In this document: positions 1 through 64,000 of the stretch, in pieces | How the letters are laid out: each line of letters opens with the position of its first letter | Numbering within the stretch: position 1 is the stretch's first letter | Origin: Candidatus Thorarchaeota archaeon | GTDB taxonomy: Archaea; Asgardarchaeota; Thorarchaeia; Thorarchaeales; Thorarchaeaceae | Direction of reading: 5' to 3' | DNA length: 64,000 nucleotides | Assembly (NCBI GenBank): GCA_029855935.1 | Contig: JAGSHN010000025.1 | Location: 147,135 to 211,134 of the forward strand | Program-made: the position numbers and the translations under genes | The notes under the pieces: model-generated | The model's database searches: none | The model's input: the letters and a program-made list of their open reading frames with translations, nothing else | What the model was told of the DNA's origin: nothing

Positions 1-1340
1 TCGACGCTGACGGAAATGACGCCTGCAACGAACTCACGGAACTCATTCTGGTAGCCACTGGGAATATCAAGGTCACCCAACCCACTGTGTCATTCAGATG
101 GCATAGAGGCACCCCTGAGAAGATGAAGCGACTTGTGGTCGATGTCATCTCAAAGGGCCTTGGCATGCCCGGCCTCTTCAACGATGAGGTCATAATCCCG
201 ATGATGCTGAGGAAGGGGACCGACCCCGAAGAGGCCTGGAACTATGCGATACTGGGTTGCGTGGAGCCGATCATTGCTGGCAAGACCGATGCGCGCCCGG
301 ACATCGGCTACATCAACATCCCCAAGATCCTTGAGATCACACTGAACAATGGTCACGACCCAAAGACAGGCAGGCTGGTCGGTGTCGAGACAGGTGACCC
401 GAGAGAGTGGACCTCGTTCGAACAGCTATGGGACGCCTTCGTCCGGCAGATGGACCACGCTGTCGAGCTCCTGACACGCGCTGACAGAGTCGCCGCAGGA
501 CTTCACGCGGAGCTGAAGCCGACACCCTTCAGCTCAGCACTGATTGATGGATGCATTGAGTCAGGTAAGACGATGCAGGAGGGTGGTGCAGTCTACAACT
601 CAGGAGGAATAATGGGCGTCGGAATCGGCATCGCAACAGACTCACTCGAGATGGTCAGGAAGCATGTCTTTGAGAACCGTGATGTGAGTATGGACACGCT
701 TCTTGATGCACTGTCAAAGGACTACGAGGGTTATGAAGAACTGCAGGCGAGACTCCAGTCGGATCCCTCCAAATACGGCAATGACATAGAGCGGGTTGAT
801 TTCCTCGCTTGAGATGTGGGCAGGGCATTCTGTGAGGCTGTCCAGAGCCGGGAGACTACGCGCGGCGGACCGTATCACGGTGCGCTATTCTCAGTGTCCA
901 CGTACATCCCGCAGGGAGAGGTGGTCGGTGCGACGCCTGATGGACGACTCACCGGCTATATGCTGTCAGACGGTGTGTCGCCAACACAGAATCGCGACAC
1001 TCACGGCCCGACAGCCGCTACGAGATCAGTGGCACGTCTTGACCACGGACTGTACTTCGATGGCACACTGTACAACATGAAATTCACACCTGATATGTTC
1101 TCGACTCCAGCCAAGAGAGAGAAGTTCATCGGCCTGATAGATGGCTACTTCAGACTCGGTGGGCTACACGTCCAGTTCAACGTGGTCTCAAGAGAGGTAC
1201 TTGAGGATGCGAAGGTACATCCGGAGAGCCACCGTGATCTCATAGTCCGTGTTGCTGGCTACAGTGCATACTTCATCGAACTCGACCCGTTCGTACAGGA
1301 CAGGATCATCGCCCGGACGGAGTTCTCCTCCGCTAGATGA
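1..1340 (+). pseudogene. Glycyl-radical enzyme (PFL2/glycerol dehydratase-like family), 3' part, interrupted by one in-frame TGA at 810-812
   Basis: Frame is open from the window edge. ORFs 87..812 and 816..1340 share a frame (GCT TGA GAT GTG). Catalytic GCVEP motif lies before the stop; ATPDGR and the glycyl-radical RVAGYSAYF motif lie after it. Confidence 0.8.
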
Positions 1341-1416
1341 GAGAGACCAGCTCGACCTCTCCGTCCCGGGAGCGGACGCGCTACCCTATGCGAACTGCGT
1401 TACCTCTGCCCCAATG

Positions 1417-1424
1417 TTTTTAAG
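1417..1424 (+). promoter_or_regulatory. Putative TATA box for the thermosome gene
   Basis: TTTTTAAG, an AT-rich octamer in GC-rich intergenic DNA about 105 bp upstream of the ATG at 1529. Confidence 0.35.
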
Positions 1425-1528
1425 CACTTCAGAGGCGAGAAGTGCATGTACAGTTTTGTTGTAGACGACTGGAACTATGCCAATGTGAGAAGGCAGGTTC
1501 CAGAACAAGACTCAGATGGTGATAGAAA

Positions 1529-3187
<1,659 letters not shown>

Positions 3188-3227
3188 TAGGCCTAGTGCC
3201 CGAAACGCACAGTCGCACAGAATAGAG

Positions 3228-3259
3228 GGAGCCAATCGGCTCCTCCTAGTTCCTTTTTT
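3228..3259 (+). terminator. Hairpin plus T-tract terminator after the thermosome gene
   Basis: GGAGCC-AATC-GGCTCC stem-loop followed by TTTTTT at 3254-3259. Confidence 0.6.
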
Positions 3260-3276
3260 CCACGAGGCTGAGTACG

Positions 3277-4194
3277 TTGAGTCACAGAGTCCTAGTCTTA
3301 GGGATGAGCCCGTTCGACTCAGGCAAGACGGAGATGTCAATCCGCCTGGCCAAGTTCCTTCAACAGGAGGGCCATACGGTAGAGTATTTCAAGCCGGCCA
3401 GCGGTAGCAATTACTGGTACAAGTACGACCACATCAGGCACTGTGTCCGAACGGGTCACCTGATCTCCGTCGACGCCACACGTGCACGGAAGCAGCTGGG
3501 TTCGCATGTCTCACCGCTGATGACGAATCCTGTGCACTCGCTCTTTGTGCCGAGCAGACTGACGAGACCGATAAGACCATATCCCAATACCTTGGGACTT
3601 GCTGGTTGGGACTCGTTCCTCGTGCTTCAGCGGTTCAGCAGACCCGCGGGAGGCGTCGTCCAGTCTACAATGCTGGTCGCCGACGCGCTGATTGACAACT
3701 CGACTGTAATCATCCCCAGAGAAGAAGTGGATGCTCTTACGCAGTTTGCGAGAACGATATCCGTCAACTCTCTGGAGGAGGCGCAGGCGTACGAGAGAGA
3801 CCTCTACGAAGACTCTGTCACCGCATCGTTTGCAGTCGTTGAGAAACACGCCGACGTGGTCGTGATCGAGTCGTTCAACAACTCGGCCTGGCCGTGGGAC
3901 GGTCTTGATCAGGTGGATGTCGTGCTTGTCGTTGGACCGGGACAGGCCTTCACCTACGACCCGTGGAAGTTCCGGCGTGCTGTCGAGTTCACCAGACGTG
4001 GAAAGGAACCTATAGGGCAGGTCACCGTAGGTCGGGTTGTCGACCTTGTGAGTCCGCTGAGGAGGCTTGAGCTGAGGCCCGGCATCGGCCTTGGGGAGGA
4101 GGAGATTGGCATCCTAGTAGAGTGCATTGAGGAAAGAGTGATTAGCAAGAAATACGCAGAAATTGAGAGCAAGGCAGGGAGGATGACAACTTGA
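3277..4194 (+). CDS. Archaeal predicted P-loop ATPase/GTPase (COG4028-like, BioD/CobQ-type fold)
   Basis: VLVLGMSPFDSGKT Walker A, FKP motif, VVVIESFNN. Stop codon overlaps the trxB start (TTGA). Confidence 0.65.
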   Translation: MSHRVLVLGMSPFDSGKTEMSIRLAKFLQQEGHTVEYFKPASGSNYWYKYDHIRHCVRTGHLISVDATRARKQLGSHVSPLMTNPVHSLFVPSRLTRPIRPYPNTLGLAGWDSFLVLQRFSRPAGGVVQSTMLVADALIDNSTVIIPREEVDALTQFARTISVNSLEEAQAYERDLYEDSVTASFAVVEKHADVVVIESFNNSAWPWDGLDQVDVVLVVGPGQAFTYDPWKFRRAVEFTRRGKEPIGQVTVGRVVDLVSPLRRLELRPGIGLGEEEIGILVECIEERVISKKYAEIESKAGRMTT

Positions 4195-5126
4195 GCAACG
4201 ACGAAGAATGGGACCTGATTATCATCGGTGGCGGGCCCGGAGGAATGACAGCCGCAATCTACGGCGCGAGATACGGACTCAGGACACTGCTCCTGGAGGG
4301 AGGAGTCCTCGGAGGAGCACAGGCAACAAGTCCGGCAATTGAGAACTATCCGGGCTTTGTGTTCATCACGGGAATGGAACTCGCTGAGAAGATGAAGCAA
4401 CACGTCAAGAAGGCGGGAGCCACTATCAAGGAGATCACAGAGGTCAGCAGTGTCGAGAGAGACGACAATACGGGTAAGTTCATTGTGACCACGAGGCGTG
4501 GTGACTACGTGGCAAGAACCATCGTGTTCGCCACAGGCGGTGGTCACCGGAAGCTGGGTGTCCCTGGAGAGGAAGAGTTCACAGGCAGAGGCGTATCATA
4601 CTGCGCCACCTGCGACGGGCCGCTGTTCAGAGGAAAGACCGTCGCCATTGTGGGCGGCGGTAACAGCGCCGTGACAGAGGCGCTATACCTGGCAGAGGTC
4701 ACAGGCAAGACATATCTCATTCACCGCAGGGACGAGCTGCGTGCCGAGAAAGCACTGCAGAATCAGATTCTCAACAGCAGTGTGGAGATACTCTGGAGCA
4801 CAATCCTCAAGGAGATACGTGGCGACCAGCTTGTCACAGAACTCGTTCTCGAGAATGTGAAGACTGGCGAGCAGATGACTCTGAAGGTGGACGCCGTGTT
4901 CATCTCCATAGGCGTCGAGCCCAAGAGTGAGCTGGCAAAGGAGCTCGGTGTGGAGACAAACGAATACGGAGAGATACTCGTCGACAAGCAGCAGAGGACC
5001 AACATCCCAGGCGTCTTTGCAGCCGGAGACGTGACAGACGCTATGAAGCAGATTGTTGTCGCGGCTGCGGGCGGAGCGGTGGCAGCGGATTCCGCACACA
5101 AGTACATCATGCAGATGGAATCATAG
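4191..5126 (+). CDS. trxB: Thioredoxin-disulfide reductase
   Basis: GGGPGG FAD motif, GVSYCATCDG redox motif, GGGNSA NADPH motif, GVFAAGD. Confidence 0.95.
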   Translation: MSNDEEWDLIIIGGGPGGMTAAIYGARYGLRTLLLEGGVLGGAQATSPAIENYPGFVFITGMELAEKMKQHVKKAGATIKEITEVSSVERDDNTGKFIVTTRRGDYVARTIVFATGGGHRKLGVPGEEEFTGRGVSYCATCDGPLFRGKTVAIVGGGNSAVTEALYLAEVTGKTYLIHRRDELRAEKALQNQILNSSVEILWSTILKEIRGDQLVTELVLENVKTGEQMTLKVDAVFISIGVEPKSELAKELGVETNEYGEILVDKQQRTNIPGVFAAGDVTDAMKQIVVAAAGGAVAADSAHKYIMQMES

Positions 5127-5309
5127 GCCTGACAATTGCAGGAGGGGGTGGAGCTGACCCTCATGCCCCCTCCCACCTGTTGTCTTGATGATGTTCGACA
5201 CAGCACCCACGGTCTCTACTTCTTGGGAAACGTTAATAACTGCCCCATTGTCCGAGGCTGAATGCGCTGAGCATACTTCCTCAGCGACAGCTTGGATGAG
5301 ATGTCCTCC

Positions 5310-6530
5310 ATGACAAGAATGAAGGCTGCAGGACTACTACTTGCGATGATGTTCGTGTCCATGGCGCTTCTCACACCGCCTGTCTCAGCGAACCCCGCCA
5401 CTCGGCTGGAGTCTGTACACTCGTACCTCAACGACCATTACGACACCACCGAGGGAGGATACTCGCTGAAGGCCGAGAAACTCTCCCGTGCAGAGCCGAC
5501 GTTCTCAGCACTGTTTGCGCTCAACGAGTTCGGTGACATTGCGACGCGACCCCCATCGATCAACCTCACGAAGACAAAGGAGTTCATCAATCACCTGCAG
5601 TGGACGAGAATCAAGGAGAAGGAGGACAAGTACGGAGGGTTCTCAAGTGCAATCGCAGTCACGCCCTCTGTGATGTCAACATACTATGCTCTGAGGGCTT
5701 GGCAGATACTGAGCCTGCACAACGACTACATCGGAATGACAGAAGTCGAGATCAACGAGACAGCTGCGTTGGTCTACCTGAATCGCACCTTCACGGACGA
5801 GGGATCCTTTGCCTCGAACGTCGGCGAACAGGGCAGCCTCTTGACAACCTATATGGCAGTGTATTCTATTGACTACCTCGCCAGGCTGATTGAGGAGGAG
5901 GATGGCACTCCCTATCAGAAGACGATGGACAAGTGGCTCAACGAGTCCGCCGTTGTCGACTATGTCCTCAGTTGTCAGAGCGGGGACGCCTTCAAGCCGA
6001 CGCCTGATGCAAGTGTCCCAGGGGTCACGCCCACTGCGGCCGCACTGCTGACTCTCGACATCCTCGACAGACTGAATGCCGTAGGAGATCTCCAGGGCGT
6101 TCGTGACTGGCTGCTCGCACGACAGGTGGTCACCCCCACTGCAGGCGAGTACGTCGGCGGGTTCACTGAGGGATATCTCACTAACGACACCAACCTGATG
6201 AGCACGTACTACGCACTCAAGGCACTTGATGTCCTGAATGCCATTACCAACTACGTGAACGTGAGCCTCGTCGAGGACTTCGTCATCAGTTGCCAGGCTG
6301 CAGACGGCGCGTGGGCACTGAGTCCAGACAGTCCCGAGGGCGAGACCACATACATCGGGATTGCAATTGAGGCACTGACACTGCTTCCTGACGTCAACGT
6401 GGTGACAGCGCTGAGCGTGGAGGATCCGAATAACCGCTCGCCGCCAGCGATAGACTGGCGTTGGATTGCTGTAGCGGTCCCGCTGGTGCTGGCACTCGTA
6501 GCCGGGCTTGTTGCCCTGAGGCTTGACTAG
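5310..6530 (+). CDS. Secreted, C-terminally anchored prenyltransferase/squalene-oxidase repeat (alpha/alpha toroid) protein
   Basis: N-terminal signal peptide; about 6 repeats of GGF/GSF/GAW...S/TTYYAL; QxxDG motif; C-terminal hydrophobic helix. Confidence 0.7.
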   Translation: MTRMKAAGLLLAMMFVSMALLTPPVSANPATRLESVHSYLNDHYDTTEGGYSLKAEKLSRAEPTFSALFALNEFGDIATRPPSINLTKTKEFINHLQWTRIKEKEDKYGGFSSAIAVTPSVMSTYYALRAWQILSLHNDYIGMTEVEINETAALVYLNRTFTDEGSFASNVGEQGSLLTTYMAVYSIDYLARLIEEEDGTPYQKTMDKWLNESAVVDYVLSCQSGDAFKPTPDASVPGVTPTAAALLTLDILDRLNAVGDLQGVRDWLLARQVVTPTAGEYVGGFTEGYLTNDTNLMSTYYALKALDVLNAITNYVNVSLVEDFVISCQAADGAWALSPDSPEGETTYIGIAIEALTLLPDVNVVTALSVEDPNNRSPPAIDWRWIAVAVPLVLALVAGLVALRLD

Positions 6531-6621
6531 CCAAGATTCTTAAGAATCCCTGCAGGGACGTACACATGAGCGGCCCAGCCAGTGCAGTGAGAGGCGGCCG
6601 CTTCACGAGGTGCCTCCGCCA

Positions 6622-8100
6622 ATGAGCAGGGTCGAGCTGAACGGGTCAAGATACGTCCGGGGGTTCGAGTGGTTCCTCCACCTAGCAGAACACCATCTGA
6701 CAAGACGTAGATGGAGAAGGCTCGGATTCCTCTCGTTCTACGATGCGCCCTACATAGATAGCGATGCACTCTATCTTTCGCCGAAGCAGACAATGCTTGT
6801 GATGGCCAAGCTGGCCAAGAAAAGTGACAACGCCCTGATCATAGTGGCGGACGCACTTGAGAAGGGCGAGATGGGTCTGAGCAGCAGAGAGGGCTTCGAC
6901 CAGTTTATGTCGATCTTTGACCGTGTCTTCCCGAATGCTGCAAAGTACTATTTCGGACCGAAGACATCGGACCGCGCCTGGCTTCACGAGGCGCGACCAT
7001 TGAAGATTCCGCTGAAATGGCTCGTGGAGCATCCGAACGTATTGGCTGAGGTCCTCTCTGACGCGTCACCCGTTGGTGAGATTATCGGACCGGGCGATGC
7101 TGCCTTCGAGGACCTGGAGGGGATGAGAGAGGTTCTCATCGAGAAGCTCGGACCGCCCTCGCTCACAGAAGAGGTACTGGGCAAGATCAGAACCGCTGAG
7201 GCGAGCGAGTACGCGGGAGAGGCTGTGGGACTGATGACCGTATTCATCAGCCCCGCCACCGCTGTATCCCGCGGGATGAAGTACCTCGGCAAGTTCGTCA
7301 GCATGGTCAAGGAGCGACGACGGCAAGAGGTCAGAGAGATCTACGAGGAGTGGCAGCAACGAGTCGAGAACGGATACTCTGTCGACAACCTCCGCAGATT
7401 CCTCGATGAGGACCCCAACGCGAGACTTGATGTCGTCGACCATGTCAAGAATCGCGGGACCGTGCTCATTATCACAGAGACTCGAGACACTCTCTACGAC
7501 CTCTTCCTGCCGCTACTTCTGAGACGTCTTGTAGAGGAGATCGGCTATGTGCCTCCGCACCTGCGACCAAGACGCGAACCGTCATCAGAGGGGGCAGGGG
7601 ATAGCGAGAGCGGAGCGACTGGCCAGACCTCAGAGGACGATGGCGGGGGTATGCAGAAGGAACCGTTTGAGGGAAAGCCCGAAACTGTGCTCTTCCTCGA
7701 TGCGGCGACTCATCTCTCCAAGTTCACGAGGTCGTTCGAGTTCGCCGTCGGAATCCCCGACAGAATGCCCAATGTGTCCGTTGCAGCATCGTTCTTCACA
7801 AATCAGCAGCAGGTGACGGAGTCACTAGAGAAAGGAGTCATCGAGTATATGAGAAACTGGGCATTCGTGTTCGACCTACATCCCCAACTCTTTGACATAG
7901 TCACGAGCAATCTGCCAATCTCGAAGAAGGCGTGGCTGATGCTGCAGCTTCAAGAGCTTGAGCGTGTCAGGTCGGAGGGCGGTGTCGGTTTCCTTGAGTA
8001 CTACGCTGACTCAGAGATGCCGTGGCACCTGCACGTGGTGGAGAAGCCGGAGAAGGGCCTCCTTGGTGATGTCAGGGCATGGTTCCGCAAGATCCGCTGA
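6622..8100 (+). CDS. Hypothetical protein, degenerate HerA/FtsK-like P-loop fold
   Basis: GAGGTG RBS before ATG 6622. IIVADxxxKGE and TVLFLDAATHL resemble HerA motifs; no Walker A. Confidence 0.45.
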   Translation: MSRVELNGSRYVRGFEWFLHLAEHHLTRRRWRRLGFLSFYDAPYIDSDALYLSPKQTMLVMAKLAKKSDNALIIVADALEKGEMGLSSREGFDQFMSIFDRVFPNAAKYYFGPKTSDRAWLHEARPLKIPLKWLVEHPNVLAEVLSDASPVGEIIGPGDAAFEDLEGMREVLIEKLGPPSLTEEVLGKIRTAEASEYAGEAVGLMTVFISPATAVSRGMKYLGKFVSMVKERRRQEVREIYEEWQQRVENGYSVDNLRRFLDEDPNARLDVVDHVKNRGTVLIITETRDTLYDLFLPLLLRRLVEEIGYVPPHLRPRREPSSEGAGDSESGATGQTSEDDGGGMQKEPFEGKPETVLFLDAATHLSKFTRSFEFAVGIPDRMPNVSVAASFFTNQQQVTESLEKGVIEYMRNWAFVFDLHPQLFDIVTSNLPISKKAWLMLQLQELERVRSEGGVGFLEYYADSEMPWHLHVVEKPEKGLLGDVRAWFRKIR

Positions 8101-8319
8101 GGGCGCAACAAGACCACTTCCAGTCTGTCAGCGATTCGCCCTCTCTGCCACTCTGAGAACCGACACTGGGGAGAACATAGGAGGCACCTGCAGGGGCAAT
8201 CTTGCCTTGCGCGTGGGGAGTAGTAGTTTCTGGCAGAACTGGCGCTGCAGGCTCCATCCCACAAGAAATATAATCGGGGCCTGACAAAAAGCGTGATTGT
8301 CAATCTGGAGGCAAGAGAA

Positions 8320-8736
8320 GTGTCGAACACTGACCTGACACAGGCGCGCGTGATGAGAGTCGAGGCGGGGAATGTAGTAACGCTGCCGCCAGAGTTTGTG
8401 GAGGGTATAAAGAAGGAGTATAGTCTTGTCATCCTAGTGAAGAAGGACGGCAACGTCAAGATCTACCCTGTCGAGGGGAAGGAGGTTCTCTATCTGAAGC
8501 TTGACATAGAAAAGCTCAGCAAGAGCTTTCTTGAAGAGCTGACAGGGGTGTTCGCCGACGCCGGCCTAGAGGACATACTCTTCACAAGCGGCATCTGTCA
8601 GACCAAGAGCCAGTGCTACTATGAGTGCTATTTCACGCCCCAGCAGCTCACAGTGGACAGGGAGAACCTGAGGGACCAGCTGGAGAAGATATCAGGGGTA
8701 CAGAAGGTCGTTCTGGAGCCGGTACCGACATCGTGA
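8320..8736 (+). CDS. Small protein with an AbrB-like N-terminus and an ACT-like C-terminal domain
   Basis: GGAGG RBS plus GTG; RVEAGNVVTLPPEF swapped-hairpin pattern; ACT-type ending LEKISGVQKV. Confidence 0.5.
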   Translation: MSNTDLTQARVMRVEAGNVVTLPPEFVEGIKKEYSLVILVKKDGNVKIYPVEGKEVLYLKLDIEKLSKSFLEELTGVFADAGLEDILFTSGICQTKSQCYYECYFTPQQLTVDRENLRDQLEKISGVQKVVLEPVPTS

Positions 8737-8923
8737 CACAACGGACGAGTGCGATCAGGCCTGTGATAGCAGACAGGCTCTGTTGTCCAATCTTCTCCCT
8801 TGCATTCCTTGTGGAACCATCCGGAGGCCGAGGCCCCCGGCGTTGGCGCCGAGGGAACTGAGAGGAAAACATGACCGACAAGACCAAGAGGACCCTATCT
8901 TCACACATCACTTGTGAACCGTC

Positions 8924-10378
8924 GTGACAGGTATGAGCATCGTCGTTGGTCGCGGTGATGAGGCTGTCGTAGAGGATACTGCCAGATACGTGGCCCGGAG
9001 GCTCACCCGACGCGGCACACCAGAGATCTCGTTCTACACGAGGGAGGGGCTACAGGTGGCTGTCGTCATTCACCGACACGAACGCCGTGGCTATCTCTCG
9101 CCGCTACTCGGCCCATGGGTCTTCGACGACAGCGACGACCGCCTCTCGGTCACGATGCGCTGGCCTCTGCCTGATGAGGATGCAACAAGGACCAACCTGT
9201 GTCACCAGATTGAGAATGGTCGACTCACGAGCGCTCGTGGGAACCTGTTCATGTGGCGCGTCCACTATGGTCTGACCAGTGACGTTGTCGTCGTGACCCA
9301 CGACCCCTTTGCACTGGAGAACGTAACCGACGACGTGCACCGGCTTGAACCGGGGGAACGACTCGTACTCGATGACGGAATAATCGGTGTACAGGAAGTA
9401 CAGCCGCTCCAGAAACCAGCCCATCCGAGATTCGACTCCGAGCAGAATGCTGTGGCGCTCCTCGCCGCAGTGCTCCCGAGATGCCTCTCGCCGTTCTACG
9501 GAGTCGACGTGGGTGTCCTCTTCTCTGGCGGCGTTGACAGTAGCCTGATTGCACTGCTCCGTTCCCACTCGAACGCCCGCACAATCCTCTTCGCTGTCAT
9601 CGGTCCCGATTCGCGAGATGTGGATGCGTCGCAGCGCGCAGCTGAGAAACTCAATCTCAATCTTGTCACGGTCCCAATCGATCATCACATCGTCTGGGAG
9701 ATGTTGCCGGAGCTGATCTACGCAACAGGCACCACCAGCCAGATGGACATCGCGATATCGATTCCAATGTACGCAGCTGCAAGAGAGGCCGTGAAACGCG
9801 GATTTGTCACGCTGCTGTCAGGACAGGGGCCGGATGAGCTGTTTGGAGGCTATGCCCATCACGTCAAGATTCTCAGGGAGAGAGGGCCCGAGGCACTCGA
9901 CGAGACGCTCTGGTCGCAGGTCTCCACGACCCACAGAAACAACCTTGAGAGAGACGAAGCTGTCGTCGCGTGGGCTGGGGGCGAGTTGTGGTTTCCCTAC
10001 GTCGCCCCAGAAGTCGTCGACCTCGCACTCTCAATCCCACCCTTGTGGAAAGTGGACCCGGGCGGCAAGCCCGAGAGGAAGGTCATCTTCCGCAGAGCGG
10101 CTGTGGCACTAGGCCTAGATAGAGAGATTGCAGAGGCGCCCAAGAGTGCCGCACAGTTCAGCTCGGGATCGGACAGGCTGCTCATTGAGGCCGTACGGCA
10201 TCACTGCAGGAGTGGAGAGAATCTTAGTCTACGCCGGGCCCGAAGACATGTACAGGACGTGCTCGACGACATAGCCAGATACTTGCACAGCGGTGGCGTG
10301 GAGGGCGGGGAACCGGGGTTTGATACATCTGCCGCCGACAGACTACTTGCAGAACTGGACAGAATGCGCGGAGCGTAG
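8924..10378 (+). CDS. asnB: Asparagine synthetase B-like protein with a reduced glutaminase domain
   Basis: FSGGVDSS, LSGQGPDELFGGY, PY and K-x-x-x-R motifs of the synthetase domain. Confidence 0.8.
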   Translation: MTGMSIVVGRGDEAVVEDTARYVARRLTRRGTPEISFYTREGLQVAVVIHRHERRGYLSPLLGPWVFDDSDDRLSVTMRWPLPDEDATRTNLCHQIENGRLTSARGNLFMWRVHYGLTSDVVVVTHDPFALENVTDDVHRLEPGERLVLDDGIIGVQEVQPLQKPAHPRFDSEQNAVALLAAVLPRCLSPFYGVDVGVLFSGGVDSSLIALLRSHSNARTILFAVIGPDSRDVDASQRAAEKLNLNLVTVPIDHHIVWEMLPELIYATGTTSQMDIAISIPMYAAAREAVKRGFVTLLSGQGPDELFGGYAHHVKILRERGPEALDETLWSQVSTTHRNNLERDEAVVAWAGGELWFPYVAPEVVDLALSIPPLWKVDPGGKPERKVIFRRAAVALGLDREIAEAPKSAAQFSSGSDRLLIEAVRHHCRSGENLSLRRARRHVQDVLDDIARYLHSGGVEGGEPGFDTSAADRLLAELDRMRGA

Positions 10379-10526
10379 ACTTGCTAGACAGTTGCCGAAT
10401 TGCGCTTCAACTCTACGCGGTGGACATGTAGCTAGAGATAAGTAGGATGGTAGTGCCTTGGAACTCGTCATTGAACGATGTTGGCCCACCCCTTTCGGTG
10501 AGAGCCGTTTGGGCCCCAGAGTCGGA

Positions 10527-10542
10527 CGAAAACCTTTATGAA
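10527..10542 (+). promoter_or_regulatory. BRE-TATA promoter for the HMG-CoA synthase operon
   Basis: CGAAAA-CC-TTTATGAA about 75 bp upstream of ATG 10618. Confidence 0.5.
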
Positions 10543-10617
10543 CGCCTCCGGGGCCACAGGTGAGCCAAATGTCGTAAGACAGTTCGGCGTTTAACGAACA
10601 CAAGGGGTTGAAATCTG

Positions 10618-11661
10618 ATGGTTGGAATCATCGGCTACGGAGTGTACATACCAAGATACCGCATCAAGACCGAGGACATCGCAGCGGTCTGGGGCGAGGA
10701 TGGTCCAAAACTCGCCAAGGGTCTTGGTGTGTATGAGAAGTCAGTGCCGGGTCCCGATGAGGACGTCGCCACAATTGCGACCGAGGCGGCACGAAACGCT
10801 GTGAAATACGCACGGATCGACCCAAAGGACATCGGCGCGATATATGTCGGTTCCGAGTCCCATCCATACGCCGTGAAGCCCACAGGAACGATAGTCCTTG
10901 AGGCTATCGATGGGAGCCACGAGAGCACATGTGCGGACTACGAGTTCGCCTGCAAGGCAGGCACGGCCGCGATACAGACGTGTATGGGCCTTGTCCAGTC
11001 CAAGATGATAAAGTATGGACTGGCAATTGGCGCTGACACCGCGCAGGGCAGACCTGGTGATGCACTGGAGTACTCGGCTGCAGCCGGAGGGGCGGCCTAC
11101 ATCATTGGAGAGGACAACCCCGTCGCAACCATTGAGACCACCGTGTCCTTTACCACGGACACGCCCGACTTCTGGCGCAGGGAGGGAGAGGACTTCCCAT
11201 CGCACGGTGCACGCTTCACTGGAGAACCAGCCTACTTTAGGCACATCGGCTCTGCAGCACGACTGCTGCTGGAGAAGACGAACACGACCATTGAGGACTA
11301 CGACTATTTTGTCTTTCACATGCCAAACGGCAAGTTCCCGGTCAATATGGGACGGCAGCTCGGCGTACCGAAGGAGAAGTTGCAGGAAAGTCTTGTTGTG
11401 AGAAAGATTGGAAATACCTACTCCGGGTCGGCAATGATTGGGCTGGCCCGAATCCTTGACATCGCGGAGCCCGGCTCCAAGATATTCGCGGTGTCGTACG
11501 GCTCGGGCGCTGGTAGCGATGCCTTTGTGATTCGTGTTGAGAAGGAGATAGAGAAACACCGCGGAGAGGTGCCGACAGTGGACGACTACATCGAGAGGAA
11601 AAAGTACGTCGACTACGCCACCTACGCCAAGTACAGGCGTAAGATCAAGGCGCTTGCTTAG
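10618..11661 (+). CDS. Hydroxymethylglutaryl-CoA synthase, archaeal type
   Basis: [19 protein letters not shown] catalytic Cys, [15 protein letters not shown]. Confidence 0.96.
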
Positions 11662-11676
11662 GGAGGGAAGAGACGA

Positions 11677-12837
11677 ATGGAGAGAGATGTTGCAATCATT
11701 GGCGTTGGAATGAGCAAGTTCGGAGAGCTCTGGGAGAAGAGCCTGAGAGACATCACACTCGAGGCAGGGATGTACGCCATATTCGACTCTGGCGTCAGCG
11801 GCAAGGACATAGATGGTATAGTGATTGGAAACATGAGCGCTGGCAGATTCACCGGACAGGAGCATCTCGGTGCAATGGCCGCGGATATGGGCGGTCTTGC
11901 TGGAGTACCTGCGTACAGCGTTGAGGCGGCCTGTGCCAGTGGCGGTGCTGCAGTGAGACAAGCGTATATGGCAATCAAGTCTGGCGAACACGACCTGATG
12001 CTCGTTCTGGGCTGCGAGAAGATGAGTGATGTGACTCAGGGCGAGGCCATAAACACGGTATCTGTGGCCACGGACTGGGAGTGGGAGGGCATGTTCGGTG
12101 CGACGTTCCCCGCACTCTATGCATTTATGGCCCGCAGACACATGCACCAGTACGGCACAACAGAGGAGCAGATGAGCTTGGTGACAGTGAAGAATCACAA
12201 GAATGCCCAGTGGAACCCGTGGGCACAGTTTCAGAGGCCTGTACCACTGGAGATTGTGATGAAGTCGGGTCTCATAGCCGACCCCATAAGAGTACTCCAC
12301 TCCTCTCCGGTGACGGACGGCGCCGCTGGACTTGTGATGTGCTCAGCAGACCTTGCCAAGAAGTTCACGGACACGCCCATCTACATTCTGTCATCCGAGC
12401 AGGCGAGTGACACGCTCTCCCTCCACGACAGGAGGGATATAACGACGATGGACGCCGTAGTCAGGTCGACCAAGTCGGCCCTGAAGGAGTCCGGCCTTGA
12501 GATAAAGGACATCGATGTGTTCGAGCTTCACGACAGCTTCACGATTGGTGAGATCATCCTCACGGAGGACATCGGCCTCACCGAGAAGGGCAAGGGTGGG
12601 AAGCTCGTCGAAGAGGGTGTCACTGAGATAGACGGGAAGTATCCTGTCAACCCGTCCGGAGGGCTGAAGGCCAGAGGCCATCCCATTGGCGCCACGGGAG
12701 TGGCACAGATAGTGGAACTTGCCCTGCAGCTGCGGGGCGATGCTGAGAAGCGACAGGTGGATGGTGCGGAGAAGGGCCTCGCCGTGAACATCGGGGGCAC
12801 TGGCGGGACCTCGATTGTCCACATTCTAGGGAGGTGA
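11677..12837 (+). CDS. Acetyl-CoA C-acetyltransferase (thiolase) of the HMGS/thiolase/DUF35 complex
   Basis: EAACASG, HDSF, NPSGGLKARGHPIGATG; lies between HMGS and DUF35. Confidence 0.93.
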   Translation: MERDVAIIGVGMSKFGELWEKSLRDITLEAGMYAIFDSGVSGKDIDGIVIGNMSAGRFTGQEHLGAMAADMGGLAGVPAYSVEAACASGGAAVRQAYMAIKSGEHDLMLVLGCEKMSDVTQGEAINTVSVATDWEWEGMFGATFPALYAFMARRHMHQYGTTEEQMSLVTVKNHKNAQWNPWAQFQRPVPLEIVMKSGLIADPIRVLHSSPVTDGAAGLVMCSADLAKKFTDTPIYILSSEQASDTLSLHDRRDITTMDAVVRSTKSALKESGLEIKDIDVFELHDSFTIGEIILTEDIGLTEKGKGGKLVEEGVTEIDGKYPVNPSGGLKARGHPIGATGVAQIVELALQLRGDAEKRQVDGAEKGLAVNIGGTGGTSIVHILGR

Positions 12838-12842
12838 CATGA

Positions 12843-13271
12843 GTGGCAGAGAAGCCAGTAGCACAGTTCTGGAGAAAGATCAGGTCGGTCTACAATATCG
12901 TCGGTACGCACTGCAAGACCTGCGGCGAGTACTACTTCCCGCCGAGGCCAGTCTGCCCGAACTGCAGGCGGAAAGGCGAGCTGGAGGAGTACAAGTTCAA
13001 GGGACTCGGCAAGGTCTACACCTTCTCTGTGGTCCGTCAGGCGCCGCCGGAGTTCAAGCGTCAGGTGCCCTACGTGATAGCGCAGGTGGAACTGGATGAG
13101 GGTCCCCGTCTGACGGCGCAGATTGTCAATTGTGACCCCGAGGACGTACACATCGGGATGCGCGTCAGAGCGTGTTTCAGGAAGATCCGCGAGATGGGTG
13201 GCGGTGGCATCATCGTCTACGGCTACAAGTTCGAGCCCACCATGAAGGTCACCGGCCACAACAAGGAGTGA
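12843..13271 (+). CDS. DUF35 (Zn-ribbon plus OB-fold) scaffold protein
   Basis: CKTC...CPNC followed by an OB fold (G-x-V-Y-T-F-S-V-V, PY, YGYKF). Confidence 0.92.
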   Translation: MAEKPVAQFWRKIRSVYNIVGTHCKTCGEYYFPPRPVCPNCRRKGELEEYKFKGLGKVYTFSVVRQAPPEFKRQVPYVIAQVELDEGPRLTAQIVNCDPEDVHIGMRVRACFRKIREMGGGGIIVYGYKFEPTMKVTGHNKE

Positions 13272-13973
13272 TCAGTCGTCGGTCCACAGCTCAAGTTGCG
13301 TGATCCTCCCGGTGGCAGGGAGCGACACGTTGCGTACGAGCGTACCATCAATCCAGGCCTCGTGTACCACGGAGTTGTGCGCGTGACCGTGGATCACGAG
13401 GTCTGGACTCTCTCTTCTTATCAGCTCCTCAAACCTACGGCTCCATGTCCACGGTACTACTCGCTCCGGCTCGCCTCGGCAAGTCGCCAGACAGGGGCTG
13501 TAATGCATCAGCAGAATCACCCTGTCCACAGACGGGCGGATACGCTGTAGTAGAGACTCAGCACGCCTTGCCCGACGCTCAAACTCTGTTCTCACACGCG
13601 GGATGTTCCGCCGTTGCCAGCTCGTCGGCTCGGTGAGAGACCCCTGCGTGCCGACTATTCCAATACGGATGCCTCTTATAGTGAGGATGAGGTCGCGTTC
13701 GTCGAGCATCACGACGTGATCTCTCACGCGTGAGGCTATTGCCTTTCGCAATTCAGTGTACTCCTGGTTGCCGTAGCAGCCGACAATGGGAAAGGCCGTG
13801 CCGAGCCGATCGCGAATCATAGAAACGACTGCCGCAAACTCCTCCGGAACGCCCTGGTCAACAATGTCTCCGGCCAGTAGGAAGAGATCTGGCGGGCTGC
13901 AGTCGTTCAGTGCTCTACCAAACTCGCCCAGATAGCGCGGACTGTGTACATCGCCAACGGCTGCGATCTTCAT
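13272..13973 (-). CDS. Calcineurin-like metallophosphoesterase
   Basis: DVH, GD, GNQE, HYSP and HGHAH motifs. Confidence 0.88.
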   Translation of the reverse strand: MKIAAVGDVHSPRYLGEFGRALNDCSPPDLFLLAGDIVDQGVPEEFAAVVSMIRDRLGTAFPIVGCYGNQEYTELRKAIASRVRDHVVMLDERDLILTIRGIRIGIVGTQGSLTEPTSWQRRNIPRVRTEFERRARRAESLLQRIRPSVDRVILLMHYSPCLATCRGEPERVVPWTWSRRFEELIRRESPDLVIHGHAHNSVVHEAWIDGTLVRNVSLPATGRITQLELWTDD

Positions 13974-14057
13974 AGCCTCTACTCGTGTGACTTTTGGTCA
14001 AGTCACTGAAACATTGATTTAAGCGTTGGGTGCCAGAGATGGCAGTGTGCATCGGCA

Positions 14058-15050
14058 ATGACCGGGTCCTGGGCGCTCAATCTGTTCGACAGGTTCCATC
14101 TGGGCCACCAAGTACTCATTGAGAGGCTCCTTGAGTTGCCGGAGCCAAGGACTGCCTGTGTGGTGGAGGGGGAGTTTGTCGGACACAACCTTGAGCTGCC
14201 CCAGCTCATACAGCCCATCGACCTACGTGTCAAGAACCTCAAGCGGTATCTTGCTGAGACCGACGGTGGCGACACAATTGACGTTGTCACGATGTCGCAG
14301 TTCGACGACCTGTTGCGGATTGAGGGTTCCACGACGTTCCTGGTGTTTCAGGGGCCCTGCTGTGCAGAGATTGACGAACTGGGTCTTGCGAGACGTCAGC
14401 AGGTACTCGGCACGGAGGATGAGAGAGTGTATCTCAAGCCGGTCATGGCACGAGATGGTGGCAAGCTCTCGTCCGCACGCATCAGGCTCGGCGAGATAGA
14501 CAGAGAGGGCCGAAGACTGAAGGGAACTGACGAGCCACCACGACGGCTCCCCGAGACCGGTAGAGGGTCTCTCAAGACGCCCAAGGGAATCCTGTTTGAC
14601 GTCTGTGACGGCCCGCCGGAGGCACGTGTCGGGCAACGACTTGAGGAGGAGAAACCACCTGTCGTGATAGCGGTTGGAGACGTCACCAGTACGACTCTCC
14701 TCGATGTCGGGGTCCAGCCAGACGTGTGCATCGTCGATGGGGCCACAAAGAGAGGGGCCTTTGAGAGAGAAGTGCGGACGCGTGAGAGGTTTGTCATATA
14801 CAACCCGCCAGCCACAATCTATCCGGAGGCATGGTCAACGATTGCCACAGCCATCGAGTGCGATGCTCCGGCCGTCATTGCTGTGGAGGGCGAGGAGGAT
14901 CTACTCGGCTTTCCTGCGGTACTGCTCGCTCCTGAGGATGCCGTGATGCTGTACGGTCAGCCTGACCGCGGCATTGTATGGGTACCCGTCAACACAGATA
15001 GCAAGGCTGCAGCGAGGGCACTCCTTGAGCAGATGCCCGTCATCGAATGA
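14058..15050 (+). CDS. coaD: Fusion of phosphopantetheine adenylyltransferase and GTP-dependent dephospho-CoA kinase (DUF359)
   Basis: N-terminal FDRFHLGH (HxGH) and LSSARIR; C-terminal VGDVT, GEEDLL and YGQP DUF359 motifs. Confidence 0.8.
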   Translation: MTGSWALNLFDRFHLGHQVLIERLLELPEPRTACVVEGEFVGHNLELPQLIQPIDLRVKNLKRYLAETDGGDTIDVVTMSQFDDLLRIEGSTTFLVFQGPCCAEIDELGLARRQQVLGTEDERVYLKPVMARDGGKLSSARIRLGEIDREGRRLKGTDEPPRRLPETGRGSLKTPKGILFDVCDGPPEARVGQRLEEEKPPVVIAVGDVTSTTLLDVGVQPDVCIVDGATKRGAFEREVRTRERFVIYNPPATIYPEAWSTIATAIECDAPAVIAVEGEEDLLGFPAVLLAPEDAVMLYGQPDRGIVWVPVNTDSKAAARALLEQMPVIE

Positions 15051-16569
15051 AGACCCCTCTCATAGCCTCAGGTATCTGACCGATACAGTCGGTAGCAGTG
15101 ATATGATCACCGAGCTGGGAATGCGCAATCTCTCCGGCAAGTCCCGAGATGAAGGCCGCAGCAGATGCCGCAAGAAAGGCACCGCGCCCTCGGGCGAGAA
15201 GTGCGGCACAGATTCCGGTCAGCACATCACCAGTGCCTCCAACTGTCATCGCAGGGACACCAGTCTTGTTCAACTTGTGCCTGCCGTCCGGTGATGCAAT
15301 CACATCAATGGGACCCTTGAGCAGAACCGTTGAGTTGTACTCACGTGCACCTTGAACTGCGTGCTCGACTCTGTTGTCAATATCGTCCGCCGGGCCGAGA
15401 TCGTCTCCGAGGAGTATGCCCAGCTCGCCCCAGTGTGGTGTGAGAATCACCGTCTCCGGGTCGAGTCTCAGACCGGATCCGGCAATTGCCTTAAGACCGT
15501 CAGCGTCTATCACCATCAATGTCCCCTCAGCCGTCAGCGTGCCCACAATCTGTCTGACAGCCCGCACGGTCGTATCATCTCTCCCCAGCCCGGGTCCAAT
15601 CGCCACCACATCGTTGGCCCTCGCCGCATCCAGAACCACATCCACGCAATCTGGACTGAGAACTGTCGTGCCCGTACTGCGGACCATCAGATTGGGGCTG
15701 AACGATCTGATGGCCCCAACAACAGGCTCGGGAGCAACCACACTCACGAGGTCCGCGCCCGTACGCAGTGCGCCAAGCGCCGAGAGAGCAGGCGCGCCCG
15801 AGAATACATTGCTCCCGCCCACCACGAGAACTCGTCCGTAGTCCCCCTTCTTTGACATCGATTTGCGAGGTCTGTTGAAGACCCAGAGGTCGCCGTCTCC
15901 GCATATCGTGTACGCCTCCGGAGGGATTCCAATAGGTACCACGACGAGCTCACCGACATACTCGCCTGCCTTCAGCAGTCCCGGCTTTGGAGCGTGAAGT
16001 GTGATTGTGACATCAGCCCGCACGGCCTCACCAAGTACCTCTCCACTGTCTGCATTGATCCCGGTGGGGACATCAATGGCGTACTTCCGGCCGCCTGCAG
16101 CATTAAAGGCACGCACCGCGGACAGAATGGGCTCTCTGAGAGGCGAACGCAGACCAAAGCCGAGCATAGCGTCGACAAGAATATCAGCAGCCCTCAGGGC
16201 CTCACAGTCTCGGACAGCGCTCTCCGTGCGGAGGGTGTGAACAGGGATACCGTCCAGATTCTTCAGAATGCTCCAGTTGAATCGCGTGTCCTCGCTTGAG
16301 ATGCTGTGTTCCGACCCGATGAGATAGACGTCCACTGTCGCCCCTGCCTCGTGGAGATGCCTTGCCGCCACCATCCCGTCGCCACCGTTGCCACCACCGC
16401 CACATAGGATGACTACCCTCTTCCTGTCGACACCCTTCTCGTGATCCGTGACTACGCGAGCGACCTCGCGGCCCGCTGCCTGCATCAACATACTAAGGCT
16501 CACTCCGAGGTACTGGGCGTTAAGCTCGAGGACTCGCATCTCAAGAGTTGACAGTGGTTCCTTCTGCAC
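15040..16569 (-). CDS. nnr: Bifunctional NAD(P)H-hydrate epimerase/dehydratase
   Basis: GNGGDG and DVPTG (YjeF_N); KGDYG, DADG, TPHWGE and GGTGD (carbohydrate kinase). GTG start with a GAGGTGA RBS. Confidence 0.95.
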   Translation of the reverse strand: MQKEPLSTLEMRVLELNAQYLGVSLSMLMQAAGREVARVVTDHEKGVDRKRVVILCGGGGNGGDGMVAARHLHEAGATVDVYLIGSEHSISSEDTRFNWSILKNLDGIPVHTLRTESAVRDCEALRAADILVDAMLGFGLRSPLREPILSAVRAFNAAGGRKYAIDVPTGINADSGEVLGEAVRADVTITLHAPKPGLLKAGEYVGELVVVPIGIPPEAYTICGDGDLWVFNRPRKSMSKKGDYGRVLVVGGSNVFSGAPALSALGALRTGADLVSVVAPEPVVGAIRSFSPNLMVRSTGTTVLSPDCVDVVLDAARANDVVAIGPGLGRDDTTVRAVRQIVGTLTAEGTLMVIDADGLKAIAGSGLRLDPETVILTPHWGELGILLGDDLGPADDIDNRVEHAVQGAREYNSTVLLKGPIDVIASPDGRHKLNKTGVPAMTVGGTGDVLTGICAALLARGRGAFLAASAAAFISGLAGEIAHSQLGDHITATDCIGQIPEAMRGVFIR

Positions 16570-16809
16570 AGGTATCACCTCGCTCGTACCACATCCGAAC
16601 TCACACTGTCTAATGAACCCTTTCGACACGTCTGACGACGGAGTGCCCGTAGCACGACCGGACAATTCCCTGAGACCTTGTGAATGGAAGAGGACAGGAT
16701 GAGAGAGGACCGGAGAGTACATGGGGGGTCACGATAGAAGAGAGAGGAGGACGCTAGCTATGAATGCCAGCGCCCATCGACCTATGTACAGCGACCTGTA
16801 CAAGTGCTG

Positions 16810-19082
<2,273 letters not shown>

Positions 19083-19187
19083 CAAGCTACGCCTCGCGCC
19101 CTTGTGACGCCGCGTGGGCCGACTTGAGGCGGTCATAAAGGTTTGGGTACCCACCTAATATCAGAAGCGCAATGGTTGCACAGACGC

Positions 19188-20915
19188 CTAGAAGACGGCA
19201 CGGACAGTGTTCAGTACAAGACCCACGAGATCCCTTGCCCGAGAGACCCTGATGACCGTCGCGCCCGCCTTGGTCAGAAGGGCCATCGACGGAGGATCAG
19301 AGCCCTCATCAAGCCATATGTGGAACACGAACAGGCTATGGCCGCGCTGTGTCAACCTCCTCACGCAGCGGACCATCTCTCCCCAGTTAGAGACTTCAGC
19401 GTCCGTGACCATCAGCACGACGGTCCTGTGCTCTGAGAGCAGACCCATCGTTTCGATTGCCTCGGCGGGAAGGACAGTGCCCTCCCCTTGGTACCTGAGC
19501 AGCACACGTTCGAGCAGGCTTCGTTCCCTCGTCCATCTCGTCTCAATCCAGTCTGAGGAGAAGTTGATGACAGCAACCCTGGACCCGCGACGCAACACAT
19601 AGTCGATTGCGGCAAAGGCGGATAGGAGAGCAAGATGAAATGCTCCCGAGAGCGAGGAGGTCCTGACATTCCAGGTCATCGAGCCACTGGAGTCAAGCAC
19701 AAGCAGAAGGTCTGGGAGGACCTTGGCCTCCGTGTCGGAATAGGACTCTACCCGGTGCCACCTCCGCGTTGATAGGTTCGGTATGAGGACGGGAAATGCC
19801 TGCAACGACTGGACCACATCAAGCTCCTCAATTGGATCACCAATCCGCCATACAATCGGAGCTAGCGGCAGGGCACCAGTGTGGCTACGCTCTCGTATCT
19901 CAAGCCTGACTAGCTCGCGAGCAAGGGCACGATACCAGAAACGGAGCCAGTCACGGCCTGAACCAGTGACCCCGCGCAGTACCATGGCCGCGCGAAAGTC
20001 CTCAAGATTGCCACCACGTTCTCTGATACTCGCAGCAGTGGCCTCAATCTCGGCCTCACTGGCGCGACGCAACGGGTCTGTGCATTCTCTCACACGCTCG
20101 CCGTTGCGAATCTCGACGGGACTGCCCATCACCCTGTCTACATCTTGTGGGACACGAACAACATCCTCCTTGCCCTCACCACGCCACGGCAGGCGCACCA
20201 TCTTGATGCTCTCGCCCGAGCCGCTGCCCGGCAGGCCCTCTTCCCCTGAAGTCCCCCCGAGTCTGGCAATGATCTGAGCAATCTTTTCGACTGCCAAGGG
20301 CCATCTGCGTTCACGATGACGATACTGGCGGAACACCTCCACAATCTCGGAGGCTGCAGCCAAGATGTCTCTACCGAGCTTCACGGACTCCGGAACGGGG
20401 AGACCCCACTGGACTCGGTAGGTCGCCACGATGAGCGACCAGAGGACTGACCGCTGGGCGCCCTTCATTGCGGAATAGTAGACCGAGTGTACGATCCGAT
20501 TGTGGGTCAGACGAGGATACTGCTCAAGAAGTAGGGAGTCGACGACGAGGTCCGCGAACAGGTTACACGCGAACATAGCGGTCTCGTCATTCAGATGTCG
20601 TCGGGCACGGGAGAACATCATCGCACTGGTCACGTTGTCATAAGGACAGGTCAGGTAGTGCTGCAGCTCATGATGGCACACTGACCTGACAAAGGCGAAG
20701 GTCTCTTCGCTCGTCAGATAGTCGGGGACACTAGCGAGGTTGAGATGGACAGTCCACGTCTCGGTGTCGATGTAAAAGTGGCTGGGACGCTCGTCGTCGA
20801 TGTCTATGACAGGGTCAGGGACAGGCGGCGAGTACAGGTCAGCCAGTGCCCGTGACCACGCACGCTCTGCGACCTCTATGATATGAGGCATGCCAGATCT
20901 GCTGTCGGACACCAT
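19188..20915 (-). CDS. VWA-domain protein with an N-terminal HExxH putative metallopeptidase domain
   Basis: HHELQH plus downstream NLFAD; MIDAS elements DSSGS, GEGT and TDAE. Confidence 0.8.
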   Translation of the reverse strand: MVSDSRSGMPHIIEVAERAWSRALADLYSPPVPDPVIDIDDERPSHFYIDTETWTVHLNLASVPDYLTSEETFAFVRSVCHHELQHYLTCPYDNVTSAMMFSRARRHLNDETAMFACNLFADLVVDSLLLEQYPRLTHNRIVHSVYYSAMKGAQRSVLWSLIVATYRVQWGLPVPESVKLGRDILAAASEIVEVFRQYRHRERRWPLAVEKIAQIIARLGGTSGEEGLPGSGSGESIKMVRLPWRGEGKEDVVRVPQDVDRVMGSPVEIRNGERVRECTDPLRRASEAEIEATAASIRERGGNLEDFRAAMVLRGVTGSGRDWLRFWYRALARELVRLEIRERSHTGALPLAPIVWRIGDPIEELDVVQSLQAFPVLIPNLSTRRWHRVESYSDTEAKVLPDLLLVLDSSGSMTWNVRTSSLSGAFHLALLSAFAAIDYVLRRGSRVAVINFSSDWIETRWTRERSLLERVLLRYQGEGTVLPAEAIETMGLLSEHRTVVLMVTDAEVSNWGEMVRCVRRLTQRGHSLFVFHIWLDEGSDPPSMALLTKAGATVIRVSRARDLVGLVLNTVRAVF

Positions 20916-22669
20916 CAACGCCTCGCTACTTGTCCCAGTCCCTCCTCAATTATCCTCCTCAGTCTGATTGCAGGAGTACCACCCGACACCTCAAGAAACA
21001 CGGATGAGTCCGGTGAATCGCCAGTGACATAGATGACCAGGGTCAGTTGATCCATTCGAATGACACGTCGCTTGGGCGGATGTAGGGTCTCCTTTAGGAA
21101 GGGCGTCATCTCGGGGAATGCCATACTGATGGTCGTCCACAGCTCACTCCAACGACGGAAGTCAAGGGTGTACTGCGACAGCGTAAGCCTGTGAAGGGCA
21201 TCCGAGACCCGGCCAATCAGGGCGGCGCGGTTCGGTATTGTAGATGACCGTACAAGTTCCGCATACACCTTTGAGAGCCTCTTGACATCACCTGCAGCAA
21301 TAGCAGCATCAATACGATGCACCATCTTCTCGTACGAGGCCTGTATCATCTTCTTTGCCACAGGGAGATAGTCGAGTCTGACCAGTAGATCGCTCTTGGC
21401 AATCTCCTGGAGTTTCTGGATGTCATCACGAGACCCATCACCCGTCTGTAGGCGGGCCATTATCTTACGGGCTGGCTCCCGGGCCACGAATCGGGCAGTG
21501 GCCAGCTCCACAAGGTGGCACGTGAACTCGTATCTGTCACCATAGAAGGGCGATGCAGCCAGCCGGTCACGTACAAAGCGGGTGCGATGCCAGAAGACGA
21601 GCGGTGCAATCGACTTGACGATGTCCACACTCACTTCATCCGCACCGACAAGCCACGCTAGCGCCTTGCTGTAACGATTCAGGTCCTTTGCAGCCCTGAC
21701 GCTGAGTGGGATGACCACTTTGTTGCATACCGTCTTGGCGATGTTGTAGTGACATCCATCACAGAGTCCCGAGTCAACTGTCAGCTCTCCAGACTGGCTC
21801 TTGTCGACACGCACACAGGCGTCGAACTCCCTCACCAATGACCGTATGTACTCGGAGGCCCCGTGCGATACCGCCATCTTATCCGCAAGATTCCAGATTG
21901 TGAGGAGGTCCTCCTCTGTCAGGATCCCCGGCACCTGCCAGAGCTCGTCGTAGCCGAAGAGCCTCTCATCACGGGTACCCAGGATGATCTCAAGGTCAGA
22001 GATTCGAGGCATTGTTATTGGTACGGCAAGGCCAAACCTGTCGAGAAAGGGTGGCGCCAGCTCAAAGGTCCCCGAGTCGGTTGGATTCATAGTGGCAAAC
22101 AGGCAGTATTCCTCGCATCGGCGCACCTCATCATAGTACTTGAGTTCGCCCTCCGCAAGCATCGACAGGAGTATGTTCTGTGCATGCGGAGTGAGACGAT
22201 TGACCTCATCGACTATTTTCCAGAAGTCCGTTACAAACCGCCGCCAAACAACAACCTCGCGACCCTCCTTCATCAACGGGCCAGGACGAAGCGTCGCCAC
22301 CATCTTCTCCTCGGTCAGCTGTGGGTGTCCACGGAGAATGGCATCCTCGATCTCGGCTATGCTCCGCCCCGTCATCATCCGGCCAAGGAGTTTCACAAGG
22401 GTGGTCTTGCCGCCGCCGTGGCCTCCAACAAGCAGCATCGCAGAGCGAGGGACCAGGGCATTAAGAACACAGCTACCAGCAATGAGCGGCAGTCGAATCG
22501 ACTTCGCACGACCCGCTCCCGCTGGCTGATACTTCACGGTCAGCTCCCCGGAGTGAACGAACAGGCCGTGGCTCTCGACCGTCGTGATGACCTCCATCAC
22601 CTTGCGCCTCAGCTGTTCGTTCCTGCTGACCATTGCGATCACATCGCGTACTCTTATCGGAGTCTCCAT
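20915..22669 (-). CDS. MoxR-like AAA+ ATPase
   Basis: GGHGGGKTT, IVDEVNR, ATMN, LDRF and SVRA motifs; coupled to the VWA gene. Confidence 0.88.
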   Translation of the reverse strand: METPIRVRDVIAMVSRNEQLRRKVMEVITTVESHGLFVHSGELTVKYQPAGAGRAKSIRLPLIAGSCVLNALVPRSAMLLVGGHGGGKTTLVKLLGRMMTGRSIAEIEDAILRGHPQLTEEKMVATLRPGPLMKEGREVVVWRRFVTDFWKIVDEVNRLTPHAQNILLSMLAEGELKYYDEVRRCEEYCLFATMNPTDSGTFELAPPFLDRFGLAVPITMPRISDLEIILGTRDERLFGYDELWQVPGILTEEDLLTIWNLADKMAVSHGASEYIRSLVREFDACVRVDKSQSGELTVDSGLCDGCHYNIAKTVCNKVVIPLSVRAAKDLNRYSKALAWLVGADEVSVDIVKSIAPLVFWHRTRFVRDRLAASPFYGDRYEFTCHLVELATARFVAREPARKIMARLQTGDGSRDDIQKLQEIAKSDLLVRLDYLPVAKKMIQASYEKMVHRIDAAIAAGDVKRLSKVYAELVRSSTIPNRAALIGRVSDALHRLTLSQYTLDFRRWSELWTTISMAFPEMTPFLKETLHPPKRRVIRMDQLTLVIYVTGDSPDSSVFLEVSGGTPAIRLRRIIEEGLGQVARR

Positions 22670-22741
22670 TCTGCCTTATGGTTGATGCGGTGAACGCGCC
22701 AAAGAGTGCCCCGCCCGAAGATGTAATAAACGTAGATTCCG

Positions 22742-23848
22742 ATGCCGGATGAAGGGCAGGTACCTACAGTGGGCGAAGAGACCTCATTTGCTGACGCGAT
22801 AAGGCTGGTGTCGCGGGAGGACATCAGTCCCAGTGGACTAGCACAGCGGTCAGTCGTCGAGATGGCAGAGTCTGTAGCCGAGGTCATTTCTGGCACCCTA
22901 GCCGCACGAGAGCAACTCGAGCAATTGGGCCTCTCCCCATGCACAAGGATACTATTCACGGGCCCCGTAGGAACGGACTTTGAGGACTTTGTCCTCTCTG
23001 TCTGCAGAGAGATGTCGCTGAATCTCGTAAGACTTCGAGTCGAGAGAACATTGCAATACGAGAGAGAGTTTGACACACTTGTTGCAGCAGCACTGGACAC
23101 TGCACGCAGAGAGGCACCAGCCCTCCTGCACATCTCGTCACTGCATCTCTTGAGGGCCGTTGGAGAACGTTCTGAGGTCCTTCTCCGAGAACAGCTGGCA
23201 CAGTCGTCTATGGATAGCCAGTCTCTCGTCGTCATTGTGGGCACCACTCACAGGCCACAGGATCTCGACCCACAGACCCTGCTTGCCTTCGACAGAGTGT
23301 TGTGCGTCGGTCCCCCGGACGGAGAGGACCGGCAGAGTCTGCTCGTCCAGGCCCTTGCGTCACACGAGGACATTGATATTCCTCGTCTCGTAGACCTCAC
23401 CGACGGGTGGTCCTACGCGTCACTCAGACATCTTGTTGCGGCCGTATTGGCAGAGGGCGGAGAGTCGGGCGAGGCGCCATCCATAGACCGCATCGAGAAG
23501 ATGATAGAGGAGGGGCTGTTCGTCCCAGTTCTTGCCACAGGCAGCACAACCGAACTGGAAAAGAGGCTTGTCGGCGGGGGACGGGGGATCACACACGTCA
23601 TTGAGGAGGTGTATCCTGATGACCTCCTCGACCAGCTCTACCTGATGGTCGTTACGGAGGACTATGGGACAGCACAGCAAGTCATCGAGGCCCTAAACGA
23701 GGGACTCCCGCTCTCTGATGAGCAGGTGAGGTTCCTCAACCGTTTTCCGTTTCTCCTCTCAGGAGAGCCCCGTGAGAGGCTCGCCCGTCTGATAAGGGCG
23801 AAGAAGAATAGAGACCGTCTGATGCGCGTGATGGGAAGGGAGGAATGA
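22742..23848 (+). CDS. Catalytically degenerate classic-clade AAA ATPase (CDC48/PAN/Vps4-like fold)
   Basis: ILFTGPVGTDFE, ARREAPALLHISS, GTTHRPQDLDP, FDRVLCVGPPD and TDGWS align with the AAA consensus but lack the Walker A Lys, Walker B acids and Arg fingers. Confidence 0.75.
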   Translation: MPDEGQVPTVGEETSFADAIRLVSREDISPSGLAQRSVVEMAESVAEVISGTLAAREQLEQLGLSPCTRILFTGPVGTDFEDFVLSVCREMSLNLVRLRVERTLQYEREFDTLVAAALDTARREAPALLHISSLHLLRAVGERSEVLLREQLAQSSMDSQSLVVIVGTTHRPQDLDPQTLLAFDRVLCVGPPDGEDRQSLLVQALASHEDIDIPRLVDLTDGWSYASLRHLVAAVLAEGGESGEAPSIDRIEKMIEEGLFVPVLATGSTTELEKRLVGGGRGITHVIEEVYPDDLLDQLYLMVVTEDYGTAQQVIEALNEGLPLSDEQVRFLNRFPFLLSGEPRERLARLIRAKKNRDRLMRVMGREE

Positions 23849-23852
23849 CTGA

Positions 23853-26800
23853 TTGAGCGTGATCGTGAGGTCAATCAGACTCAGGAACTTCATGCCCTTC
23901 GTGGACGAGACAGTCCCGCTCGACCGCGGACTGACAGTCATTGTGGGGAGGAACGGCGCTGGCAAGAGTGCGATACTGCACGGACTGAAGTTCTGCCTGG
24001 GCTCAAACCAGCGAGAGAAACGATTTGGTAGCTGGGAGGGCTTCATCAGATGGGGCGCGGAAGTTGCAGAAGTTGAAGTGACGGTTGAGCATCAGGGTGA
24101 GACGATCGTCTTCGCGCGCAGGATTGGCAAGAAGGGAGTCCCACTGGCCTACATTAACGGCCGAAGGGTCCGTGCATCGGAGCTGCGGCGCGAGGTCGAG
24201 CGCCTCGGTTTCAAGGTTGACAACCCTCTTGTCTTCCTCCCACAGGAACGTGTCATTCAGCTGAGCAGTGCATCAGCAACCGACATCAGAGAGATGGTCG
24301 AGGATGGTACGGGACTCTACAGACTGAGGGACCGGATCCTCCTTCAGGAGACAGAACTGCGTCACGACAGGATGAGATTGGAGGCCGCGCTTCTGGAGGC
24401 CCGCTCCATTCAGGGAGAATTGAAGCTTCTCGAGGGCGACCTCAAGCGCCTGAAGAAGAAGCAGGATCTGCAGAGGACCAGAGAGAGCCTTGAGATCGAG
24501 TTGAAGTGGGCCGAACTCGAACTTGTGGAGAGGAACATCGAGAGAATCGACCAGGAGATTCAGGAAGAGGAGGTCAGCCTAAGACAGGCCAGTGCAAAAG
24601 TCGAGGAGATTGAGAACAAGATAGAGAGTGAGACCCAGACGGCCAAGGCGATCGAGTCGCAGACGCAGCTAATAAGGACCGAACTCGGCCGACTGAGAGA
24701 GCGGCTGGATTCGGAACGAGACCGGTTGAAAAACCTGAAGGAGAGCAACAAGCAGGCTGTGATAGAGCTCGGGGAGATTGACAAGCGCATCAAGAGAGAC
24801 AGAATGGAGATGATGGCGCTACAGAGTGACATCGAGGCGAAGAAGAAGGAGATATGGAACACCACGGAGGAACTCGAGGAACTCAGGGAGAAGGAACAGG
24901 CGGCGAGAGAGGAACAGGAGAGACTTGAGGAGGCGCTAACACGCTACGTCGAGTGGAACACGCGTAGGATGGACATTCGGAGTAGACTGACAGCCGCACG
25001 AGGTCGGCTGAAGGACAGAGAGATAGATCTGAGAGCCTATCGCCAGAGGCTTCAGACAGACAGAGCCGATCTTGAGGAGATTGAGAGACAGTGGAGTGAT
25101 CTGTGGGAGACGCTCGAGACCACAAGCGAAGAGGAACTACTATCTCAAAGGACCGAGACCAACAATAGGATTGAAGAGCTGGCACAGAGGAGGGTGGCAC
25201 ATCTCAGCCGTATCGCTGAGCTGAAGAGGGAACTCGCGTTCACTGAAGAGTTGATAGCAGAGAGGTCAAAACGGATACCGAAGACTGTTCGTGCCCTCAG
25301 GTCTGAGGTAGAGAAGCACGGACTAGAGGCCATCGGTCCTCTCGTAGAGGTCGTGGGCGAGAACGAGGAGATGGCGGGCGCACTGGAGGCTGTACTGCGT
25401 GACCAGCTGGCCTTCGCATTCATAACGACAGACGCTGCGGACTTCCAGCTACTCTGTAGAATACGGGACGAACTTGAGGCGCCTGCACCAGTATTCCTAG
25501 TCGAAGATTCAACAGACGAGCGTGCCAAGGGGGCCCCCGAGATAGGAGGGAGGGAGGGGGTCCTTGGTGATCTGTGGCGGATGGCCGGGGTGACAGAGGA
25601 GCTTGCCCGCCTGCTGCGCAGGAGCATCGGATCGTTCTTGGTAGTCTCTGACGCAGGAGATGCAATGCGCATCGCCCGCACAGCAAGGGTAGCCACCGTC
25701 ACACCTCAAGGCCACGTCTTCATCGTTGGGAATGGTTTCGTCTTGAGCAGGCCCCAGAGTGGGCAGGCTGGACTCCTCTCGACAGCGCCTCTTCGAGCCA
25801 AGAGAGAGGTGCTGAGAAAGCAACTCATCGAAAGCGAACAACAGCTCGCGGAAACAGTCAGAGAGATTGCGAATCTGGAGCGACTGCGCGACGAGCTGAC
25901 CCAGCTTCTCGAGCGCTACGCGGAAAAGGACAGGATATGGGCCAGACGGAGCGAACTCGCAGAGGATATCGAGCGGACCGAGGAGGCCATCCGCAAGATC
26001 GAGGAGGAGATTCTCCCTCTGAGGGAGGAGATTGAAGAACTCGTGTCCGAGCTGAGGAAGATGGATAGCAAGCAGCCTCCTGAGAGGAGCCGGATTCAGG
26101 GCCAGCTCGTTGCCGTGCGTCAGCAGATCGCCAAGCTCGCCTCCGACATCTCCGCACGCAGGGGCCAGGTGGAGCGTGCAAGAGCTATCTTGAGGGCAGA
26201 TCAGGACAAGGTCGGTACACTGGAAGAGAGCATTGCTGCACTGCAGCAGCATCGTGATGAGCTGAAGGAGATTCTCAGGCTGGCTGCCGAACAGTCCGAC
26301 GAGATACTTGAGAACATAGAGGGCCTTGAGAGACGTATAGAGGAACTCTCTTCGAAGGAGGAGTCCCTGTCGCAGGAGCTGAGCGAACACCAGACAAAGC
26401 TGTACGCTCTGAACAGGGAGCTCGCGGAACACAACGTCCGTAGTCAGGACCTCATCAGAGAGGTGCGGCGCAAACGGCTACAACTGGGAAATCTTGAGAC
26501 TCGCAGGAAGGAGATACAGAGTCAGGTCGCCTCAATCGCACGACCAGCCCGGGTGAGACCCCTTGCAGATGTCACCCGCGAGCTGGAGAGCGTGACCTCG
26601 CGGTTGGACGAGTACAGGGATGTGGATGATGACCTTCTTCGCGTCAGGTCCGAGCTTGCCCAGCGACTGGCGGAGGTCGAGGCCAAGGCCGACCAGATAC
26701 GTGACGAGATGTCAGAGGCTGAGAGCACGCTGGAGGACATCAAGGCGCAGTACTACAGTGAGATGGCAAAGGTGCTGGAGCGTCTCGGCAGAGACATCAA

Positions 26801-27290
26801 CACTATTCTGAGGACTGTCGAGCTGGAAGGGGAGGTACGTCTGGAGATGGTCAAACAGGACGAGGAGTACGGGGTCGAGTTCCTGACGAGAATCAAGGAT
26901 GGTACGTTCAAGGGCGTGAGACCGGGATCCGGCGGAGAGCGCACCCTGATAACAATTGCACTGATCATCGCGCTACAGCAGCTGAATCCAGCCCCGATAT
27001 ACTTCCTCGATGAGGCGGACATGGCATTGGATGCTGTCTATGCGGACCGCGTCGGCCGACTGTTCAAGGCGGCTGCGGCCGACAAGCAGATTGTCATTCT
27101 GACACCGCTCCGGAGCGTCAAACTTCTCAAGCACGCAGACACTCTTCTGGGAGTTGCAACACCTGACGGTCGCACCCCAGTCATCATAGAGGCCCCAGAG
27201 GAGGACAAGAACGAAGAACAGAACGAGAGGAAAGAGGGAGATGCCAAGAGGGAGGGAGGCGACGATGACGATGGGAGGCAAGAGGAATGA
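23853..27290 (+). CDS. smc: SMC protein, Smc5/6-like
   Basis: GRNGAGKS, DNPLVFLPQERV Q-loop, two long coiled coils around a central hinge (AIGPL...ALEAVL), SGGER, FLDEAD and QIVILTP. Confidence 0.93.
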   Translation: MSVIVRSIRLRNFMPFVDETVPLDRGLTVIVGRNGAGKSAILHGLKFCLGSNQREKRFGSWEGFIRWGAEVAEVEVTVEHQGETIVFARRIGKKGVPLAYINGRRVRASELRREVERLGFKVDNPLVFLPQERVIQLSSASATDIREMVEDGTGLYRLRDRILLQETELRHDRMRLEAALLEARSIQGELKLLEGDLKRLKKKQDLQRTRESLEIELKWAELELVERNIERIDQEIQEEEVSLRQASAKVEEIENKIESETQTAKAIESQTQLIRTELGRLRERLDSERDRLKNLKESNKQAVIELGEIDKRIKRDRMEMMALQSDIEAKKKEIWNTTEELEELREKEQAAREEQERLEEALTRYVEWNTRRMDIRSRLTAARGRLKDREIDLRAYRQRLQTDRADLEEIERQWSDLWETLETTSEEELLSQRTETNNRIEELAQRRVAHLSRIAELKRELAFTEELIAERSKRIPKTVRALRSEVEKHGLEAIGPLVEVVGENEEMAGALEAVLRDQLAFAFITTDAADFQLLCRIRDELEAPAPVFLVEDSTDERAKGAPEIGGREGVLGDLWRMAGVTEELARLLRRSIGSFLVVSDAGDAMRIARTARVATVTPQGHVFIVGNGFVLSRPQSGQAGLLSTAPLRAKREVLRKQLIESEQQLAETVREIANLERLRDELTQLLERYAEKDRIWARRSELAEDIERTEEAIRKIEEEILPLREEIEELVSELRKMDSKQPPERSRIQGQLVAVRQQIAKLASDISARRGQVERARAILRADQDKVGTLEESIAALQQHRDELKEILRLAAEQSDEILENIEGLERRIEELSSKEESLSQELSEHQTKLYALNRELAEHNVRSQDLIREVRRKRLQLGNLETRRKEIQSQVASIARPARVRPLADVTRELESVTSRLDEYRDVDDDLLRVRSELAQRLAEVEAKADQIRDEMSEAESTLEDIKAQYYSEMAKVLERLGRDINTILRTVELEGEVRLEMVKQDEEYGVEFLTRIKDGTFKGVRPGSGGERTLITIALIIALQQLNPAPIYFLDEADMALDAVYADRVGRLFKAAAADKQIVILTPLRSVKLLKHADTLLGVATPDGRTPVIIEAPEEDKNEEQNERKEGDAKREGGDDDDGRQEE

Positions 27291-28003
27291 TCAGGGACGC
27301 ACTCAGGAGTAGGGTGAGACGCCTTGCCCGGAGTGTCGAGTCCGGAGAGGTCGACCCCCTCGAAGTTGAACTCGCGAGATTGTACAGAGAGCTGCAGGAA
27401 CTCTCGCAACAACTCCCAGTGAAGATGGAGATCGATGAGGCACTGAACGAACTCCTCAGTGCAAAGGTGGGTCGGGTGCAGGAACTGGCACGCGCCGTGG
27501 TGGACCCAGAACTGCTGGTAGACCGTGTGGCACACATGTCAGCCAGAGAGCTTGCCCGCCTCTTGAGGCTGAAGCGACCTCTGTTGGTCCCGGGGCTGTC
27601 GCATCAGCATATGCATCAGGCAGCGGAACGACTCAGACTTAGAGAACCGAGGAGGCAGTGGGACTTTGGGCGGGTCGAGCCAGTCGAACGGCCGACAAGG
27701 ATGGACCTGAGGCTTGAGCCGGAGATCACGGAGGAGGAGGTTGAAGAGTTCCTCACCTCAGTCCCAGTGGGAGAGCCACTACGACTGAGTGACCTCCTGC
27801 GGAGCGAGGACGTGGAGGAGTTCCTGCGTAGGTTCCTGATGGTGGTTCTTCTTGTGGCCAGCGGCGACCTTCAGTACGACGCGACCGCCAGAACCCTGAC
27901 CCGAGTAGAGAGGAGTCCGGACAGTACTTCTTCGCGTGAGCAACAACAGGTCGCTGGCCAGCCAGCGGACCGAGGGAGGAGATGGAGGAGGCGGTCCCGA
28001 TGA
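27287..28003 (+). CDS. scpA: Kleisin (ScpA/Nse4-like)
   Basis: N-terminal GEVDPLEVELARL (ScpA-type DP motif); C-terminal winged-helix FLMVVLLVASGDL; ATGA overlap with smc. Confidence 0.75.
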   Translation: MIRDALRSRVRRLARSVESGEVDPLEVELARLYRELQELSQQLPVKMEIDEALNELLSAKVGRVQELARAVVDPELLVDRVAHMSARELARLLRLKRPLLVPGLSHQHMHQAAERLRLREPRRQWDFGRVEPVERPTRMDLRLEPEITEEEVEEFLTSVPVGEPLRLSDLLRSEDVEEFLRRFLMVVLLVASGDLQYDATARTLTRVERSPDSTSSREQQQVAGQPADRGRRWRRRSR

Positions 28004-28521
28004 ACAACGAGTTCTCTGTCTTGATGAGCGCACTGACGAGGCCCGGAAACCCCCCGGGGGCAAATATCTCAGACCTGATCGAGGTGCTTGGCTATCCAGT
28101 CGACCCGGGACGGACAATCGTATTCAGGCTGCTCGCCGGGCTGGATCGCATCCTGCATCAGGTGGGCCTGAGGATAGCGTTCAATCCGGTCGAAGATGTC
28201 TTCTTCATCGATGTCACTGCAAGGGGCAAGGAGGACAGGACAAGACTCCCCGACCGCCTTGCGGCTACACTGCTTGCCGTGATAGCACTGTCCTATCGGG
28301 AGCGCGACTGGGTCCAGGTGAGCCAAGTCAGACGCGTCCGCAGAAAGACGATGAGATCGGTCCGTGCGGACCTCCGTGAACTCCAGGTCCTCGGGTACGT
28401 AGAGTTCAGTGACGACGGGACCCGCGTCAGACCGGGTATTCGTGTGTCCTTCGAGGTCGACCACGATGAGTTCTTCCGTGCGCTGAGCAAGGGAAAGTAC
28501 GGCGCGAGCAGTGACGAATAG
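28000..28521 (+). CDS. KITE tandem winged-helix protein (ScpB/Nse1-Nse3-like)
   Basis: Two wHTH-like halves (ISDLIEVLG...LDRILHQVGLRI; DLRELQVLGYVE...RPGIR); ATGA overlap with the kleisin; GGAGGAG RBS. Confidence 0.7.
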   Translation: MNNEFSVLMSALTRPGNPPGANISDLIEVLGYPVDPGRTIVFRLLAGLDRILHQVGLRIAFNPVEDVFFIDVTARGKEDRTRLPDRLAATLLAVIALSYRERDWVQVSQVRRVRRKTMRSVRADLRELQVLGYVEFSDDGTRVRPGIRVSFEVDHDEFFRALSKGKYGASSDE

Positions 28522-28599
28522 GTCCCCAGGACGACAAGGAGAACAACTGTTTCAATATGTTTATCTTGTGTGGGAGGGCGGGATGCACGGTCCTGAATC

Positions 28600-28959
28600 A
28601 TGTCGCACAGGAAAGCATTGAGATTCGCAAAGACTGTCTGTCCCATCTGCGGTAGCAAAGAGGTTGCCCGTGATGACCTGAAGGGCGACCTTCTGTGCAC
28701 GAACTGTGGCCACATAATCACAAGACATGAGACCCGGGCCGTTGGAAAGTTCGAGATCGCGCAGCATCTGAAACGCGAGGGCAAGCTCACGTTCGAGCAG
28801 CTCAAAGAGATCACAAAGTCATCGGACGACCGACTGTTTGGCGTGCTGCAGAGCATGCTCAGCATGGGGCTCATTGACGAACTGGGTGGCAAGTATCACC
28901 TGACCAAGCGTGGTCAGCGCTGGTACCGCCAGAGACTGGGACAAGAATGGGGATATTGA
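28600..28959 (+). CDS. TFIIB-type Zn-ribbon plus winged-helix protein
   Basis: CPICGSKEVARDDLKGDLLCTNCGHII followed by LTFEQL...GLIDELGGKYHLTKRG. Confidence 0.75.
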   Translation: MSHRKALRFAKTVCPICGSKEVARDDLKGDLLCTNCGHIITRHETRAVGKFEIAQHLKREGKLTFEQLKEITKSSDDRLFGVLQSMLSMGLIDELGGKYHLTKRGQRWYRQRLGQEWGY

Positions 28960-29162
28960 GATCACGGCGGTGACCTGCTGCCTGCTCACCGGGCAGAGGA
29001 CACTCCCTCTGACAAGATGGCGGCGTGGCTCTACCGTCACACACACTCCCACGGTGTTCTGACCGCCAATCGTTTTGCGGCGAACCTCGTCCAAGACTGA
29101 GCACGGCTGCCGAATTTCTGCAGTAAGCCCAATGTTTATTTGAAAAATCGCCGGAATGAGTG

Positions 29163-29264
29163 TGCGGTCCGAGTAAGAATACACATCTCCTCATGGAGAA
29201 CAATCTCCCCCCACCCCTCCTAACCACGCGAATACAACCTACTTCTTTTCTCACTCGGACCGTA
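29163..29264. repeat. 17-bp imperfect inverted repeat enclosing 68 bp
   Basis: TGCGGTCCGAGTAAGAA (29163-29179) versus TTCTCACTCGGACCGTA (29248-29264); 15 of 17 positions complementary. Confidence 0.7.
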
Positions 29265-29316
29265 ACCCTCTCTCGCTCTGCCACTACAAGGCCATTCATA
29301 TTGAGCCGACAAGAGG

Positions 29317-29748
29317 ATGGCTCTTGTTCCGGAGGACAACATTTTGAGCACGAGCAGCAAGGAACCCGGACGCATAGAATGGGAGAAAGATGTCGTCAGC
29401 GATATGATCAACCTGTACTGCAGAAAGAGACACAATACCCCCAAGGGTGAGCTCTGCAGGGAATGCGCCGACCTCCTCTCGTACTCCCTAGAACGACTTG
29501 ACCGATGCAGATACGGTGAGGAGAAACCAACGTGCAAGAACTGTCCTACTCACTGCTACCGTCCGGTGGAGCGCGAGAGAATCAGGGCAGTGATGAGATT
29601 CAGTGGTCTGCGGTTGTTCCTCAGGGCTCCGGTAAAATGGATGGTCCACGCTTTTCACGATAGAGTAAGACTGAGAGCAATCGAACAGAGAAAAATAGAG
29701 GGAGAGGCGGGTGGCCAAGAGGACCACCCATCCTCTGGGTCTAGCTGA
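29317..29748 (+). CDS. YgbA / nitrous-oxide-stimulated-promoter family protein
   Basis: MINLYC...H, LCxxC, RLDRC, KPTCKNCPTHCY and VMRFSG motifs. Confidence 0.85.
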   Translation: MALVPEDNILSTSSKEPGRIEWEKDVVSDMINLYCRKRHNTPKGELCRECADLLSYSLERLDRCRYGEEKPTCKNCPTHCYRPVERERIRAVMRFSGLRLFLRAPVKWMVHAFHDRVRLRAIEQRKIEGEAGGQEDHPSSGSS

Positions 29749-32074
29749 CCGTGACCTGTGCTACCTCTTCTTCAACTGGCGCAGTGAAGTCCGCAGGTTT
29801 GCGGCTCTTGGCAATCGCCCACGCCGTCACCAGCATCAGGACCAGCGCCGCGCCGAGGAGAGCAATGTCAGTCTGCAGACTCTGCCCGAACTGGTACTGT
29901 ACCAGCACGGGTGCAGCTATGAGCGAGATCAGGTTGATGACCTTGATCATCGGGTTCAGAGCAGGTCCAGCAGTGTCCTTCAGCGGGTCGCCGACAGTAT
30001 CACCGACAACACTTGACTTGTGACGCTCAGAGCCCTTGCCAGTGTTAGCGGCAGGATTGCTCTCTTCGTCCTCAATGGACTTCTTAGCATTGTCCCAAGC
30101 CCCACCAGTGTTGGCCATAAAGACAGCAAGAAGTTGGCCAGACAGAATCGCTCCCGCGAGGAAGCCTCCAAGAGCCTCCACGTTGAGCAGAATACCGACC
30201 ACAAGCGGGATGGATATCGTCATCACGGCCAGGCTGACAAGCTCCTTCTGTGCGGCGGCAGTGGAGATTCCGACCGCACGTCCATAGTCGGGCTTTGTCG
30301 TGCCCTCAAGCACACCAGGAATTCTGAACTGGCGTCTGACCTCCTGGACCATCTGACCCGCAGCACGTGACACAGCTTTGATGTTCAGCGCTGCGAACAG
30401 CCACGGAACAGCGCCACCGACAAGCAGGCCAGTGAACACGAGTGGCTCATTGAGCCTGAGAAAAGCGTACCCGGTGATGTTGACGAGATTCGTGTCCACA
30501 GTGTAGCTGTAGAAGAGGCTCACCGCAGCAATCACAGCCGAGGCAATCGCGACACCCTTAGTGATAGCCTTGGTGGTGTTGCCAACAGCATCGAGGTCGG
30601 CCATTATCTGCCGGGCTTCCTTGTCAAAGTCGCCTGGAGAGAGTTCACCGATGCCATTTGCGTTGTCGCTGATGGGACCGTAGGAGTCCATCGCGACATT
30701 GTTGCCAGTGTGAGAGAGCATTCCAATACCGACCAGCGAGATGGCATAGAGGACGTACAGAGCGCCATCAGCAGCATAGAGTGCTGTTGCTATGACAAAG
30801 CTGGTCACGATTGCCATCAGGGCGGCCACCGTGGACTCGTACCCAGAGGCCAAGCCCTGAAGGATGACTGTGGCCGTGCCAGTGTCGGATGCCTTGACAA
30901 TCTCCTGCACTGGAGCCTTGTACGGAGAGGTGAAGTAGCTCGTTATCGGGTTGAACGACACAGCGAGCATCACACCTGTCGCAATCAGAGCTCCGAGCCG
31001 CCAGTCACCAGCATACACCATACTGATGACGAAGGCGGACAGGATTGTGATTGCACTCGATACCTCGTACGACATGAACATTGCGTGCTCAGCGTCGTCC
31101 GTCTTCCAGACCGCGACCATGAAGGTCCCGACCATCGAGGAGATCACACCAATGGCACGAATCACCAGCGGGAAGACAATCCAGAACATCGGGGCGCCGC
31201 CAGCGAGTCCGCCCATAGCGTGGTAGATGGCCAGACCCAGAATCAGAGAGGAAACAATAGTTACCTCGTAACTCTCGAATATGTCGGCGGCCATTCCGGC
31301 ACAGTCGCCAACGTTGTCTCCGACGAGATCCGCTATGACGGCCGCGTTTCGGGGGTCGTCCTCTGGGAGGCCCTGCTCGACCTTACCGACAAGGTCGGCA
31401 CCCACATCAGCAGCCTTTGTGTAGATGCCTCCGCCGACTCTCATGAACAGAGCGAGGAGCGTGCCACCGAGGCCGAAGCCCAGGAGCGCATCAGGCGCTG
31501 CAAGGCCAAAGAAGATGAAGATGGACGTACCACCTAGAAGGCCAAGACCATCAGTGAGCATACCGGTGAAGGTGCCACCATGATACGCAATCTCAAGGGC
31601 ATGATTGAACCGGTTCTCACCCTCGCGAGTCGCCTGAGCCACCCTCACGCTGGACTCAACCGCAATCCTCATTCCAAGCTGGCCGACAATGAGCGAGAAA
31701 CTCGCGCCGAGGATGAATGCGCATGTGCGGCCCACGGCGACAATGAATCGCACATAGTCCGGGTTGTTGCCAAAGACCTCGATTGCCTCCGGAGTCGGCT
31801 GGACTATGTAGACGCTCAGAAAGAGAAAGGCGGTGAGTACAACAAGCGTGGGGACGATTGACCTGAGTTGCTTGTTCAGATATGAGAGAGCACCTTCCTT
31901 GATGGCACCCCACACAGCCTGCATCTGCTCTGTGCCCTTGGGCTTTGCCTTGACGCCCTGCCAAAGCCAGTGTGCGTACACAAGGGAGATTATCGCTGCA
32001 ACGATGACGAAGAGTAGCATTCCCTGTTCCAGCAGTGTGAAGTGATGAAGGAACGTGTCGAATAGTCCTTGCAT
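29741..32074 (-). CDS. hppA: Membrane-bound ion-translocating pyrophosphatase, predicted K+-independent H+-PPase
   Basis: GGGIYTKAADVGADLVGK, EDDPRN, DLVGDNVGD, GNTTKA and GDTVGDPLKDTAGP motifs. Confidence 0.96.
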   Translation of the reverse strand: MQGLFDTFLHHFTLLEQGMLLFVIVAAIISLVYAHWLWQGVKAKPKGTEQMQAVWGAIKEGALSYLNKQLRSIVPTLVVLTAFLFLSVYIVQPTPEAIEVFGNNPDYVRFIVAVGRTCAFILGASFSLIVGQLGMRIAVESSVRVAQATREGENRFNHALEIAYHGGTFTGMLTDGLGLLGGTSIFIFFGLAAPDALLGFGLGGTLLALFMRVGGGIYTKAADVGADLVGKVEQGLPEDDPRNAAVIADLVGDNVGDCAGMAADIFESYEVTIVSSLILGLAIYHAMGGLAGGAPMFWIVFPLVIRAIGVISSMVGTFMVAVWKTDDAEHAMFMSYEVSSAITILSAFVISMVYAGDWRLGALIATGVMLAVSFNPITSYFTSPYKAPVQEIVKASDTGTATVILQGLASGYESTVAALMAIVTSFVIATALYAADGALYVLYAISLVGIGMLSHTGNNVAMDSYGPISDNANGIGELSPGDFDKEARQIMADLDAVGNTTKAITKGVAIASAVIAAVSLFYSYTVDTNLVNITGYAFLRLNEPLVFTGLLVGGAVPWLFAALNIKAVSRAAGQMVQEVRRQFRIPGVLEGTTKPDYGRAVGISTAAAQKELVSLAVMTISIPLVVGILLNVEALGGFLAGAILSGQLLAVFMANTGGAWDNAKKSIEDEESNPAANTGKGSERHKSSVVGDTVGDPLKDTAGPALNPMIKVINLISLIAAPVLVQYQFGQSLQTDIALLGAALVLMLVTAWAIAKSRKPADFTAPVEEEVAQVTVS

Positions 32075-32356
32075 GTTGATATCACCACATCTGGGGGTCA
32101 GGGCCGTGAAACCTACTCCATGCTCTTGTTTCAGGTCCTGAATTCCCCTTTGCACTGTGCTGTCCCGCAAAGACAAGGCCCTTTAAGCATTGCCTAGACA
32201 GCCATCAAGCAACGGGATACGCAATGGGTGCTGGTTGTGAACAGACTGCAGGACTCCCGCCCAGAGCGACAATGACAGACTACGGTCCTGCACCCCGGCC
32301 CGCGAATCTATTGTGCCACTGCGACCTAGAGGAGCCCAGGACGTGAGAAGGAAAGA

Positions 32357-32433
32357 TGGTGGACCGGGCGAGATTTGAACTCGCGACCTTCTGGATGCAA
32401 ACCAGACGATCTACCGGGCTAATCTACCGGCCC
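32357..32433 (-). tRNA. tRNA-Ala(TGC), CCA encoded, no intron
   Basis: GGGCCGG/CCGGTCC acceptor stem with G3:U70; anticodon arm TCTGG-TTTGCAT-CCAGA; T-loop TTCAAAT; ACCA end. Confidence 0.96.
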
Positions 32434-32461
32434 ACGTATTGAGACTGTCTGAGGGGGCGTT

Positions 32462-33067
32462 TTAACCCTTGCGCTCTCGATACTCCCTTCTGGCCATATC
32501 GATCCACGCGGGCGCACCCTTCAACATAGATGCCTCCTCGGATGTGAGTTCCTCATATTTGACCAGCGTCATGTCGTCTGGAAGGATGCCACTCACTCCA
32601 GCGGGGTCCTCAATAACTAGGGTGAACTCAAGCTGACCATCGATTGCCCGGTCAATCATAGCGAGAACCTCCGCCCCCCGTGCCTTCTGCTCAGGCCGCT
32701 GTGCGAAGTTGATTGCGGTCTGAACAACTGGTCGCACTCGTTGCAACACGCCCTCGACATTGGAGATGAACGAGTCGGCCGCGGGGCCCGGCTCGACGTC
32801 GATACCAAACTCCAGCAACCTGATAGTCCCGGAGCTAGACCGTATCACGCGTACTCGGAGCATCGATGGATCTTTGACGCGCAGCGTCCACCGGCTAGGC
32901 TGATGCTGCTCTGTTGAGAAGATGTCATTGTGCCGGAAGCTACAGGAGGGGCACCGCATCGTGAACATTGCTATCTCATTGAAGAAGGGGACAGTGTAGA
33001 GAATCGATTTCACCTCAAGGTCGGCCTTGCCACATATCGGGCATCGTATCTTCATCTCATCACTCAC
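32462..33067 (-). CDS. ZPR1 zinc-finger domain protein
   Basis: CPICG...PFF...CPSC, RSSSG, PGP, SNVEG and DPAG motifs. Confidence 0.92.
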   Translation of the reverse strand: MSDEMKIRCPICGKADLEVKSILYTVPFFNEIAMFTMRCPSCSFRHNDIFSTEQHQPSRWTLRVKDPSMLRVRVIRSSSGTIRLLEFGIDVEPGPAADSFISNVEGVLQRVRPVVQTAINFAQRPEQKARGAEVLAMIDRAIDGQLEFTLVIEDPAGVSGILPDDMTLVKYEELTSEEASMLKGAPAWIDMARREYRERKG

Positions 33068-33246
33068 GTCATACTCCTCCAGTCACGGTTCATGCTCTCG
33101 ACGCGCCCGACGGGACCTCTGCGTCATCGTTCTCTCGCTGATATGGCTCAATGTATCACATCCAAGCAGTACATCCGTGTAACACTCAAAAGGAATTCGA
33201 CAGAGGATACTTGTGGTCAATAGCTGCGGCACTGGAGGCCCGCCTG

Positions 33247-34458
33247 TTGGACGCAAAGAGCTTGTACATCATAAAGAGAGAGAGTGGCGTGTGCCTTTAT
33301 CACCGCGACTTCAAGGAGCCTATGTTCGATCCACACCTCATATCCTCATTCATCGCTGCGATGACCTCTTTCTTCACGGAGTCAAACTACTCCGTGATGT
33401 CGACAGCACGTGCGTTCGAAGGGGCCGACTACAAGATCGTTCTAGAGTTTGGAGAGTGGACCGTCGGAGCGCTGGTTGTGAACAAGGACACTGAGGCGCT
33501 CCGCGAGAAACTCAGGGCAATCATCCAGGAGTTTGAGAAGCAGTTCTCCATTCTGCGCTACATTGACCTTGACCTTGCAGTCTACACCAGGTTTGAGAAG
33601 ACTGTGATGAGCGAGTTCATCTTCAACGAGATCACGCCAGAGACAATCATCCGCAAGAAGTTGAACTGGGACCTTATCACGGACAATCCCGACGTGAGGT
33701 CTTTCCTGCAGCTCCTGCCAGAGAAATGCTCCGTGAGGGACGCGGCTGAGTTTCTTGAGATGCCCGTGGAGGTTGCAATGAAGCTGACGGCTGAGGCCCT
33801 GTGGGAGAGAGCTATCACAGTCTCAGAGCCAGTCCGACCCGACGACATATTCTCAGCGACAGTGCGCGGCCTCATAGGCGGGCAGACGGATGACGTTTCT
33901 CCGGACACCGCCCGTGCCATCAGGGAGCTCGATGGTGAGACACCTCTGGCCATCGCGGCAGAGAGGGTGAAGACTTCTGATCTTCAGAGGTTCCTCGAGG
34001 AGGTCGCAATGCTCGCACGCCGGAGAGCCATTGAGAGAGTCTCGCCATCGCAGACAGCCATGATACTGTGGACCTCTCTCATTCAGCAGCTGCTCAACAT
34101 CGGTGCCAAGATTCTTGGTACTGAGAGAACAGCCCGCGTGTTCACCGAGGCGCGTCGCGAACTGCTGGGCGTCTATCCGTGGCTGGCCTTTGTAGACCTT
34201 GAGAGAGAAGTCGATGTCGACATTCGAAGTGGCCTGATTGCCTCTGCTGTGAAGGGAGAGATCTCACCAGTGATAGTCAATGACGGGTTCAGGGCATTGA
34301 CGCAGTTCTTCACAAAGCGGCTGAGTAGGTATGTGAATATGAAACGGGTCAATGAGGCTATTCTCACCGTGAAGGACACAATGGAGAAGGAATTTCCGAC
34401 ACGGTGCTACGACATCGAGTGGGAACTCCTCAAGGTGAGCGAGGAGTCCGTCATCTAA
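33247..34458 (+). CDS. Longin-like domain protein with C-terminal winged-helix repeats
   Basis: LYIIKRESGVCLY...DPHLISSFIAAM, a longin-type N-terminus homologous to the cytoplasmic domain of 47958..53264. TTG start with a GGAGG RBS. Confidence 0.65.
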   Translation: MDAKSLYIIKRESGVCLYHRDFKEPMFDPHLISSFIAAMTSFFTESNYSVMSTARAFEGADYKIVLEFGEWTVGALVVNKDTEALREKLRAIIQEFEKQFSILRYIDLDLAVYTRFEKTVMSEFIFNEITPETIIRKKLNWDLITDNPDVRSFLQLLPEKCSVRDAAEFLEMPVEVAMKLTAEALWERAITVSEPVRPDDIFSATVRGLIGGQTDDVSPDTARAIRELDGETPLAIAAERVKTSDLQRFLEEVAMLARRRAIERVSPSQTAMILWTSLIQQLLNIGAKILGTERTARVFTEARRELLGVYPWLAFVDLEREVDVDIRSGLIASAVKGEISPVIVNDGFRALTQFFTKRLSRYVNMKRVNEAILTVKDTMEKEFPTRCYDIEWELLKVSEESVI

Positions 34459-34579
34459 ATCGTAAGTGTCATATCCCACAATGCGCTTGAGACGTCTGTC
34501 TCTTCACACCTAGGGGGCCCAGAGCCTGACTGAGAGAAGAACTCCACAAGTCATCGCCTACGTCGCAATTGCCATCATC

Positions 34580-35290
34580 GTGCCAGTTGTGGGCGGGCTC
34601 CTCCAAATGACCGGGCTCACCAGCGTGCTCCTCCTCTTGATAATCGTTCTTGGCCCGGCCATCGCCACCATAACAGGGGCTCTCGGAATAAGGAGATATG
34701 CACGAGGAGGGTTCGTCGGACACGATCAGTTCACCGCAATGAATCTACTCGTTGCACTGGGCGTCGGTGTACTGGTACTCCCTGAGATCCTTGCCTCAAT
34801 CATCACTATCGTGCCCTCAGCGACAAGTGACGTGATGGTTGTCATGTTGCTTCAGTTCCCGGGCGTTATCCTGTGGACACTTGGAACGATGAGCTACTAC
34901 AGTGCTGCCATTAGCGCCCTGAAACGTCGTAGCGTCCGTGGGGACATAGCGACGATGATTGTTGTGGCAGCGATCGTGACTGTGACTCCTACTTGGCTAT
35001 CTGTCGACTCTCCTGCGTCAAGAGATGTCATTCGAGCACTGGCCTACTTTCCCACAACAACAGCACTCGGTGCCACAGTCATTGCACTGGCTGCTCTTGC
35101 ATGGTCATTCAGAGGGGGGAGGATTGGAATCTTCATCATTGTCCTCTTGGCCGGCATGATAGTCTATCTGGTCCAGAGCCTGATGTGGGGGGCGCTCGGC
35201 ATACTCCCAACAGACATCATCACACGTCTTCTCTCAGTCGAGGCATACGTTCTGCTGGGGCTAACACAGAGCATCGAGGAGACTCTCTGA
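34580..35290 (+). CDS. Multi-pass membrane protein of unknown function
   Basis: About 7 hydrophobic segments; fills the gap between neighbouring genes. Confidence 0.6.
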   Translation: MPVVGGLLQMTGLTSVLLLLIIVLGPAIATITGALGIRRYARGGFVGHDQFTAMNLLVALGVGVLVLPEILASIITIVPSATSDVMVVMLLQFPGVILWTLGTMSYYSAAISALKRRSVRGDIATMIVVAAIVTVTPTWLSVDSPASRDVIRALAYFPTTTALGATVIALAALAWSFRGGRIGIFIIVLLAGMIVYLVQSLMWGALGILPTDIITRLLSVEAYVLLGLTQSIEETL

Positions 35291-35295
35291 CCGAC

Positions 35296-37275
35296 CTAGT
35301 GGGACGGAGGACCGCGACCACGTCCGGTGCCGCGCATTGGTGGACCTCCAGCATGTCCTCTGCGAGCACCAAGGCGATGTGGAGATACGGGCGGGCCACC
35401 TGGGCCGTGCTCGACCGCTGCCTCTCGCTGAACCTCCTGTTGAGCCACCTCCACGACCTCCTCACTGATCTCCTCTACACCCTGATGCGCATAGTACGTG
35501 TCGTACAGGCGCTTGAAGATTCCGCCCGCGGCCAGTAGCTCCTCGACCGTTCCCTGCTCCACCAGACGGCCGTGGTCAAAGACAAAGATCCGTGAGGCAT
35601 TGACAATCGTTGTCAGCCTATGAGCAATGACCACCGTGGTCCTTCCTGCAAACAGGCGCTGTTGCGCCTCCTGAACCAGTGCCTCGCTGTACGCATCGAG
35701 ACGACTTGTGGCCTCATCAAGAATCAGTATGCGCGGGTTGGCAAGCATCGTCCTTGCAATGGTAATCATCTGCCTTTGACCAGCGCTCAGGTTCTTCCCG
35801 TTCTCCACAACGCGAGTGTTGTAGCCGTCAGCCAGCACTTCAATGAACTCGTCAGCACCTATGAGGCGACACAGCTCGACAATCTCCTCGTCCGTGGCGT
35901 CCTCGCGGCCATAGCGGATATTCTCGATTATTGTGCCGTCGAACAGATATGGCTCCTGCGAGACGAGCGACACAACCCTGTGAAGAGACTCCAGGGTCAC
36001 GTGCCTTATGTCCTGATCGCCGATGAGGACGCGCCCCTCCTGCGGGTCGTAGAACCTGTTTATCAGAGCGGCCACAGTGGTCTTGCCCGCGCCCGTGTGA
36101 CCCACAAGCGCGACCGTCTCACCGGGCATCACCCTGAAGCTCACGTCCTTCAGAACCTCAGTTCCCTCAACGTAGGAGAAGGTCACGTGGTCAAAGGCTA
36201 TCCCGTCGCTGTCCTCGCGGAGTGGTACGGCATCAGGAAGGTCTCTGACGGAGGGCTTCGCCTCCAAGACATCCGAAACACGGTCCATCGCAGCAAGCGA
36301 CGCCTGCACCTGGGATGCCATCATCGTGAGCATCAGTAGCGGCCAGAGGAACTGTCGCGTCAGCATAATGCCCATGAAGACCTCACCAAGCGTCATCACC
36401 GGAGCAGCGCCCACAGCAAGAGAACCACCAACAAAGAGGAGTGCAGCAATGACGAGAGAGCCAATGCCACGCATCAGGGGCTGCATCGATGTCATCAGGA
36501 CCATCATTCTCTTGCCGTAGTTGTACGCCTTCTGGTTGAGGCGACAGAGAGTCTCAGCAAGCTCCTTCTCACGATTGAATGACTTTGCGACGTGTATGCC
36601 GCTGAGCGACTCGGCAATCTGTCCAGAGACCTGTCCGGTGGCCCTCTGTGAGGCGAGCATAAACTTCTGACCGACCGTGCCAAACAACAGTGCTATGAGC
36701 GCAATACCCGGTACGATGAGCAGGGATGTCAGAGCGACCATCTCTGAGGTGATCCAGAGAAGCGTGAACGACACTGCCAGCATCAGTACCTGCCCCGCAA
36801 AGTCTATGATCATCTGCACACCTGTTGCCAGAGACACTGTGTCAGATGTGACACGCGAGGTGACGTTGCCGCTCTGTTCCCTCTTGTGATAGAGCAGGTC
36901 GGCGTCGACCAGATGGTCGTAGACATCCTGTTGGACCGACTGGACGAACCCCGCCTGCGCACCTGACAGTATCCACGTGTAGGCGCCCATCAGTGCCCAC
37001 GCTGCAACGCGTAATCCGATATACAGCAGTGTCAGAAACACAACACCGTCCAACGCGCCACCGTAGAAGGCGAGGTCTATGCCACGTGCTATCACAAGAG
37101 GCGATACTGCGCTCATCACTGTGGCCAATAGTGACAGGACCGCACCGACAGCCACTATTCTCTTGAATGGACCGAAGTATCCAAACATCCGTCTCAGCAG
37201 GACTCGCACTGGGCGGCTCGGCTTCTGACGCCTCATCGCAAGGGCCCGTGGACCACCGTGACCTCTCATTGCCAT
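35296..37275 (-). CDS. ABC exporter half-transporter (TMD plus NBD), heterodimer subunit
   Basis: GHTGAGKT, LSAGQRQ, ILDEATS and IAHRL motifs. Confidence 0.93.
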   Translation of the reverse strand: MAMRGHGGPRALAMRRQKPSRPVRVLLRRMFGYFGPFKRIVAVGAVLSLLATVMSAVSPLVIARGIDLAFYGGALDGVVFLTLLYIGLRVAAWALMGAYTWILSGAQAGFVQSVQQDVYDHLVDADLLYHKREQSGNVTSRVTSDTVSLATGVQMIIDFAGQVLMLAVSFTLLWITSEMVALTSLLIVPGIALIALLFGTVGQKFMLASQRATGQVSGQIAESLSGIHVAKSFNREKELAETLCRLNQKAYNYGKRMMVLMTSMQPLMRGIGSLVIAALLFVGGSLAVGAAPVMTLGEVFMGIMLTRQFLWPLLMLTMMASQVQASLAAMDRVSDVLEAKPSVRDLPDAVPLREDSDGIAFDHVTFSYVEGTEVLKDVSFRVMPGETVALVGHTGAGKTTVAALINRFYDPQEGRVLIGDQDIRHVTLESLHRVVSLVSQEPYLFDGTIIENIRYGREDATDEEIVELCRLIGADEFIEVLADGYNTRVVENGKNLSAGQRQMITIARTMLANPRILILDEATSRLDAYSEALVQEAQQRLFAGRTTVVIAHRLTTIVNASRIFVFDHGRLVEQGTVEELLAAGGIFKRLYDTYYAHQGVEEISEEVVEVAQQEVQREAAVEHGPGGPPVSPHRLGARRGHAGGPPMRGTGRGRGPPSH

Positions 37276-37276
37276 C

Positions 37277-39130
37277 TTACAGTGCACCTCCTGATACACT
37301 GGCTCCCGCCAGCAGTCGCTCAGCACCAGGCAGACGCTCGAAGATTCGCCGGTAGTGCTCCGACGTCTCCACGAGCTCACTGTGAGGACCGACTGCGACA
37401 ACTCGTCCGCGGTCAACAATGACTATGAGATCCGACTCCAGGAGGGTGCGCAGTCGCTGTGTGACCGTGATACTAGTGCGCCCCTCCATCACCTTGTCGA
37501 GAGCCTTTCGCAGATAGTACTCCGTCTGAGCGTCAACAGCACTGACGGAATCGTCGAGAAGGAGAATCTTCGGGTCCTGAATGATAGCACGTGCGATGGC
37601 AAGGCGCTGACGCTGACCACCGCTCAGTGTCATCCCTCTCTCACCAATGACCGTGTTGTAACTCTCAGGGAGCTGAACGATAAACTCGTGGGCCTGAGCC
37701 TGCTTCGCTGCCTCCACTATCTCCTCGTCGGTCGCGTCGGGCCGTCCGAACGCGATATTCTCTCGTATCGTCCCCCGGAACAGAAAGATGTCCTGTTCGA
37801 CCAGTGCCACAGCATCCCTGACCCTCTTTGTGCTGACGCGCCTCAGGTCTACACCACCAATCCTTATGCACCCCTCCGTCGGGTCATAGAAGCGCAACAA
37901 GAGCTTGAGGATTGTACTCTTCCCGCCCCCGGGGCCACCTATCAGGGCCACCCGTGAGCCCCCGGGGATTCGGACTGTTATGTCCCGAAGGGCGTAGTGA
38001 TTGTTCTTTGTATTGGGGTATCTAAAGCTCACATGGTCAAAGACTATGTCGCCAAGCCAGTCAACCTCAGGCTCGTCCTCCTCGTGAGGCTCGATGAGAG
38101 GATCTTCCCAGTTCAGAATGTCCACAATCCGCTGAGCATTGACGTACCCGCCGCGCAGCATCAGCAACATTCGTGGCAGCTGAAAGTTGAGAAACTCAAG
38201 AGATAGTATTAGACCCAGGATTGACACGAGAGAGCCCACGGTCATCCTTCCAAGCAGCACTGCATACGCACCATAGGCAAACGCAGCAGCGACCATAGAG
38301 ATGAATATCAACACAGGGAGGTAGAAGGCCGCCAGTCGCCCCTCCCGTGCCACAAGCTGTGCATATTTCGTGCTGACGTTCCTGAACTTCTTCTTCTCTC
38401 GCTCCTCAGCGCCGAATGCCCTCACCACCTCGATACCAGTGAACACTCCCTGAGCAACTGACGTCAGCTGCTCCATCCACTCCGATCGAGCGCGCCTCAC
38501 AGGCTCAATTGTCTTGGCGTACCTGTAGGCAAAAAACAGGTAGAGCGGAGAGCCTATGCCAAGAATGAGCGTGATCATTGGCAGGTTGACTCCCCAGACC
38601 GTCACAATGCCAAGAACCTCAGGGCTCGTGTCATAGGGAATGAGCAGAATGATTGTGACGGCCATCGAAGATAGGCCAGCCACGACGTTTCTCAGAGCAG
38701 GATTGATGGAAAAGCGGACCCAGCTGATGTCCTGCATCGCCACAGAGAGCAGCCTCTTGCTGTCAATGGAATCGTGAAACGCCATACTGAAGTCCTGGAG
38801 ACGCTCAACAAAGTCCTGTCGGGCATCTCGTTCCCATCTGAGTGTGACGATTGCCCAAGAATAGCCGACGAGAAAGTAGGAGAGCATATAGACGATAGAG
38901 ATCACCACTATCAGCTCGGTGAGGCTGATGAACTCTGGCGACAGTCCTGAGGCCACAAGGACATCCATGGCATCACCCACCAGAACGTTGGGGATGGTGA
39001 GCAGATAGGACGACACGAATGTCAGTAGCGTGGCACCGACTATCACAGCCTTGTTGCGGAGCAAGCTGCTGAGCATATATCTCGTGGCCGTTGCACGATG
39101 GCTGGCAGCACCGTTCTCGCTTCTTGACAC
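37277..39130 (-). CDS. ABC exporter half-transporter (TMD plus NBD), degenerate-site subunit
   Basis: GGPGGGKS and LSGGQRQ; Walker B LLLDDS and switch TQR are non-canonical. Confidence 0.93.
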   Translation of the reverse strand: MSRSENGAASHRATATRYMLSSLLRNKAVIVGATLLTFVSSYLLTIPNVLVGDAMDVLVASGLSPEFISLTELIVVISIVYMLSYFLVGYSWAIVTLRWERDARQDFVERLQDFSMAFHDSIDSKRLLSVAMQDISWVRFSINPALRNVVAGLSSMAVTIILLIPYDTSPEVLGIVTVWGVNLPMITLILGIGSPLYLFFAYRYAKTIEPVRRARSEWMEQLTSVAQGVFTGIEVVRAFGAEEREKKKFRNVSTKYAQLVAREGRLAAFYLPVLIFISMVAAAFAYGAYAVLLGRMTVGSLVSILGLILSLEFLNFQLPRMLLMLRGGYVNAQRIVDILNWEDPLIEPHEEDEPEVDWLGDIVFDHVSFRYPNTKNNHYALRDITVRIPGGSRVALIGGPGGGKSTILKLLLRFYDPTEGCIRIGGVDLRRVSTKRVRDAVALVEQDIFLFRGTIRENIAFGRPDATDEEIVEAAKQAQAHEFIVQLPESYNTVIGERGMTLSGGQRQRLAIARAIIQDPKILLLDDSVSAVDAQTEYYLRKALDKVMEGRTSITVTQRLRTLLESDLIVIVDRGRVVAVGPHSELVETSEHYRRIFERLPGAERLLAGASVSGGAL

Positions 39131-39131
39131 C

Positions 39132-39683
39132 TCAATCGACCTCCACGTCTACGCCGCTCTCAAGCCGTTTGAGAATCTCGTCAATCCTCTCACGTGCCGT
39201 CCTGAGATATCTGACAAGACGTTCTCTGTCACGTGCGCGAAGCTCGTCCGTCAGCGAACCGACGCAGTCGATGAGAGTGACCAGCGCATCCCGATAGAGG
39301 GAGACTTGATCACGCGGGTCGAGAATGAGGCCCCATATCCGGGGCAACATCTTCGCCTTGCTCCTGAACATCCGCTGATGGACCCTGTAGGCCGAGAGCG
39401 TCTGCCGACCAAGGTCTGTCAGGCGGTAGGTCTTCGTCCGTCCCTCGCGTGCGACAGCCTCAATCCATCCCAGTTCCTCCATCTGGGAGAGAAGAGGATA
39501 GATTGACCCCGGACTGGGACGCCACGCACCTCCGCTCTGCTGTTCGAGCGTGTCCATGATGTCCATTCCCGACATCTCATTGTCACGTAGGAGACGTGCA
39601 ATGGCGAGCTTGAGCAGCCCGCGTGGAATCGAATGCAGACGGATGTGCTCCGACCTGCCTCTCTGGGTCGACCCTGCGCACAT
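39132..39683 (-). CDS. PadR-family transcriptional regulator
   Basis: WRPSPGSIYPLL and YRLTDLG motifs; first gene of the ABC operon. Confidence 0.92.
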   Translation of the reverse strand: MCAGSTQRGRSEHIRLHSIPRGLLKLAIARLLRDNEMSGMDIMDTLEQQSGGAWRPSPGSIYPLLSQMEELGWIEAVAREGRTKTYRLTDLGRQTLSAYRVHQRMFRSKAKMLPRIWGLILDPRDQVSLYRDALVTLIDCVGSLTDELRARDRERLVRYLRTARERIDEILKRLESGVDVEVD

Positions 39684-39699
39684 ATCATCAACTCATCTC

Positions 39700-39742
39700 A
39701 TATCGAATACGATATTTGAATCGATATCGAATGCGATATAAA
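39700..39742 (-). promoter_or_regulatory. Two palindromic operators ATATCG-N4-CGATAT overlapping the padR promoter
   Basis: ATATCGAATACGATAT (39700-39715) and ATATCGAATGCGATAT (39724-39739); minus-strand TTTATA at 39737-39742. Confidence 0.75.
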
Positions 39743-39858
39743 TGAATCGGCGGCTGCAACGGGGCCGAAGAGCACTCTGGAGCAAGCAGCCCGATGCGAC
39801 TGACCCTCACGACAAGCTTGATAAGAAGACATCAGAGGGTTGCAGAGAACACCGGAGG

Positions 39859-41706
39859 ATGTCACCTTTGGGCGAGAAGGCCAAGGTCAAGGAGACGGTG
39901 CGGCTCTATACGAAGTTATGGCAGTTGCCCTCCTTCGCGGGCATAGTGGCACGACTCGCTATGGCCCTCCTCGTGGTCAGTGTCCCCATCGCCATCATCA
40001 AGACGTTCCCAAGTCTTGGTCTTGAGACTGCGAACGCATTTGCAGAGTATTGTCTCCTCTTTGCGATCCCCATTGGTGTTGGGGTGGGCGGCCTCTACCT
40101 GACGGTACGACAGCCGGGCTCGCCGCTTGACCTCCGGAGGACGACAGGAGCATCTCTCGTAGCCTTTGCAGTCTGGCTCATCCTCTCTGCGATAGGTGTG
40201 GTCGTGGATGCTGCTGCAGGAACGCAGTACTTCGAGAGCAGGCTCGTCCTGGCAGGGATGGCGCTGTCGTTCTTTGCTCTGAGTTTCTTGGTCACGGGGC
40301 TCAGCACTCTGCATCCGCTGCGGCACTTTGTCGGGACCCTCTTTGCACCAGCCCTTCTGCTACTCATGTATGTGGCAGTGACGTGGACCTATGTGCAGCA
40401 GCCGTCCGCCACGAGTGACATCGTGCTCGTCGCGCTGGTCGTGGTGGGAGCAATGTCCGTGCGTCACATCTTCCGCTCTGTGTCAATGCCGTTTGAGAGA
40501 GACCTTGGTATCAATGGTCCCGCTCTCCTCAGGGCGTTCGGTTACTCCTATCTGGTCGACAACCCGCGACCGTTCGAAGAGATAATGACCCAGATTGCCG
40601 AGCAACAGGATGTCCCGATAGAGGTCATCGTGATTCGAGATGCCGACGGCCTCAAGGCGATAGGGGCAATACTGTACGTCCATCCGGGACCGTTCAGAAA
40701 CATTGGTAGCAGTGCTCTTCCGGCAACCCTGATTGAACATCTGGAGGACAAGTACGGTGTCACCGCGTTCGTCCTCCACGGGACCTGCACGCATCACCAG
40801 AACCTCACAACAAAGGAGGACTATGGTCCGGTCCTCAAGGAGCTTGATAGGCTGATCGACGAGGCTAGGACGACTGATCTCGCCTCTGGTCCGCACTGGT
40901 CGAACAATGGTCGGTTCAAGGCATGGACGCTCTTTGTAGATGATGACGTGCTTGTGATCACAACGAGTGCACCACACTACACCGATGACATTGCCCTTGA
41001 GGTGGGCAAGAGGGCGGCAATGGCCGTACGTGACAGGAACCCCGGGATCAGAAACGTGGCGATAGTTGATGCACACAATAGCATCGGCCATGACGCGGTC
41101 TCAGTGATGCCCGACGACCCTGATGCAGAGGAGTATGTCGGGACCGTGGCCGGAGCCGTGTTTGCGACTGCCAGTGCCGAGAAGGGCCCGGTGTCCGTTG
41201 GGGTCTACAGGACCGTGCCTGAGGGGCTTGGTATCCCTGATGGCATAGGTCCTGGTGGCATCGCTGTGATCGTGATCAGATCCTCGGTGGGCGAGACCGC
41301 TATCGTGTCTGTGGACGGCAACAACGTAGAGCCCGGATTCAGGGAGGAGGTGATCAGCCTCTTGAGAGGACAGGGATTTGACCAAGTGGAGATAACCACG
41401 ACAGACACGCACATCGTGAATGCAGTCTCACTATCTCACAGCGGATACCCACCAGTGGGTCGCGAACGACGAGAGGATGTCCTGGAGGCAATAGGGGTGG
41501 CTGCTGTAAAGGCCAGAGAACGTGTCACGGAGGCGGAGATGGGGCTGGCATTCGGTGAGGTGAGGGGCATCAGGACGTTCGGGGAGAGAGGTTTTGACAC
41601 GTTGACACAGGATGTCGCCGAGGCAACAGAGATTGCCAAGAGAGTAGGACTGAGGACGTCTGGCCTGTTTGCGCTGTTCACTCTATTGCTCTCACTTCTG
41701 CTGTAG
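39859..41706 (+). CDS. DUF2070 family archaeal membrane protein
   Basis: About 6 N-terminal TM helices, then HPGPF, HGTCTH, DAHN, DGNN and TTDTH motifs. Confidence 0.85.
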   Translation: MSPLGEKAKVKETVRLYTKLWQLPSFAGIVARLAMALLVVSVPIAIIKTFPSLGLETANAFAEYCLLFAIPIGVGVGGLYLTVRQPGSPLDLRRTTGASLVAFAVWLILSAIGVVVDAAAGTQYFESRLVLAGMALSFFALSFLVTGLSTLHPLRHFVGTLFAPALLLLMYVAVTWTYVQQPSATSDIVLVALVVVGAMSVRHIFRSVSMPFERDLGINGPALLRAFGYSYLVDNPRPFEEIMTQIAEQQDVPIEVIVIRDADGLKAIGAILYVHPGPFRNIGSSALPATLIEHLEDKYGVTAFVLHGTCTHHQNLTTKEDYGPVLKELDRLIDEARTTDLASGPHWSNNGRFKAWTLFVDDDVLVITTSAPHYTDDIALEVGKRAAMAVRDRNPGIRNVAIVDAHNSIGHDAVSVMPDDPDAEEYVGTVAGAVFATASAEKGPVSVGVYRTVPEGLGIPDGIGPGGIAVIVIRSSVGETAIVSVDGNNVEPGFREEVISLLRGQGFDQVEITTTDTHIVNAVSLSHSGYPPVGRERREDVLEAIGVAAVKARERVTEAEMGLAFGEVRGIRTFGERGFDTLTQDVAEATEIAKRVGLRTSGLFALFTLLLSLLL

Positions 41707-41764
41707 GACCAGATGGAACGACTTATTCGGTACAAGGGCTACTCTGACGAGATGTGGATGTGAT

Positions 41765-42352
41765 ATGTCCCGGAAGAGGTTCCTTGTCTGCATCACTGGA
41801 GCAAGCGGCGCGGTGTACGGCCTCAGGACTGTGAGAGCACTGCGAGAGCAGGGCCACTCTGTTCATCTTGTTGTGACTAGGTGGGGCGCCAAGACCCTAG
41901 AGTACGAGACTGGAGTGACTGCGTCGGAGCTTGCGAGAGAGGTCGAGAGAGTCTATGATGAGGACGACCTCTCAGCACCTCCTGCCTCGGGCAGCTTCCG
42001 TCCTGACGGGGTGGTGGTCGTGCCCTGCTCGATGAAGACCCTATCCGCTGTCGCCGCCGGTCTTGCAGACAACCTCGTTGTCAGAGCAGCAGACTGTACG
42101 CTCAAGGAACGACGACCGCTCATCCTCGTCGTGAGGGAGATGCCCTACAACCTCGTTCACCTGAGGAACATGGTCAGTGCCGCAGAGGCGGGGGCGATGG
42201 TCCTACCTGCGAGTCCGGCGTTCTGGCACAGGCCTAGGACGATAGACGACCTCGTGGACTCCGTCGTGGACAGGATACTGGCCCTGCTCAATGCCGGCAG
42301 CCTGCTGAATGCCACGTGGGGGGAAGGCGGGTACACGCTCGGTCAGGAATAA
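41765..42352 (+). CDS. ubiX: Flavin prenyltransferase
   Basis: ITGASG, SGS, PCSMKTL, RAADCTLKERR, REMP and PASPAF motifs. Confidence 0.93.
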   Translation: MSRKRFLVCITGASGAVYGLRTVRALREQGHSVHLVVTRWGAKTLEYETGVTASELAREVERVYDEDDLSAPPASGSFRPDGVVVVPCSMKTLSAVAAGLADNLVVRAADCTLKERRPLILVVREMPYNLVHLRNMVSAAEAGAMVLPASPAFWHRPRTIDDLVDSVVDRILALLNAGSLLNATWGEGGYTLGQE

Positions 42353-42378
42353 GCAGAGACGTGAGCGGCCGGGATAGC

Positions 42379-43656
42379 CTATTCAGTGGCACCAGCCGAG
42401 TCGTGGCTCTCCAGAAGTGCGTCGGCGACCTTCTTCACCCTCGGCCTGTAGCCACGAGTCGTGTACACCCGGATTGTCCGCATAGGGCTCTCCAGACCTC
42501 TCGCAATTGGGCTCACATCACGGATCTCCCAGAACTCGTATCCCCTGGAGCCTCGTTCATACATGGCAATCTGACTGAGAGGATAGCGGCCAGGATAGAA
42601 CATCACAGAGGGACGGTCCGGGATGTCCACATAGACCCTCAGGGGATCGATTCCCACATCCTCTGCAATCTCTCGCTCCACGGCTCTCCGTCCCTCAGGA
42701 GTAGACAGCTGCTTGAGCATCTGAGGGTCGGAGATTGACCTCATGCTGGCGACCTTTATCAGGTCACGCCGTCGGAAGGCATTGAATATGTCACTGGCGG
42801 TCAGAAAGTCCTCAGAGGCCTCACTCGGCGGGTCGAGCAGCACGTGATGAAATGTCAGATCATCATAGGCGAAATATTCAGTCGGGTCCCGTTCAGGCGA
42901 GCCAACGAGCTCACGACCGGCCAGCTCGAGAATACGCAACAGCATAAGCTCCGCCGCCCGGACCGTCTTGTGGTAGTAGACCGCCTCGAACATGTTCGCG
43001 CCGGCCGACAGATATGAGTCGAGTGTATAGCGCGCGGCTCGGGAGATGACAAGCCGGTTTTTCGCGACGCGAAGAGATGAGAATAACCTGTTGATCTCCA
43101 GAGGGGCATAGTCGACACCTGCAAAGTAGGCATCGCGCTCGAGGCTGTCCATCAACTCGGGGTTGACGGGCACTGACTCAAGGTCGACGCGAATCGACCT
43201 CACAGGAATGCCCCTCTGGAGAGCGTCGATGACCTCCTCCCGCGACAGCGTGCTGTCATTGACTATGTCTCCGGCCTCCGTGCCTCGGATGGCCTCCACA
43301 GCAAGGGACTTCCTGGTGGCGCCCAGACCGTTGAGGTATTCCTCCATAGGATTGGCCCACGCCCCTCGTGCGACACTGAGAAGTAGAGAGACAAGCCGCG
43401 CCAGCGCTATCACGTGGGCGTCGCGCGCAAGATGGTCGAAGAGGAGATGGCTGAGGTCAAGAAAGCCCAGCATATGCCCCATCAGCGATGTGTCCGCCCC
43501 GGGATACACCTTGTAGACGCCCGCTGGCCAGCGGATGTTTCGTAGACGCTGTGTGAGTCGCAGGTCTAGGATCTTCTCCTCAGTCTCTGTGAGTTCGATG
43601 TAGCCTCGTACAGGGTCCTTTATCTGTAAGGTCGTCTTGAGGTTAATCAGAGGCAT
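42379..43656 (-). CDS. HD-domain dNTP triphosphohydrolase-like protein (SAMHD1/YwfO type) with a degenerate active site
   Basis: IKDPVRGYI, QRLRNI, VYPGA and VYYHKTVR are present, but there is no HD dyad. Confidence 0.75.
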   Translation of the reverse strand: MPLINLKTTLQIKDPVRGYIELTETEEKILDLRLTQRLRNIRWPAGVYKVYPGADTSLMGHMLGFLDLSHLLFDHLARDAHVIALARLVSLLLSVARGAWANPMEEYLNGLGATRKSLAVEAIRGTEAGDIVNDSTLSREEVIDALQRGIPVRSIRVDLESVPVNPELMDSLERDAYFAGVDYAPLEINRLFSSLRVAKNRLVISRAARYTLDSYLSAGANMFEAVYYHKTVRAAELMLLRILELAGRELVGSPERDPTEYFAYDDLTFHHVLLDPPSEASEDFLTASDIFNAFRRRDLIKVASMRSISDPQMLKQLSTPEGRRAVEREIAEDVGIDPLRVYVDIPDRPSVMFYPGRYPLSQIAMYERGSRGYEFWEIRDVSPIARGLESPMRTIRVYTTRGYRPRVKKVADALLESHDSAGATE

Positions 43657-43868
43657 ATTGGCCTGCAGGCCTCCATCTGAGGATAGGCTCTCAGGGAACT
43701 GCTCACTCAGAGGGTCATCTTGTATATTACTCTTGGCAATGACGACTCTATGCGTGGTGACATCGCCACGTCGCCCACACTAGGAGATTCGTTTCGCAGC
43801 ATAGTAGCCGGGTGTGGCAGGCCCAGGAAACTTGTCCCGCGCCTGGGCCCGACCTTCACCAGAGCAGA

Positions 43869-44774
43869 CTACGTGAAAGTGCGCAGCAGAATATCCCATC
43901 TGTGCTGGACGTAGGCCTGCAGCTCGGCAATCTTCTTCTCATCCTTCTTTGGCTTGAAGAGCCGAGAGAAGCGGCCCTGTAGTTTGAGGAACTCCTCTAT
44001 CGGCTTTCGCTTCGAGGGATCCTGATACCTCTTGCTCTGCGGACTGAGTCTGAACTCGTCACCAATCCGCTCCCAGAGGATCCAGTAGCCTGTCTCGACT
44101 GCGAGCTTGCCGACCTCGACGCCCTTCTCGACGGGATAGTTCCACGCCTGCGGACACGGGATGAAGATATGGATGAACTTGGGACCGTGTATCTCGCGGG
44201 CGCGACGGAACTTGTCGTACAGATCGCGCGGATAGGCTGCATTTGCTGTAGCTTGGTAGGCTGGCTCGTGTGCAGCGACAACGAGGTCCAGCATCTTCTC
44301 AGGTTCAGTCTTGCCGTACCACGTGGTGGTCGTCTGCGCATAGAGCGGAGTTGCACCCGACCGCTGCGTTCCGGTGTTGGAATACACCTGATTGTTGTAG
44401 CAGACGTAGAGGAAATCGGTTCGACGCTCGAAGGCCCCGCTCAGTGCCTGAATTCCAATGTCGAATGTGCCTCCGTCACCGGCCCAGACCATGACCTGAG
44501 TGTCATCACGACCCTTGACCTTCAGTGCTGCACGCACGCCGGACGCCGTGGCGGCTGCTGCCATAAAGGCTGTGTTCAGAACTGGGACACCCAGCCCGGA
44601 CTTTGGCCAGAGCGACTGAATGACGCTGGTGCAGCAGGCAGGCACGACTTGGATGACGTCGCCCTCAAGCGCCTTCAACGCGTGACGCAGAGACAGAGTG
44701 TCCATACATCCCGCACAGGCGGCGTTGCCCTTGAGCACATATTCCTTCATCGGCATCTCTCTTATCGCTACCAT
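43869..44774 (-). CDS. porB: 2-oxoacid:ferredoxin oxidoreductase beta subunit
   Basis: ACAGC, GDGG...NN ThDP motif, NTGTQRS and PCP. Confidence 0.93.
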   Translation of the reverse strand: MVAIREMPMKEYVLKGNAACAGCMDTLSLRHALKALEGDVIQVVPACCTSVIQSLWPKSGLGVPVLNTAFMAAAATASGVRAALKVKGRDDTQVMVWAGDGGTFDIGIQALSGAFERRTDFLYVCYNNQVYSNTGTQRSGATPLYAQTTTTWYGKTEPEKMLDLVVAAHEPAYQATANAAYPRDLYDKFRRAREIHGPKFIHIFIPCPQAWNYPVEKGVEVGKLAVETGYWILWERIGDEFRLSPQSKRYQDPSKRKPIEEFLKLQGRFSRLFKPKKDEKKIAELQAYVQHRWDILLRTFT

Positions 44775-44780
44775 CTTGCA

Positions 44781-45959
44781 TCACTCCAGTAGGTCGTGCC
44801 ACGTCTCCTCCGGACCCAACTCTCCGGTCTCGACGGCCCTGACAGTGGCGAGGATGATCTCCTTGATGTCCTCGACAGTCACATCCCTGCCACCAAGTCC
44901 GCCAATGTAGCTCTTGACAAAGGGCCGGTGGGGCGAGTGGTACAATGCGGCGCGGATATCGTTGGCAGCGTGACCACCAAAACCGTACGATACCCCTCGG
45001 TCAAAGCTCGCGAACGCCTTGACGTGCGAGGCGAGCTTGCGTATCTCCTCAACGGGGAATGGGCGATACATCCTGATGCGGGCCACGCCGACCTTGTATC
45101 CCTGTTCACGAAGTTCATCGACAGCATCGATGGCCTCAGCACCGACAGTACCTTGAGCAGTGAAGACGACCTCGGCGTCGTCACACCTGTGTTGGGCAAT
45201 CATTCCTCCGAAATACTTGCCGAAGAGCTTCTTGTACTCCGCCTCAATCTCGGGATAGACCTTGAGGGAATTCTTGGATCCCTCGTGCATCTGGTATCTG
45301 AACTCCTGATAGTACTCCGGAAAGACAATGTTGCCGTGGGAGATGGGATTGTCCGGGTCCATCACCCAGTGAGGCGGCTTGTAGGGAGGCAGGAACTCGT
45401 CCACCTCCTCTGGCTCAAGATAGTCGAAGGGTGACACGGTGTGGCTCAGCACGAAGCCATCAGCGCTGACCATCACGGGCATGAGAACGCGCTCGTCCTC
45501 GGCAAGTCTGAAGGCCTGGATTATCGTGTGATAGAACTCATCAACACTGGCCACATAGAACTGGATCCAACCGGTGTCGCGCTTGCTCATGCTGTCGTCG
45601 TGGGTGACGTGAATATTCCACGACGGAGAGACAGAGCGGTTGATGTTCGCCAGTACGATGGGTAGCCGTGCTGCCGCGGCCCAGTGGAGAGCCTCGTCCA
45701 TCAGCAGGAGACCATTGGATGACGTCGCGGTGAAGGCGCGGGCACCAGCAGAGCTCGCACCAATACACGCAAACATGGCCGAGTGCTCAGACTCGACACG
45801 AATGAACTCGCCCTTGTAGATGCCTTCCTCGTCGAGAAGCGCAATCTGCTCGGGAACCGTTGTTGCTGGAGTGATTGGGTAGGCCGCAACAACCTCCACT
45901 CGGGCGGACACGACTGCCCTTGCGGCTGCATAGTTGGCACTCATAAGCATAGTCTTCAT
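44781..45959 (-). CDS. porA: 2-oxoacid:ferredoxin oxidoreductase alpha subunit
   Basis: YPITP, ESEHSA, TATSS and GLGGRD motifs. Confidence 0.94.
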   Translation of the reverse strand: MKTMLMSANYAAARAVVSARVEVVAAYPITPATTVPEQIALLDEEGIYKGEFIRVESEHSAMFACIGASSAGARAFTATSSNGLLLMDEALHWAAAARLPIVLANINRSVSPSWNIHVTHDDSMSKRDTGWIQFYVASVDEFYHTIIQAFRLAEDERVLMPVMVSADGFVLSHTVSPFDYLEPEEVDEFLPPYKPPHWVMDPDNPISHGNIVFPEYYQEFRYQMHEGSKNSLKVYPEIEAEYKKLFGKYFGGMIAQHRCDDAEVVFTAQGTVGAEAIDAVDELREQGYKVGVARIRMYRPFPVEEIRKLASHVKAFASFDRGVSYGFGGHAANDIRAALYHSPHRPFVKSYIGGLGGRDVTVEDIKEIILATVRAVETGELGPEETWHDLLE

Positions 45960-46228
45960 TACTTCGCCCCCGTTCTCTCAGTGGTGCGTACCATCTCGAT
46001 ACACTTCTTCGGGCACACCTGCGCGCAGATTCCACAGCCCTTGCAATAGTCATAGTCTATGTGGGGCGTTCCATCTTCCTCGAGGTCAATCGACGCCTCG
46101 GGGCAGTAGAGCCAGCAGGTCCTGCACCGGCTGCAGCTGTCATAGTCGATTACTGGATCGAAGGTGCGCCAGCTTCCCGTCTTTCCAGTTGAACCAACAA
46201 CGGGAACAGAATACGGACTCTTGGGCAT
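45959..46228 (-). CDS. porD: 2-oxoacid:ferredoxin oxidoreductase delta subunit (2x[4Fe-4S])
   Basis: TGSWR, CSRCRTCWLYCP and YDYCKGCGICAQVCP motifs. Confidence 0.93.
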   Translation of the reverse strand: MPKSPYSVPVVGSTGKTGSWRTFDPVIDYDSCSRCRTCWLYCPEASIDLEEDGTPHIDYDYCKGCGICAQVCPKKCIEMVRTTERTGAK

Positions 46229-46394
46229 CTCAGCCCGACTCCTAGGATTGAGCTTGACCTCGTTGACCACGTGAAACACTTCCAGGTGCGGTCATTACAA
46301 GACAGGAGCCGCACTCCGCAGGTCGGATATTAAGGATTGTGATGTAGTTGAAACTGTCGCCTGCGCCACGCTTAACAACGACAATGTACGACGA

Positions 46395-47246
46395 ATGATG
46401 ACAGAGGCAGATCAGTTGAAGTTCAGAGTCGTACTTGTCCAGGTGCCCTGCGAGGAGGGTAGGCGTGAGGAGAACTCTCAACGTGTCCGTGAACTACTGC
46501 GAACACATCGGTATAGGGCGTCGGAGGACAGCGGACCCGAGTTCATAGTCCTGCCGGAACTGTTCGCCATTGGCTTCAGACATGCCGACTACGAACGTCT
46601 AGGACAGGGGGTTCCAGGGCCTACAGAGGACTTTGTCAGAGAGCTCGCCTCAGAGACAGGGGCCTTTGTTGTCACAACGGACATAGAGGCCCACGGTGAG
46701 AGGTACTACAACACTCTCGTCATGGCGTCCCCACAGGGTCGGACCATCGCGCGATACCGGAAGGTGCACCCCTTCCAAGCAGAGAAGGATGTCTTCGATG
46801 GCGGTGATACTCTCGCTCTCGTCGACATCGGTGACTTGAGAGTTGGCCTGCAGATCTGCTACGACATCAGATTTCCGGAGATGACAAGACGATTGGCACT
46901 TGAAGGCGCAGAGCTCGTTCTCATTCCTGCGGCCTTTCCCAATCCCCGGAGTCATCATTGGGATGCTCTGCTTCAGGCCAGAGCTATCGAGAACCTCTTC
47001 TTTGTGGCTGCGGCTAACCGCGTCGGCTCGGCCTTTGATGGCAAGACGTACTTTGGTCATAGTCAGCTGGTAGACCCGTGGGGCGTCAGGCGCACTGAGA
47101 TAGAGTCAAGTCCACGGGTGATAGTCGGGTCGGGCGACACGGAGGCTGTGAAGAGCGCAAGGACCCAGCTGACCTGCTTCGAGGATCGCCGTCCAGAGGC
47201 CTATGAGAGAGTACAGGTATTCAGATACGACACAACCGTTAAGTGA
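46395..47246 (+). CDS. Carbon-nitrogen hydrolase (nitrilase/omega-amidase family)
   Basis: Catalytic triad motifs LPE, YRKVH and ICYDIRFPE; RAIEN. Confidence 0.92.
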   Translation: MMTEADQLKFRVVLVQVPCEEGRREENSQRVRELLRTHRYRASEDSGPEFIVLPELFAIGFRHADYERLGQGVPGPTEDFVRELASETGAFVVTTDIEAHGERYYNTLVMASPQGRTIARYRKVHPFQAEKDVFDGGDTLALVDIGDLRVGLQICYDIRFPEMTRRLALEGAELVLIPAAFPNPRSHHWDALLQARAIENLFFVAAANRVGSAFDGKTYFGHSQLVDPWGVRRTEIESSPRVIVGSGDTEAVKSARTQLTCFEDRRPEAYERVQVFRYDTTVK

Positions 47247-47279
47247 GCCCGTTGGCAGCAGTGCTTGGAGACAAGACAG

Positions 47280-47795
47280 ATGAGTGATAGAGAGTCCGAG
47301 CGCATCAAGAAGGCCGTCAGAGAGTGGTTCTCCCGCGAAGGCATCAAAGTAGAGAGTATATCGAACCCAAGGGCCGAGTTTCTCTACAAGGTCAAGTTCA
47401 TGAGATTCTTCTTCACAGTGGTCCGGCCCAATGACCAGAAGTTCATCCAGATCGAGTCACAAGTGCTAATCTCCCCGCAGCACCTGAAGAAGCTCACCGC
47501 AGAGAAGATGCAGGAGTTCCAGATCAAGGCGATGCGCTTTGCGTTCACCCAGGACATCAGTATGGGCTTTATACAGCCACGCCCAGGACAGCCAGGACCG
47601 AAACCACCCGGCCCGGGGTTTGTGGTCTCCGACAGGATCTATGATGACGCTTTCAGCGCCGACATGCTCTGGAGAACAATGCGCAAGGTACATCGCATTG
47701 TGGACATGGTCATTCACATTCTGAACGACATCACAGGCGACACACCCGGCAAGGCACCCGAGCCAACAGAAGAGGGACCCTCGTACTATACCTGA
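47280..47795 (+). CDS. DUF2299-like archaeal protein
   Basis: W..EG start, ISPQH and RIYDDAFS pattern. Confidence 0.55.
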   Translation: MSDRESERIKKAVREWFSREGIKVESISNPRAEFLYKVKFMRFFFTVVRPNDQKFIQIESQVLISPQHLKKLTAEKMQEFQIKAMRFAFTQDISMGFIQPRPGQPGPKPPGPGFVVSDRIYDDAFSADMLWRTMRKVHRIVDMVIHILNDITGDTPGKAPEPTEEGPSYYT

Positions 47796-47825
47796 GGCAG
47801 GATGTCCATCCCAAGTCTTTCCTCT

Positions 47826-47837
47826 AAACCTATATAT
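47826..47837 (+). promoter_or_regulatory. Putative BRE-TATA for the giant surface protein gene
   Basis: AAACC-TATATAT about 120 bp upstream of ATG 47958. Confidence 0.35.
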
Positions 47838-47957
47838 CTCTGCGTGCGTTGACGAATACACGAGTTGGTTCGGTTGGCAACGTCCACCAGACTGAACTGG
47901 CCACCGATATTGACAGTTGCATCAGCACCCCGCTACCAGCACCAGTGAGGAATCTCA

Positions 47958-50900
47958 ATGAAACGCGCCCTCATCGTAGCCACGGTCCTCGTCTTGGTCA
48001 TGGTACTGGCACCCGTCCAAGAGAGTCCAGTCAGAGTGCTCCCAAGTAAGACCATTCCGGCCATAGTACCACAAGGCCGAGGAATGGAAAAGGCAGTCGG
48101 CTCCGCTGGCGGCCAAGGACAGCCTACTCAGGCAATCGAGTATTTTGCAACACAGATGACCTCTCAGAGAGTGAGCATCATGAACTCCTACTCGAATACC
48201 TCATACCACAGCGGGGTGATTGACCTGTCCGGACATCAGATCTCCGGCTGGACACTGTACAGGGTCACAATGGATGTTTCCAACATCACCGCCGCACCAG
48301 AGAGGGAGTCCGTGACAGACCCCGACCCCGCACAGAACACCGTCGGCAATGTGTTCAGGATCTACTACGACTCCGACACTGCGCTGACGACCGACGCACT
48401 GGCACAGGGCTTCTACTCCGACCAGCCCTTCGATGGCGCGCTCGTCAACTACTCCATCCGGTACTGGACGCTCATCTACAACCCTGCGACCTATGGGACA
48501 GCGTACTTTGTGGTGCGCTCCGACTACTCGGACAGCACGAGCAACGTCACCAACCCCGTTGCGGTGCAGTATGTCACGACCAACACCACTGCGAACATCA
48601 CCTGCTCCCTGAACCTCCTCAATGCCTCCACCACGTACTACGCCCTCATAGATGGCGAGTCTCTGCACTCCGCCTTTGGAGTATTCCCTGACATCATGTG
48701 GCACTATCAGTCCAAGGCGACGGACACCCTCGACAGCAGGAAGCACCTCCGCGGAGGTGGCTGGCCTCAGATCAACTCATATGACGCGTACCTGCTGTAC
48801 ACGTTCATCCCGTGGAACAGGACGACAGGCACGCCCCTTGACCTGACGGGTCGTCCCGACCAAGTGGACCTGCGGGCAAACGGCACTCTGCTGAGCGCGC
48901 CCGAGGCGGGCGCGTCGTCAACCCCTGACTGGGAGTTCACCTCTCCTACGGGAGAGAACATCACGTTCATCCGGTTCACGAGTAACCAGTCGGTCTACGT
49001 CTTTCACGACCTGACGCTGTGGTATCGCAGGATCACCAATTCGGACACGATATGGAGCGTGAGTAGTCCAGGGGGCAGCGTACAATGGAATGCAACAATG
49101 GCCGTGAGCTATCCCTCTGTACCTAGCAAAACGGGGCAATATGTCAACCTCTCCGTTCCTGCAGATTGGGATGCAACAGGTCTGTATGAGCAGTCCGCCC
49201 CAGCAACTAATCACACGCAGTTCGATCAATACGGGACGACGGTGGTTGCAAGTTCAATGTCGGATGGCACCTGGACTCTTGTTTCGTCGGCACCGAACTA
49301 TGTGGCGTCAATCGACTCGGTTTCGGAGGCTGTGATAACAAGTAATGTCACAATCAGGAACTACATTCAAGACTCCTCGTCCGTGAATGCCTCCACAGGA
49401 AGCACTAACCTGACGGTATCAAAGACGGGTGCCACGGTGTGGGCGCCTCAGAATGAAACAGTGATCGATGGTGTCACCACCTACGTGTGGGTCATCAGCA
49501 ACTGGACGACGGAAGGAGGCACATACCTTGTTGAGGTCTACTGGGCCAATGGCACAGAGGCTGGATTCCGTTCTGTGGAGATACACGTATACATCCCCAC
49601 GTCACTGTATGCCACTACACCCACCATATCTGCCTACGTGGACAGCTCTTTTGACATAGAGGTGTTCTTCAACGACACCTTCACTCCGGAGGGGTTGAAC
49701 GGCACACGAGCAACGGTTCAGTACTCCTTTGACGGCGGGTCGAATACAACGATGGGTGACCTTGGCAATGGCACGTGGACCGCCACTGTGTCGACTGTAG
49801 GAATGAGTCCAGGGGACTATGAGGTCACAGTCTTTGGGACTGGTAGCTACCTTGAGAATCATAGCATAGTCATAGATGTCACACTCGTCTATTCCACGGC
49901 ACCACTGGAGATCACGTGGACCAACGGAGACAACATCACCTACTACCAGACTACGACTCTTCAAGTCAACTACACTCTCCAAAATGGTACGGCGGTCAGT
50001 GGAGCGTGGGTAAATGTCACGATTGGAGGAACTACGTGGAACCTCACGTACAACGGCCTCCTTGGACTCTACGAGATTCAGCTGAATGGTAGCGACCCGG
50101 TTCCAGGAATCGGCACATACAGCGTCAGCGTCTCAGCCTGGAGAGTAGACTACGAGTCCCAGACAAATTCCACACTGACGTTCACCATCAGACCCGAGCC
50201 CACGAACATCACAGTGTCGTGGACATCCGCAACCTTCGACTGGACAGACTCAAGAACCCTAGTTGTGAACTACACGGACTCGTATGGGACGCCAATCTCT
50301 GGTGCAACACAGCTTCAGGTCCTTGTCAATGGCACGGAATACTCACTTCAGCCCTCAGGAAATGTCTATCAGATAGTGTTCAACAACTCCTTCGATCTTG
50401 GTCATCATATTGTATCGGTCAACATCAGCAAGTATGGGTATGTTCCCGGCACGCAGGAGGGCATTACCTTTGACATCACAGAGACCGTCACAACCCTCAC
50501 GGTGACGTGGTTCCCAGCCGATGTGGTCGTCCCGTATACGAGTGACCTCGTCTTGACTGTCGACTACTACTATGCTGGCGGGGATGTGCCCGCCACCGCT
50601 ACTGTGAACGTCAGTATTGACGGCAACAGGTATAACCTCACATATGACGGAGCAGTCTGGAGCGTCGCGATACCAGCAAGCAACCTCGGGTTCGGGCAGT
50701 TCAATGCCACCGTGTTTGCGTGGCTGTACGGCTACGAGGCAAGAACAAATGTGACCTACAATGTGACCGTCGTAGTCGCGACCCTCACCATCTCCACAAC
50801 CTGGACATCACTGGACCTGTACTACACACACCAAGGACCACTCAATGTGACCGTCACCGACCAACTCGGCTCACCGGTTTTCGGGGCCGAGGTGAACGCC

Positions 50901-53264
50901 TCATATCGCGGGACCAACTACACTCTTACCTCCGTCGACGTCGGAGTATATTCGATCACATTCAACGGCACCGATGGGCTCGGGACGTTCCAGATACAGA
51001 TCACCGTGCGAAGATATGGCGTGTTCAACACGACAAGAGACCTGACACTGAACATAGTCGAGACCCCAACGACTATGTCCATTCAAGAGATCCAGTACCT
51101 CTACAATGGGACCGCTGGCAACACCCTCTATCACGATGGAAGCGTTGAGATTCGCGTGTCCGTGCAGGATGTTGACGGACTGGGCGTCGATGGCCTTGTC
51201 GTCAACGTCACAATTGGCGGAGATACTTGGCCGCTCGCACCCCAGGGCGGAGGGTTGTATACAATCACTTTCCAAGGAGATGCTCTTGGCGTCGGCACCC
51301 ATGACTTCACGGTGGCGGCAGACACCTATGGCTACGAGGGAATTTCACAGTCTGACCAGATAGTGGTTGCAGCAGTTCCAACCACCGTGCTGGTGACAAG
51401 TGACGTACCAAGCGTGATAGTGATCAATGCTACTGCCGTCTTCACAATACGGTACGTGGACGCGCACACTCTGGCTCCTATTGCTCCTCAGTCTGTGACT
51501 GTGGACTGGGTGGGAATGCACGACTATTCTGTGACGGGCGACGGGTACGAGTTCAACATCTCGACCCTGATGGTACCGCTGGGGGACAACATTCTCACTA
51601 TCACCTTTGCGCTTGAGAACTACACTAATGCTCAGTACATTCGTGTCGTGAACGTACGTGCTGCATTTACGCTGTTCACGGCCGCTGACAGTCATACCGT
51701 ACCGCAGAACGAGACTGAGGTCTTCACCACAACATACTACGACATCGACCATCAGCGCCCGATTCGTTCTGCGAACGTCACTCTCGCAATCGAGGGTACT
51801 GTATATCCCATGGTCCACGTTGGAGAGGGAACGTATCGTGCTGAGGTATGGGTCAGGCTTGATCCTGGGACGTACACCATCACATTCCACGCCGAGGCGA
51901 CGGGTTGTGCTGCAAACTCCACCACGGTCACACTCACCGTGACCGCAAAGCGTGCTGTGGTGTTGGAGGTACAGGTACCGGAGAACGCTGTTCAGGGCTC
52001 TTCAATCACTGTCAGCGCGACATTGACCGATGAAGATGGCAATCCCATTGTGGGTGCTACCATCATCTTCGAGGTGACTGCTCGTTTCGACAACGGTAGC
52101 GAGATAGCTCAGGTACTGAGCGCCACGACCAATCCCGACGGCTATGCTAGTCAGGCCTACCAGGTGCCGCAGGCCGCCACCGAGCTGGTAGTAGAGGCGA
52201 CATTCAGAGGAACGTATCTCTATTGGAGCGCCTCCGTTCATTCACAGGTCATTCAAGTACATCCACCGGGGCTCAGTGAGAACCTAGTACGTACAGTGCA
52301 ATTTGGGTTACCATTCATCCTCCTTGTGGGAGCCGCCTACCTAGTCTACACCAAGAAGCACAGGCCGAGCAGGGAGCGCAAAGAGAAACGACTGCGGGAA
52401 CAGTACGAGAGATTCAAGGAACTATGCACCCTGAGACACTTTATGGCCGTCTACCGAGATAGGGGTACCTGCGTGTTCTACTACCCGTTCACGGAGGAGA
52501 GGATTCAGCCTGACCTGATCAGTGGGTTCATCACAGCGATAACAACAGTCTACGGTGAGATCAAGGGCGATGGCGTACAGGGCACGCTCGAGGAGATTCA
52601 GTACAAGGGACTGATACTCAACGCGTACAGTGGGAAGTATATCCTTGGAGTAATCATAATGGAGGGAGAGATGACCGGGTTCCTCAGGGACAGACTAAGA
52701 TTCTTTGTGGACATATTCGAGTCGCAGTACGAGGACATCCTGAAGGACTGGAGCGGCTGTGTTGACGACTTTGACGCCGAGTGGGTTGTTTCCACGCTTC
52801 ACAACGCGATCAACTACGACTGGGCCTTGCCTCATACTCTCAACAGGGCGGCCAAGACGAAGGGCGTGGAGAGGAAGGTTGTCGGGATCATAGCAGAACG
52901 ACTGAACGAGAGAGGAGAGTTCCACATCAAGGACATCCTGCCCGATGTCGCACAGAAACTGAAGGTGTCGGAGGAGGAGGCCCTCAACATTCTTCTCAAG
53001 ATGCACGATGAGGGCATCATTCAACCCATCAGTATCAGTACAATCGTCACTCGCCAAGGCCTCGGTATCCCAGGAGAGGGCGAAGGGGAGGCGCTGAAGA
53101 TAGTTCCCCCCGAGAGCGAGAACACTGAGCAGGAAGAGGAGCACAGGACGACGGAGGAGGACACCGAGAGCGAGCCTCGTGAAGATGATGCCGAGCAGTT
53201 CATTGAAGAGGTGGAACGCCTCCTGAGAGAGAAGTCCGACAATGACGAACAGCAGACTGACTGA
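47958..53264 (+). CDS. Giant single-pass surface glycoprotein: Ig-like repeats outside, longin-like plus winged-helix domain inside
   Basis: Signal peptide; many NxS/T sequons; roughly 100-aa beta-rich repeats (D..G.PI.GA.V...G.Y.I.....G.Y...V.A...GY); TM helix FGLPFILLVGAAYLVY; basic stop-transfer; then GTCVFY...PDLISGFITAI. Confidence 0.85.
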   Translation: MKRALIVATVLVLVMVLAPVQESPVRVLPSKTIPAIVPQGRGMEKAVGSAGGQGQPTQAIEYFATQMTSQRVSIMNSYSNTSYHSGVIDLSGHQISGWTLYRVTMDVSNITAAPERESVTDPDPAQNTVGNVFRIYYDSDTALTTDALAQGFYSDQPFDGALVNYSIRYWTLIYNPATYGTAYFVVRSDYSDSTSNVTNPVAVQYVTTNTTANITCSLNLLNASTTYYALIDGESLHSAFGVFPDIMWHYQSKATDTLDSRKHLRGGGWPQINSYDAYLLYTFIPWNRTTGTPLDLTGRPDQVDLRANGTLLSAPEAGASSTPDWEFTSPTGENITFIRFTSNQSVYVFHDLTLWYRRITNSDTIWSVSSPGGSVQWNATMAVSYPSVPSKTGQYVNLSVPADWDATGLYEQSAPATNHTQFDQYGTTVVASSMSDGTWTLVSSAPNYVASIDSVSEAVITSNVTIRNYIQDSSSVNASTGSTNLTVSKTGATVWAPQNETVIDGVTTYVWVISNWTTEGGTYLVEVYWANGTEAGFRSVEIHVYIPTSLYATTPTISAYVDSSFDIEVFFNDTFTPEGLNGTRATVQYSFDGGSNTTMGDLGNGTWTATVSTVGMSPGDYEVTVFGTGSYLENHSIVIDVTLVYSTAPLEITWTNGDNITYYQTTTLQVNYTLQNGTAVSGAWVNVTIGGTTWNLTYNGLLGLYEIQLNGSDPVPGIGTYSVSVSAWRVDYESQTNSTLTFTIRPEPTNITVSWTSATFDWTDSRTLVVNYTDSYGTPISGATQLQVLVNGTEYSLQPSGNVYQIVFNNSFDLGHHIVSVNISKYGYVPGTQEGITFDITETVTTLTVTWFPADVVVPYTSDLVLTVDYYYAGGDVPATATVNVSIDGNRYNLTYDGAVWSVAIPASNLGFGQFNATVFAWLYGYEARTNVTYNVTVVVATLTISTTWTSLDLYYTHQGPLNVTVTDQLGSPVFGAEVNASYRGTNYTLTSVDVGVYSITFNGTDGLGTFQIQITVRRYGVFNTTRDLTLNIVETPTTMSIQEIQYLYNGTAGNTLYHDGSVEIRVSVQDVDGLGVDGLVVNVTIGGDTWPLAPQGGGLYTITFQGDALGVGTHDFTVAADTYGYEGISQSDQIVVAAVPTTVLVTSDVPSVIVINATAVFTIRYVDAHTLAPIAPQSVTVDWVGMHDYSVTGDGYEFNISTLMVPLGDNILTITFALENYTNAQYIRVVNVRAAFTLFTAADSHTVPQNETEVFTTTYYDIDHQRPIRSANVTLAIEGTVYPMVHVGEGTYRAEVWVRLDPGTYTITFHAEATGCAANSTTVTLTVTAKRAVVLEVQVPENAVQGSSITVSATLTDEDGNPIVGATIIFEVTARFDNGSEIAQVLSATTNPDGYASQAYQVPQAATELVVEATFRGTYLYWSASVHSQVIQVHPPGLSENLVRTVQFGLPFILLVGAAYLVYTKKHRPSRERKEKRLREQYERFKELCTLRHFMAVYRDRGTCVFYYPFTEERIQPDLISGFITAITTVYGEIKGDGVQGTLEEIQYKGLILNAYSGKYILGVIIMEGEMTGFLRDRLRFFVDIFESQYEDILKDWSGCVDDFDAEWVVSTLHNAINYDWALPHTLNRAAKTKGVERKVVGIIAERLNERGEFHIKDILPDVAQKLKVSEEEALNILLKMHDEGIIQPISISTIVTRQGLGIPGEGEGEALKIVPPESENTEQEEEHRTTEEDTESEPREDDAEQFIEEVERLLREKSDNDEQQTD

Positions 53265-53381
53265 TGCCGCCGGACGGCCAGCCAGTTCAGACCCGTCACG
53301 GGTACAATGAGGGGCTCAGTACCCCCTTCAGAGAACACTTATCAAGAGGCAGTCGCAACGCGCAAGTCGGTGGTCACGGCT

Positions 53382-53759
53382 TTGCCTTGGAACATCGAGA
53401 ACTACTACATATTGGGCGGGCGCGTGCTATGCATTGAGATCACCATTCCCCTGATTGACTTCATCTACATCAACATAGACGATGTCAAACAGGCATGGAT
53501 TGACCTTCTTCGAGAGGTTGTCCAGGAGGAGCCGGGGCTGGAAGTATCGTGGGAGATGGTCCCGAGAGAGAAGGACGCACTGGTCACTATCCGCATAGCC
53601 AAAAAGGGAGAACTGGAAAGATTCACCAGCGGAGAGATCTCAAGGGCACTGGGCGTAACAGATGCGCTCGCAGCGGAGGAAGAGAAGACTGCATCTGGCA
53701 AGAAGTCCACGAAGAAGAAGAAGACAGCAGCCGCACGTAGGAAGACATCCAAGAAGTAG
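53382..53759 (+). CDS. Hypothetical protein with a Lys-rich C-terminal tail
   Basis: Gene-like ORF filling the gap; the TTG start at 53382 is uncertain. Confidence 0.55.
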   Translation: MPWNIENYYILGGRVLCIEITIPLIDFIYINIDDVKQAWIDLLREVVQEEPGLEVSWEMVPREKDALVTIRIAKKGELERFTSGEISRALGVTDALAAEEEKTASGKKSTKKKKTAAARRKTSKK

Positions 53760-53823
53760 GGTCAGCGCAGAACGGTGTGTGGAGTGTCCTGCAAAGGGAC
53801 TGACAAAGGGTGAGGACAGTCTG

Positions 53824-54534
53824 ATGAACAGGACAGATGTCATTGCAATCTCTTCAGTCGTCGTCATCATCCTCTACTGGATAGTCACGCTGATTGTTCC
53901 GACCATAGTGAGCCCAGTCGTGACCTTGTACCACCTGTTGATTGAAATTGCTCTTGCGATGGGCTACACTGGCGACTTCTTTGTCTGTCTTGTGGGCAAC
54001 GCCACTGTTCTTGTTCCCTTCCCATACCTCAGCATTCCGTTTGTCCTCGGCGGCCTGACAGACTCTTCAGGAGCATACCTCTTCGACCCGTACCTTGTAG
54101 GAATAGTGGGCGGAACCGGCGCACTCATAGGCGAGATGACAGGGTACCTAGCAGGCTATGTCGGAGGGGAGCTGGTGGAGGAGGACCGTCGGTCGGTGCT
54201 CAGAGAGATGGCGGAGGCACATCCGTGGGCCACCCCCGTGATACTGTGGCTCCTCGCTGTCACTCCTCTCCCTGATGATGTTCTCATAGTGCCACTCGGA
54301 GTCTCCCGCTACTCGTGGTGGCGTGTTGTGATCCCACAGTTCGTAGGGAAGACCATGTTCATCACAGCTGTTGCCATTGCTGGAAGGCTCGGGCTCAGCT
54401 GGGCCGATCAACTGGTGGGAACAGTTGCGTCAGGTGGCGTTGTCGGAAGGTCAATTGAGGCAATGGGCCTCATTACTCTCGTAGTCGTCATCTACCTGCT
54501 GGTCAGTCGCGACTGGATGCCGCAGACGCGATAG
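53824..54534 (+). CDS. DedA/VTT (SNARE-associated) domain membrane protein
   Basis: GALIGEMTGYLAG, TPLPDD and GK motifs; hydrophobic profile. Confidence 0.85.
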   Translation: MNRTDVIAISSVVVIILYWIVTLIVPTIVSPVVTLYHLLIEIALAMGYTGDFFVCLVGNATVLVPFPYLSIPFVLGGLTDSSGAYLFDPYLVGIVGGTGALIGEMTGYLAGYVGGELVEEDRRSVLREMAEAHPWATPVILWLLAVTPLPDDVLIVPLGVSRYSWWRVVIPQFVGKTMFITAVAIAGRLGLSWADQLVGTVASGGVVGRSIEAMGLITLVVVIYLLVSRDWMPQTR

Positions 54535-54592
54535 GATATGATTGGAGGAGAGTGGAGGACTCCCCGTCCGCACTGCCAAGCGCGTAGCATCT

Positions 54593-54982
54593 CTACGCTG
54601 GCCGGAAGCCCAGATACATGCGGCCAGTCTGGCCAGTCTCGTAATCGAGCCTGAGCGGCATTCCGAGCTGTACCTTCTCGGGCTGATCTGGATCAAGACC
54701 AAGGAGCCGCGCTGTCACACGAGTCCCCTCCTCGAGCTCCACGATGCCCACGAAGTAGGGAGCCTCGTCCTTGAACTGCTCGGGCGCAACGTGGATGACT
54801 GTGAACGAGATGAGCTTCCCGCGACCGCTGACCTTGGCCCATTCCAGCTCGTTGCTGCCACAGGAATAGCACACGCCTTTCGGTGGCGCTATCATTGCGC
54901 CACACTTCTTGCACCTGAAGACGTGAAAGTCGCGCTCCTGGATGAACTTCTGGTACTGCTCTATTGTCGGCCTCTCGCTCAT
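54593..54982 (-). CDS. DUF35 (Zn-ribbon plus OB-fold) protein
   Basis: CKKC...CYSC, GKLISFTVIH, PY and VELEEG motifs. Confidence 0.9.
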   Translation of the reverse strand: MSERPTIEQYQKFIQERDFHVFRCKKCGAMIAPPKGVCYSCGSNELEWAKVSGRGKLISFTVIHVAPEQFKDEAPYFVGIVELEEGTRVTARLLGLDPDQPEKVQLGMPLRLDYETGQTGRMYLGFRPA

Positions 54983-56151
54983 GCGTCAGCCCTCCTCATA
55001 ATGTTCACGACACAGGTAGCCCCTGTGCCGCCAAAGTTGTGCATCAGTCCCACATCATGGTTCGGCACTTGGTTTGCTCCCGCCTCGCCAATGAGTTCCC
55101 TGTAGATGACCACAGCCTGCTTCACACCAGTGGCGCCGACCGGATGACCGACTGCCTTCAGTCCGCCCATCGGGTTGATGGGCATATCACCATCCATGGC
55201 TGTGACACCTTCGCGCACGGCCTTTGCACCCTCACCTGGCTTGAAGAAGCCGAGGTCCTCAGTGGCGATTATCTCGGCGATTGTGAAGCAGTCGTGGACC
55301 ACTGCAACGTCAATGTCCTTGGGAGTCAGGCCAGCCATCTCGTAGGCAATCCGGGCGGCTCGGACTGATCCCTCAAATGATGTCAGCTCTGTGCGGTCAC
55401 ACAAGTTCATCGACGCGGAGGCCTGCCCAGTGCCGACTATCCTGATCGGTGTATCGGTGTATTTCTTCGCCTTCTCGCGATTCGTCAACACCACCGCTGC
55501 AGCACCATCGGAGATCGGGGAGCAGTCGAAGAGCTTCAGAGGCCACGCAACATAGCGCGGTGTCATTGCCTTTTCAAGCGTGATCTCCTTTTGGAACTGG
55601 GCAAGCGGATTCTTTGCTGCGTTCTTGTGAGCCTTCACTGCAACGAGCGCCATATCCTCCTCCGTGGTACCGTATTTCTGCATATGCGCTACTGCTGCAA
55701 TGGCAAAGACGCCTGGGAAGGTGAGTCCCATGCTGGACTCGAACTCGTCATCTGCGGCCGCAGCAAGAGCCTCTGTCGCCTTGTTTGTAGAAACCGAGGT
55801 CATCTTCTCGGCCGCAGCAACAAGGACCGTGTCGTACAGCCCTGACTCAATGGCCATAATCCCAGCACGTAGCGCTGTGGCACCGGAAGCGCACGCGGCC
55901 TCGTGGCGTGTTGCTGGCAGACCCCTCAGTCCTGCATAGTCTACGAGGAGTGGAGCCGTGTGTCCCTGATGTACGAGCATCTCCGGAATGAACGTGCCAA
56001 TGAAGGCGGCCTGAATGTCCTCCTTCGCAATACCAGCGTCGACTGTCGCCTTGTCGACCGCCTCGGCAAACATCTCGCGGAGTGTGATTCCTTCGAGCTT
56101 GCCGAACTTTGTCTGCGCACCACTCACAATGTGTGTCTCTCTAAGCGGCAA
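54979..56151 (-). CDS. Thiolase-domain protein (second paralog)
   Basis: EAACASG, HDCF, GHPVGATG and HNFGG motifs; overlaps the DUF35 start. Confidence 0.92.
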   Translation of the reverse strand: MPLRETHIVSGAQTKFGKLEGITLREMFAEAVDKATVDAGIAKEDIQAAFIGTFIPEMLVHQGHTAPLLVDYAGLRGLPATRHEAACASGATALRAGIMAIESGLYDTVLVAAAEKMTSVSTNKATEALAAAADDEFESSMGLTFPGVFAIAAVAHMQKYGTTEEDMALVAVKAHKNAAKNPLAQFQKEITLEKAMTPRYVAWPLKLFDCSPISDGAAAVVLTNREKAKKYTDTPIRIVGTGQASASMNLCDRTELTSFEGSVRAARIAYEMAGLTPKDIDVAVVHDCFTIAEIIATEDLGFFKPGEGAKAVREGVTAMDGDMPINPMGGLKAVGHPVGATGVKQAVVIYRELIGEAGANQVPNHDVGLMHNFGGTGATCVVNIMRRADA

Positions 56152-56326
56152 CGTGTTCTCCACCTGTCTAGACGGATATGAAACCACGCCAAGATGCGAG
56201 ATATAAAGACAATGGCCTATCCGTTGTGAGCAGAGCCGACAACCCGCCCGCTCAGCACGGAACGAACGATACTGCATGGGTCAGGATCGCGGGTGGTGAC
56301 CTTCAGCGGCTGTATATGGGAGAGCA

Positions 56327-56941
56327 TCAGGACCTCTGCGACCCCTCACCACGATGAGTGGCAATTACGACTATACCCACGAAGAGAAGAGAACCAAAGA
56401 CCGTATACCACTCCGTTATCGGACCCCCAATAGTGAGTGATATAGCGAAACTGGACAGGTCGAACAACAGTCCATAGATGGCGAAGAGCTTGGGGAACGC
56501 GGCGTTGAATAGTAGCGCCAGGCTGATTGTAGCAAGCATGAAGAAGTTGAGGAGAAAGAACGTCGCCGACGCAGCCATATGAGGCGCACCCGTGTCCTCA
56601 GAGTACACGCCAATCATCACGAGAGCGATTGCCGCAAGGACCCCGAGGACTTGACCGAGGAGGAGCAGTGCATCCACAGGACGCCGACCTGTCCACCAAT
56701 ATCTCAGACCAAGAAAGAAGGGGAACAAGGCAACTCCCGTGAGGACGCATCCGATGTTGTAGAAGTAGCCTCCAAATGGGCTGTAGAGCAGATCCCCGAG
56801 ACGGCTGAGGTAGTTCTCGGTCGGCCAGTACGCTCCGGGAAAGAGGGCCCAAGAGGTAAGGGTAAAGCATACATACAGGACTATCGTCAGCAGGCCACCC
56901 ACAATGAGCATCCTGGGTCGCTCAAATATGGAGAGGTCCAT
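56327..56941 (-). CDS. DUF998-like membrane protein
   Basis: NYLSRLG, FYN, GVYSE and H...EW motifs with about 6 TM segments. Confidence 0.7.
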   Translation of the reverse strand: MDLSIFERPRMLIVGGLLTIVLYVCFTLTSWALFPGAYWPTENYLSRLGDLLYSPFGGYFYNIGCVLTGVALFPFFLGLRYWWTGRRPVDALLLLGQVLGVLAAIALVMIGVYSEDTGAPHMAASATFFLLNFFMLATISLALLFNAAFPKLFAIYGLLFDLSSFAISLTIGGPITEWYTVFGSLLFVGIVVIATHRGEGSQRS

Positions 56942-57148
56942 ATGACCACCAGAATGAGAAGGACGAAGCGGCGCCATAAAGCCATATTGCAACTCAAGTG
57001 TTGGCGACGAAGAGAGCCCGAGGTATTGCACAGGTCGTCTGTCGTGGCGTCATATGGTGCCAGCACGCTCTGACCTGTCACTGAGAACTGTTTTAAGGTG
57101 GGAGAAGTTGCTGGGGGTCCAGTGCTCAACAAGAAGGGAGCGATCAAT

Positions 57149-58351
57149 ATGGACTTCAAACTGTCACAGGAAGAGCAAGAGATCTGGGAACGGGCCAAGG
57201 AATTCACACGAGAGTACATCACTCCCAAGGCTCACAAGCTCGAGAAGAGAGACGAGTTCCCGAAGGACGTAGTCCAGAAGGCCTACGAGGCGGGCCTGAT
57301 GAACCTCCACATCCCGAGGGAGGCCGGAGGCCCGGGACTCTCGCTCCTCGCCGAGACACTGGTCTCAGAGGCCACGGGATACGGTTGTGCAGGAATGGCC
57401 ACCTCGATAATGTGCAACAATCTGGCCTTCGCACCTCTCATCATCGCGGCGACTATTGAGCAGCTCCAAGAGTACATCCAGCCTCTCATAACCGGGAAGG
57501 ACGTGAAGTTCGGAGCATTCTGCCTGACTGAGAGACAGGCCGGGTCGGATGTCAGCGGAATGCAGACGAGAGCAATCCGTGATGGCGATGAGTACGTCAT
57601 CAATGGTACTAAGTGCTGGATAACCAACGGACCAGTGGCGTCTGTCTTCACTGTCTTCGCCTCGACCCAGCCCGAACTCAGGCACAAGGGCATCTCGGTG
57701 TTCATCGTCCCAAAGTCAAAGGGCGTCAAGATTGGGCATATAGAGAACAAGGTCGGGCAGCGCAACTCGGTCCAGAGCGAGGTCATATTCGAGGACGTGC
57801 GGGTCCCCAAGGAGTGCCTTGTGGGCAAGGAGGGAGATGGCTTCAAGATTGCAATGATGACTCTTGACAAGACTAGGGCAGGGATAGCGGCCATCGCCAC
57901 CGGCGTCGCACAGAGGGCAGTCGACGAGGCCGCCAGATTCGCCAATATCCGACACCAGTTTGGTCAGCCAATTGGTAAGTTCCAGGGCATCAGCTTCATG
58001 CTGGCGGATATGGGCGCGAGAGCGTCTGCCGCACGGCTGCTGACAAGGTACGCGGCCTGGCGCGCAGATCAGGGCCTACCCGTATCCAAGGACTCTGCAT
58101 TTGCCAAGGCCTTCGCATCAGATGCTGCGATGAGGAACGCCATCGATGCAGTGCAGATCTTTGGCGGCTACGGCTACATTCAGGAGTACCCCGTGGAGAA
58201 GCTAATGCGTGATGCAAAGCTGCTCCAAATATATGAGGGCACAAACCAGATTCAGAGGATGGTGGCCGGCCGGCAGATCCTCAGGGAGTCAATGAACCTC
58301 GACACGGGATTCCACGTCGAGTACGAGGGTCGGGACGCTCCGCTCATATGA
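57149..58351 (+). CDS. Acyl-CoA dehydrogenase
   Basis: FCLTE..AGSD, NGTKCWITN, R.QFG.PI, GGYGY and IYEGTNQIQR motifs. Confidence 0.96.
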   Translation: MDFKLSQEEQEIWERAKEFTREYITPKAHKLEKRDEFPKDVVQKAYEAGLMNLHIPREAGGPGLSLLAETLVSEATGYGCAGMATSIMCNNLAFAPLIIAATIEQLQEYIQPLITGKDVKFGAFCLTERQAGSDVSGMQTRAIRDGDEYVINGTKCWITNGPVASVFTVFASTQPELRHKGISVFIVPKSKGVKIGHIENKVGQRNSVQSEVIFEDVRVPKECLVGKEGDGFKIAMMTLDKTRAGIAAIATGVAQRAVDEAARFANIRHQFGQPIGKFQGISFMLADMGARASAARLLTRYAAWRADQGLPVSKDSAFAKAFASDAAMRNAIDAVQIFGGYGYIQEYPVEKLMRDAKLLQIYEGTNQIQRMVAGRQILRESMNLDTGFHVEYEGRDAPLI

Positions 58352-58564
58352 TGGACGGTGCAGGTTGGCGCGAGGCCCATATGGGGCCTCTCACTCTCAC
58401 CTATTCTCTGGGACACAGCGCCATCGATGTCTGTAAGATGCCCCACGACTTGACCATCACGTCCCCCAGCAAGTCTTGACAAGTCCGGCCCTCAGGTGCG
58501 TCTGTGAGCGGTCGCCAATCACTTAAAAGGGCGTTAGACCTTGCCGGCTCATTAGTGATGGAGC

Positions 58565-59317
58565 ATGGCCAAGTTGGAAGACAATGAGTTCATCCGCTTG
58601 ATAAAGGCCAGACGAGCCATCCGAGACTATGACACCGAGCGAGATGTGCCAGACGAGCTCATCTACAAGATAATAGAGGCGGGAGGCTTTGCTCCCAGTG
58701 CCGAGAACCAGCAACCGTGGCGGATCATAGTAGTCAGGGACAAGGAGATCCAAGAGTTTATCGGCCAGATTGCAGTGGACCGGACAATTCTCCTCTTCGG
58801 GAGAGCCACGCCTCGTCAGGAGCTAGAGCGCAGGCTCGGTTACATAAAGTCCAAGGCCAGTCTGGAGAGGACGATCGAGATACTGATAACGGGGCGGCGT
58901 TTCGAGTACATTAAGGGCAAGCCGGAGACCAACGGCGCACCTGTGCTGCTTGTTCTCGCCGTTGACCAGACACATGTGGGCAACTCCCAGCCGACGCTCC
59001 GTGGCACTGGTGGCGTCTACGGCTGGTCGGCACCGCGACACGCCTACATCGCAGGAGGGATGATGATGCAGAACATGATGCTTGCCGCAGCGTCACTTGG
59101 ACTCGGTACCTGCGTCTCATCCGTGCAGCTCGATCATTTCGATGATGTGAGAGCAATCAGCGAGAAGCTGGGAATACCATTCCCACACTGGCTGCCCATC
59201 CTGTGTCTGACTGTGGGCTATCCCAAGTACGAGAGAACGCTGGGACCACCTCGACAGCCTCCTGAAGAGATTGCATTCCTCAACAGGTGGGGCGAACCAT
59301 TCAGACTCAAGGAGTGA
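58565..59317 (+). CDS. Nitroreductase family protein
   Basis: RRAIRDY, APSAENQQPW, QNMMLAAASLGLGTC and VGYP motifs. Confidence 0.9.
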   Translation: MAKLEDNEFIRLIKARRAIRDYDTERDVPDELIYKIIEAGGFAPSAENQQPWRIIVVRDKEIQEFIGQIAVDRTILLFGRATPRQELERRLGYIKSKASLERTIEILITGRRFEYIKGKPETNGAPVLLVLAVDQTHVGNSQPTLRGTGGVYGWSAPRHAYIAGGMMMQNMMLAAASLGLGTCVSSVQLDHFDDVRAISEKLGIPFPHWLPILCLTVGYPKYERTLGPPRQPPEEIAFLNRWGEPFRLKE

Positions 59318-59874
59318 TGAACAAGATGGACGAACTGGAGATACTCCGAAAGGGCTTTGTCGCGTTCCTCGATGGACTCTGGTGGGGCCTCAGAGACAAC
59401 GTGGGTGCCCTGTCTATGTACGAGGGATATGCCCGCGGCTTCCGGCAGATGGGCGAAGAGATCGCGGAACAGATGGGTGGTGACGGCCCCGAGGCTGCGG
59501 CTGGAATCGCGGTCAAGATAATGAGAGCCATAGGACTGGATGCTGAGCAGCAGGGCACTGAGGTCGTCGTCAAGTCCTGTCCTGTCTGGAACAGGATTCT
59601 CAATCGCGGACTGGAGTACGCATTTCACGTGGAGAAGATCTGCTGGGGGCCTCTCCTCAACGGAATAGGTGACAAGACAGGCGCGACTGCGATCATCAAG
59701 TCATCCCTCAGGCTAGCGCACGTGGAGCGTTCGAAGGCCGAGTACAAGAAACAGAAGGCGAAGAAGGCATTGGACTCTGGCCTCATCTCCGAGGAGGAAT
59801 ACCAGAAGCAAATAGATATGATGGACAAGAGGCTCAGCAGCATCGTGGACGAAGGACGATACGCCTTCGAATGA
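59317..59874 (+). CDS. DUF6125/V4R-like protein with a C-terminal SHOCT-like helix
   Basis: DGLWW motif, CP...C, and C-terminal LDSGLISEEEY. Confidence 0.5.
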   Translation: MNKMDELEILRKGFVAFLDGLWWGLRDNVGALSMYEGYARGFRQMGEEIAEQMGGDGPEAAAGIAVKIMRAIGLDAEQQGTEVVVKSCPVWNRILNRGLEYAFHVEKICWGPLLNGIGDKTGATAIIKSSLRLAHVERSKAEYKKQKAKKALDSGLISEEEYQKQIDMMDKRLSSIVDEGRYAFE

Positions 59875-59900
59875 CCACAGGCCACGGATGAGGATGACGC

Positions 59901-61184
59901 ATGACTATGGAGTCCCTTGAGAAGGCAGGCCTTGCCGTCAACTACAACAGGCTGGAGGAGACAAGGCCTGCCAGCCTCCCCCAGAAGGTCTTCATCTGGG
60001 ACGAGACCCTCAGAGACGGAGAACAGACACCCGGCGTTGTTCTATCTATGGATGAGAAGATAGAGATAGCAAAGCTACTTGACGAGGTTGGAGTCTCGGT
60101 CGTCGTGGTGGGCTATCCTGCTGTGAGCAGACACGAGATGGAGATAGTCTCAGGCATAGCCCGCGAGGGACTATCTCACGCAAGGGTTGGGGCACCGGCA
60201 CGGGCAGTCAAGGAAGACATTGACGCCTGTATCAAGGCCGATGTCCAGGAGATACCAATCTTCATTCCGACGACCGATTTCAGACTGAAATACCAGTTGC
60301 GGATGACGAGAGAACAGCTGCTAGACAGACTGGCCGAATGCGTCAGCTATGCAAAGGAACACGGTGTCACCGTGACATATATCGCCGAGGACTCGACCAG
60401 GAGCGACCTCGACTTTCTCTGTCAGGCATATCGTACAGCCATCGATGCCGGTGCCGACCGGATCTGCGTGGCCGACACCGTGGGTTTCGTCCGTCCGCGG
60501 GTGATGACGTACATAATGAGAGGAATCAAAGAGAGGCTGTGGACAGAGAGCCGATACAAGGTCCCGATAGCCGTCCACTGTCACAACGACTTTGGCCTCG
60601 CAACAGCGAACACGTTGGCCGCAATCGAGGAGGGCGCCACTTTCCCGCACGTCTGCGTCAATGGCTATGGTGAGCGTGCTGGCAACGCTGCTCTCGAGGA
60701 GGTCGTGATGGCACTCGAGGAGCTGTACGGTGTCGATACGGGCGTGAGGACGGAGAGTCTGTATCATCTCTGTCAGGTGGTGGAACGGGACTTTATGATT
60801 CCTCTACCTATACACAAGGCAATCTGTGGCGACAACGCCTTCACCCACTCAAGTGGCATTCATTCCCACGGACAACTCTCACACTCTATGACATACGAGC
60901 CAATCAACCCTAGGAGGGTGGGCCGCCGGAGGAGATTCCATCTGGGGAAGTTTGTGGGGAGAAGATTCATCGAACACCTGCTGAAGATGGGGGGCGTGAG
61001 GGCGACACCGGAGCAGGTGAAGGAGATAGCAACGAGAGTAAAGAGCGCTCACGAGAGCATGAAGGAACAGCAGTCAAACAAGGAGGCCTTCGACAGAATA
61101 AAGAGAGAACTCCGCGCTCTTCGGACCGAGGTCTCCGAGCGGGAGTTCTGGTCCATAGTCTTCGACGTCATTGTCAAGGACTAG
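59901..61184 (+). CDS. Homocitrate/isopropylmalate synthase family (AksA-like; no LeuA regulatory domain)
   Basis: DETLRDGEQ, ADTVG, HCHNDFGLATAN, GERAGN and AFTHSSGIH motifs. Confidence 0.9.
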   Translation: MTMESLEKAGLAVNYNRLEETRPASLPQKVFIWDETLRDGEQTPGVVLSMDEKIEIAKLLDEVGVSVVVVGYPAVSRHEMEIVSGIAREGLSHARVGAPARAVKEDIDACIKADVQEIPIFIPTTDFRLKYQLRMTREQLLDRLAECVSYAKEHGVTVTYIAEDSTRSDLDFLCQAYRTAIDAGADRICVADTVGFVRPRVMTYIMRGIKERLWTESRYKVPIAVHCHNDFGLATANTLAAIEEGATFPHVCVNGYGERAGNAALEEVVMALEELYGVDTGVRTESLYHLCQVVERDFMIPLPIHKAICGDNAFTHSSGIHSHGQLSHSMTYEPINPRRVGRRRRFHLGKFVGRRFIEHLLKMGGVRATPEQVKEIATRVKSAHESMKEQQSNKEAFDRIKRELRALRTEVSEREFWSIVFDVIVKD

Positions 61185-61950
61185 CCGAACCCTCGGCAGC
61201 GATTCGCCGTGCGAGACGCCTCCTCAGCAGAGTGCCAAGGTCAAGTATGACAGCGCCGAGAAGGAAGTCGATCCCGAAGACCAGCAGCACATCCGTTGTG
61301 GTGAACCAAGCCGAGTAGAGATAGTGCCATATCAGCTCAAAAGCCATGAACAGCAGTCCAACAAAGAAGCTGATGGCAATGCCAAAACGGAACAGGTCCG
61401 TGGCCACCCCCGCCTTCCGTGTGAGCTCTCCGAGATCGTATTGTCTAGCGGCGTCACCACCGTTGGTATGACTCTTTAGCACGGAGACCCGCACGAAGCG
61501 GCCTCTGGTGAGCTGCTCTCTTACGAAGTCGTCAAGACCAGTTAGGTCGAGAAACTCTATGGGTGTTTCAAGGACCGTCGAGATGACGTATTTGAACGCA
61601 ACACCACCGCTCAGTATCCCGAGTACCACGACGACTATTCCAAGTACCACGAACTGGACGACTGCGTAGACAGAGAGAACCACCGCGACTATGATGAAGA
61701 CACAGACTATCTCAACGATGCCTCCCGCACTCTCAACACCCCCCTCAAAGAGAAAAGAGAGTCTTGAGAGAACGGTCAGGTTGATGAAAGCACGGAAGAC
61801 ACGAGGGTCTTCTGCTGGTCGCAAGTGTCTGTTGAACGACTCCTTGACGTCGTCTCTCTTCCCCCCGTACACAACCACCCGTAGAACGTCCTGACTGAGT
61901 GCGGGGGGTGAATAGTCAGTTGATTCCGCTTGCACTGGCGTGCTACCCAC
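61174..61950 (-). CDS. Hypothetical membrane protein
   Basis: About 4 TM segments; start uncertain. Confidence 0.55.
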   Translation of the reverse strand: MGSTPVQAESTDYSPPALSQDVLRVVVYGGKRDDVKESFNRHLRPAEDPRVFRAFINLTVLSRLSFLFEGGVESAGGIVEIVCVFIIVAVVLSVYAVVQFVVLGIVVVVLGILSGGVAFKYVISTVLETPIEFLDLTGLDDFVREQLTRGRFVRVSVLKSHTNGGDAARQYDLGELTRKAGVATDLFRFGIAISFFVGLLFMAFELIWHYLYSAWFTTTDVLLVFGIDFLLGAVILDLGTLLRRRLARRIAAEGSASP

Positions 61951-62157
61951 CCATCCAGACGTAGCAGATGATGTTGAATAATCTTACTGTCATTGATGGC
62001 ACTGACCGTGGAGGCTGCGACACCCCATAGGCAGACGACTGGTGAAACACCCACGGACTGATTCGTCGACGCCCAGCCCTGCTCGTCATGCTATGGAGGA
62101 CCTTGACCGAATGTCTTTTTGACCTGTCGTGAGTGCCGGTAGTACGGTGCGTCACTC

Positions 62158-62691
62158 ATGGTAGTCTATGCCCTCGGAGATCTTGTTCCTGACATTGCAG
62201 ACACGGCGTACGTACATCCCCTGGCCTGTGTCATCGGCGACGTGAAGATAGGCGAACGCGTCTTCGTAGCGCCTCAGGCCTCAATAAGAGGCGACAACGG
62301 TCGGATTGAGATCGGCGACGAAACGAACATTCAGGACGGCGTTGTGATTCACTCGGATCCTGCATTTGTGACCCGTATTGGGAGGCGTGTCAACATAGGA
62401 CACAATGCCTCGATTCATAGTTCGTATATCGGTGATGGAGCGGCCATTGGGATGAGCGCCGTACTGATGGTCGGTAGTGTCGTTGCAGAGAACTGCCTGA
62501 TAGCCAACGCGGCACTGCTTCATCCCAAGACAGAGACCGAACCATACAGAGTCTATGCAGGCGTACCCGCTAGACTCCTCAGGGATCTCGGACCGGATGA
62601 CCCGGCAAGAAGGACGATTGAGAAATATGTTGAGACATACGTCCGACTGACCCTAGACTATCCCTCCCGCCTTGTCAAGATACGGGACTAG
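62158..62691 (+). CDS. Gamma-carbonic-anhydrase-like hexapeptide-repeat protein
   Basis: IGDV, RGD, NIQD, three Zn-type His residues and GVPA. Confidence 0.9.
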   Translation: MVVYALGDLVPDIADTAYVHPLACVIGDVKIGERVFVAPQASIRGDNGRIEIGDETNIQDGVVIHSDPAFVTRIGRRVNIGHNASIHSSYIGDGAAIGMSAVLMVGSVVAENCLIANAALLHPKTETEPYRVYAGVPARLLRDLGPDDPARRTIEKYVETYVRLTLDYPSRLVKIRD

Positions 62692-62703
62692 CCAGCCCGT
62701 TCG

Positions 62704-63426
62704 TCACCACGAGTCGGTGCCAGCCCGGGCCAGGTCGACCACCTCTGCTCCAAGTCGAGTCAGGTCAGGGTCGTTCCGAAGCCGATGGTTCAGGGCTCGG
62801 TCAAGGACTGAGACAGCGAGCACCGTCAGACGGAGCTCGCCCTGACCCCTCACATTGATGACAGACTTGAGCCAGAGGGATCTGGGTATCGATGAGACAA
62901 GCAACAGCACAGGAGAGAGGAGTATTGTGAGAAATAGCGCAACGAATGAGATCATCAGTAGGAGGTCGCCACTCTCAGCGACGGAAGTCGCGACTACGAA
63001 GTATGCTGATCCCGCGACGAGAGATAGGCCAATGATGGCCTCGGTCACAAGGTTATAGGAAACAGCTGGGCGGACAACGTCCGCTGACGTCTCCGAGTGG
63101 ATGATGATCCGACACCTGTGGAGGCGAAAGACGAGAACAAATACCGCACACAAGAGGACCTCAAGGACGACAGTCAGGCCCCAGTCGAAGCCCTCACGGA
63201 GTGCCCAGAACGCCACGAGTGCTACTGATACGGTGAACGTCACCATCTTGCCCACGGCCCTCTCGGCCATGAGCCGACTCAAAGCCGAGGGCAACTGCTC
63301 AAAGACGAACTCGTCATCCGTGTCGCGACCTGCAGTAACCATGGCAAGACATAAGCCATCGCGGGCCCTGATATACGCTTCCCACGCATGATGGAGCACC
63401 GCATCGTTTAACAGACGTGCTCTCAT
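62704..63426 (-). CDS. Hypothetical membrane protein
   Basis: About 4 TM segments; start uncertain. Confidence 0.5.
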   Translation of the reverse strand: MRARLLNDAVLHHAWEAYIRARDGLCLAMVTAGRDTDDEFVFEQLPSALSRLMAERAVGKMVTFTVSVALVAFWALREGFDWGLTVVLEVLLCAVFVLVFRLHRCRIIIHSETSADVVRPAVSYNLVTEAIIGLSLVAGSAYFVVATSVAESGDLLLMISFVALFLTILLSPVLLLVSSIPRSLWLKSVINVRGQGELRLTVLAVSVLDRALNHRLRNDPDLTRLGAEVVDLARAGTDSW

Positions 63427-63448
63427 TCCTAGAGCCGGAGGCAACAGG

Positions 63449-63823
63449 TTGCCCGAGTTCGATGTGAGATACTACTGCAACGTCTGCGGGGCTGGTCAAA
63501 CAGAGACAGTCGATATTCCTCCTGCGCCCAAGATGATACAGAGAGAGGTGACCTGCGAGAAGTGCGGTGACAAGACTCATCTCATTCTGACCTCTTGTCC
63601 GAACTGCGGGAGGACGTTCAAGCTCTTTGTCTCAGACCTTGACTTTGTTGGGGAGATACAACAGCTCTCAAACACCTATGTGAGGCTGATCGCGCAGATA
63701 CGGGACAGCCTTGCCGACTTTGTCAAGGAGTTCAGTGTCCCGGTGCCACGACGCTGGTCCGTCAGACTAAGCTGCAGCTGCGGACACGACTACGACGCGG
63801 AGATTCCATTGCGTCAGATCTGA
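63449..63823 (+). CDS. Small Cys-rich double zinc-binding protein
   Basis: CNVC, CEKC, CPNC and CSCGH motifs. Confidence 0.6.
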   Translation: MPEFDVRYYCNVCGAGQTETVDIPPAPKMIQREVTCEKCGDKTHLILTSCPNCGRTFKLFVSDLDFVGEIQQLSNTYVRLIAQIRDSLADFVKEFSVPVPRRWSVRLSCSCGHDYDAEIPLRQI

Positions 63824-64000
63824 GGCTTGCGGTCGAATCAGTCAGCCGTGTGTGGAATCCTCGGCCCGTAGACCGGATGAGGGGCCACTTCACGTCAGCC
63901 AATTGATGGAGAATCAATGGATGGCATCGAGCCGGCACGGTATCATATCAGACAGAGATGAGAGGAGTTGGGTGGCAGAGGCAAAGGGGTTGTGGTGGGA

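Follow-up and report, generated by a model that had tools for sequence, protein, structure and literature searches.

Whether the operon at 22742-28521 of this Thorarchaeota DNA encodes a second SMC complex related to Smc5/6, and what a gene for an AAA-type protein is doing at its head, are the questions raised by this locus. In the window (the whole 64,000-nucleotide stretch that was analysed), four coupled, co-directional ORFs encoding AAA, SMC, kleisin and kite proteins are read directly on the + strand at these coordinates. They are listed here with the neighbours that enter the argument:

19188-20918, - strand: HExxH and VWA/MIDAS partner of MoxR (576 aa; VWA_2, 8.5e-6)
20915-22669, - strand: MoxR-type AAA+ ATPase (584 aa; AAA_5, 7e-14; AAA_lid_2; Walker A GGHGGGKT)
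22670-22741, no strand: divergent intergenic region between the MoxR and AAA genes (72 bp, read directly)
22742-23848, + strand: pseudo-AAA+ protein (368 aa; PF00004 and predicted structure)
23853-27290, + strand: non-canonical SMC (1145 aa, TTG start; SMC_N and SMC_hinge)
27287-28003, + strand: putative kleisin (238 aa; hhalign against the ScpA family)
28000-28521, + strand: kite subunit (173 aa, or 179 aa if the start is at 27982)
28600-28959, + strand: small TFIIB zinc-ribbon protein (PF08271, 8.5e-8; 78-bp spacer after the operon)

The second SMC operon and its predicted ring subunits

The layout given in the initial annotation, four genes with a 4-bp gap and two ATGA overlaps, is confirmed by direct reading of the junctions: the AAA and SMC genes meet at TGA-ctga-TTG (23846-23855), while the SMC/kleisin and kleisin/kite pairs overlap by ATGA at 27287-27290 and 28000-28003, respectively. 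The SMC ORF has alternative in-frame GTG starts at 23859 and 23865. The kite start at 28000 is likelier than that at 27982, as the alignments of relatives begin at residues 7-9 of the ORF. The order AAA-SMC-kleisin is kept in 29/29 related loci of the same family (f1) and in five other Asgard families, and thus is not a chance arrangement; adjacency of AAA and SMC is found in all 29 f1 loci, in the f2, f7, f9 and f24 loci and, by coordinates, in f8, f19 and f29. Pfam and PADLOC, applied to the operon and its neighbours, find no nuclease, RING or SUMO-ligase gene in the operon, as had been noted initially, and no Nse2, Nse5 or Nse6 gene is found in the locus. The same genome also encodes a separate canonical Smc-ScpA-ScpB operon (C14:82175-87134), the locus for which a check had been proposed, and the AAA-SMC operon therefore specifies a second complex.

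The second SMC matches SMC_N (1.3e-34; residues 5-1103) and SMC_hinge (PF06470, 2.4e-5; residues 494-608), the hinge being flanked by long coiled coils. Its ATPase motifs GRNGAGKS, PQ(131), SGGER and FLDEAD are intact, and G32, G37, K38, Q131, S1026, G1027, G1028, D1053 and E1054 are invariant in 20 members of the family. The motifs on which the initial annotation relied (NFM/NFL, VDNPLVFLPQERV, SGGER and QIVILTP) are likewise present and conserved in the family. That this SMC is not of the canonical type holds, as it scores 227 and 224 bits against the equivalogs TIGR02168/02169, whose cut-offs are 567 and 729, and as two ML trees place it in a clade apart from canonical SMC (SH-aLRT 99 and 98) and not inside canonical archaeal Smc. 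It shares 22–26% identity with canonical SMC, and its hinge is without the canonical GG motif. Each genome contains one SMC and one kite of the second-operon type.

The product of the 238-aa ORF is predicted to comprise an N-terminal helical domain, a variable linker and a C-terminal winged helix (RFLMVVLLVASGDLQYD), and the position of its gene between those of SMC and kite is conserved. Alone it has no significant Pfam match; 22 members give scattered chance matches only, and none to the Nse4 families at E up to 1. Searches of PDB sequences with the single kleisin and kite proteins give nothing useful. In hhalign, however, the family profile aligns with the ScpA of the genome's family (probability 89.7%, E 1.9e-6) collinearly over 184 columns, and against PDB it weakly matches the C-terminal winged helix of ScpA (4i99_C from Pyrococcus, E 0.02; 5xns_C, E 0.07). 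The kleisin assignment made initially is thus supported at the level of profiles, by one profile-profile match below 95% probability.

The 173-aa ORF alone also has no significant Pfam match, but its model (pLDDT 87) contains two winged-helix domains, and the top 30 Foldseek matches are almost all ScpB, MukE, JetB, MAGE and Nse1/3, the best being ScpB. VIA-align scores the Nse1-3-4 comparison (Z 10.4 over 149 aa) and ScpB (Z 10.0 over 140 aa) about equally, while Pfam matches among members are to ScpB in 2/16 and to DUF4194/MksE in 2/16; hhalign against the ScpB of the phylum gives a probability of 45.6%. The protein contains no cysteine and no RING. The tandem winged-helix kite fold proposed for this ORF accordingly stands, so that both small ORFs show what had been expected of them, kleisin homology in one and a kite fold in the other. 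Between Nse1/3 and ScpB the kite is not assigned: the structural scores tie, and ScpB is the Pfam match in two members.

Archaeal operons of SMC5/6-related SMC, kleisin and kite genes have been described in the TACK and Asgard groups (Yoshinaga & Inagaki 2021, PMC8665677; van Hooff, Raas, Tromer & Eme, bioRxiv 10.1101/2024.01.07.573240). According to a published table, one Thorarchaeia genome encodes both SMC5/6-related SMCs and an Nse1/3-related kite (10.1101/2024.01.07.573240), and no Nse4-related kleisin was found in the published Thorarchaeia genome (PMC8665677; 10.1101/2024.01.07.573240). The single-SMC, single-kite arrangement suggested initially agrees with the presence of one SMC and one kite per genome, but it is not a new idea, since a homodimeric single-SMC operon with kleisin and kite was already proposed by van Hooff et al. 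(10.1101/2024.01.07.573240). The present operon resembles the published ones in its second SMC paralogue, in grouping a dedicated kleisin and kite with that SMC and in its Asgard host; what the two papers do not mention are the AAA gene and the MoxR-VWA linkage, and here the Thorarchaeota kleisin is identified by profile comparison. With Smc-ScpA-ScpB it shares the order of SMC, kleisin with a C-terminal winged helix and tandem winged-helix kite, as well as intact ATPase motifs, while the Q-loop and H-loop states, the missing hinge GG motif, the added AAA protein and an evolutionary rate about twice as high set it apart. Like eukaryotic Smc5/6 (with Nse4 and Nse1/Nse3) it is kite-based, not hawk-based, has the DN..PQ and ..TP.. 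head motifs of fungal Smc5 and falls on the Smc5 side in ML trees, whereas it has one SMC and one kite in place of heterodimers, and no RING, Nse2, Nse5 or Nse6. Membership of Wadjet or Lamassu was considered and rejected, as the JetC match is weak (4e-11) and far below that to SMC, and as PADLOC finds no JetA, JetB or JetD among the other proteins, the operon containing no gene beyond the four.

The pseudo-AAA protein and the linked MoxR-VWA genes

The first protein of the operon matches Pfam AAA (PF00004; E 1.2e-7), with weak matches to AAA_lid_3, and its AlphaFold model (pLDDT 85) has p97 D2, PAN and Drg1 as best Foldseek matches (E~1e-13, ~20% identity, TM to target up to 0.78). It contains a single AAA module without a substrate-recognition N domain, where the alpha/beta fold of the classical clade and the lid are followed by a conserved C-terminal helical domain of ~85 aa. 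Walker A reads GPVGTDFE and Walker B LLHISS (TTH and LLAFD are also read), and the Walker A lysine, the Walker B Asp-Glu pair, the sensor-1 asparagine and the arginine fingers are all lost. The protein is thus alike in fold to Cdc48/p97 D2, PAN and Vps4/CdvC, but differs from them in the lost catalytic residues and the additional C-terminal domain, and the pseudo-ATPase nature assigned to it initially is upheld. A broken or decaying gene is ruled out by the intact frame, the confident model and conservation across the phylum.

GK(S/T) is retained in only 2 of 70 full-length representatives of the AAA family, and one of the two, P0346, is fully intact (GPPGTGKT and ILFLDE). As one lineage keeps intact motifs, the ancestor of the protein was probably an active AAA+ enzyme that remodelled the complex. 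The gene lies immediately upstream of the second SMC in every sampled Asgard lineage. A profile of the lid and C-terminal domain finds only ~105 clusters at E up to 1e-9 among 1.84 billion representatives, and the three distant members tested all precede an SMC of the second-SMC family and a kite. The C-terminal helical domain has no recognised relative, and an ESM Atlas feature search returned no usable match for it. A predicted assembly of the AAA protein, the kleisin and two chains of SMC head and neck scored 0.00 in a run without controls, which speaks neither for nor against an interaction. The archaeal SMC5/6-related operon papers (Yoshinaga & Inagaki 2021; van Hooff et al.) make no mention of the AAA gene, and a mostly catalytically dead AAA gene leading the second-SMC operon is described in none of the papers searched.

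Known MoxR-VWA chaperone or remodeller pairs include RavA-ViaA, CbbQ-CbbO and NorQ-NorD. The divergent neighbours of the operon share with these pairs a MoxR AAA+ protein (AAA_5, AAA_lid_2) and a MIDAS-bearing VWA protein, and differ from them in the N-terminal HExxH of the VWA partner and in the linkage to an SMC operon, which was found in no paper. The VWA protein contains the motifs HELQH and DSSGS, both retained in its f7 orthologue. In f1 and f2 the MoxR and VWA genes lie next to the operon and are divergent from it, while in f7 they belong to a six-gene co-directional cluster in which MoxR overlaps the operon. The linkage thus extends over three Asgard lineages (Thorarchaeota and two other families). 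MoxR-VWA genes are not found around the Lokiarchaeia-type loci, where neighbours vary, and the pair is therefore not a universal part; it is a linked module outside the ring. Other neighbours are the TFIIB-ribbon protein, YgbA and PPase. The TFIIB zinc-ribbon gene is retained downstream in f1 and f2 loci (49–89% identity), and its product is a possible part of the SMC system.

Kinship of the second SMC and alternative readings

Two ML analyses, one of them on heads only under LG+C20, join the family to fungal Smc5 and short archaeal SMC-like proteins (SH-aLRT 98 and 94), in trees where the Smc5 sample is narrow (Sordariomycetes only), Smc6 and Smc1-4 are absent and the Rad50-like outgroup is long. 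P0086 from Achlya, tried as an Smc5/6 reference, proved not to be Smc5/6. The grouping would be a long-branch or root artefact if the second SMC were simply a fast-evolving duplicate of canonical Smc-ScpAB, a possibility that we regard as rather unlikely. It can draw on the AU tests, which keep the trees holding the family with canonical SMCs (p 0.231 and p 0.577, the constrained tree being slightly better in the latter), and which make the Smc5 grouping root-dependent, as it rests on the long Rad50-like outgroup. It can also draw on the absolute scores of the family profile, which are higher for Smc2/3/4 (236-250 bits) than for Smc6 and Smc5 (161-169 bits), on NF and GKSS, which are ancestral states as the Rad50-like outgroup has them too, and on the ScpB matches of the kite described above. 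Besides the ML placement, two derived head states common to the family and fungal Smc5 speak against a duplicate, namely a Q-loop that reads DN..(P)Q and has gained one residue, and TP where the H-loop histidine would stand; neither is seen in canonical SMC, in bacterial SMC or in the Rad50-like outgroup. The bit scores of Smc5 and Smc6 with the family profile are also about twice those with the canonical profile, and two published phylogenies recognise archaeal clades related to SMC5/6 (PMC8665677; 10.1101/2024.01.07.573240). The ML trees and the two head motifs thus point to Smc5, while the AU tests keep the alternative; as the Smc5 grouping is root-dependent and Smc6 and Smc1-4 lie outside the trees, the ancestral Smc5/6 identity put forward in the initial annotation is no more than plausible.

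The operon may instead serve primarily in immunity, acting on viral or extrachromosomal DNA as Wadjet does, or as human Smc5/6 does in its antiviral role; in this case the AAA protein, the MoxR-VWA pair or both would serve as sensor or effector. Such a role is consistent with the pace of the module, which evolves at about twice the rate of canonical SMC, above all in the coiled coils but in the heads too: within the genus, identity is 36–38% for the second SMC versus 65–69% for canonical SMC and 75–88% for several flanking genes. Some close relatives have also lost the entire module (11 of the 15 f1 genomes without the second SMC, including one that is 96% complete, are also without the AAA orthologue and the kite), restriction-modification methylase genes lie near two loci in other lineages, and SMC-based immunity is already an established concept (PMC10586767). 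We nevertheless consider immunity unlikely: the operon encodes neither a nuclease nor any other effector, none of the AAA, kleisin, kite, MoxR and VWA proteins is specifically matched by PADLOC, and the SMC has only weak, generic head matches to JetC (4e-11) and LmuB (4e-18) versus 4e-67 to SMC. The locus moreover retains conserved synteny with housekeeping genes such as those of H+-pyrophosphatase and oxidoreductases, and in several Asgard families the majority of genomes carry the module, the SMC tree following these families as fits vertical descent. That the AAA gene stands outside the SMC complex, belonging to the MoxR-VWA module or being an unrelated neighbour, is very improbable: in f7 it is flanked by the VWA gene and smc and overlaps each of them, which would suit such a reading, but adjacency of AAA and SMC persists at Lokiarchaeia-type loci without nearby MoxR-VWA, the AAA orthologue is missing where the SMC is missing, and the AAA family is essentially confined to the SMC context.

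A proposed model and its meaning

The operon probably encodes a second SMC complex, composed of an SMC homodimer, a kleisin, a kite dimer and an accessory dead AAA protein, with a specialised role on DNA. An ATP-competent SMC homodimer would be closed by its own kleisin, whose N-terminal helical domain may contact the neck of one SMC and whose C-terminal winged helix may contact the head of the other, while the kleisin would bear a dimer of the single kite protein, as in prokaryotic Smc-ScpAB and the archaeal SMC5/6-related operons already described. Gene content, folds, motif states, conserved linkage, relative rates and co-loss are observed, and the subunit contacts, the part played by the AAA protein, any effect of MoxR-VWA on the ring and the function in the cell are inferred from them. 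The AAA gene, placed first and coupled to translation of the SMC, would supply a Cdc48/PAN-like protein that no longer binds or hydrolyses ATP but keeps the lid and C-terminal domain, and that may act as a stoichiometric accessory or regulatory subunit. Genomic linkage of an active MoxR and an HExxH-VWA adaptor suggests ATP-driven remodelling of the complex, such as loading, release or dismantling. The complex may serve in specialised DNA maintenance or DNA surveillance and not in bulk chromosome segregation, a task that the canonical operon is able to fulfil; a dispensable and fast-evolving module fits such a role, although the fast evolution could reflect relaxed constraint instead.

A more specific proposal, which we hold to be quite unlikely, is that the AAA protein is what remains of a dedicated factor that used ATP to load or unload an SMC5/6-type ring, that at least one Asgard lineage still has it in catalytically intact form, and that in Thorarchaeota it now docks an active MoxR-VWA(-HExxH) machine that opens, releases or dismantles the kleisin ring. 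If this were true, the AAA protein and MoxR-VWA would be the prokaryotic counterpart of eukaryotic ring-release or loading factors, present in the archaea that stand nearest to eukaryotes.

Since no known organisms are closer to eukaryotes than Asgard archaea, the operon bears on where the three kinds of eukaryotic SMC complex came from and on how SMC5/6 is loaded and regulated. The conserved putative fourth subunit, whose catalytic motifs are lost in most lineages but intact in one, and the MoxR-VWA pair are candidate regulators of ring loading or release, which published surveys of SMC subunits do not record. The operon is small enough for reconstitution, and the idea is therefore directly testable; a simple, homodimeric, kite-based relative of SMC5/6 in Asgard archaea would be a tractable model.

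Gene content of a second SMC complex

The four-gene operon encodes a second SMC complex of the genome, beside the canonical one, and consists of the following genes:

22742-23848, +, gene 1, AAA (ORF, 368 aa)
23853-27290, +, gene 2, SMC (ORF, 1145 aa)
27287-28003, +, gene 3, kleisin (ORF, 238 aa)
28000-28521, +, gene 4, kite (ORF, 173 aa; 179 aa if the upstream ATG at 27982 is used)

Direct reading of the sequence bears out the junctions described in the initial annotation (a 4-bp gap and two ATGA overlaps): four bases (ctga) separate the TGA of gene 1 from the TTG start of the SMC gene, which has two alternative GTG starts 6 and 12 bases downstream, and ATGA overlaps join SMC to kleisin (27287-27290) and kleisin to kite (28000-28003). 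The kite start at 28000 is favoured, as relatives of the kite protein align from its residue 7-9. Named relatives are Candidatus Thorarchaeota MAGs, which places the window in an Asgard archaeon.

Gene 2 is a complete SMC, matching Pfam SMC_N over its whole length (1.3e-34) and SMC_hinge (2.4e-5), with Walker A, Q-loop, signature and Walker B motifs that are intact and invariant across 20 family members. It is certainly not a canonical SMC (Smc-ScpA-ScpB type), scoring 227 and 224 bits against canonical SMC equivalogs with curated cut-offs of 567 and 729. A separate canonical operon, whose possible presence had been raised earlier, is found at C14:82175-87134 (C14 being another contig of the same genome):

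C14:82175-85861, canonical SMC, 1228 aa
C14:85858-86574, canonical ScpA
C14:86583-87134, canonical ScpB

Gene 3 has no Pfam match. It shows the layout expected of a kleisin (helical N domain, variable linker and C-terminal winged helix), and its 22-member profile is collinear with the ScpA family of the phylum's canonical operons (hhalign probability 89.7%, E 1.9e-6, 184 columns) and gives a weak PDB match to Pyrococcus ScpA, in its C-terminal winged helix. The predicted structure of gene 4, the only kite of its family in the genome, contains two winged helices (pLDDT 87), and its best Foldseek matches are almost exclusively kites (ScpB, MukE, JetB, MAGE and Nse1/Nse3). Neither structure nor Pfam assigns it to the Nse1/3 or the ScpB archetype: structural Z scores are near-equal (10.4 on the Nse1/3 side, 10.0 for ScpB), and Pfam ScpB and Pfam MksE each match 2 of 16 kite members.

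The AAA partner and neighbouring genes

The extra pseudo-AAA gene proposed initially is supported by a predicted structure with a classical AAA module (pLDDT 85), nearest to p97 D2, PAN and Drg1 (E ~1e-13, ~20% identity), in which Walker A (GPVGTDFE), Walker B (LLHISS), sensor 1 (His) and the arginine fingers (absent) are all degenerate or gone, so that the catalytic motifs are dead. A conserved helical domain of ~85 residues follows the lid.

This AAA gene is a constant partner of the non-canonical SMC. In the window's GTDB family (Thorarchaeaceae), 29 of 29 loci have the order AAA-SMC-kleisin, as do loci of four other Asgard families. A phylum-wide AAA profile search recovers orthologues at E <1e-28, against ~1e-20 for ordinary AAA proteins, and in families with both genes listed their coordinates abut the SMC matches. 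The AAA family is narrow: a search of 1.84 billion representatives with a profile built on the lid and C-terminal domain yields only ~105 clusters at E up to 1e-9. Three of three distant members precede an SMC of the AAA-linked family (gene 2 and its Asgard orthologues) and a kite that likewise belongs to the family, with a detectable kleisin in two.

The Walker A lysine is missing from all aligned AAA orthologues, and GK[ST] is kept in 2 of 70 full-length representatives. P0346 is the one family member found in which both Walker A (GPPGTGKT) and Walker B (ILFLDE) are fully canonical; its gene lies at L154:7001-8116 (a related locus; GCA_048885365.1, JBHLPY010000025.1), where it still precedes SMC and kite genes of this family. 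Because these few members keep the motifs, the AAA partner was probably an active ATPase at first and turned into a pseudo-enzyme in most lineages. The AAA protein of one family is shortened to little beyond the lid and C-terminal domain, which points to this part as a putative functional core. At the P0346 locus, a histone-fold gene lies ~1 kb downstream, on the opposite strand.

Two further features flank the operon:

19188-22669, -, MoxR-type AAA+ and HExxH/VWA pair, divergent from the operon and 72 bp upstream
28600-28959, +, TFIIB zinc-ribbon protein, 119 aa (PF08271, 8.5e-8), 78 bp after the kite gene

The MoxR-type AAA+ is predicted to be active (Walker A GGHGGGKT), and its partner combines HExxH with a VWA domain that bears a MIDAS. 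In the window's family and the sister family the two genes adjoin the operon, and in a third Asgard family (loci L042, L043 and L051) their orthologues run in the operon's direction and overlap the AAA gene, forming a six-gene cluster; the association is lineage-limited, as Lokiarchaeia-type loci have other neighbours. The TFIIB-ribbon gene is far more conserved than the adjacent SMC operon, with 49-89% identity and the same position in related loci.

In one large genus (loci L014-L033), a convergent gene for a ~260-aa hydrophobic, probably membrane protein lies between kleisin and kite (e.g. L018:5589-6365, - strand), and the kite is located 2-4 kb further on (e.g. G116:C119:34973-35464, in a genome of this genus). 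Type IIG-like restriction-modification methylase genes (Eco57I, MmeI and TaqI_C domains) adjoin the operon at two unrelated Lokiarchaeia-type loci (L040:840-2894 and L157:1-1197).

Possible relationship to Smc5/6

Archaeal 'SMC5/6-related' SMCs have already been defined in two papers (PMC8665677; bioRxiv 10.1101/2024.01.07.573240). Those of TACK and Asgard archaea each share an operon with a dedicated kleisin and kite, for which separate homodimeric complexes were proposed, and in the published table one Thorarchaeia genome is credited with SMC5/6-related SMCs and a kite related to Nse1/3, but with no kleisin related to Nse4 (bioRxiv 10.1101/2024.01.07.573240).

The AAA-linked SMC family profile scores 151-169 bits against yeast and human Smc6 and Smc5, while the canonical Asgard SMC profile scores 94-98 bits against Smc6, with Smc5 not among the best 60 matches listed; one fungal Smc5 gives 167 bits with the former and 80 with the latter. 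The order is reversed for Smc1-4 (150-250 against 390-523 bits), and in absolute bits Smc2-4 still stand above Smc5/6 with the AAA-linked family profile. In a maximum-likelihood tree of 57 SMCs (LG+G4), with Smc5 as the only one of Smc1-6, the AAA-linked family forms one clade (SH-aLRT 99) and groups with fungal Smc5 and short archaeal SMC-like proteins (SH-aLRT 98), apart from canonical archaeal, bacterial and ~1485-aa Lokiarchaeia SMCs. A second tree of the same scope, from heads only (LG+C20), gives the same split (SH-aLRT 94), gene 2 thus falling outside canonical archaeal Smc in both.

However, AU tests do not reject a grouping of the AAA-linked family with canonical SMCs (p 0.231 and p 0.577), and the 'Smc5 side' reading hinges on the attachment of a very long Rad50-like outgroup, as the four groups form a single quartet without it. 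NF, part of the NFM motif taken in the initial annotation as a sign of Smc5/Smc6 type, occurs in this outgroup together with GKSS, and both are therefore ancestral rather than diagnostic. Two other states, the DN..(P)Q Q-loop, which contains a one-residue insertion, and TP replacing the H-loop histidine, are common to Smc5, the short archaeal proteins and the AAA-linked family, and absent in the outgroup, canonical SMC and bacterial SMC. For gene 2, kinship with SMC5/6 is the better-supported reading, not a secured one, with the canonical grouping unrejected and Smc5 alone of Smc1-6 represented in the trees.

The short archaeal SMC-like proteins P0022, P0055, P0060, P0076 and P0085 (641-679 aa, some labelled Euryarchaeota or Halobacteriota) have no hinge; both trees place them as sister to fungal Smc5, and their heads show the shared DN..Q and TP motifs. 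Lokiarchaeia-type genomes contain three SMCs: canonical (~1200 aa), AAA-linked, and a ~1485-1490-aa protein placed inside canonical Asgard SMCs in the trees (e.g. loci L152, G213:C1:568300-574300, and L153, G147:C2:363300-369100).

Evolutionary rate, loss and putative function

Identity between the window and one same-genus genome along the syntenic region
Several flanking genes: 75-88%
MoxR: 75%
VWA partner: 51%
AAA: 40%
SMC: 36%
Kleisin: 34%
Kite: 50%

The canonical SMC reaches 65% identity in the same genome pair, with a range of 65-69% over both same-genus genomes searched. Three sampled AAA-linked SMCs of the window's genus differ from one another by 57-65%, and among those of the family's other genera identity is 52-57%. 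The coiled coils are the most divergent part (~30% identity), and the heads the least (44-58%). The operon is not the sole fast-evolving locus of the syntenic block, as the gene at 34580-35290 (+) shares only 35% identity with its same-genus counterpart.

Among 15 family genomes without the SMC, 11 also have neither AAA orthologue nor kite, and some of these are 92-96% complete. In one relative, 93% complete, only a kite match with an internal TAA (G112:C55:19637-20149) was detected and no SMC or AAA orthologue; the match is apparently what is left of a lost operon. From its distribution and the joint absence of SMC, AAA and kite, the operon is widely inherited yet losable as a unit.

The operon has no nuclease gene and no specific PADLOC match, and it lies among housekeeping genes in conserved synteny; gene content therefore does not support an immune role. 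The SMC-kleisin-kite trio belongs to the already published kind of SMC5/6-related operon. In the literature searched, no paper was found that mentions the AAA gene or connects MoxR to SMC complexes. The additions to that literature are the constancy of the AAA partner, the single intact relative of that partner, the linkage to MoxR-VWA, and the pattern of rate and co-loss. Gene content supports a putative ring of SMC, kleisin and kite that is driven by ATP, with the AAA protein as a non-catalytic accessory subunit. Bulk chromosome organisation can be covered by the canonical operon, and as the second complex is dispensable and fast-evolving, a specialised role, such as DNA repair or the handling of foreign or extrachromosomal DNA, would fit.

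Follow-up and report, generated by a model that had tools for sequence, protein, structure and literature searches.

A gene for an inactivated AAA protein (pseudo-AAA) leads a second SMC operon in a Candidatus Thorarchaeota genome, and our analysis indicates that its product is most probably (about 0.68) a kite-tethered, non-catalytic accessory subunit, the fourth, of the second SMC complex of Asgard archaea, derived from an ATP-driven remodeler. The gene was studied within a window of 64,000 nucleotides (the whole stretch of DNA that was analyzed) and compared with its orthologs in other genomes. Among the data sets listed as containing the stretch there is a single metagenome, from a hydrothermal vent and probably its source. 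The case is built on the fold of the protein, the loss of its motifs, purifying selection, linkage to the operon, and joint presence or absence with it, together with a predicted docking of the C-terminal tail on the kite subunit.

An AAA-derived gene at the head of the second SMC operon

The operon and its neighbors in the window are the following:

22742..23848, + strand: pseudo-AAA gene; 368 aa if read from ATG 22742, with GTG 22769 (359 aa) the probable start
23853..27290, + strand: second SMC paralog, 1145 aa, with hinge (Pfam SMC_N and SMC_hinge)
27287..28003, + strand: kleisin-like protein of 238 aa that overlaps the SMC stop; no Pfam match, same position at all loci
28000..28521, + strand: kite subunit of 173 aa, on which the pseudo-AAA tail is predicted to dock (family matches to ScpB and DUF4194; kite profile)
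28600..28959, + strand: TFIIB-type Zn-ribbon protein (Pfam Zn_Ribbon_TF), a conserved downstream neighbor in Thor loci (L001, L002, L003) and a candidate member only
20915-22669, - strand: MoxR-type AAA_5 ATPase (Pfam), divergent from the operon
19188-20918, - strand: VWA protein (Pfam), divergent from the operon, beside MoxR

Translation of 22742-23848 on the forward strand yields 368 aa with no internal stop, in agreement with the intact frame claimed in an earlier note on this DNA. Since the public gene call is 359 aa long and orthologs start with MGEE..., we favor GTG 22769, which these comparisons suggest is the true start. The pseudo-AAA stop lies 4 nt ahead of the TTG start of the SMC gene, with a GGAGG just upstream; the gene thus heads the SMC operon, as first proposed, and the spacing suggests that the two genes are translationally coupled.

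The SMC protein scores far under the canonical SMC equivalog cut-offs, and a canonical SMC-ScpA-ScpB operon is present on another contig of the same genome. PDB sequence scores could not place the SMC of the window with either SMC5/6 or condensin/cohesin, as Smc, Smc3, Smc5, and Smc6 all score alike. When the kleisin profile was compared with the PDB, the match to yeast Nse4 was no more than weak (E 0.19). In the kite family, one member matches Pfam ScpB (E 1.2e-6) and another matches DUF4194. There is no direct match of the kite to MAGE or Nse1, the link being solely transitive: Thermoproteota kites retrieved with the Asgard kite profile carry weak MAGE/Nse1 signatures and lie near an Nse4_C kleisin.

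MoxR and VWA genes are found near the operon in all Thor and Hermod loci, and MoxR alone in the sister family, while the Frey, "Odin", and Loki loci that were read have neither gene. A functional tie of MoxR-VWA to the SMC operon is putative; some Thor loci have genes between MoxR and the operon.

A Cdc48-type fold without its catalytic residues

Three comparisons identify the fold. Pfam AAA (PF00004) matches residues 71-189 with E 1.2e-7 (32.7 bits against a cut-off of 21.2), the top PDB sequence matches found by phmmer are Cdc48/VAT/p97, mainly the D2 domain (E 6e-21), and the AlphaFold model (pLDDT 74.7) matches p97 D2 in Foldseek (E 3e-13). These results bear out the Cdc48-type scaffold that the earlier note had recognized from the letters alone. 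The parts of the protein are laid out as follows:

22919..23509, + strand: AAA alpha/beta subdomain (residues 60-190) and lid (residues 194-256), from AF2 secondary structure and pLDDT, the Foldseek match to p97 D2, and dN/dS 0.093
22961..22984, + strand: Walker A remnant GPVGTDFE, residues 74-81, Lys to Asp79 (Cdc48 alignment)
23123..23140, + strand: Walker B remnant LLHISS, residues 128-133 (Cdc48 alignment)
23525..23614, + strand: flexible linker, residues 262-291 (pLDDT < 50; dN/dS 0.23)
23615..23839, + strand: C-terminal three-helix domain, residues 292-366, predicted kite-docking module (conservation, dN/dS 0.037, pLDDT 88 when folded alone)

Residue-by-residue alignment of pseudo-AAA to Cdc48 was used for all motif calls. 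At Walker A, GPPGTGKT of Cdc48 is replaced by GPVGTDFE, with Asp at the position of the Lys; at Walker B, FLDE/FIDE is replaced by LHISS, so that DE has become SS; and at sensor 1, ATNRP is replaced by TTHRP, a change of Asn to His (Thr/Ser in orthologs). In the SRH, RPGRxD has become LLAFDR and both Arg fingers are gone. In addition, pore loop 1 (MWYGESE in Cdc48) reads QYEREFD and is unconserved among orthologs. The alignment agrees with every loss that had been called by inspection (Walker A without Lys, Walker B without DE, sensor-1 His, and no Arg fingers), and the helical C-terminal extension noted at the same time corresponds to residues 292-366.

Purifying selection on the inactive form and its origin

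Among 33 Thorarchaeal orthologs, the dN/dS of pseudo-AAA is 0.078 overall. The linker is its least constrained part (0.23), the AAA domain is intermediate at 0.093, and the C-terminal domain is the most conserved (0.037). Walker A carries G(T/S)D in 32 of the 33 Thor-family orthologs, the same Lys-to-Asp change as in the window copy, and GSD also occurs in one Loki-type homolog. A dN/dS of ~0.08 rules out gene decay, and with the Asp fixed in nearly all orthologs it argues for repurposing, as the earlier note had proposed. Thus, judged from sequence, the protein is catalytically dead and yet maintained by purifying selection.

The window copy is unusually divergent, with 31-38% identity even to its congeners. 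Most orthologs have an acidic residue followed by Arg/Lys at the Walker B site (ER, EK, or DR), and the window copy alone carries SS; it is therefore an outlier at this position.

We also looked for close orthologs with intact Walker motifs, and all close orthologs were found to be dead. Intact motifs are confined to distant orthologs (about 20% identity), which show where the dead form came from and do not contradict it. More specifically, the copy from an "Odinarchaeota"-labeled metagenome-assembled genome (MAG) is fully intact (Walker A, Walker B, YLG pore loop, sensor-1 Asn, and both Arg), matches Cdc48 D2 with E 2e-70 with every catalytic motif present, and is the only ortholog with an intact YLG pore loop. 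The Jord/Frey and Hel copies keep Walker A alone, and Walker B of these intermediate lineages is crippled (DN, DP). The Loki copies, of 440-475 aa, have no Pfam match and are yet homologous at an hhalign probability of 99%.

Linkage across Asgard archaea

The order AAA, SMC, kleisin, kite was read in every Asgard lineage in which the kite was found: Thor, Hermod, a sister family (G311), Jord/Freyarchaeia (Freyarchaeum), a Helarchaeales MAG, the Loki-type families f21 and f22, and the "Odinarchaeota"-labeled MAG. Gene order was read at the window and at loci L001-L006, L049, L050, L053, L055, L059, L060, L063, and L064. The linkage holds between lineages at only about 20% identity whose neighboring genes are wholly different.

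Presence and absence tell the same story. The AAA gene and the kleisin are jointly missing from 14 Thor-family genomes, and the tail domain and the kite are both missing from eight other Asgard families. Of the discordant Thor-family cases, at least two (G331 and G376) are at contig ends, and the others, because they are placed near contig ends, are suggested to have the same cause. The check on co-occurrence with this SMC clade that the earlier note had called for therefore came out in favor of linkage, with deep Asgard lineages sharing the gene order and loss of the operon taking the AAA gene with it; orthologs unlinked from the SMC were looked for and none was found. The distribution of the operon among Asgard families is patchy, which also fits an accessory, non-housekeeping system.

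Outside Asgard archaea, the AAA subunit was not found at the three Thermoproteota loci that were read or in a search of 401 Thermoproteota genomes with the tail profile. Two marginal Thermoproteota tail-domain matches (E 4e-4) were set aside, the one checked being a coiled-coil DUF7121 protein beside OMP decarboxylase. A match of the family profile in genome G043 (E 3e-29) was likewise rejected as an ordinary active AAA, beside a metallo-beta-lactamase-fold gene, that lies outside the family.

A C-terminal tail predicted to dock on the kite

The tail domain, of about 80 residues, is the hallmark of the family and carries the motifs Y-P-x-D-F-x-x-Q-L-Y ... G-x-P-L-S ... P-F-L-L ... A-K-K. Its profile retrieves only SMC-linked Asgard AAA proteins, with independent matches in genomes G138 and G170. 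The tail domain alone has no PDB fold match at E <= 0.001, and an Atlas feature search on the C-terminal domain returned no usable match. A MIM/MIT-type peptide motif in the C-terminal helix was considered by eye and rejected, as its spacing misfits the MIM1 consensus.

In complex prediction with the kleisin, two kite subunits, and the AAA protein, the tail is placed on the kite with an ipSAE of 0.71 (0.70-0.72 between runs), and the best control scored 0.23. This mark was attained by 58 of 80 solved complexes and by 2 of 110 mismatched pairs in a calibration made with single-chain pairs and the tool's own alignments, which differ from the alignments used for the kite docking. The runs have at least 50% of their contacts in common, with a partner pLDDT of at least 68. 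The predicted interface joins tail residues 290-305, 333-337, and 357-367 to kite residues 38-68, 95-105, and 144-155, and it coincides with the conserved tail motifs, at residues 291-302 and 335-339, and with conserved kite residues. Upon replacement of the kleisin, the complex score fell to 0.23; the docking may therefore need the assembled kleisin-kite module, or it may be less robust than 0.71 implies. In addition, the modeled assembly covered the kleisin, kite, and AAA chains, and a main contact could lie on the SMC heads or arms. The multimer prediction nevertheless gives a concrete form to the adaptor role that the earlier note had raised, with the tail predicted to hold the protein on the kite.

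Discussion

Collectively, these data lead us to the following model. A Cdc48-D2-like AAA module appears to have lost ATP binding, hydrolysis, Arg fingers, and pore loop, and would be tied by a flexible linker of ~30 residues to a three-helix domain of 80 residues that is predicted to dock on the kite at its first winged helix. Probably co-translated with the SMC, the protein would bring its inert AAA body beside the kleisin-kite base of the SMC ring, where it would most likely act as a stoichiometric regulator or adaptor of head/kleisin engagement or of recruitment and not as a motor. We infer that the ancestor was an ATP-driven Cdc48-like remodeler already tethered to the SMC complex; one lineage still keeps a fully intact version in the same operon slot.

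A bolder version of this history is tentative and, in our view, rather doubtful. The ancestral Asgard SMC5/6-related complex may have had its own kite-tethered Cdc48-like unfoldase, which spent ATP on opening, unloading, or recycling the kleisin-closed ring and was later frozen into a structural regulatory subunit in most lineages, including Thor and Loki. If true, the lineage from which eukaryotes arose would have had a prokaryotic, AAA-driven way of turning over SMC rings.

Of the eukaryotic SMC complexes, SMC5/6 is understood least, and the Asgard/TACK "SMC5/6-related" operon has been proposed as a way to learn what its ancestor did. A conserved fourth subunit, unreported in evolutionary surveys, would alter the parts list of the ancestral complex, and the tail-kite interface is concrete and testable. 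The series from intact to dead AAA in one operon slot also amounts to a natural experiment on an AAA motor and an SMC ring as the motor turns into a pseudoenzyme. Since the large single-contig genomes of the Loki-type families f21 and f22, which have homologs, may include cultured strains, in vivo work could be feasible.

We also weighed the possibility that pseudo-AAA serves as a bridge to a working ATPase, either Cdc48 or the divergent MoxR-VWA, such that its AAA body co-assembles with or recruits the motor and ATP-driven ring remodeling is outsourced, not lost. Its nearest relatives are Cdc48 D2 domains, and inactive AAA modules serve for oligomerization or partnering in classic-clade ATPases, as in NSF D2 and Pex1/Pex6 D1. 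The neighborhood gives a mixed answer: a MoxR AAA_5 gene accompanies the dead AAA in all Thor/Hermod loci and in the sister family, and none occurs at the Frey and "Odin" loci, which have kept Walker A, but the Loki-type loci have a still more degenerate AAA and no MoxR neighbor, and other genes separate MoxR from the operon in some Thor loci. As the Arg fingers expected from a dead partner are missing as well, we consider a bridging role unlikely.

Alternatively, the four genes could form an SMC-based system for defense or extrachromosomal-DNA surveillance, comparable to Wadjet, Lamassu, or SMC5/6 restriction, with the AAA-derived protein as a sensor or effector adaptor. Eukaryotic SMC5/6 does restrict extrachromosomal DNA (10.1101/2024.01.07.573240). 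The operon is patchy among Asgard families and lost in a whole genus, its sequences diverge fast even within a genus, and one Loki-type locus has a type IIG restriction-modification methylase gene upstream. However, PADLOC gives generic ABC/SMC-head and AAA similarity only, with neither a nuclease gene nor a partner of the JetA, JetB, JetD, or LmuA type, and it has no match for kleisin, kite, MoxR, or VWA. The system is single-copy, the loci read carry no mobile-element signs, and throughout the Thor family it keeps a stable synteny with housekeeping neighbors, for example the H+-pyrophosphatase. These observations make a defense role quite unlikely. A PADLOC match of the intact ortholog to IetA (E 4e-66) was discarded as generic AAA similarity.

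The chemistry of the active site bears on whether pseudo-AAA still binds nucleotide non-canonically and works as a non-hydrolyzing switch. The Gly-rich P-loop backbone (G-x-x-G-T) is kept and conserved, the AAA domain is strongly constrained as its dN/dS indicates, and the intermediates that combine an intact Walker A with DN or DP at Walker B represent the classic ATP-binding, non-hydrolyzing state. Against this, the phosphate-binding Lys is Asp in all but one of the 33 orthologs, most have Arg/Lys at the site of the catalytic Glu, and neither sensor 1 nor the Arg fingers remain. Given established P-loop chemistry, such a reciprocal charge swap should put a salt bridge, and not nucleotide, into the site, and a switch of this kind seems very improbable. 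Least credible of all is an accidental adjacency, in which an unrelated pseudo-AAA of independent function shares the SMC promoter: its physical association with the SMC is only predicted, but linkage is kept while all other neighbors change, the AAA gene is lost jointly with the operon, the AAA and SMC genes are coupled stop to start, and the kite docking is predicted with clean controls.

Comparison with known systems

A non-catalytic subunit tethered to the kite can be compared with several known proteins. Cdc48/p97/VAT D2 has the same alpha/beta and lid fold and gives the best sequence and structure matches; pseudo-AAA differs in being a single AAA module that lacks the N domain and D1 and adds the tail. 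Nse5/Nse6, the loader/regulator of eukaryotic SMC5/6, and the HAWKs are non-SMC, non-kleisin accessory proteins that bind and modulate their complexes. The comparison with them made in the earlier note stands as a possible functional analogy and only as such, since the folds are unrelated: Nse5/6 and HAWKs are alpha-solenoid/HEAT proteins, whereas pseudo-AAA combines an AAA fold with a three-helix bundle whose predicted contact is the kite, and our Pfam and PDB searches gave no homology to either. Wadjet and Lamassu have JetA/JetB/JetD or LmuA/LmuC partners, none of which PADLOC found in the window operon.

NSF D2, Pex1/Pex6 D1, and LAP1 (with Torsin) have kept the AAA fold under selection after the loss of hydrolysis, and they still bind nucleotide or give an Arg finger to an active partner. 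In contrast, pseudo-AAA has Asp for the P-loop Lys, no Arg finger, and a linkage to an SMC complex without precedent in the literature searched.

Archaeal SMC5/6-related SMC-kleisin-kite operons have been described in TACK and Asgard archaea (Yoshinaga & Inagaki 2021, PMC8665677; 10.1101/2024.01.07.573240), and there, as in this genome, a second SMC-kleisin-kite set accompanies canonical SMC-ScpAB. The latter work describes three subunits, and the term "AAA" is absent from its text. In the literature searched, no paper ties an AAA protein to the archaeal SMC5/6-related operon, in line with the statement in the earlier note that no SMC complex was known to have such a subunit; this suggests an SMC accessory factor of a kind new to that literature. 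Compared with the three-subunit complex, every Asgard lineage examined has one gene more, AAA-derived and first in the operon.

A maintained AAA protein without catalytic residues heads the SMC operon

The gene at the head of the SMC operon in the window encodes a Cdc48-D2-like AAA protein (hereafter, pseudo-AAA).

22742-23848 (+): open frame of the pseudo-AAA gene, 368 aa
22742-28521: complete operon, in the order AAA, SMC, kleisin, kite

A GTG at position 22769, giving 359 aa as in the public collection, is the likelier start because it fits the starts of orthologs (MGEE...). Pfam identified a single AAA domain (residues 71-189, E 1.2e-7), NCBIfam returned similarity to Cdc48, PAN, and CdvC (all sub-threshold), and the closest solved relatives were Cdc48, VAT, and p97, chiefly their D2 domain (E 6e-21). 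The AlphaFold model (pLDDT 74.7), which Foldseek matched to p97 D2 (E 3e-13), has four parts, i.e., an alpha/beta subdomain (residues 60-190), a lid (194-256), a disordered linker (262-291), and a helical C-terminal domain (292-366). Every detail of the earlier note's description proved right: the AAA scaffold and the terminal helical extension that it had read from the DNA were both recovered. Its claim that the catalytic residues are gone also held in a HMMER alignment with Cdc48: Walker A GPPGTGKT is replaced by GPVGTDFE, Walker B (F/I)DE by ISS, the sensor-1 Asn by His, and the Arg fingers 'RPGR' by 'LLA', and the pore loop is lost.

A gap of 4 nt separates the pseudo-AAA stop codon from the TTG at which a hinge-bearing 1145-aa SMC starts, with GGAGG just 5' of that TTG. 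Each of the next two genes overlaps the stop of its predecessor: first a kleisin-like gene (238 aa), then a tandem winged-helix kite gene (173 aa). Since a canonical operon of SMC (1234 aa), ScpA (297 aa), and ScpB (196 aa) is located on another contig of the same genome (C14:82277-87038), the window operon is a second SMC system, and the organism has two complete systems.

Database homologs of the pseudo-AAA (n = 7) came from Thorarchaeota and Hermodarchaeota MAGs (32-41% identity), and a further 33 orthologs were taken from species representatives within the GTDB family of the window. Median dN/dS (Nei-Gojobori, ortholog pairs of 60-97% identity) was 0.078 for the whole protein, 0.093 for the AAA domain, 0.23 for the linker, and 0.037 for the C-terminal domain, which is better conserved and under tighter constraint than any other part. 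The gene is maintained, as the earlier note had supposed in preferring repurposing to decay. The window copy of the operon is itself unusually divergent; its AAA and kleisin share only 34-39% identity with those of three genomes of the same GTDB genus (G312-G314).

The C-terminal domain is predicted to dock on the kite

The C-terminal domain adopts a confident three-helix fold (pLDDT 88), for which a PDB fold search returned no match. Complex prediction, run with controls on the kleisin, two kites, and the AAA protein (each given as an alignment, with the SMC heads left out), yielded an ipSAE of 0.71 (three runs, 0.70-0.72), compared with 0.00, 0.00, and 0.23 for the controls. In the calibration of the tool, 58 of 80 solved complexes reached the ipSAE mark, as did 2 of 110 mismatched pairs; these counts are only roughly valid here. 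The runs had at least 50% of contacts in common, and partner pLDDT was at least 68. All confident contacts join AAA residues 290-305, 333-337, and 357-367 to kite residues 38-68, 95-105, and 144-155. The former overlap the conserved tail motifs YPDD...YLM, part of PFLL, and the terminal RL.R.MGR, and the latter include the invariant G56, L57, and P63 region. The prediction supports, but does not prove, binding of the tail to the kite. The control value of 0.23, obtained with the kleisin replaced, suggests that docking relies on the kleisin-kite module being assembled.

We read the pseudo-AAA as a kite-tethered, non-catalytic accessory subunit, a regulator or adaptor. The tail would tether the protein to the kite and keep the inert AAA body where kleisin and kite form the base of the SMC ring. 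There, the body might regulate engagement of the heads, bring in a further factor, or oligomerize complexes.

A rival reading is that the pseudo-AAA serves as a bridge to a working ATPase, whether Cdc48 or the nearby MoxR-VWA pair. The neighbors of the operon are as follows.

19188-22669 (-): MoxR-type AAA_5 ATPase (584 aa) and VWA protein (576 aa), divergent from the operon
28600-28959 (+): stand-alone TFIIB-type Zn-ribbon protein after the kite gene, downstream again in Thor loci (L001, L002, and L003)
29741-32176 (-): membrane H+-pyrophosphatase (811 aa, Pfam E 6e-227)

The MoxR-VWA pair is a divergent neighbor in all Thor and Hermod loci, and the sister family of the same order has the MoxR gene alone; both genes are missing from the Frey, 'Odin' (i.e., 'Odinarchaeota'-labeled), and Loki loci. 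The H+-pyrophosphatase gene recurs downstream in Thor and Hermod loci, which argues for stable chromosomal synteny of the region.

The pseudo-AAA might instead keep nucleotide binding. The Walker A position reads G(T/S)D in 32 of the 33 same-family orthologs, and none of the 33 has the Arg fingers. At the Walker B position, most carry an acidic residue and then Arg or Lys (ER, EK, DR); the window copy, which alone has SS, is the outlier. In effect, the Lys of the P-loop and the catalytic Glu have exchanged charge. In P-loop NTPases, these two positions oppose each other across the phosphate site, and we therefore infer that a salt bridge may fill the empty pocket.

The AAA gene is linked to SMC across Asgard lineages, with catalytic motifs ranging from intact to lost

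A further, disfavored reading is that the adjacency of AAA and SMC is accidental. The order AAA, SMC, kleisin, kite was found in five Thor/Hermod loci, the sister family (AAA of 339 aa, Walker A 'SLPGEPIQ'), Candidatus Freyarchaeum and its Jordarchaeia relatives, one Helarchaeales MAG, one 'Odin' MAG, and two Loki-type families. In the last, the genes upstream of SMC (438 and 475 aa) have no Pfam match and align with the family profile (hhalign probability 99%, E 8e-18) over a span covering the sensor-1 strand, the lid, and the C-terminal domain; one still reads 'GSD' where Walker A would be. The C-terminal-domain profile also detected two more Loki-type genomes, outside profile building, each with an SMC head starting directly downstream.

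Several of these loci have features of their own.

L050:8070-10577 (+): Jord/Freyarchaeia SMC of 835 aa, hinge kept, coiled-coil arms much shorter
L050:2832-6350: region upstream of the Freyarchaeum operon, with a 246-aa protein weakly matching SprT/M48-like metalloprotease and RING finger
L059:1488-3545 (+): Eco57I/TaqI-type restriction-modification methylase gene directly upstream of the degenerate AAA gene in a Loki-type genome (G149)

The Freyarchaeum AAA (459 aa) overlaps the start of this short SMC and has gained an N-terminal coiled-coil extension of ~100 aa. A ThiF (E1-like) gene lies directly upstream of it. The ubiquitin-system, Wss1/SPRTN-like flavor beside an SMC5/6-related operon and its Cdc48-like AAA may be coincidental.

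Catalytic motifs in the AAA proteins, all of which have the C-terminal domain in common
'Odin': matches Cdc48 D2 (E 2e-70) and retains Walker A, DE at Walker B, sensor-1 Asn, both Arg, and the YLG pore loop
Jord/Frey: retains Walker A and a single Arg, with DN at Walker B
Hel: retains Walker A and sensor 1, with DP at Walker B and neither Arg
Thor: no motif kept
Loki: N-subdomain of the AAA unrecognizable

On the simplest reading of these sequences, an active single-module Cdc48-like ATPase would already have belonged to the operon, and its motor would then have been lost, independently or progressively.

When 400 Asgard genomes were searched with the family profile, full-length members turned up in the family of the window (~66 of 85 genomes) and the sister family only, and Cdc48 alone beyond them. 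Kleisin presence parallels AAA presence within the window family, and both are missing in 14 genomes, including 6 of 7 of one genus (one 96% complete). In discordant genomes, the relevant gene lies at or near a contig end (confirmed for G331 and G376). Eight other Asgard families, each represented by a single high-quality genome, have neither the tail domain nor a strong kite match. The rival reading that the AAA gene belongs to a defense-type SMC system received no specific support from PADLOC.

Comparison with known SMC systems

A second 'SMC5/6-related' SMC-kleisin-kite operon has already been proposed in TACK and Asgard archaea (PMC8665677; bioRxiv 10.1101/2024.01.07.573240), and the term 'AAA' is absent from the latter. 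PDB sequence scores for the window SMC do not discriminate SMC5/6 affinity. The kleisin profile reached only E 0.19 against yeast Nse4, one kite family member matches Pfam ScpB (E 1.2e-6), and the Asgard kite profile recovers Thermoproteota kites that weakly match MAGE and Nse1 near an Nse4_C kleisin. This evidence from kleisin and kite on a relation to SMC5/6 is weak.

The tail domain had no convincing match in 401 Thermoproteota genomes, and an AAA gene is absent from three loci of Thermoproteota whose kites are Nse-like. Because the kite profile is insensitive in Thermoproteota, the AAA subunit is provisionally Asgard-specific. Two operon types there are unlike the Asgard one, with no AAA gene in either.

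L151:2379-5489 (-), genome G400: short 590-aa SMC_N protein, 241-aa protein, 202-aa kite (weak Nse1/MAGE matches)
L152:7112-10402 (+), genome G660: Nse4_C kleisin (257 aa), two unknown proteins (186 and 362 aa), 202-aa kite

The earlier note knew of no SMC complex with such a subunit, and no paper in the searchable literature joins Asgard, SMC5, and AAA. The SMC-kleisin-kite trio is of an already known kind; what is new relative to that literature is the AAA-derived fourth subunit, its predicted kite-docking domain, and the series from active to dead.

Follow-up and report, generated by a model that had tools for sequence, protein, structure and literature searches.

Predicted NPRL2/NPRL3-like architecture of a Thorarchaeota longin and winged-helix protein encoded beside a polytopic membrane protein

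We found that a Candidatus Thorarchaeota genome encodes a 403-aa protein, here called clade A, whose fold and architecture resemble those of NPRL2 and NPRL3 (Npr2 and Npr3; GATOR1/SEACIT, a GAP for RagA/Gtr1). As in those proteins, a longin domain is followed by two similarly arranged winged helices. The likeness holds in the structural models, and clade A is very probably a true NPRL2/3-like longin/winged-helix protein. We propose, with a probability of about 0.55, that it is a cytosolic adaptor, one of the Asgard "NPRL2-like" proteins, acting as a docking or regulatory platform that would be anchored by a co-encoded membrane protein. The gene and its neighbors lie in the window, the whole 64,000-nucleotide stretch of DNA that was analyzed, as follows.

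33247 to 34458, plus strand: gene for the longin and tandem winged-helix protein (clade A), from the ORF list and translation, with the stop codon at 34456 to 34458.
34580 to 35290, plus strand: gene for a membrane protein of no known family with 6 to 8 transmembrane (TM) segments, from translation and hydropathy.
32462 to 33067, minus strand: ZPR1-type zinc-finger gene, divergent and upstream, from the Pfam matches jr-ZPR1 and Zn_ribbon_ZPR1.

The longest open frame in the ORF list runs from 33151 to 34458 on the plus strand. A TTG start codon at 33247 gives the 403-aa product, which is the same as the called protein P0002, and its N terminus (MDAKSLYII) aligned with the starts of the homologues (n = 32). 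We rejected the longer start at ATG 33151 because the 32 residues that it adds are not conserved. A word-indexed search returned 142 homologues of about 397 aa and 48 to 66% identity, nearly all of them labeled Candidatus Thorarchaeota. This number is far above chance, so the open reading frame at 33247 to 34458 that a sequence-only reading had singled out is genuine and conserved. That reading had also called the protein soluble, which agrees with our finding that it has no hydrophobic segment over the Kyte-Doolittle threshold, and both of the strings it had quoted are present, one (FLQLLPEKCSV...ERAITV) at residues 152 to 191 and the other (AIRELDGETPLAIAA) at residues 223 to 237. The stretch was matched in one sequencing run, from a hydrothermal-vent metagenome from which the DNA may have come, and there were no RNA runs among the matches.

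We modeled the whole protein with AlphaFold using an alignment of 33 homologues (mean pLDDT, 75.8). The model has four parts.

33247 to 33606, plus strand: longin domain, residues 1 to 120, from model secondary structure, VIA-align, and motif counts.
33619 to 33861, plus strand: linker strand and first winged helix, residues 125 to 205, from the C-terminal model and structure matches.
33862 to 34044, plus strand: second winged helix with LDGETPL, residues 206 to 266, from the C-terminal model and structure matches.
34045 to 34455, plus strand: C-terminal helical module with one beta-hairpin, residues 267 to 403, from the high-confidence C-terminal model.

The first part of the model shows strands at residues 3 to 10 and 15 to 19, a helix at 29 to 48, strands at 55 to 58, 63 to 68, and 72 to 78, and a helix at 83 to 105. 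It does not have the N-terminal helix expected of a roadblock domain. Model confidence in the longin part of the whole-protein model is low (pLDDT, 44 to 70), and with this low-confidence part VIA-align matched residues 1 to 105 to MglB, Asgard Roadblock3, VAMP7, Sec22, and Rag C-terminal domains at Z scores of 9.4 to 8.0. The order of strands and helices and the matches to longin and roadblock domains bear out the longin fold that had been proposed for the N terminus. Since the top longin and roadblock scores are tied, the longin domain alone does not reveal which longin family it represents.

To take the longin domain out of the comparison with NPRL2 and NPRL3, we folded residues 125 to 403 alone on a 47-sequence alignment that included distant relatives (alignment A3), and we obtained a model with a pLDDT of 95.1 and a pTM of 0.87. 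Within the second winged helix, D229 and G230 are invariant in alignment A1. Alignment A2 takes in the paralogous clade as well; there, G230 is conserved and D229 nearly invariant. Unlike NPRL2 and NPRL3, clade A carries an extra, lineage-specific helical tail of 135 residues. In the structure scan of PDB chains, these last 135 residues (267 to 403) had no clear NPRL2 counterpart and no clear match elsewhere; the weak partial matches included H-NOX N-terminal helices (Z, 6.2; 78 residues).

We compared the whole model with 350,542 PDB chains using Foldseek and found that ranks 1 to 14 were all NPRL2, NPRL3, or yeast Npr2 from GATOR1 and SEA complex structures, with E values of 1e-6 to 2e-3 and 335 to 493 aligned columns. 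Chain identities were assigned from a PDB profile search, chain lengths, and residue ranges. The same matches had whole-chain TM-scores of 0.22 to 0.26 and rmsd values of 18 to 21 Å, which shows that the domains are oriented differently in the model and in NPRL2/3. When residues 125 to 403 were searched alone, ranks 1 to 13 were again NPRL2, NPRL3, and Npr2 (E, 5e-4 to 7e-2). A shape search of the ESM Atlas gave NPRL2 and NPRL3 clusters as the sole eukaryotic rows, beside hypothetical clusters from Thorarchaeota and Promethearchaeota. We also checked two other longin systems. Mon1-Ccz1 and CPLANE (Fuz/Intu), which the sequence-only reading had named as alternatives, appeared in Foldseek at ranks 16 and 35, below NPRL2/3. 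These GEF complexes resemble clade A in having longin domains, which serve them as GTPase platforms and might do so in clade A; they contain three longin/roadblock-type domains without tandem winged helices, and only their N-terminal domain aligns well.

A VIA-align scan of 48,161 representative chains, which is independent of Foldseek, reached Z scores of 8 or more for Npr2 and NPRL2 only. Npr2 matched at a Z score of 8.3 over 142 residues (rmsd, 4.0; chain positions 235 to 487) and NPRL2 at a Z score of 8.1 over 140 residues (chain positions 165 to 328), and both winged helices were covered in each case. Every remaining match covered a single winged helix of 50 to 70 residues with a Z score of 7.6 or less; for the first winged helix, such single matches reached 7.5 at most. 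Realigning the Foldseek hits gave Z scores of 8.0 to 8.5 for NPRL2 and 7.0 to 7.8 for NPRL3 (chain positions 252 to 408). Overall, the tandem winged helices match the arrangement in NPRL2 165 to 362 and NPRL3 252 to 408 at Z scores of 7.0 to 8.5 over about 140 residues (rmsd, 4 to 5 Å). This is a match of moderate strength, and VIA-align Z scores near 8 can occur for models without true relatives. The likeness nevertheless carries weight because one family alone tops three independent lists and because the placement of the two domains is matched. Thus, the earlier proposal that the C-terminal domains are related to NPRL winged helices fits their best PDB matches in both Foldseek and VIA-align. 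Judged by the models, clade A is the closest structural counterpart of NPRL2 and NPRL3 found in the Thorarchaeota genome analyzed.

This kinship is not visible at the sequence level. Searches of the 403-aa sequence against Pfam, NCBIfam, and PDB sequences found nothing useful, with no Pfam match for the protein at an E value of ≤10 or for 47 relatives at an E value of ≤1. The Pfam NPR2 (PF06218) and NPR3 (PF03666) profiles found nothing in the whole genome at an E value of ≤10, and HTH_NPRL3 matched only another open reading frame and not the clade A gene. A profile of the wider family reached NPRL3 in the PDB only at an E value of 2, in the first winged helix. The top PDB hit of the profile search was a designed helical repeat protein, which we rejected as a trivial helix-turn-helix match. 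A language-model search of the ESM Atlas with the clade A protein found only archaeal hypothetical winged-helix clusters and no NPR2.

We next turn to the gene neighborhood. We determined the distribution of the clade A gene and its partners in 151 Asgard genomes, our own genome included, of which 27 belong to one GTDB family (f1). Full-length clade A proteins were found in 25 of the 27 f1 genomes and nowhere else in the sample. The profile of the downstream membrane family occurs in single copy in exactly these 25 genomes and in 0 of the 126 others. Comparison of coordinates showed that the membrane gene lies directly downstream of the clade A gene, on the same strand, in 24 of the 25; in the exception (G131) it lies 9 kb away, also on the same strand. 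The gap between the two genes is usually 70 to 150 nt, and in one genome they overlap by 4 nt. The membrane proteins of the relatives are homologous, fast-evolving, and only 17 to 29% identical. No Pfam family matched the membrane protein of the window. In a language-model search of the ESM Atlas, its neighbors were unnamed clusters, and the sensor families MASE3, MASE4, and HisKA_7TM scored 0.81 to 0.82, below the level at which a match would exceed a lead.

The start of the membrane gene was also noted. Its frame is open from 34514, and the first ATG, GTG, or TTG codon is at 34580; the match to the membrane-family profile begins at 34550, 30 nt before this first canonical start. The residues encoded upstream of 34580 (VIAYVAIAII) resemble part of the first membrane helix in the homologues. 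Translation may begin at an unusual codon, or part of the first helix may have been lost.

On the other side of the clade A gene, ZPR1 is found at the matching upstream position in 5 of 5 other contigs, giving six loci with the window. The ZPR1, clade A, and membrane genes are kept together in these five contigs of relatives (48 to 55% identity). In eukaryotes, ZPR1 acts together with the translation GTPase eEF1A; its pairing here with the clade A gene may be plain inherited gene order. An H+-pyrophosphatase gene lies on the far side of ZPR1. Past the membrane gene come an ABC transporter pair and a PadR gene on the other strand. Among the five contigs, variation is seen in the ABC pair and in the inserts beside the pyrophosphatase gene. 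One relative has a HepT/MNT-type toxin-antitoxin pair inserted between the pyrophosphatase and ZPR1 genes (L014:3270-4044), which indicates that insertions are tolerated here while the gene trio persists. The two f1 genomes without clade A (G075 and G093) also have no ZPR1, so this region is probably unassembled there; for the same reason, we rejected the joint absence of the clade A and membrane genes from these genomes as evidence of linkage.

The one-to-one presence of the two genes, taken with their variable surroundings, argues for a functional pair. All genomes with the pair belong to one GTDB family, and thus some of the linkage could be due to a gene order that they inherited. We put the chance that the clade A protein works with the downstream membrane protein at about even.

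A related concern extends to the protein itself. Common longin and winged-helix modules could have been assembled convergently, with no special relation to GATOR1 and with the gene pair reflecting inherited order only. This would account for the missing sequence signal, the moderate Z scores, and the low whole-chain TM-scores, and both the extensive domain shuffling described among Asgard proteins in a preprint (Liu et al., bioRxiv 10.1101/2020.10.19.343400) and the persistence of the H+-pyrophosphatase and ZPR1 genes nearby, which points to general conservation of gene order in the family, are consistent with it. Against it, NPRL2, NPRL3, and Npr2 alone top both Foldseek lists, and the two winged helices match in how they are placed toward each other as well as in the fold of each unit. 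The ABC pair and the pyrophosphatase-ZPR1 inserts also vary while the membrane gene stays adjacent in 24 of 25 genomes. We regard convergence as unlikely, though it is the likeliest of the alternatives.

Like NPRL2 and NPRL3, clade A has a paralogue within one genome. An exhaustive search identified a second clade (clade B) of 400- to 440-aa proteins that are 23 to 31% identical to clade A and share its layout. The member in our genome is on another contig.

G000:C24:47639-48832 (locus L002:1435-2697), outside the window: full-length paralogue P0272, with longin domain, two winged helices, and tail.

P0272 has 421 aa and is 28% identical to the clade A protein (E, 2e-35). Its neighbors, SfsA upstream and a PAS-domain protein or EutA-like gene downstream, gave no functional lead. 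Clade B was detected in 24 of the 27 f1 genomes; 22 of the 27 have both clades, 3 have A without detectable B, and 2 have B only. Outside f1, another family has one full-length related form, and three genomes have shorter ones of about 290 aa. We predicted the complex of clade A and its paralogue with alignments A1 and A4 and obtained a score of 0.06 against a mark of 0.32, a result that speaks neither for nor against binding.

Other open reading frames also match the family. Outside the window, two adjacent frames of about 290 aa at G000:C15:26911-28440 and a 417-aa frame at G000:C24:17696-18835 are hit by the family profile with E values of 6e-13 to 8e-9. By their sequences, the Thorarchaeota genome carries several longin/winged-helix families. 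A 459-aa frame at G000:C6:67400-68700, again outside the window, has a weak longin match to the clade A family (E, 1e-3) and is the only HTH_NPRL3 match in the genome (E, 0.013; 17 bits; below the cutoff); it may be a further NPRL-like protein. Within the window, the tail of a 1,768-aa surface protein (positions 52416 to 53000 of the frame 47958 to 53264) matches family profile positions 14 to 207 (E, 2.7e-12). This cytoplasmic-tail match covers the longin domain and first winged helix and suggests that the module is also used as a receptor tail.

The catalytic arginine finger of NPRL2 is Arg78 and that of Npr2 is Arg84, both on a longin loop, and NPRL2 Arg78 sits in the turn that leads into the last longin strand. 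Turning to clade A, we found an invariant G14 in the β1-β2 loop (47/47 sequences in the alignment), an invariant R55 within ARAFEG, and a conserved E67-x-G69-[ED]-W71 turn. The residue after G14 is V or I in clade A, whose loop reads G-[VI]-C-[ML]-Y. In clade B the loop reads G-x-A-P, with a proline three residues after the glycine in 23 of 32 sequences; P0272 has G-L-A-P-Y there and W-R-T in place of the A-R-A of clade A. The β4-β5 turn of clade A (E-x-G-[ED]-W) has no arginine, and R55, at the start of β3, is the only invariant arginine near the face of that turn. Conservation leaves Arg55 as the sole candidate for a catalytic arginine. All 15 clade A sequences have Arg at position 55; of the 32 clade B sequences, 24 have Lys and 3 have Arg there, an asymmetry that is suggestive. 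GAP-type longins are defined by a Gly-Pro that ends the β1-β2 loop, adjoining the arginine finger, and some Asgard longins have been argued to share GAP motifs (Traffic 2025, PMC12290439). Counting motifs in the alignment, we found that this GP motif is absent from clade A. Thus, clade A resembles the FLCN/SMCR8-type GAP longins and their Asgard look-alikes in its β1-β2 loop glycine and conserved arginine; it differs from FLCN/SMCR8-type longins in having no adjacent Gly-Pro and in having winged helices, not a DENN module, after the longin domain.

These features bear on whether clade A (with Arg55) and its paralogue (mostly with Lys) form a heterodimer that is a functional analogue of NPRL2-NPRL3, the paired longins acting as a GAP for a Rag- or Arf-like GTPase. 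The shared architecture and best structural match, the two full-length paralogues in one genome, and the Arg/Lys difference, which recalls a catalytic and a noncatalytic partner, are consistent with this idea, as are the Asgard longins with proposed GAP motifs and the several small GTPases in the genome, which match the Gtr1_RagA profile weakly (21 to 29 bits). In contrast, the GP motif is lacking, Arg55 lies at the start of β3 and not in the turn adjoining the β1-β2 loop, and the two clades do not always occur together, although the two genomes with B only look like assembly gaps. The clade A and B genes are also unlinked to each other and to the small-GTPase genes, and we found no GTPase gene beside either locus. 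The IML1 profile (Iml1/DEPDC5) found nothing in this 97%-complete genome. We consider such a heterodimeric analogue doubtful, and it is equally doubtful that the clade A protein is a GAP at all. Of the earlier description of the protein as a GATOR1-type regulator, then, the longin/winged-helix architecture stands, and the functional label reaches too far: matches to the Pfam profiles, the GP motif, Iml1/DEPDC5, and a linked GTPase are all absent.

A one-component transcription factor, in which a longin/GAF-like sensor controls DNA binding by the winged helices and regulates the neighboring genes, is very unlikely: a sensor domain with a winged helix is the commonest layout of prokaryotic regulators, taken singly, the winged helices resemble DNA binders of the MarR, ArsR, and TFE types (Z, 5 to 6), some members of the nearest language-model clusters hold HTH_47 or TrmB domains, and the gene is divergent from ZPR1, but these generic matches are weak, the tandem unit matches protein-binding winged helices (NPRL2/3 and FAM91A1) and not DNA binders, and the pI values, our proxy for a basic DNA-recognition surface, are acidic (4.5 for the first winged helix, 5.3 for the second, and 5.05 for the whole protein). 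D plus E exceeds K plus R in both winged helices, and from this acidity we would expect protein-binding rather than DNA-binding units.

Liu et al. (bioRxiv 10.1101/2020.10.19.343400, Fig. 5c) described an "NPRL2-like" family in most Thorarchaeota MAGs and a few Loki genomes. Like clades A and B, that family is described as having a longin domain and an NPRL2-type C-terminal domain, and its distribution fits; we matched the two by description. The core NPRL2-like idea is therefore not new. What is added here is the one-to-one, mostly adjacent gene for a 6- to 8-TM protein and the full-length paralogue elsewhere in the genome; the membrane-gene partner and the split into two clades go beyond the part of the preprint text available to us.

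Longin and roadblock domains usually dimerize. In the adaptor that we propose, the longin domain of clade A would dimerize with itself or with the 28%-identical paralogue, and the dimer would form a platform on which a small GTPase or other NTPase docks. By analogy with other longin proteins, clade A probably docks an NTPase; that this client is a small GTPase is a tentative suggestion, at somewhat less than even odds. The winged helices and tail would hold clade A on the co-encoded membrane protein, and together the two would make up a sensing or signaling unit anchored in the membrane. Clade A differs from NPRL2 and NPRL3 in that its conserved partner gene encodes a polytopic membrane protein. 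Since clade A lacks the GP motif that marks GAP-type longins, we favor a docking or regulatory platform over a proven GAP.

Among the candidate precursors of the eukaryotic systems for GTPase regulation at membranes, Asgard longin proteins come first. At its most ambitious, the adaptor reading would make the longin/winged-helix protein and its 6- to 8-TM partner a membrane-anchored sensor-plus-platform that, with the unlinked paralogue, controls a small GTPase at the archaeal cell membrane, a simple relative of GATOR1 that predates lysosomes; we regard this full picture as improbable. Because the resemblance itself has been published and the function is inferred, the finding is a useful lead and not a surprise. 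The named membrane partner and the paralogue turn a vague resemblance to NPRL2/3 into a lead that can be tested at the bench.

Follow-up and report, generated by a model that had tools for sequence, protein, structure and literature searches.

A predicted type I surface protein with a cytoplasmic longin and winged-helix module in Thorarchaeota and other Asgard archaea

Dimers of longin and roadblock proteins are platforms for small GTPases, and the Asgard longin and roadblock proteins dimerise as well; in Eukaryotes the longin platforms are dimers that hold small GTPases at membranes (PMC10933270). Longins of the GAP type carry a GP motif at the start of the beta2 strand (PMC12290439). According to its entry title, the structure 8yqg is an Asgard longin crystallised as a dimer. 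Most Thor MAGs contain NPRL2-like longin families, by which we mean the asCOG families of Liu et al. (bioRxiv 10.1101/2020.10.19.343400). The role of the many longin, roadblock and small-GTPase genes in Asgard archaea, which have no obvious endomembranes, is a question for eukaryogenesis, and pairing such regulators with their partners by genome layout is difficult (PMC10933270). The protein analyzed here carries a longin-fold domain beneath a very large surface region, and no paper on this membrane-tethered longin architecture was found in the literature searched.

The window, that is, the whole stretch of DNA analyzed, covers 64,000 nucleotides of a Thorarchaeota contig. The gene of the giant protein is a single ORF of 1768 aa (47958..53264, + strand), in which the strings quoted by an earlier sequence-only reading of this DNA are present. 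Full-length orthologs from Thorarchaeota MAGs have 1475-2123 aa and an identical layout. The protein starts with a predicted signal peptide (MKR followed by a hydrophobic run; aa 1-22, 48,023 being its last nucleotide and 47958..48023 its span, + strand), with a hydropathy peak of 2.26 at aa 1-25 that is shared by most complete homologs. The sole hydrophobic segment from the ectodomain to the C-terminus is a transmembrane (TM) helix at aa ~1446-1467 (52293..52358, +), which is kept ~55 aa upstream of the longin domain in 33 homologs. It is immediately followed by a basic patch, KKHRPSRERKEKR, within a basic juxtamembrane segment and N-terminal helix (52359..52427, +; HRPSRERKEKRLREQYERFKEL), of which model residues 2-12 are helical. 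The protein has 56 NxS/T sequons before the TM helix, when 17 +/- 3.4 are expected from shuffles, and none after it, and the same asymmetry was observed in 33 complete homologs (32-85 outside versus 0-3 inside). Because of the sequon asymmetry and the single TM helix with its basic flank, the C-terminal part is placed in the cytoplasm, as the sequence-only reading had proposed. The signal peptide, the one TM helix, the positive-inside flank and the restriction of sequons to the N-terminal side are those of a type I single-pass protein, and we infer that the giant protein is a surface protein predicted to be heavily N-glycosylated.

In the ectodomain of ~1420 aa, a ~520-aa head is followed by a tandem array of eight repeats (~95 aa each) and by a single Ig domain that is Big_1/Invasin_D3-like. 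The length of this region is what mainly distinguishes the orthologs. The conserved head (aa 23-560; 48024..49637, +) is rich in Trp, Asn and Tyr and is 34-46% identical among Thor orthologs. No Pfam match was obtained for it (aa 40-560) in 27 orthologs, nor any PDB-profile match or Atlas feature match. A self-trained HMM detected eight full copies of a beta-rich, Ig-like repeat at a spacing of ~100 aa (aa 561-1337; 49638..51968, +). This region gave weak matches to Invasin_D3, Big_1 and CarboxypepD_reg, the repeats being otherwise only self-similar. The membrane-proximal domain resembling Big_1, Invasin_D3 and MG4 (aa 1347-1427; 51996..52238, +), found by Pfam scan, scored 33.7 bits against Invasin_D3 as a separate piece (cut-off 33) and 27.1 bits within the whole protein, and 28.1 bits against MG4 (cut-off 24.7); its Big_1 score was under the Pfam cut-off. 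The Ig-like label that had been given to the ectodomain therefore appears to be supported only for the membrane-proximal ~870 aa, made of the eight repeats and the one borderline Invasin_D3/Big_1 domain, and does not extend to the head.

The cytoplasmic part was modelled with AF2 as a module of 228 aa (residues 1478-1705). The model (pLDDT 86, pTM 0.81) has the topology beta-beta-alpha-beta-beta-beta-alpha plus helices, with the elements E15-22, E27-33, H41-58, E67-72, E75-81, E85-92, H97-119 and H130-141 in module numbering, and the C-terminal helices are packed on the sheet of the core as in the longin fold. This longin-fold domain occupies aa 1491-1621 (52428..52820, +). All of the top 50 PDB rows in VIA were longin domains, as were the top 26 of a wide search, with Z scores of 10-12.5; the values were 12.5 for 8yqg_A (Loki Roadblock-Longin), 12.3 for synbindin and ~12 for Sec22b, VAMP7 and Fuzzy. 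The best Foldseek matches were AP sigma and zeta-COP, TRAPP being found as well. No Pfam longin model (PF13774 Longin, PF19036 Fuz_longin_1 and others) matched the giant protein at E<=1 or any of 45 receptor-type modules at E<=0.05, and a PDB sequence-profile search with the cytoplasmic module returned nothing significant. Since no Pfam longin match lies above the cut-off, the cytoplasmic longin recognised in the sequence-only reading holds at the level of the fold only. A Roadblock/LC7 identity was rejected: the giant protein has no PF03259 match, the C-terminal helices are present, and the Z scores to Roadblock, LAMTOR and MglB chains are lower (~8.5-9.2). A longin SNARE identity was also rejected, the TM helix preceding the longin and no Synaptobrevin or SNARE match being found. 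The family lacks the GP motif: 45/45 modules have G26, but at position 27 they carry T (30 modules), V, L, M or I, P being found in none. No Arg reaches 80% conservation across these 45 diverse modules, R25, R38 and R102 being conserved among Thor orthologs only. With a longin that lacks the GP motif and no family-wide Arg, the protein is unlikely to be a GAP itself.

The wHTH-like segment and the acidic tail noticed in the sequence-only reading were both recovered. A winged-helix-like domain of beta-alpha-alpha-alpha-beta topology (aa 1626-1700; 52833..53057, +; pLDDT above 90) is packed against the longin in the AF2 model and aligns with the first wHTH of the soluble paralogs. The two domains model as one unit (pTM 0.81), and the linker residues W121, G123, F128 and L147-P148-H149 are conserved. 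The winged helix gave sub-threshold matches to HTH_22 and NirdL HTH, a weak one to the MCM winged helix, and a single structural row (6ec8_A, Z 9.4 over 80 residues). Its third helix carries a net charge of -3 (the median of the 45 modules is -1), and neither this helix nor the wing has a conserved K/R in these modules. The tail that follows (53058..53264, +) is probably disordered and has 26 D/E versus 6 K/R in 68 aa; the tails of the orthologs are of variable length and for the most part acidic. Close to its end lies a predicted helix with the sequence FIEEVERLL (53199..53225, +), which follows the pattern F[VIL]x[DE]VExL[LM] and also fits [DE]xxxL[LI]. Of 60 Thor tails, 54 contain the pattern and four others a near variant, compared to 0/200 shuffles; its median distance from the C-terminus is 21 aa and it is duplicated in 11 tails. 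This conserved FVxDVExLL element, predicted to be helical, is new here. Loki homologs lack it and have TPR/MIT-like repeats in its place. An MIM1-type (ESCRT-III) reading of the terminal helix was discarded, since its positions do not fit the consensus.

The module has soluble relatives in the same genome. One of them, a longin and winged-helix protein encoded at 33151..34458 (+; probable true start TTG 33247), matched the giant protein by BLASTP with E=1e-9 over 278 aa. By hhalign, the module matched ten soluble paralogs with 99.7% probability (E=6.7e-26) over residues 14-214, that is, longin plus winged helix; both this alignment and the model place a winged helix directly after the longin, as in the Asgard NPRL2-like proteins. 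The paralogy between the giant protein and the soluble longin protein, claimed in the sequence-only reading, is thereby confirmed, but the soluble protein is neither a unique twin nor the closest paralog: the genome has 22 ORFs of the longin family, this one included, and in a tree it groups with the soluble paralogs, outside the receptor clade. Its orthologs are single copy, ~50% identical and start near residue 30. The two genes are 13 kb apart in the window with unrelated genes between them; elsewhere the distance is 19-33 kb in four genomes and ~610 kb in a fifth. Among the paralogs in this genome, two carry a fused Arf/Roc-like GTPase domain, others are joined to V4R, TPR or six-TM domains, and sub-threshold Pfam matches to Fuz_longin_1 and HTH_NPRL3 were obtained for paralogs. 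The genome also encodes at least 24 small-GTPase domains and 14 Roadblock (Robl_LC7) domains, the latter outside the giant protein.

The architecture is real and widespread among Asgard archaea. In a census, 254/400 genomes of the phylum had a match, mostly in open frames of 1200-2300 aa. Among them, receptor-type modules occur in 68/85 of the genomes in the window's own family; a second Asgard family has more distant ones in 121/135. In a tree with the 21 paralogs of this genome, the 45 receptor-type modules group together as a single clade (SH-aLRT 97). Identity among orthologs is 48-64% for the cytoplasmic module and 29-48% for the repeats, with the head in the range given above.

The giant gene is located inside a conserved housekeeping block that includes genes for a nitrilase, DUF2299, DedA/VTT, a thiolase and an acyl-CoA dehydrogenase. 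No small-GTPase gene was found anywhere on the 211-kb contig, and one was present within 8 kb in 1/75 homologous loci. Immediately downstream lies a small conserved gene (53382..53759, +; TTG start) that encodes an alpha/beta core of ~97 aa with a Lys-rich tail. It is single copy in this genome. In 57 Thor loci it stands directly 3' of the giant gene, which it adjoins in every Thor locus whose downstream sequence was examined. Its occurrence is 68/85 in the window's own family, plus the sister family, and 0/314 elsewhere in the phylum. This Thor-specific gene of ~100 aa directly downstream of the giant gene is new here. The AF2 model of its product is beta-beta-alpha-beta-beta-alpha (pLDDT 74.5); the best VIA Z was 6.3, to generic two-layer alpha/beta domains, and no Pfam match was found. 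As the fold matches are only generic, no family was assigned. A search of sequencing runs returned no RNA run, the sole match being a hydrothermal-vent metagenome that is possibly the source of the DNA.

By analogy with described longins, we suggest, as an evenly balanced judgement, that the giant protein is a tethered, non-catalytic docking platform that pairs with itself or with soluble longins and links a surface protein to the longin, roadblock and GTPase network. Outside, the conserved head would stand on a stalk of Ig-like repeats. Inside, the longin and the winged helix would form a rigid unit ~25 residues from the membrane, followed by the flexible acidic tail with its amphipathic FVxDVExLL helix at the end. 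The cytoplasmic unit is a membrane-tethered copy of the soluble NPRL2-like longin and winged-helix proteins that are expanded in the genome. By pairing with another copy of itself or with a soluble member of the longin family, it would couple where the surface protein sits or clusters to the cell's longin, roadblock and small-GTPase network, and the terminal helix could be a second docking element or an autoinhibitory one. The direction may be outside-in (contact sensing) or inside-out (placing or anchoring the surface protein). The link to GTPases is drawn by analogy only, from the roles of eukaryotic longins and from the two paralogs fused to Arf-like GTPase domains.

A more elaborate form, in which an outside-in or bidirectional receptor would cluster its modules upon contact of the glycosylated head and recruit soluble longins and Arf-/Rag-like GTPases to the membrane at that site, with the acidic terminal LL helix read by a longin-fold adaptor or, in Loki relatives, by TPR/MIT-like repeats, seems to us improbable. 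If true, it would be a prokaryotic forerunner of receptor-adaptor-GTPase coupling and cargo-signal recognition in Eukaryotes. The sequence-only reading was more specific: an adhesion receptor that forms a heterodimer with the 33247-34458 protein and thereby regulates a small GTPase. The homology of both proteins across longin and winged helix, the conservation of the soluble protein as a single copy and the heterodimeric function of eukaryotic longin regulators (PMC12290439) would agree with such a pair. The analysis did not uphold it, however, and we consider it very unlikely: the soluble protein is just one of 22 candidate partners and not the closest paralog, its gene is only loosely linked to the giant gene, no GTPase gene is nearby, and the module has neither the GP motif nor a family-wide Arg.

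A purely structural role, as an S-layer-like or glycocalyx protein whose module merely anchors or positions it, for instance at the cytoskeleton or in protrusions, without GTPase signalling, has a real though lesser claim, and we are inclined to doubt it. The gene is single copy, near-universal in its own family (68/85) and set in a conserved housekeeping neighbourhood with no signalling genes linked, and the very large, sequon-rich product resembles archaeal surface glycoproteins. Against this, the cytoplasmic module is better conserved than the ectodomain, its relatives are fused to GTPase, TPR and V4R domains, and a conserved longin, winged helix and terminal motif would be superfluous for a simple anchor. 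That terminal motif could instead mark the protein as a sorting or trafficking cargo, with a [DE]xxxLL-type helix bound by a longin-fold adaptor or by its own longin to govern how the surface protein is delivered, turned over or given a polar position. Acidic dileucine signals are recognised by hemicomplexes that contain AP sigma, and AP sigma subunits and zeta-COP head the Foldseek matches for the longin; the motif itself is kept in 54/60 cases close to the end of an acidic tail that is variable elsewhere. Yet the [DE]xxxL[LI] match is short and possibly coincidental, the conserved pattern extends further and resembles that of amphipathic helices in general, adaptor complexes are not known from Thorarchaeota, and the Loki homologs carry TPR/MIT-like repeats without the motif, which leaves this explanation an unlikely one. 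Membrane-bound wHTH regulators are possible in prokaryotes, and the winged helix could in principle make the protein a tethered transcription regulator, ToxR-like or released by proteolysis. The acidic charge of the putative recognition helix (-3; median -1) and the lack of conserved K/R there or in the wing speak against DNA binding, and the ToxR/CadC-like class, with its basic recognition helix and wing, was rejected. The order of longin then winged helix is also shared with soluble paralogs that resemble NPRL2-type protein-protein modules (bioRxiv 10.1101/2020.10.19.343400), and we regard a regulator of this kind as extremely improbable.

The family assigns one longin module to a definite place, at the inner face of the cell membrane under a large predicted surface glycoprotein, and this arrangement is conserved in both Thor- and Loki-type lineages.

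Among known systems, the soluble NPRL2-like proteins of Asgard archaea are homologous to the giant protein over longin and winged helix and share with it the phylum and the family expansion. They occur either as soluble proteins or in fusions with two-component, TPR, V4R or GTPase domains, whereas the giant protein has a ~1420-aa ectodomain predicted to be glycosylated, a TM helix, a single winged helix and a motif-bearing acidic tail, and falls in its own clade. The best structural match, the longin of the Loki Roadblock-Longin protein (8yqg; Z 12.5, rmsd 2.8 A, 131 residues aligned), is only 11% identical to the giant-protein longin and belongs to a soluble, roadblock-fused protein without ectodomain or TM helix. 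The fold is shared, at Z 10-12.3, with the non-catalytic longin platforms of Eukaryotes (TRAPPC4/synbindin, Bet5/Trs23, the first longins of Fuzzy, Mon1 and Ccz1, the AP sigma and mu N-terminal domains, zeta-COP and SRalpha SRX). Their sequences are 7-13% identical, none belongs to a surface protein that spans the membrane, and their contact with membranes is made via partners, lipids or GTPases.

The GAP-type longins (FLCN, NPRL2, SMCR8/C9orf72) and the Asgard longins with a GP motif likewise have a longin followed by further domains, including winged helices, but the motif is missing in the giant-protein family and the Z scores to GATOR1 and FLCN chains are ~8.6-8.9. The longin SNAREs VAMP7, Sec22b and Ykt6 also present the longin fold (Z ~12) on a membrane protein. 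Their order is reversed, with an N-terminal longin, a SNARE motif, a C-terminal anchor and no ectodomain, while in the giant protein the TM helix precedes the longin. Integrins, IgCAMs and cadherins, the eukaryotic single-pass adhesion receptors on Ig or FN3 stalks, compare by analogy only. The likeness is that of a type I glycoprotein with a stalk built of repeats, a single TM helix and a partner-dependent cytoplasmic part, but there is no homology, and in place of their short, adaptor-binding linear tails the giant protein has a folded longin and winged-helix module.

The surface glycoprotein P0001 is encoded by a single ORF of 1768 aa on the forward strand (window:47958-53264), in which the strings quoted by the sequence-only reading were found. 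Hydropathy placed an N-terminal signal at aa 1-22 and, as the sole membrane-spanning segment beyond it, a TM helix at aa ~1446-1467, followed by KKHRPSRERKEKR. The protein has 56 NxS/T sequons before this helix, where shuffled sequences expect 17 ± 3.4, and none after it. The 33 complete homologs carry 32-85 sequons outside versus 0-3 inside, and in all of them the TM helix lies ~55 residues ahead of the conserved domain. Given this asymmetry and the position of the helix in P0001 and its homologs, the protein is type I with a cytoplasmic C-terminus, as had been proposed from the sequence. The ectodomain had been described as Ig-like. An HMM trained on one repeat detected eight full repeats of ~95 aa (aa 561-1337), followed by a ninth domain (aa 1347-1427) whose matches to Invasin_D3, Big_1, and MG4 are just at the Pfam cut-offs; the label is reasonable for this stalk. 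The head (first ~520 aa) is 34-46% conserved among orthologs and matched no Pfam family, PDB profile, or Atlas cluster.

The cytoplasmic module (aa 1478-1705) was modelled with AF2 from a 45-sequence alignment (pLDDT 86, pTM 0.81). The model consists of an N-terminal helix, a beta-beta-alpha-beta-beta-beta-alpha core, more helices, and a beta-alpha-alpha-alpha-beta unit. Foldseek matched it to AP sigma subunits, zeta-COP, TRAPP Bet5/Trs23, Fuzzy, VAMP7, and Sec22b. In a VIA alignment against 48,161 chains the top 26 matches were longins, with Z scores of 12.3 for synbindin, 12.1 for Fuzzy and VAMP7, and 12.0 for the Loki Roadblock-Longin 8yqg, roadblocks scoring ~9. In a second structure search 8yqg_A scored Z 12.5 (rmsd 2.8 Å over 131 aligned residues), and every one of the 50 matches listed was a longin. 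The predicted longin domain is thus borne out at the level of fold, since no Pfam longin model was significant on P0001 or on the 45 modules. The wHTH-like segment expected after it (aa 1626-1700) is backed by the winged-helix-like topology of the model, profile-profile alignment with the first wHTH of the soluble paralogs, sub-threshold HTH matches, and a weak match to the MCM winged helix. Its third helix has a net charge of -3 (family median -1) and no conserved K/R, which argues that this winged helix would bind protein rather than DNA.

The alignment reported earlier between P0001 and P0002, a soluble longin plus winged-helix protein (window:33151-34458, forward strand), is real: BLASTP gave E=1e-9 for the cytoplasmic part, and profile-profile comparison of the module with ten soluble paralogs gave 99.7% probability (E=6.7e-26, residues 14-214), covering both longin and winged helix. 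The start of P0002 is probably the TTG at 33247, as the earlier coordinates imply; in five genomes the alignment with its orthologs begins only at residue ~28-33. The specific pairing of P0001 with the protein at 33247-34458, however, found no support. P0002 is one of 22 ORFs with a longin-family domain in this genome, some of them soluble longin plus winged-helix proteins, and is not the closest paralog of the module. In four genomes its orthologs are 19-33 kb distant from the giant gene, in a closed chromosome the distance is ~610 kb, and nothing marks P0002 as the partner.

Other longin ORFs of this genome have different architectures. Four paralogs of 350-387 aa (L015, L018, L022, and L023) have a longin-family domain at the C-terminus, preceded by a domain of about six TM helices (four to six peaks in hydropathy). 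None has a match in Pfam, and they form a second kind of membrane-tethered longin here. Two of 650 aa (L010 and L011) have TPR repeats before a C-terminal longin, and one (L021, C29:16623-17534) has a V4R domain related to TRAPPC3/Bet3. Longin is fused to an Arf/Roc/Ras-type GTPase domain in L025 (C25:26350-28299) and L026 (C11:17947-18831); upstream of L025, at a distance of 81 bp, is a further longin ORF, L027 (C25:24572-26269).

Used as query in an exhaustive HMMER search, the module matched 558 representative clusters, most of them proteins of 1000-3000 aa with the module close to the C-terminus. Related loci occur in ~60 MAGs named Candidatus Thorarchaeota (module 50-64% identical) and in Promethearchaeota/Loki-type and Helarchaeota loci (27-33%). 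Among 400 sampled genomes of the phylum, 254 had a match at E<=1e-12. They include 68/85 of the window's own family (E 1e-64 to 1e-102) and 121/135 in a second large family, mostly as frames 1200-2300 aa long; with the P0001 query, several other families in the sample gave nothing. The surface glycoprotein/longin plus winged-helix architecture is confirmed and is widespread in Asgard archaea. In an unrooted tree that also held this genome's 21 other longin-family ORFs, a branch with SH-aLRT 97 separated all 45 receptor-type modules from them. This is consistent with a single old fusion, with the caveat that the 45 were picked as best matches to P0001 and that the tree has no root.

The acidic tail noted after the wHTH is present and variable, yet it ends in a conserved helix, FIEEVERLL (window:53199-53225, forward strand). 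Of 60 Thor tails, 54 contain the pattern F[VIL]x[DE]VExL[LM] and four more contain near variants. The motif lies a median of 21 residues before the C-terminus, is duplicated in 11 tails, and is absent from shuffles. It also agrees with the acidic dileucine pattern of eukaryotes, [DE]xxxL[LI], but this match is short and the helix may be just an amphipathic docking helix. Loki-type homologs lack the motif and have instead a tail of TPR/MIT-like repeats, as judged from an alignment of the last ~200 aa of five giant ORFs (L092, L094, L095, L098, and L099). This alignment matches designed CTPR proteins (E=6e-8), Vps4 MIT (E~0.2), and Pfam MIT (20 bits, below cut-off), which may point towards binding of ESCRT-III or of TPR ligands.

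In 57 Thor loci the giant gene is immediately followed downstream by a small single-copy gene (here window:53382-53759, forward strand, TTG start). Its product has a ~97-aa core and, here and in some orthologs, a Lys-rich tail; the core was modelled as a beta-beta-alpha-beta-beta-alpha sandwich of generic type, for which structure search gave no clear relative, and the protein could be placed in no family or fold. Within the window's own family, 68/85 genomes have the gene; it also occurs in the sister family and was found in 0/314 genomes elsewhere in the phylum. The few mismatches with giant-gene presence are at contig edges, and one genome has the pair separated by 668 kb. Because the whole region is syntenic, the adjacency by itself is weak evidence of partnership. 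A DedA/VTT-domain membrane protein gene follows the pair in 49 Thor loci; its longest ORF (window:53662-54534, forward strand) overlaps the end of the small gene by 98 nt, and the true start is probably further downstream.

The sequence-only reading had coupled surface contact to small-GTPase regulation. The genome encodes at least 24 Arf/Ras-type and 14 Roadblock domains, none on the 211-kb contig of the giant gene, and of 75 homologous loci only one has a GTPase gene within 8 kb. GAP-type longins are marked by a GP motif (PMC12290439); it was not found in the 45 modules, where G26 (module numbering) is invariant and the next residue is never P, and no arginine is conserved family-wide. On these grounds the module is more likely to be a non-catalytic platform than an enzyme. 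Its connection to GTPases would follow by analogy from longin/roadblock dimers elsewhere (PMC10933270) and from the GTPase-fused paralogs. The proposed signalling mechanism is plausible, though unproven.

Asgard roadblock, longin, and TRAPPC3 proteins form eukaryote-like dimers, and partners are not readable from operons in these archaea (Tran et al., PMC10933270). NPRL2-like longin families, with fusions to two-component domains, are present in most Thor MAGs (Liu et al., bioRxiv 10.1101/2020.10.19.343400). Our literature search found no publication on a membrane-tethered form with a giant ectodomain. The P0001 family is an Asgard longin plus winged-helix module tethered beneath a surface glycoprotein, and the new details here are the terminal-helix motif, the TPR/MIT-like tails of the Loki-type homologs, and the small downstream gene.
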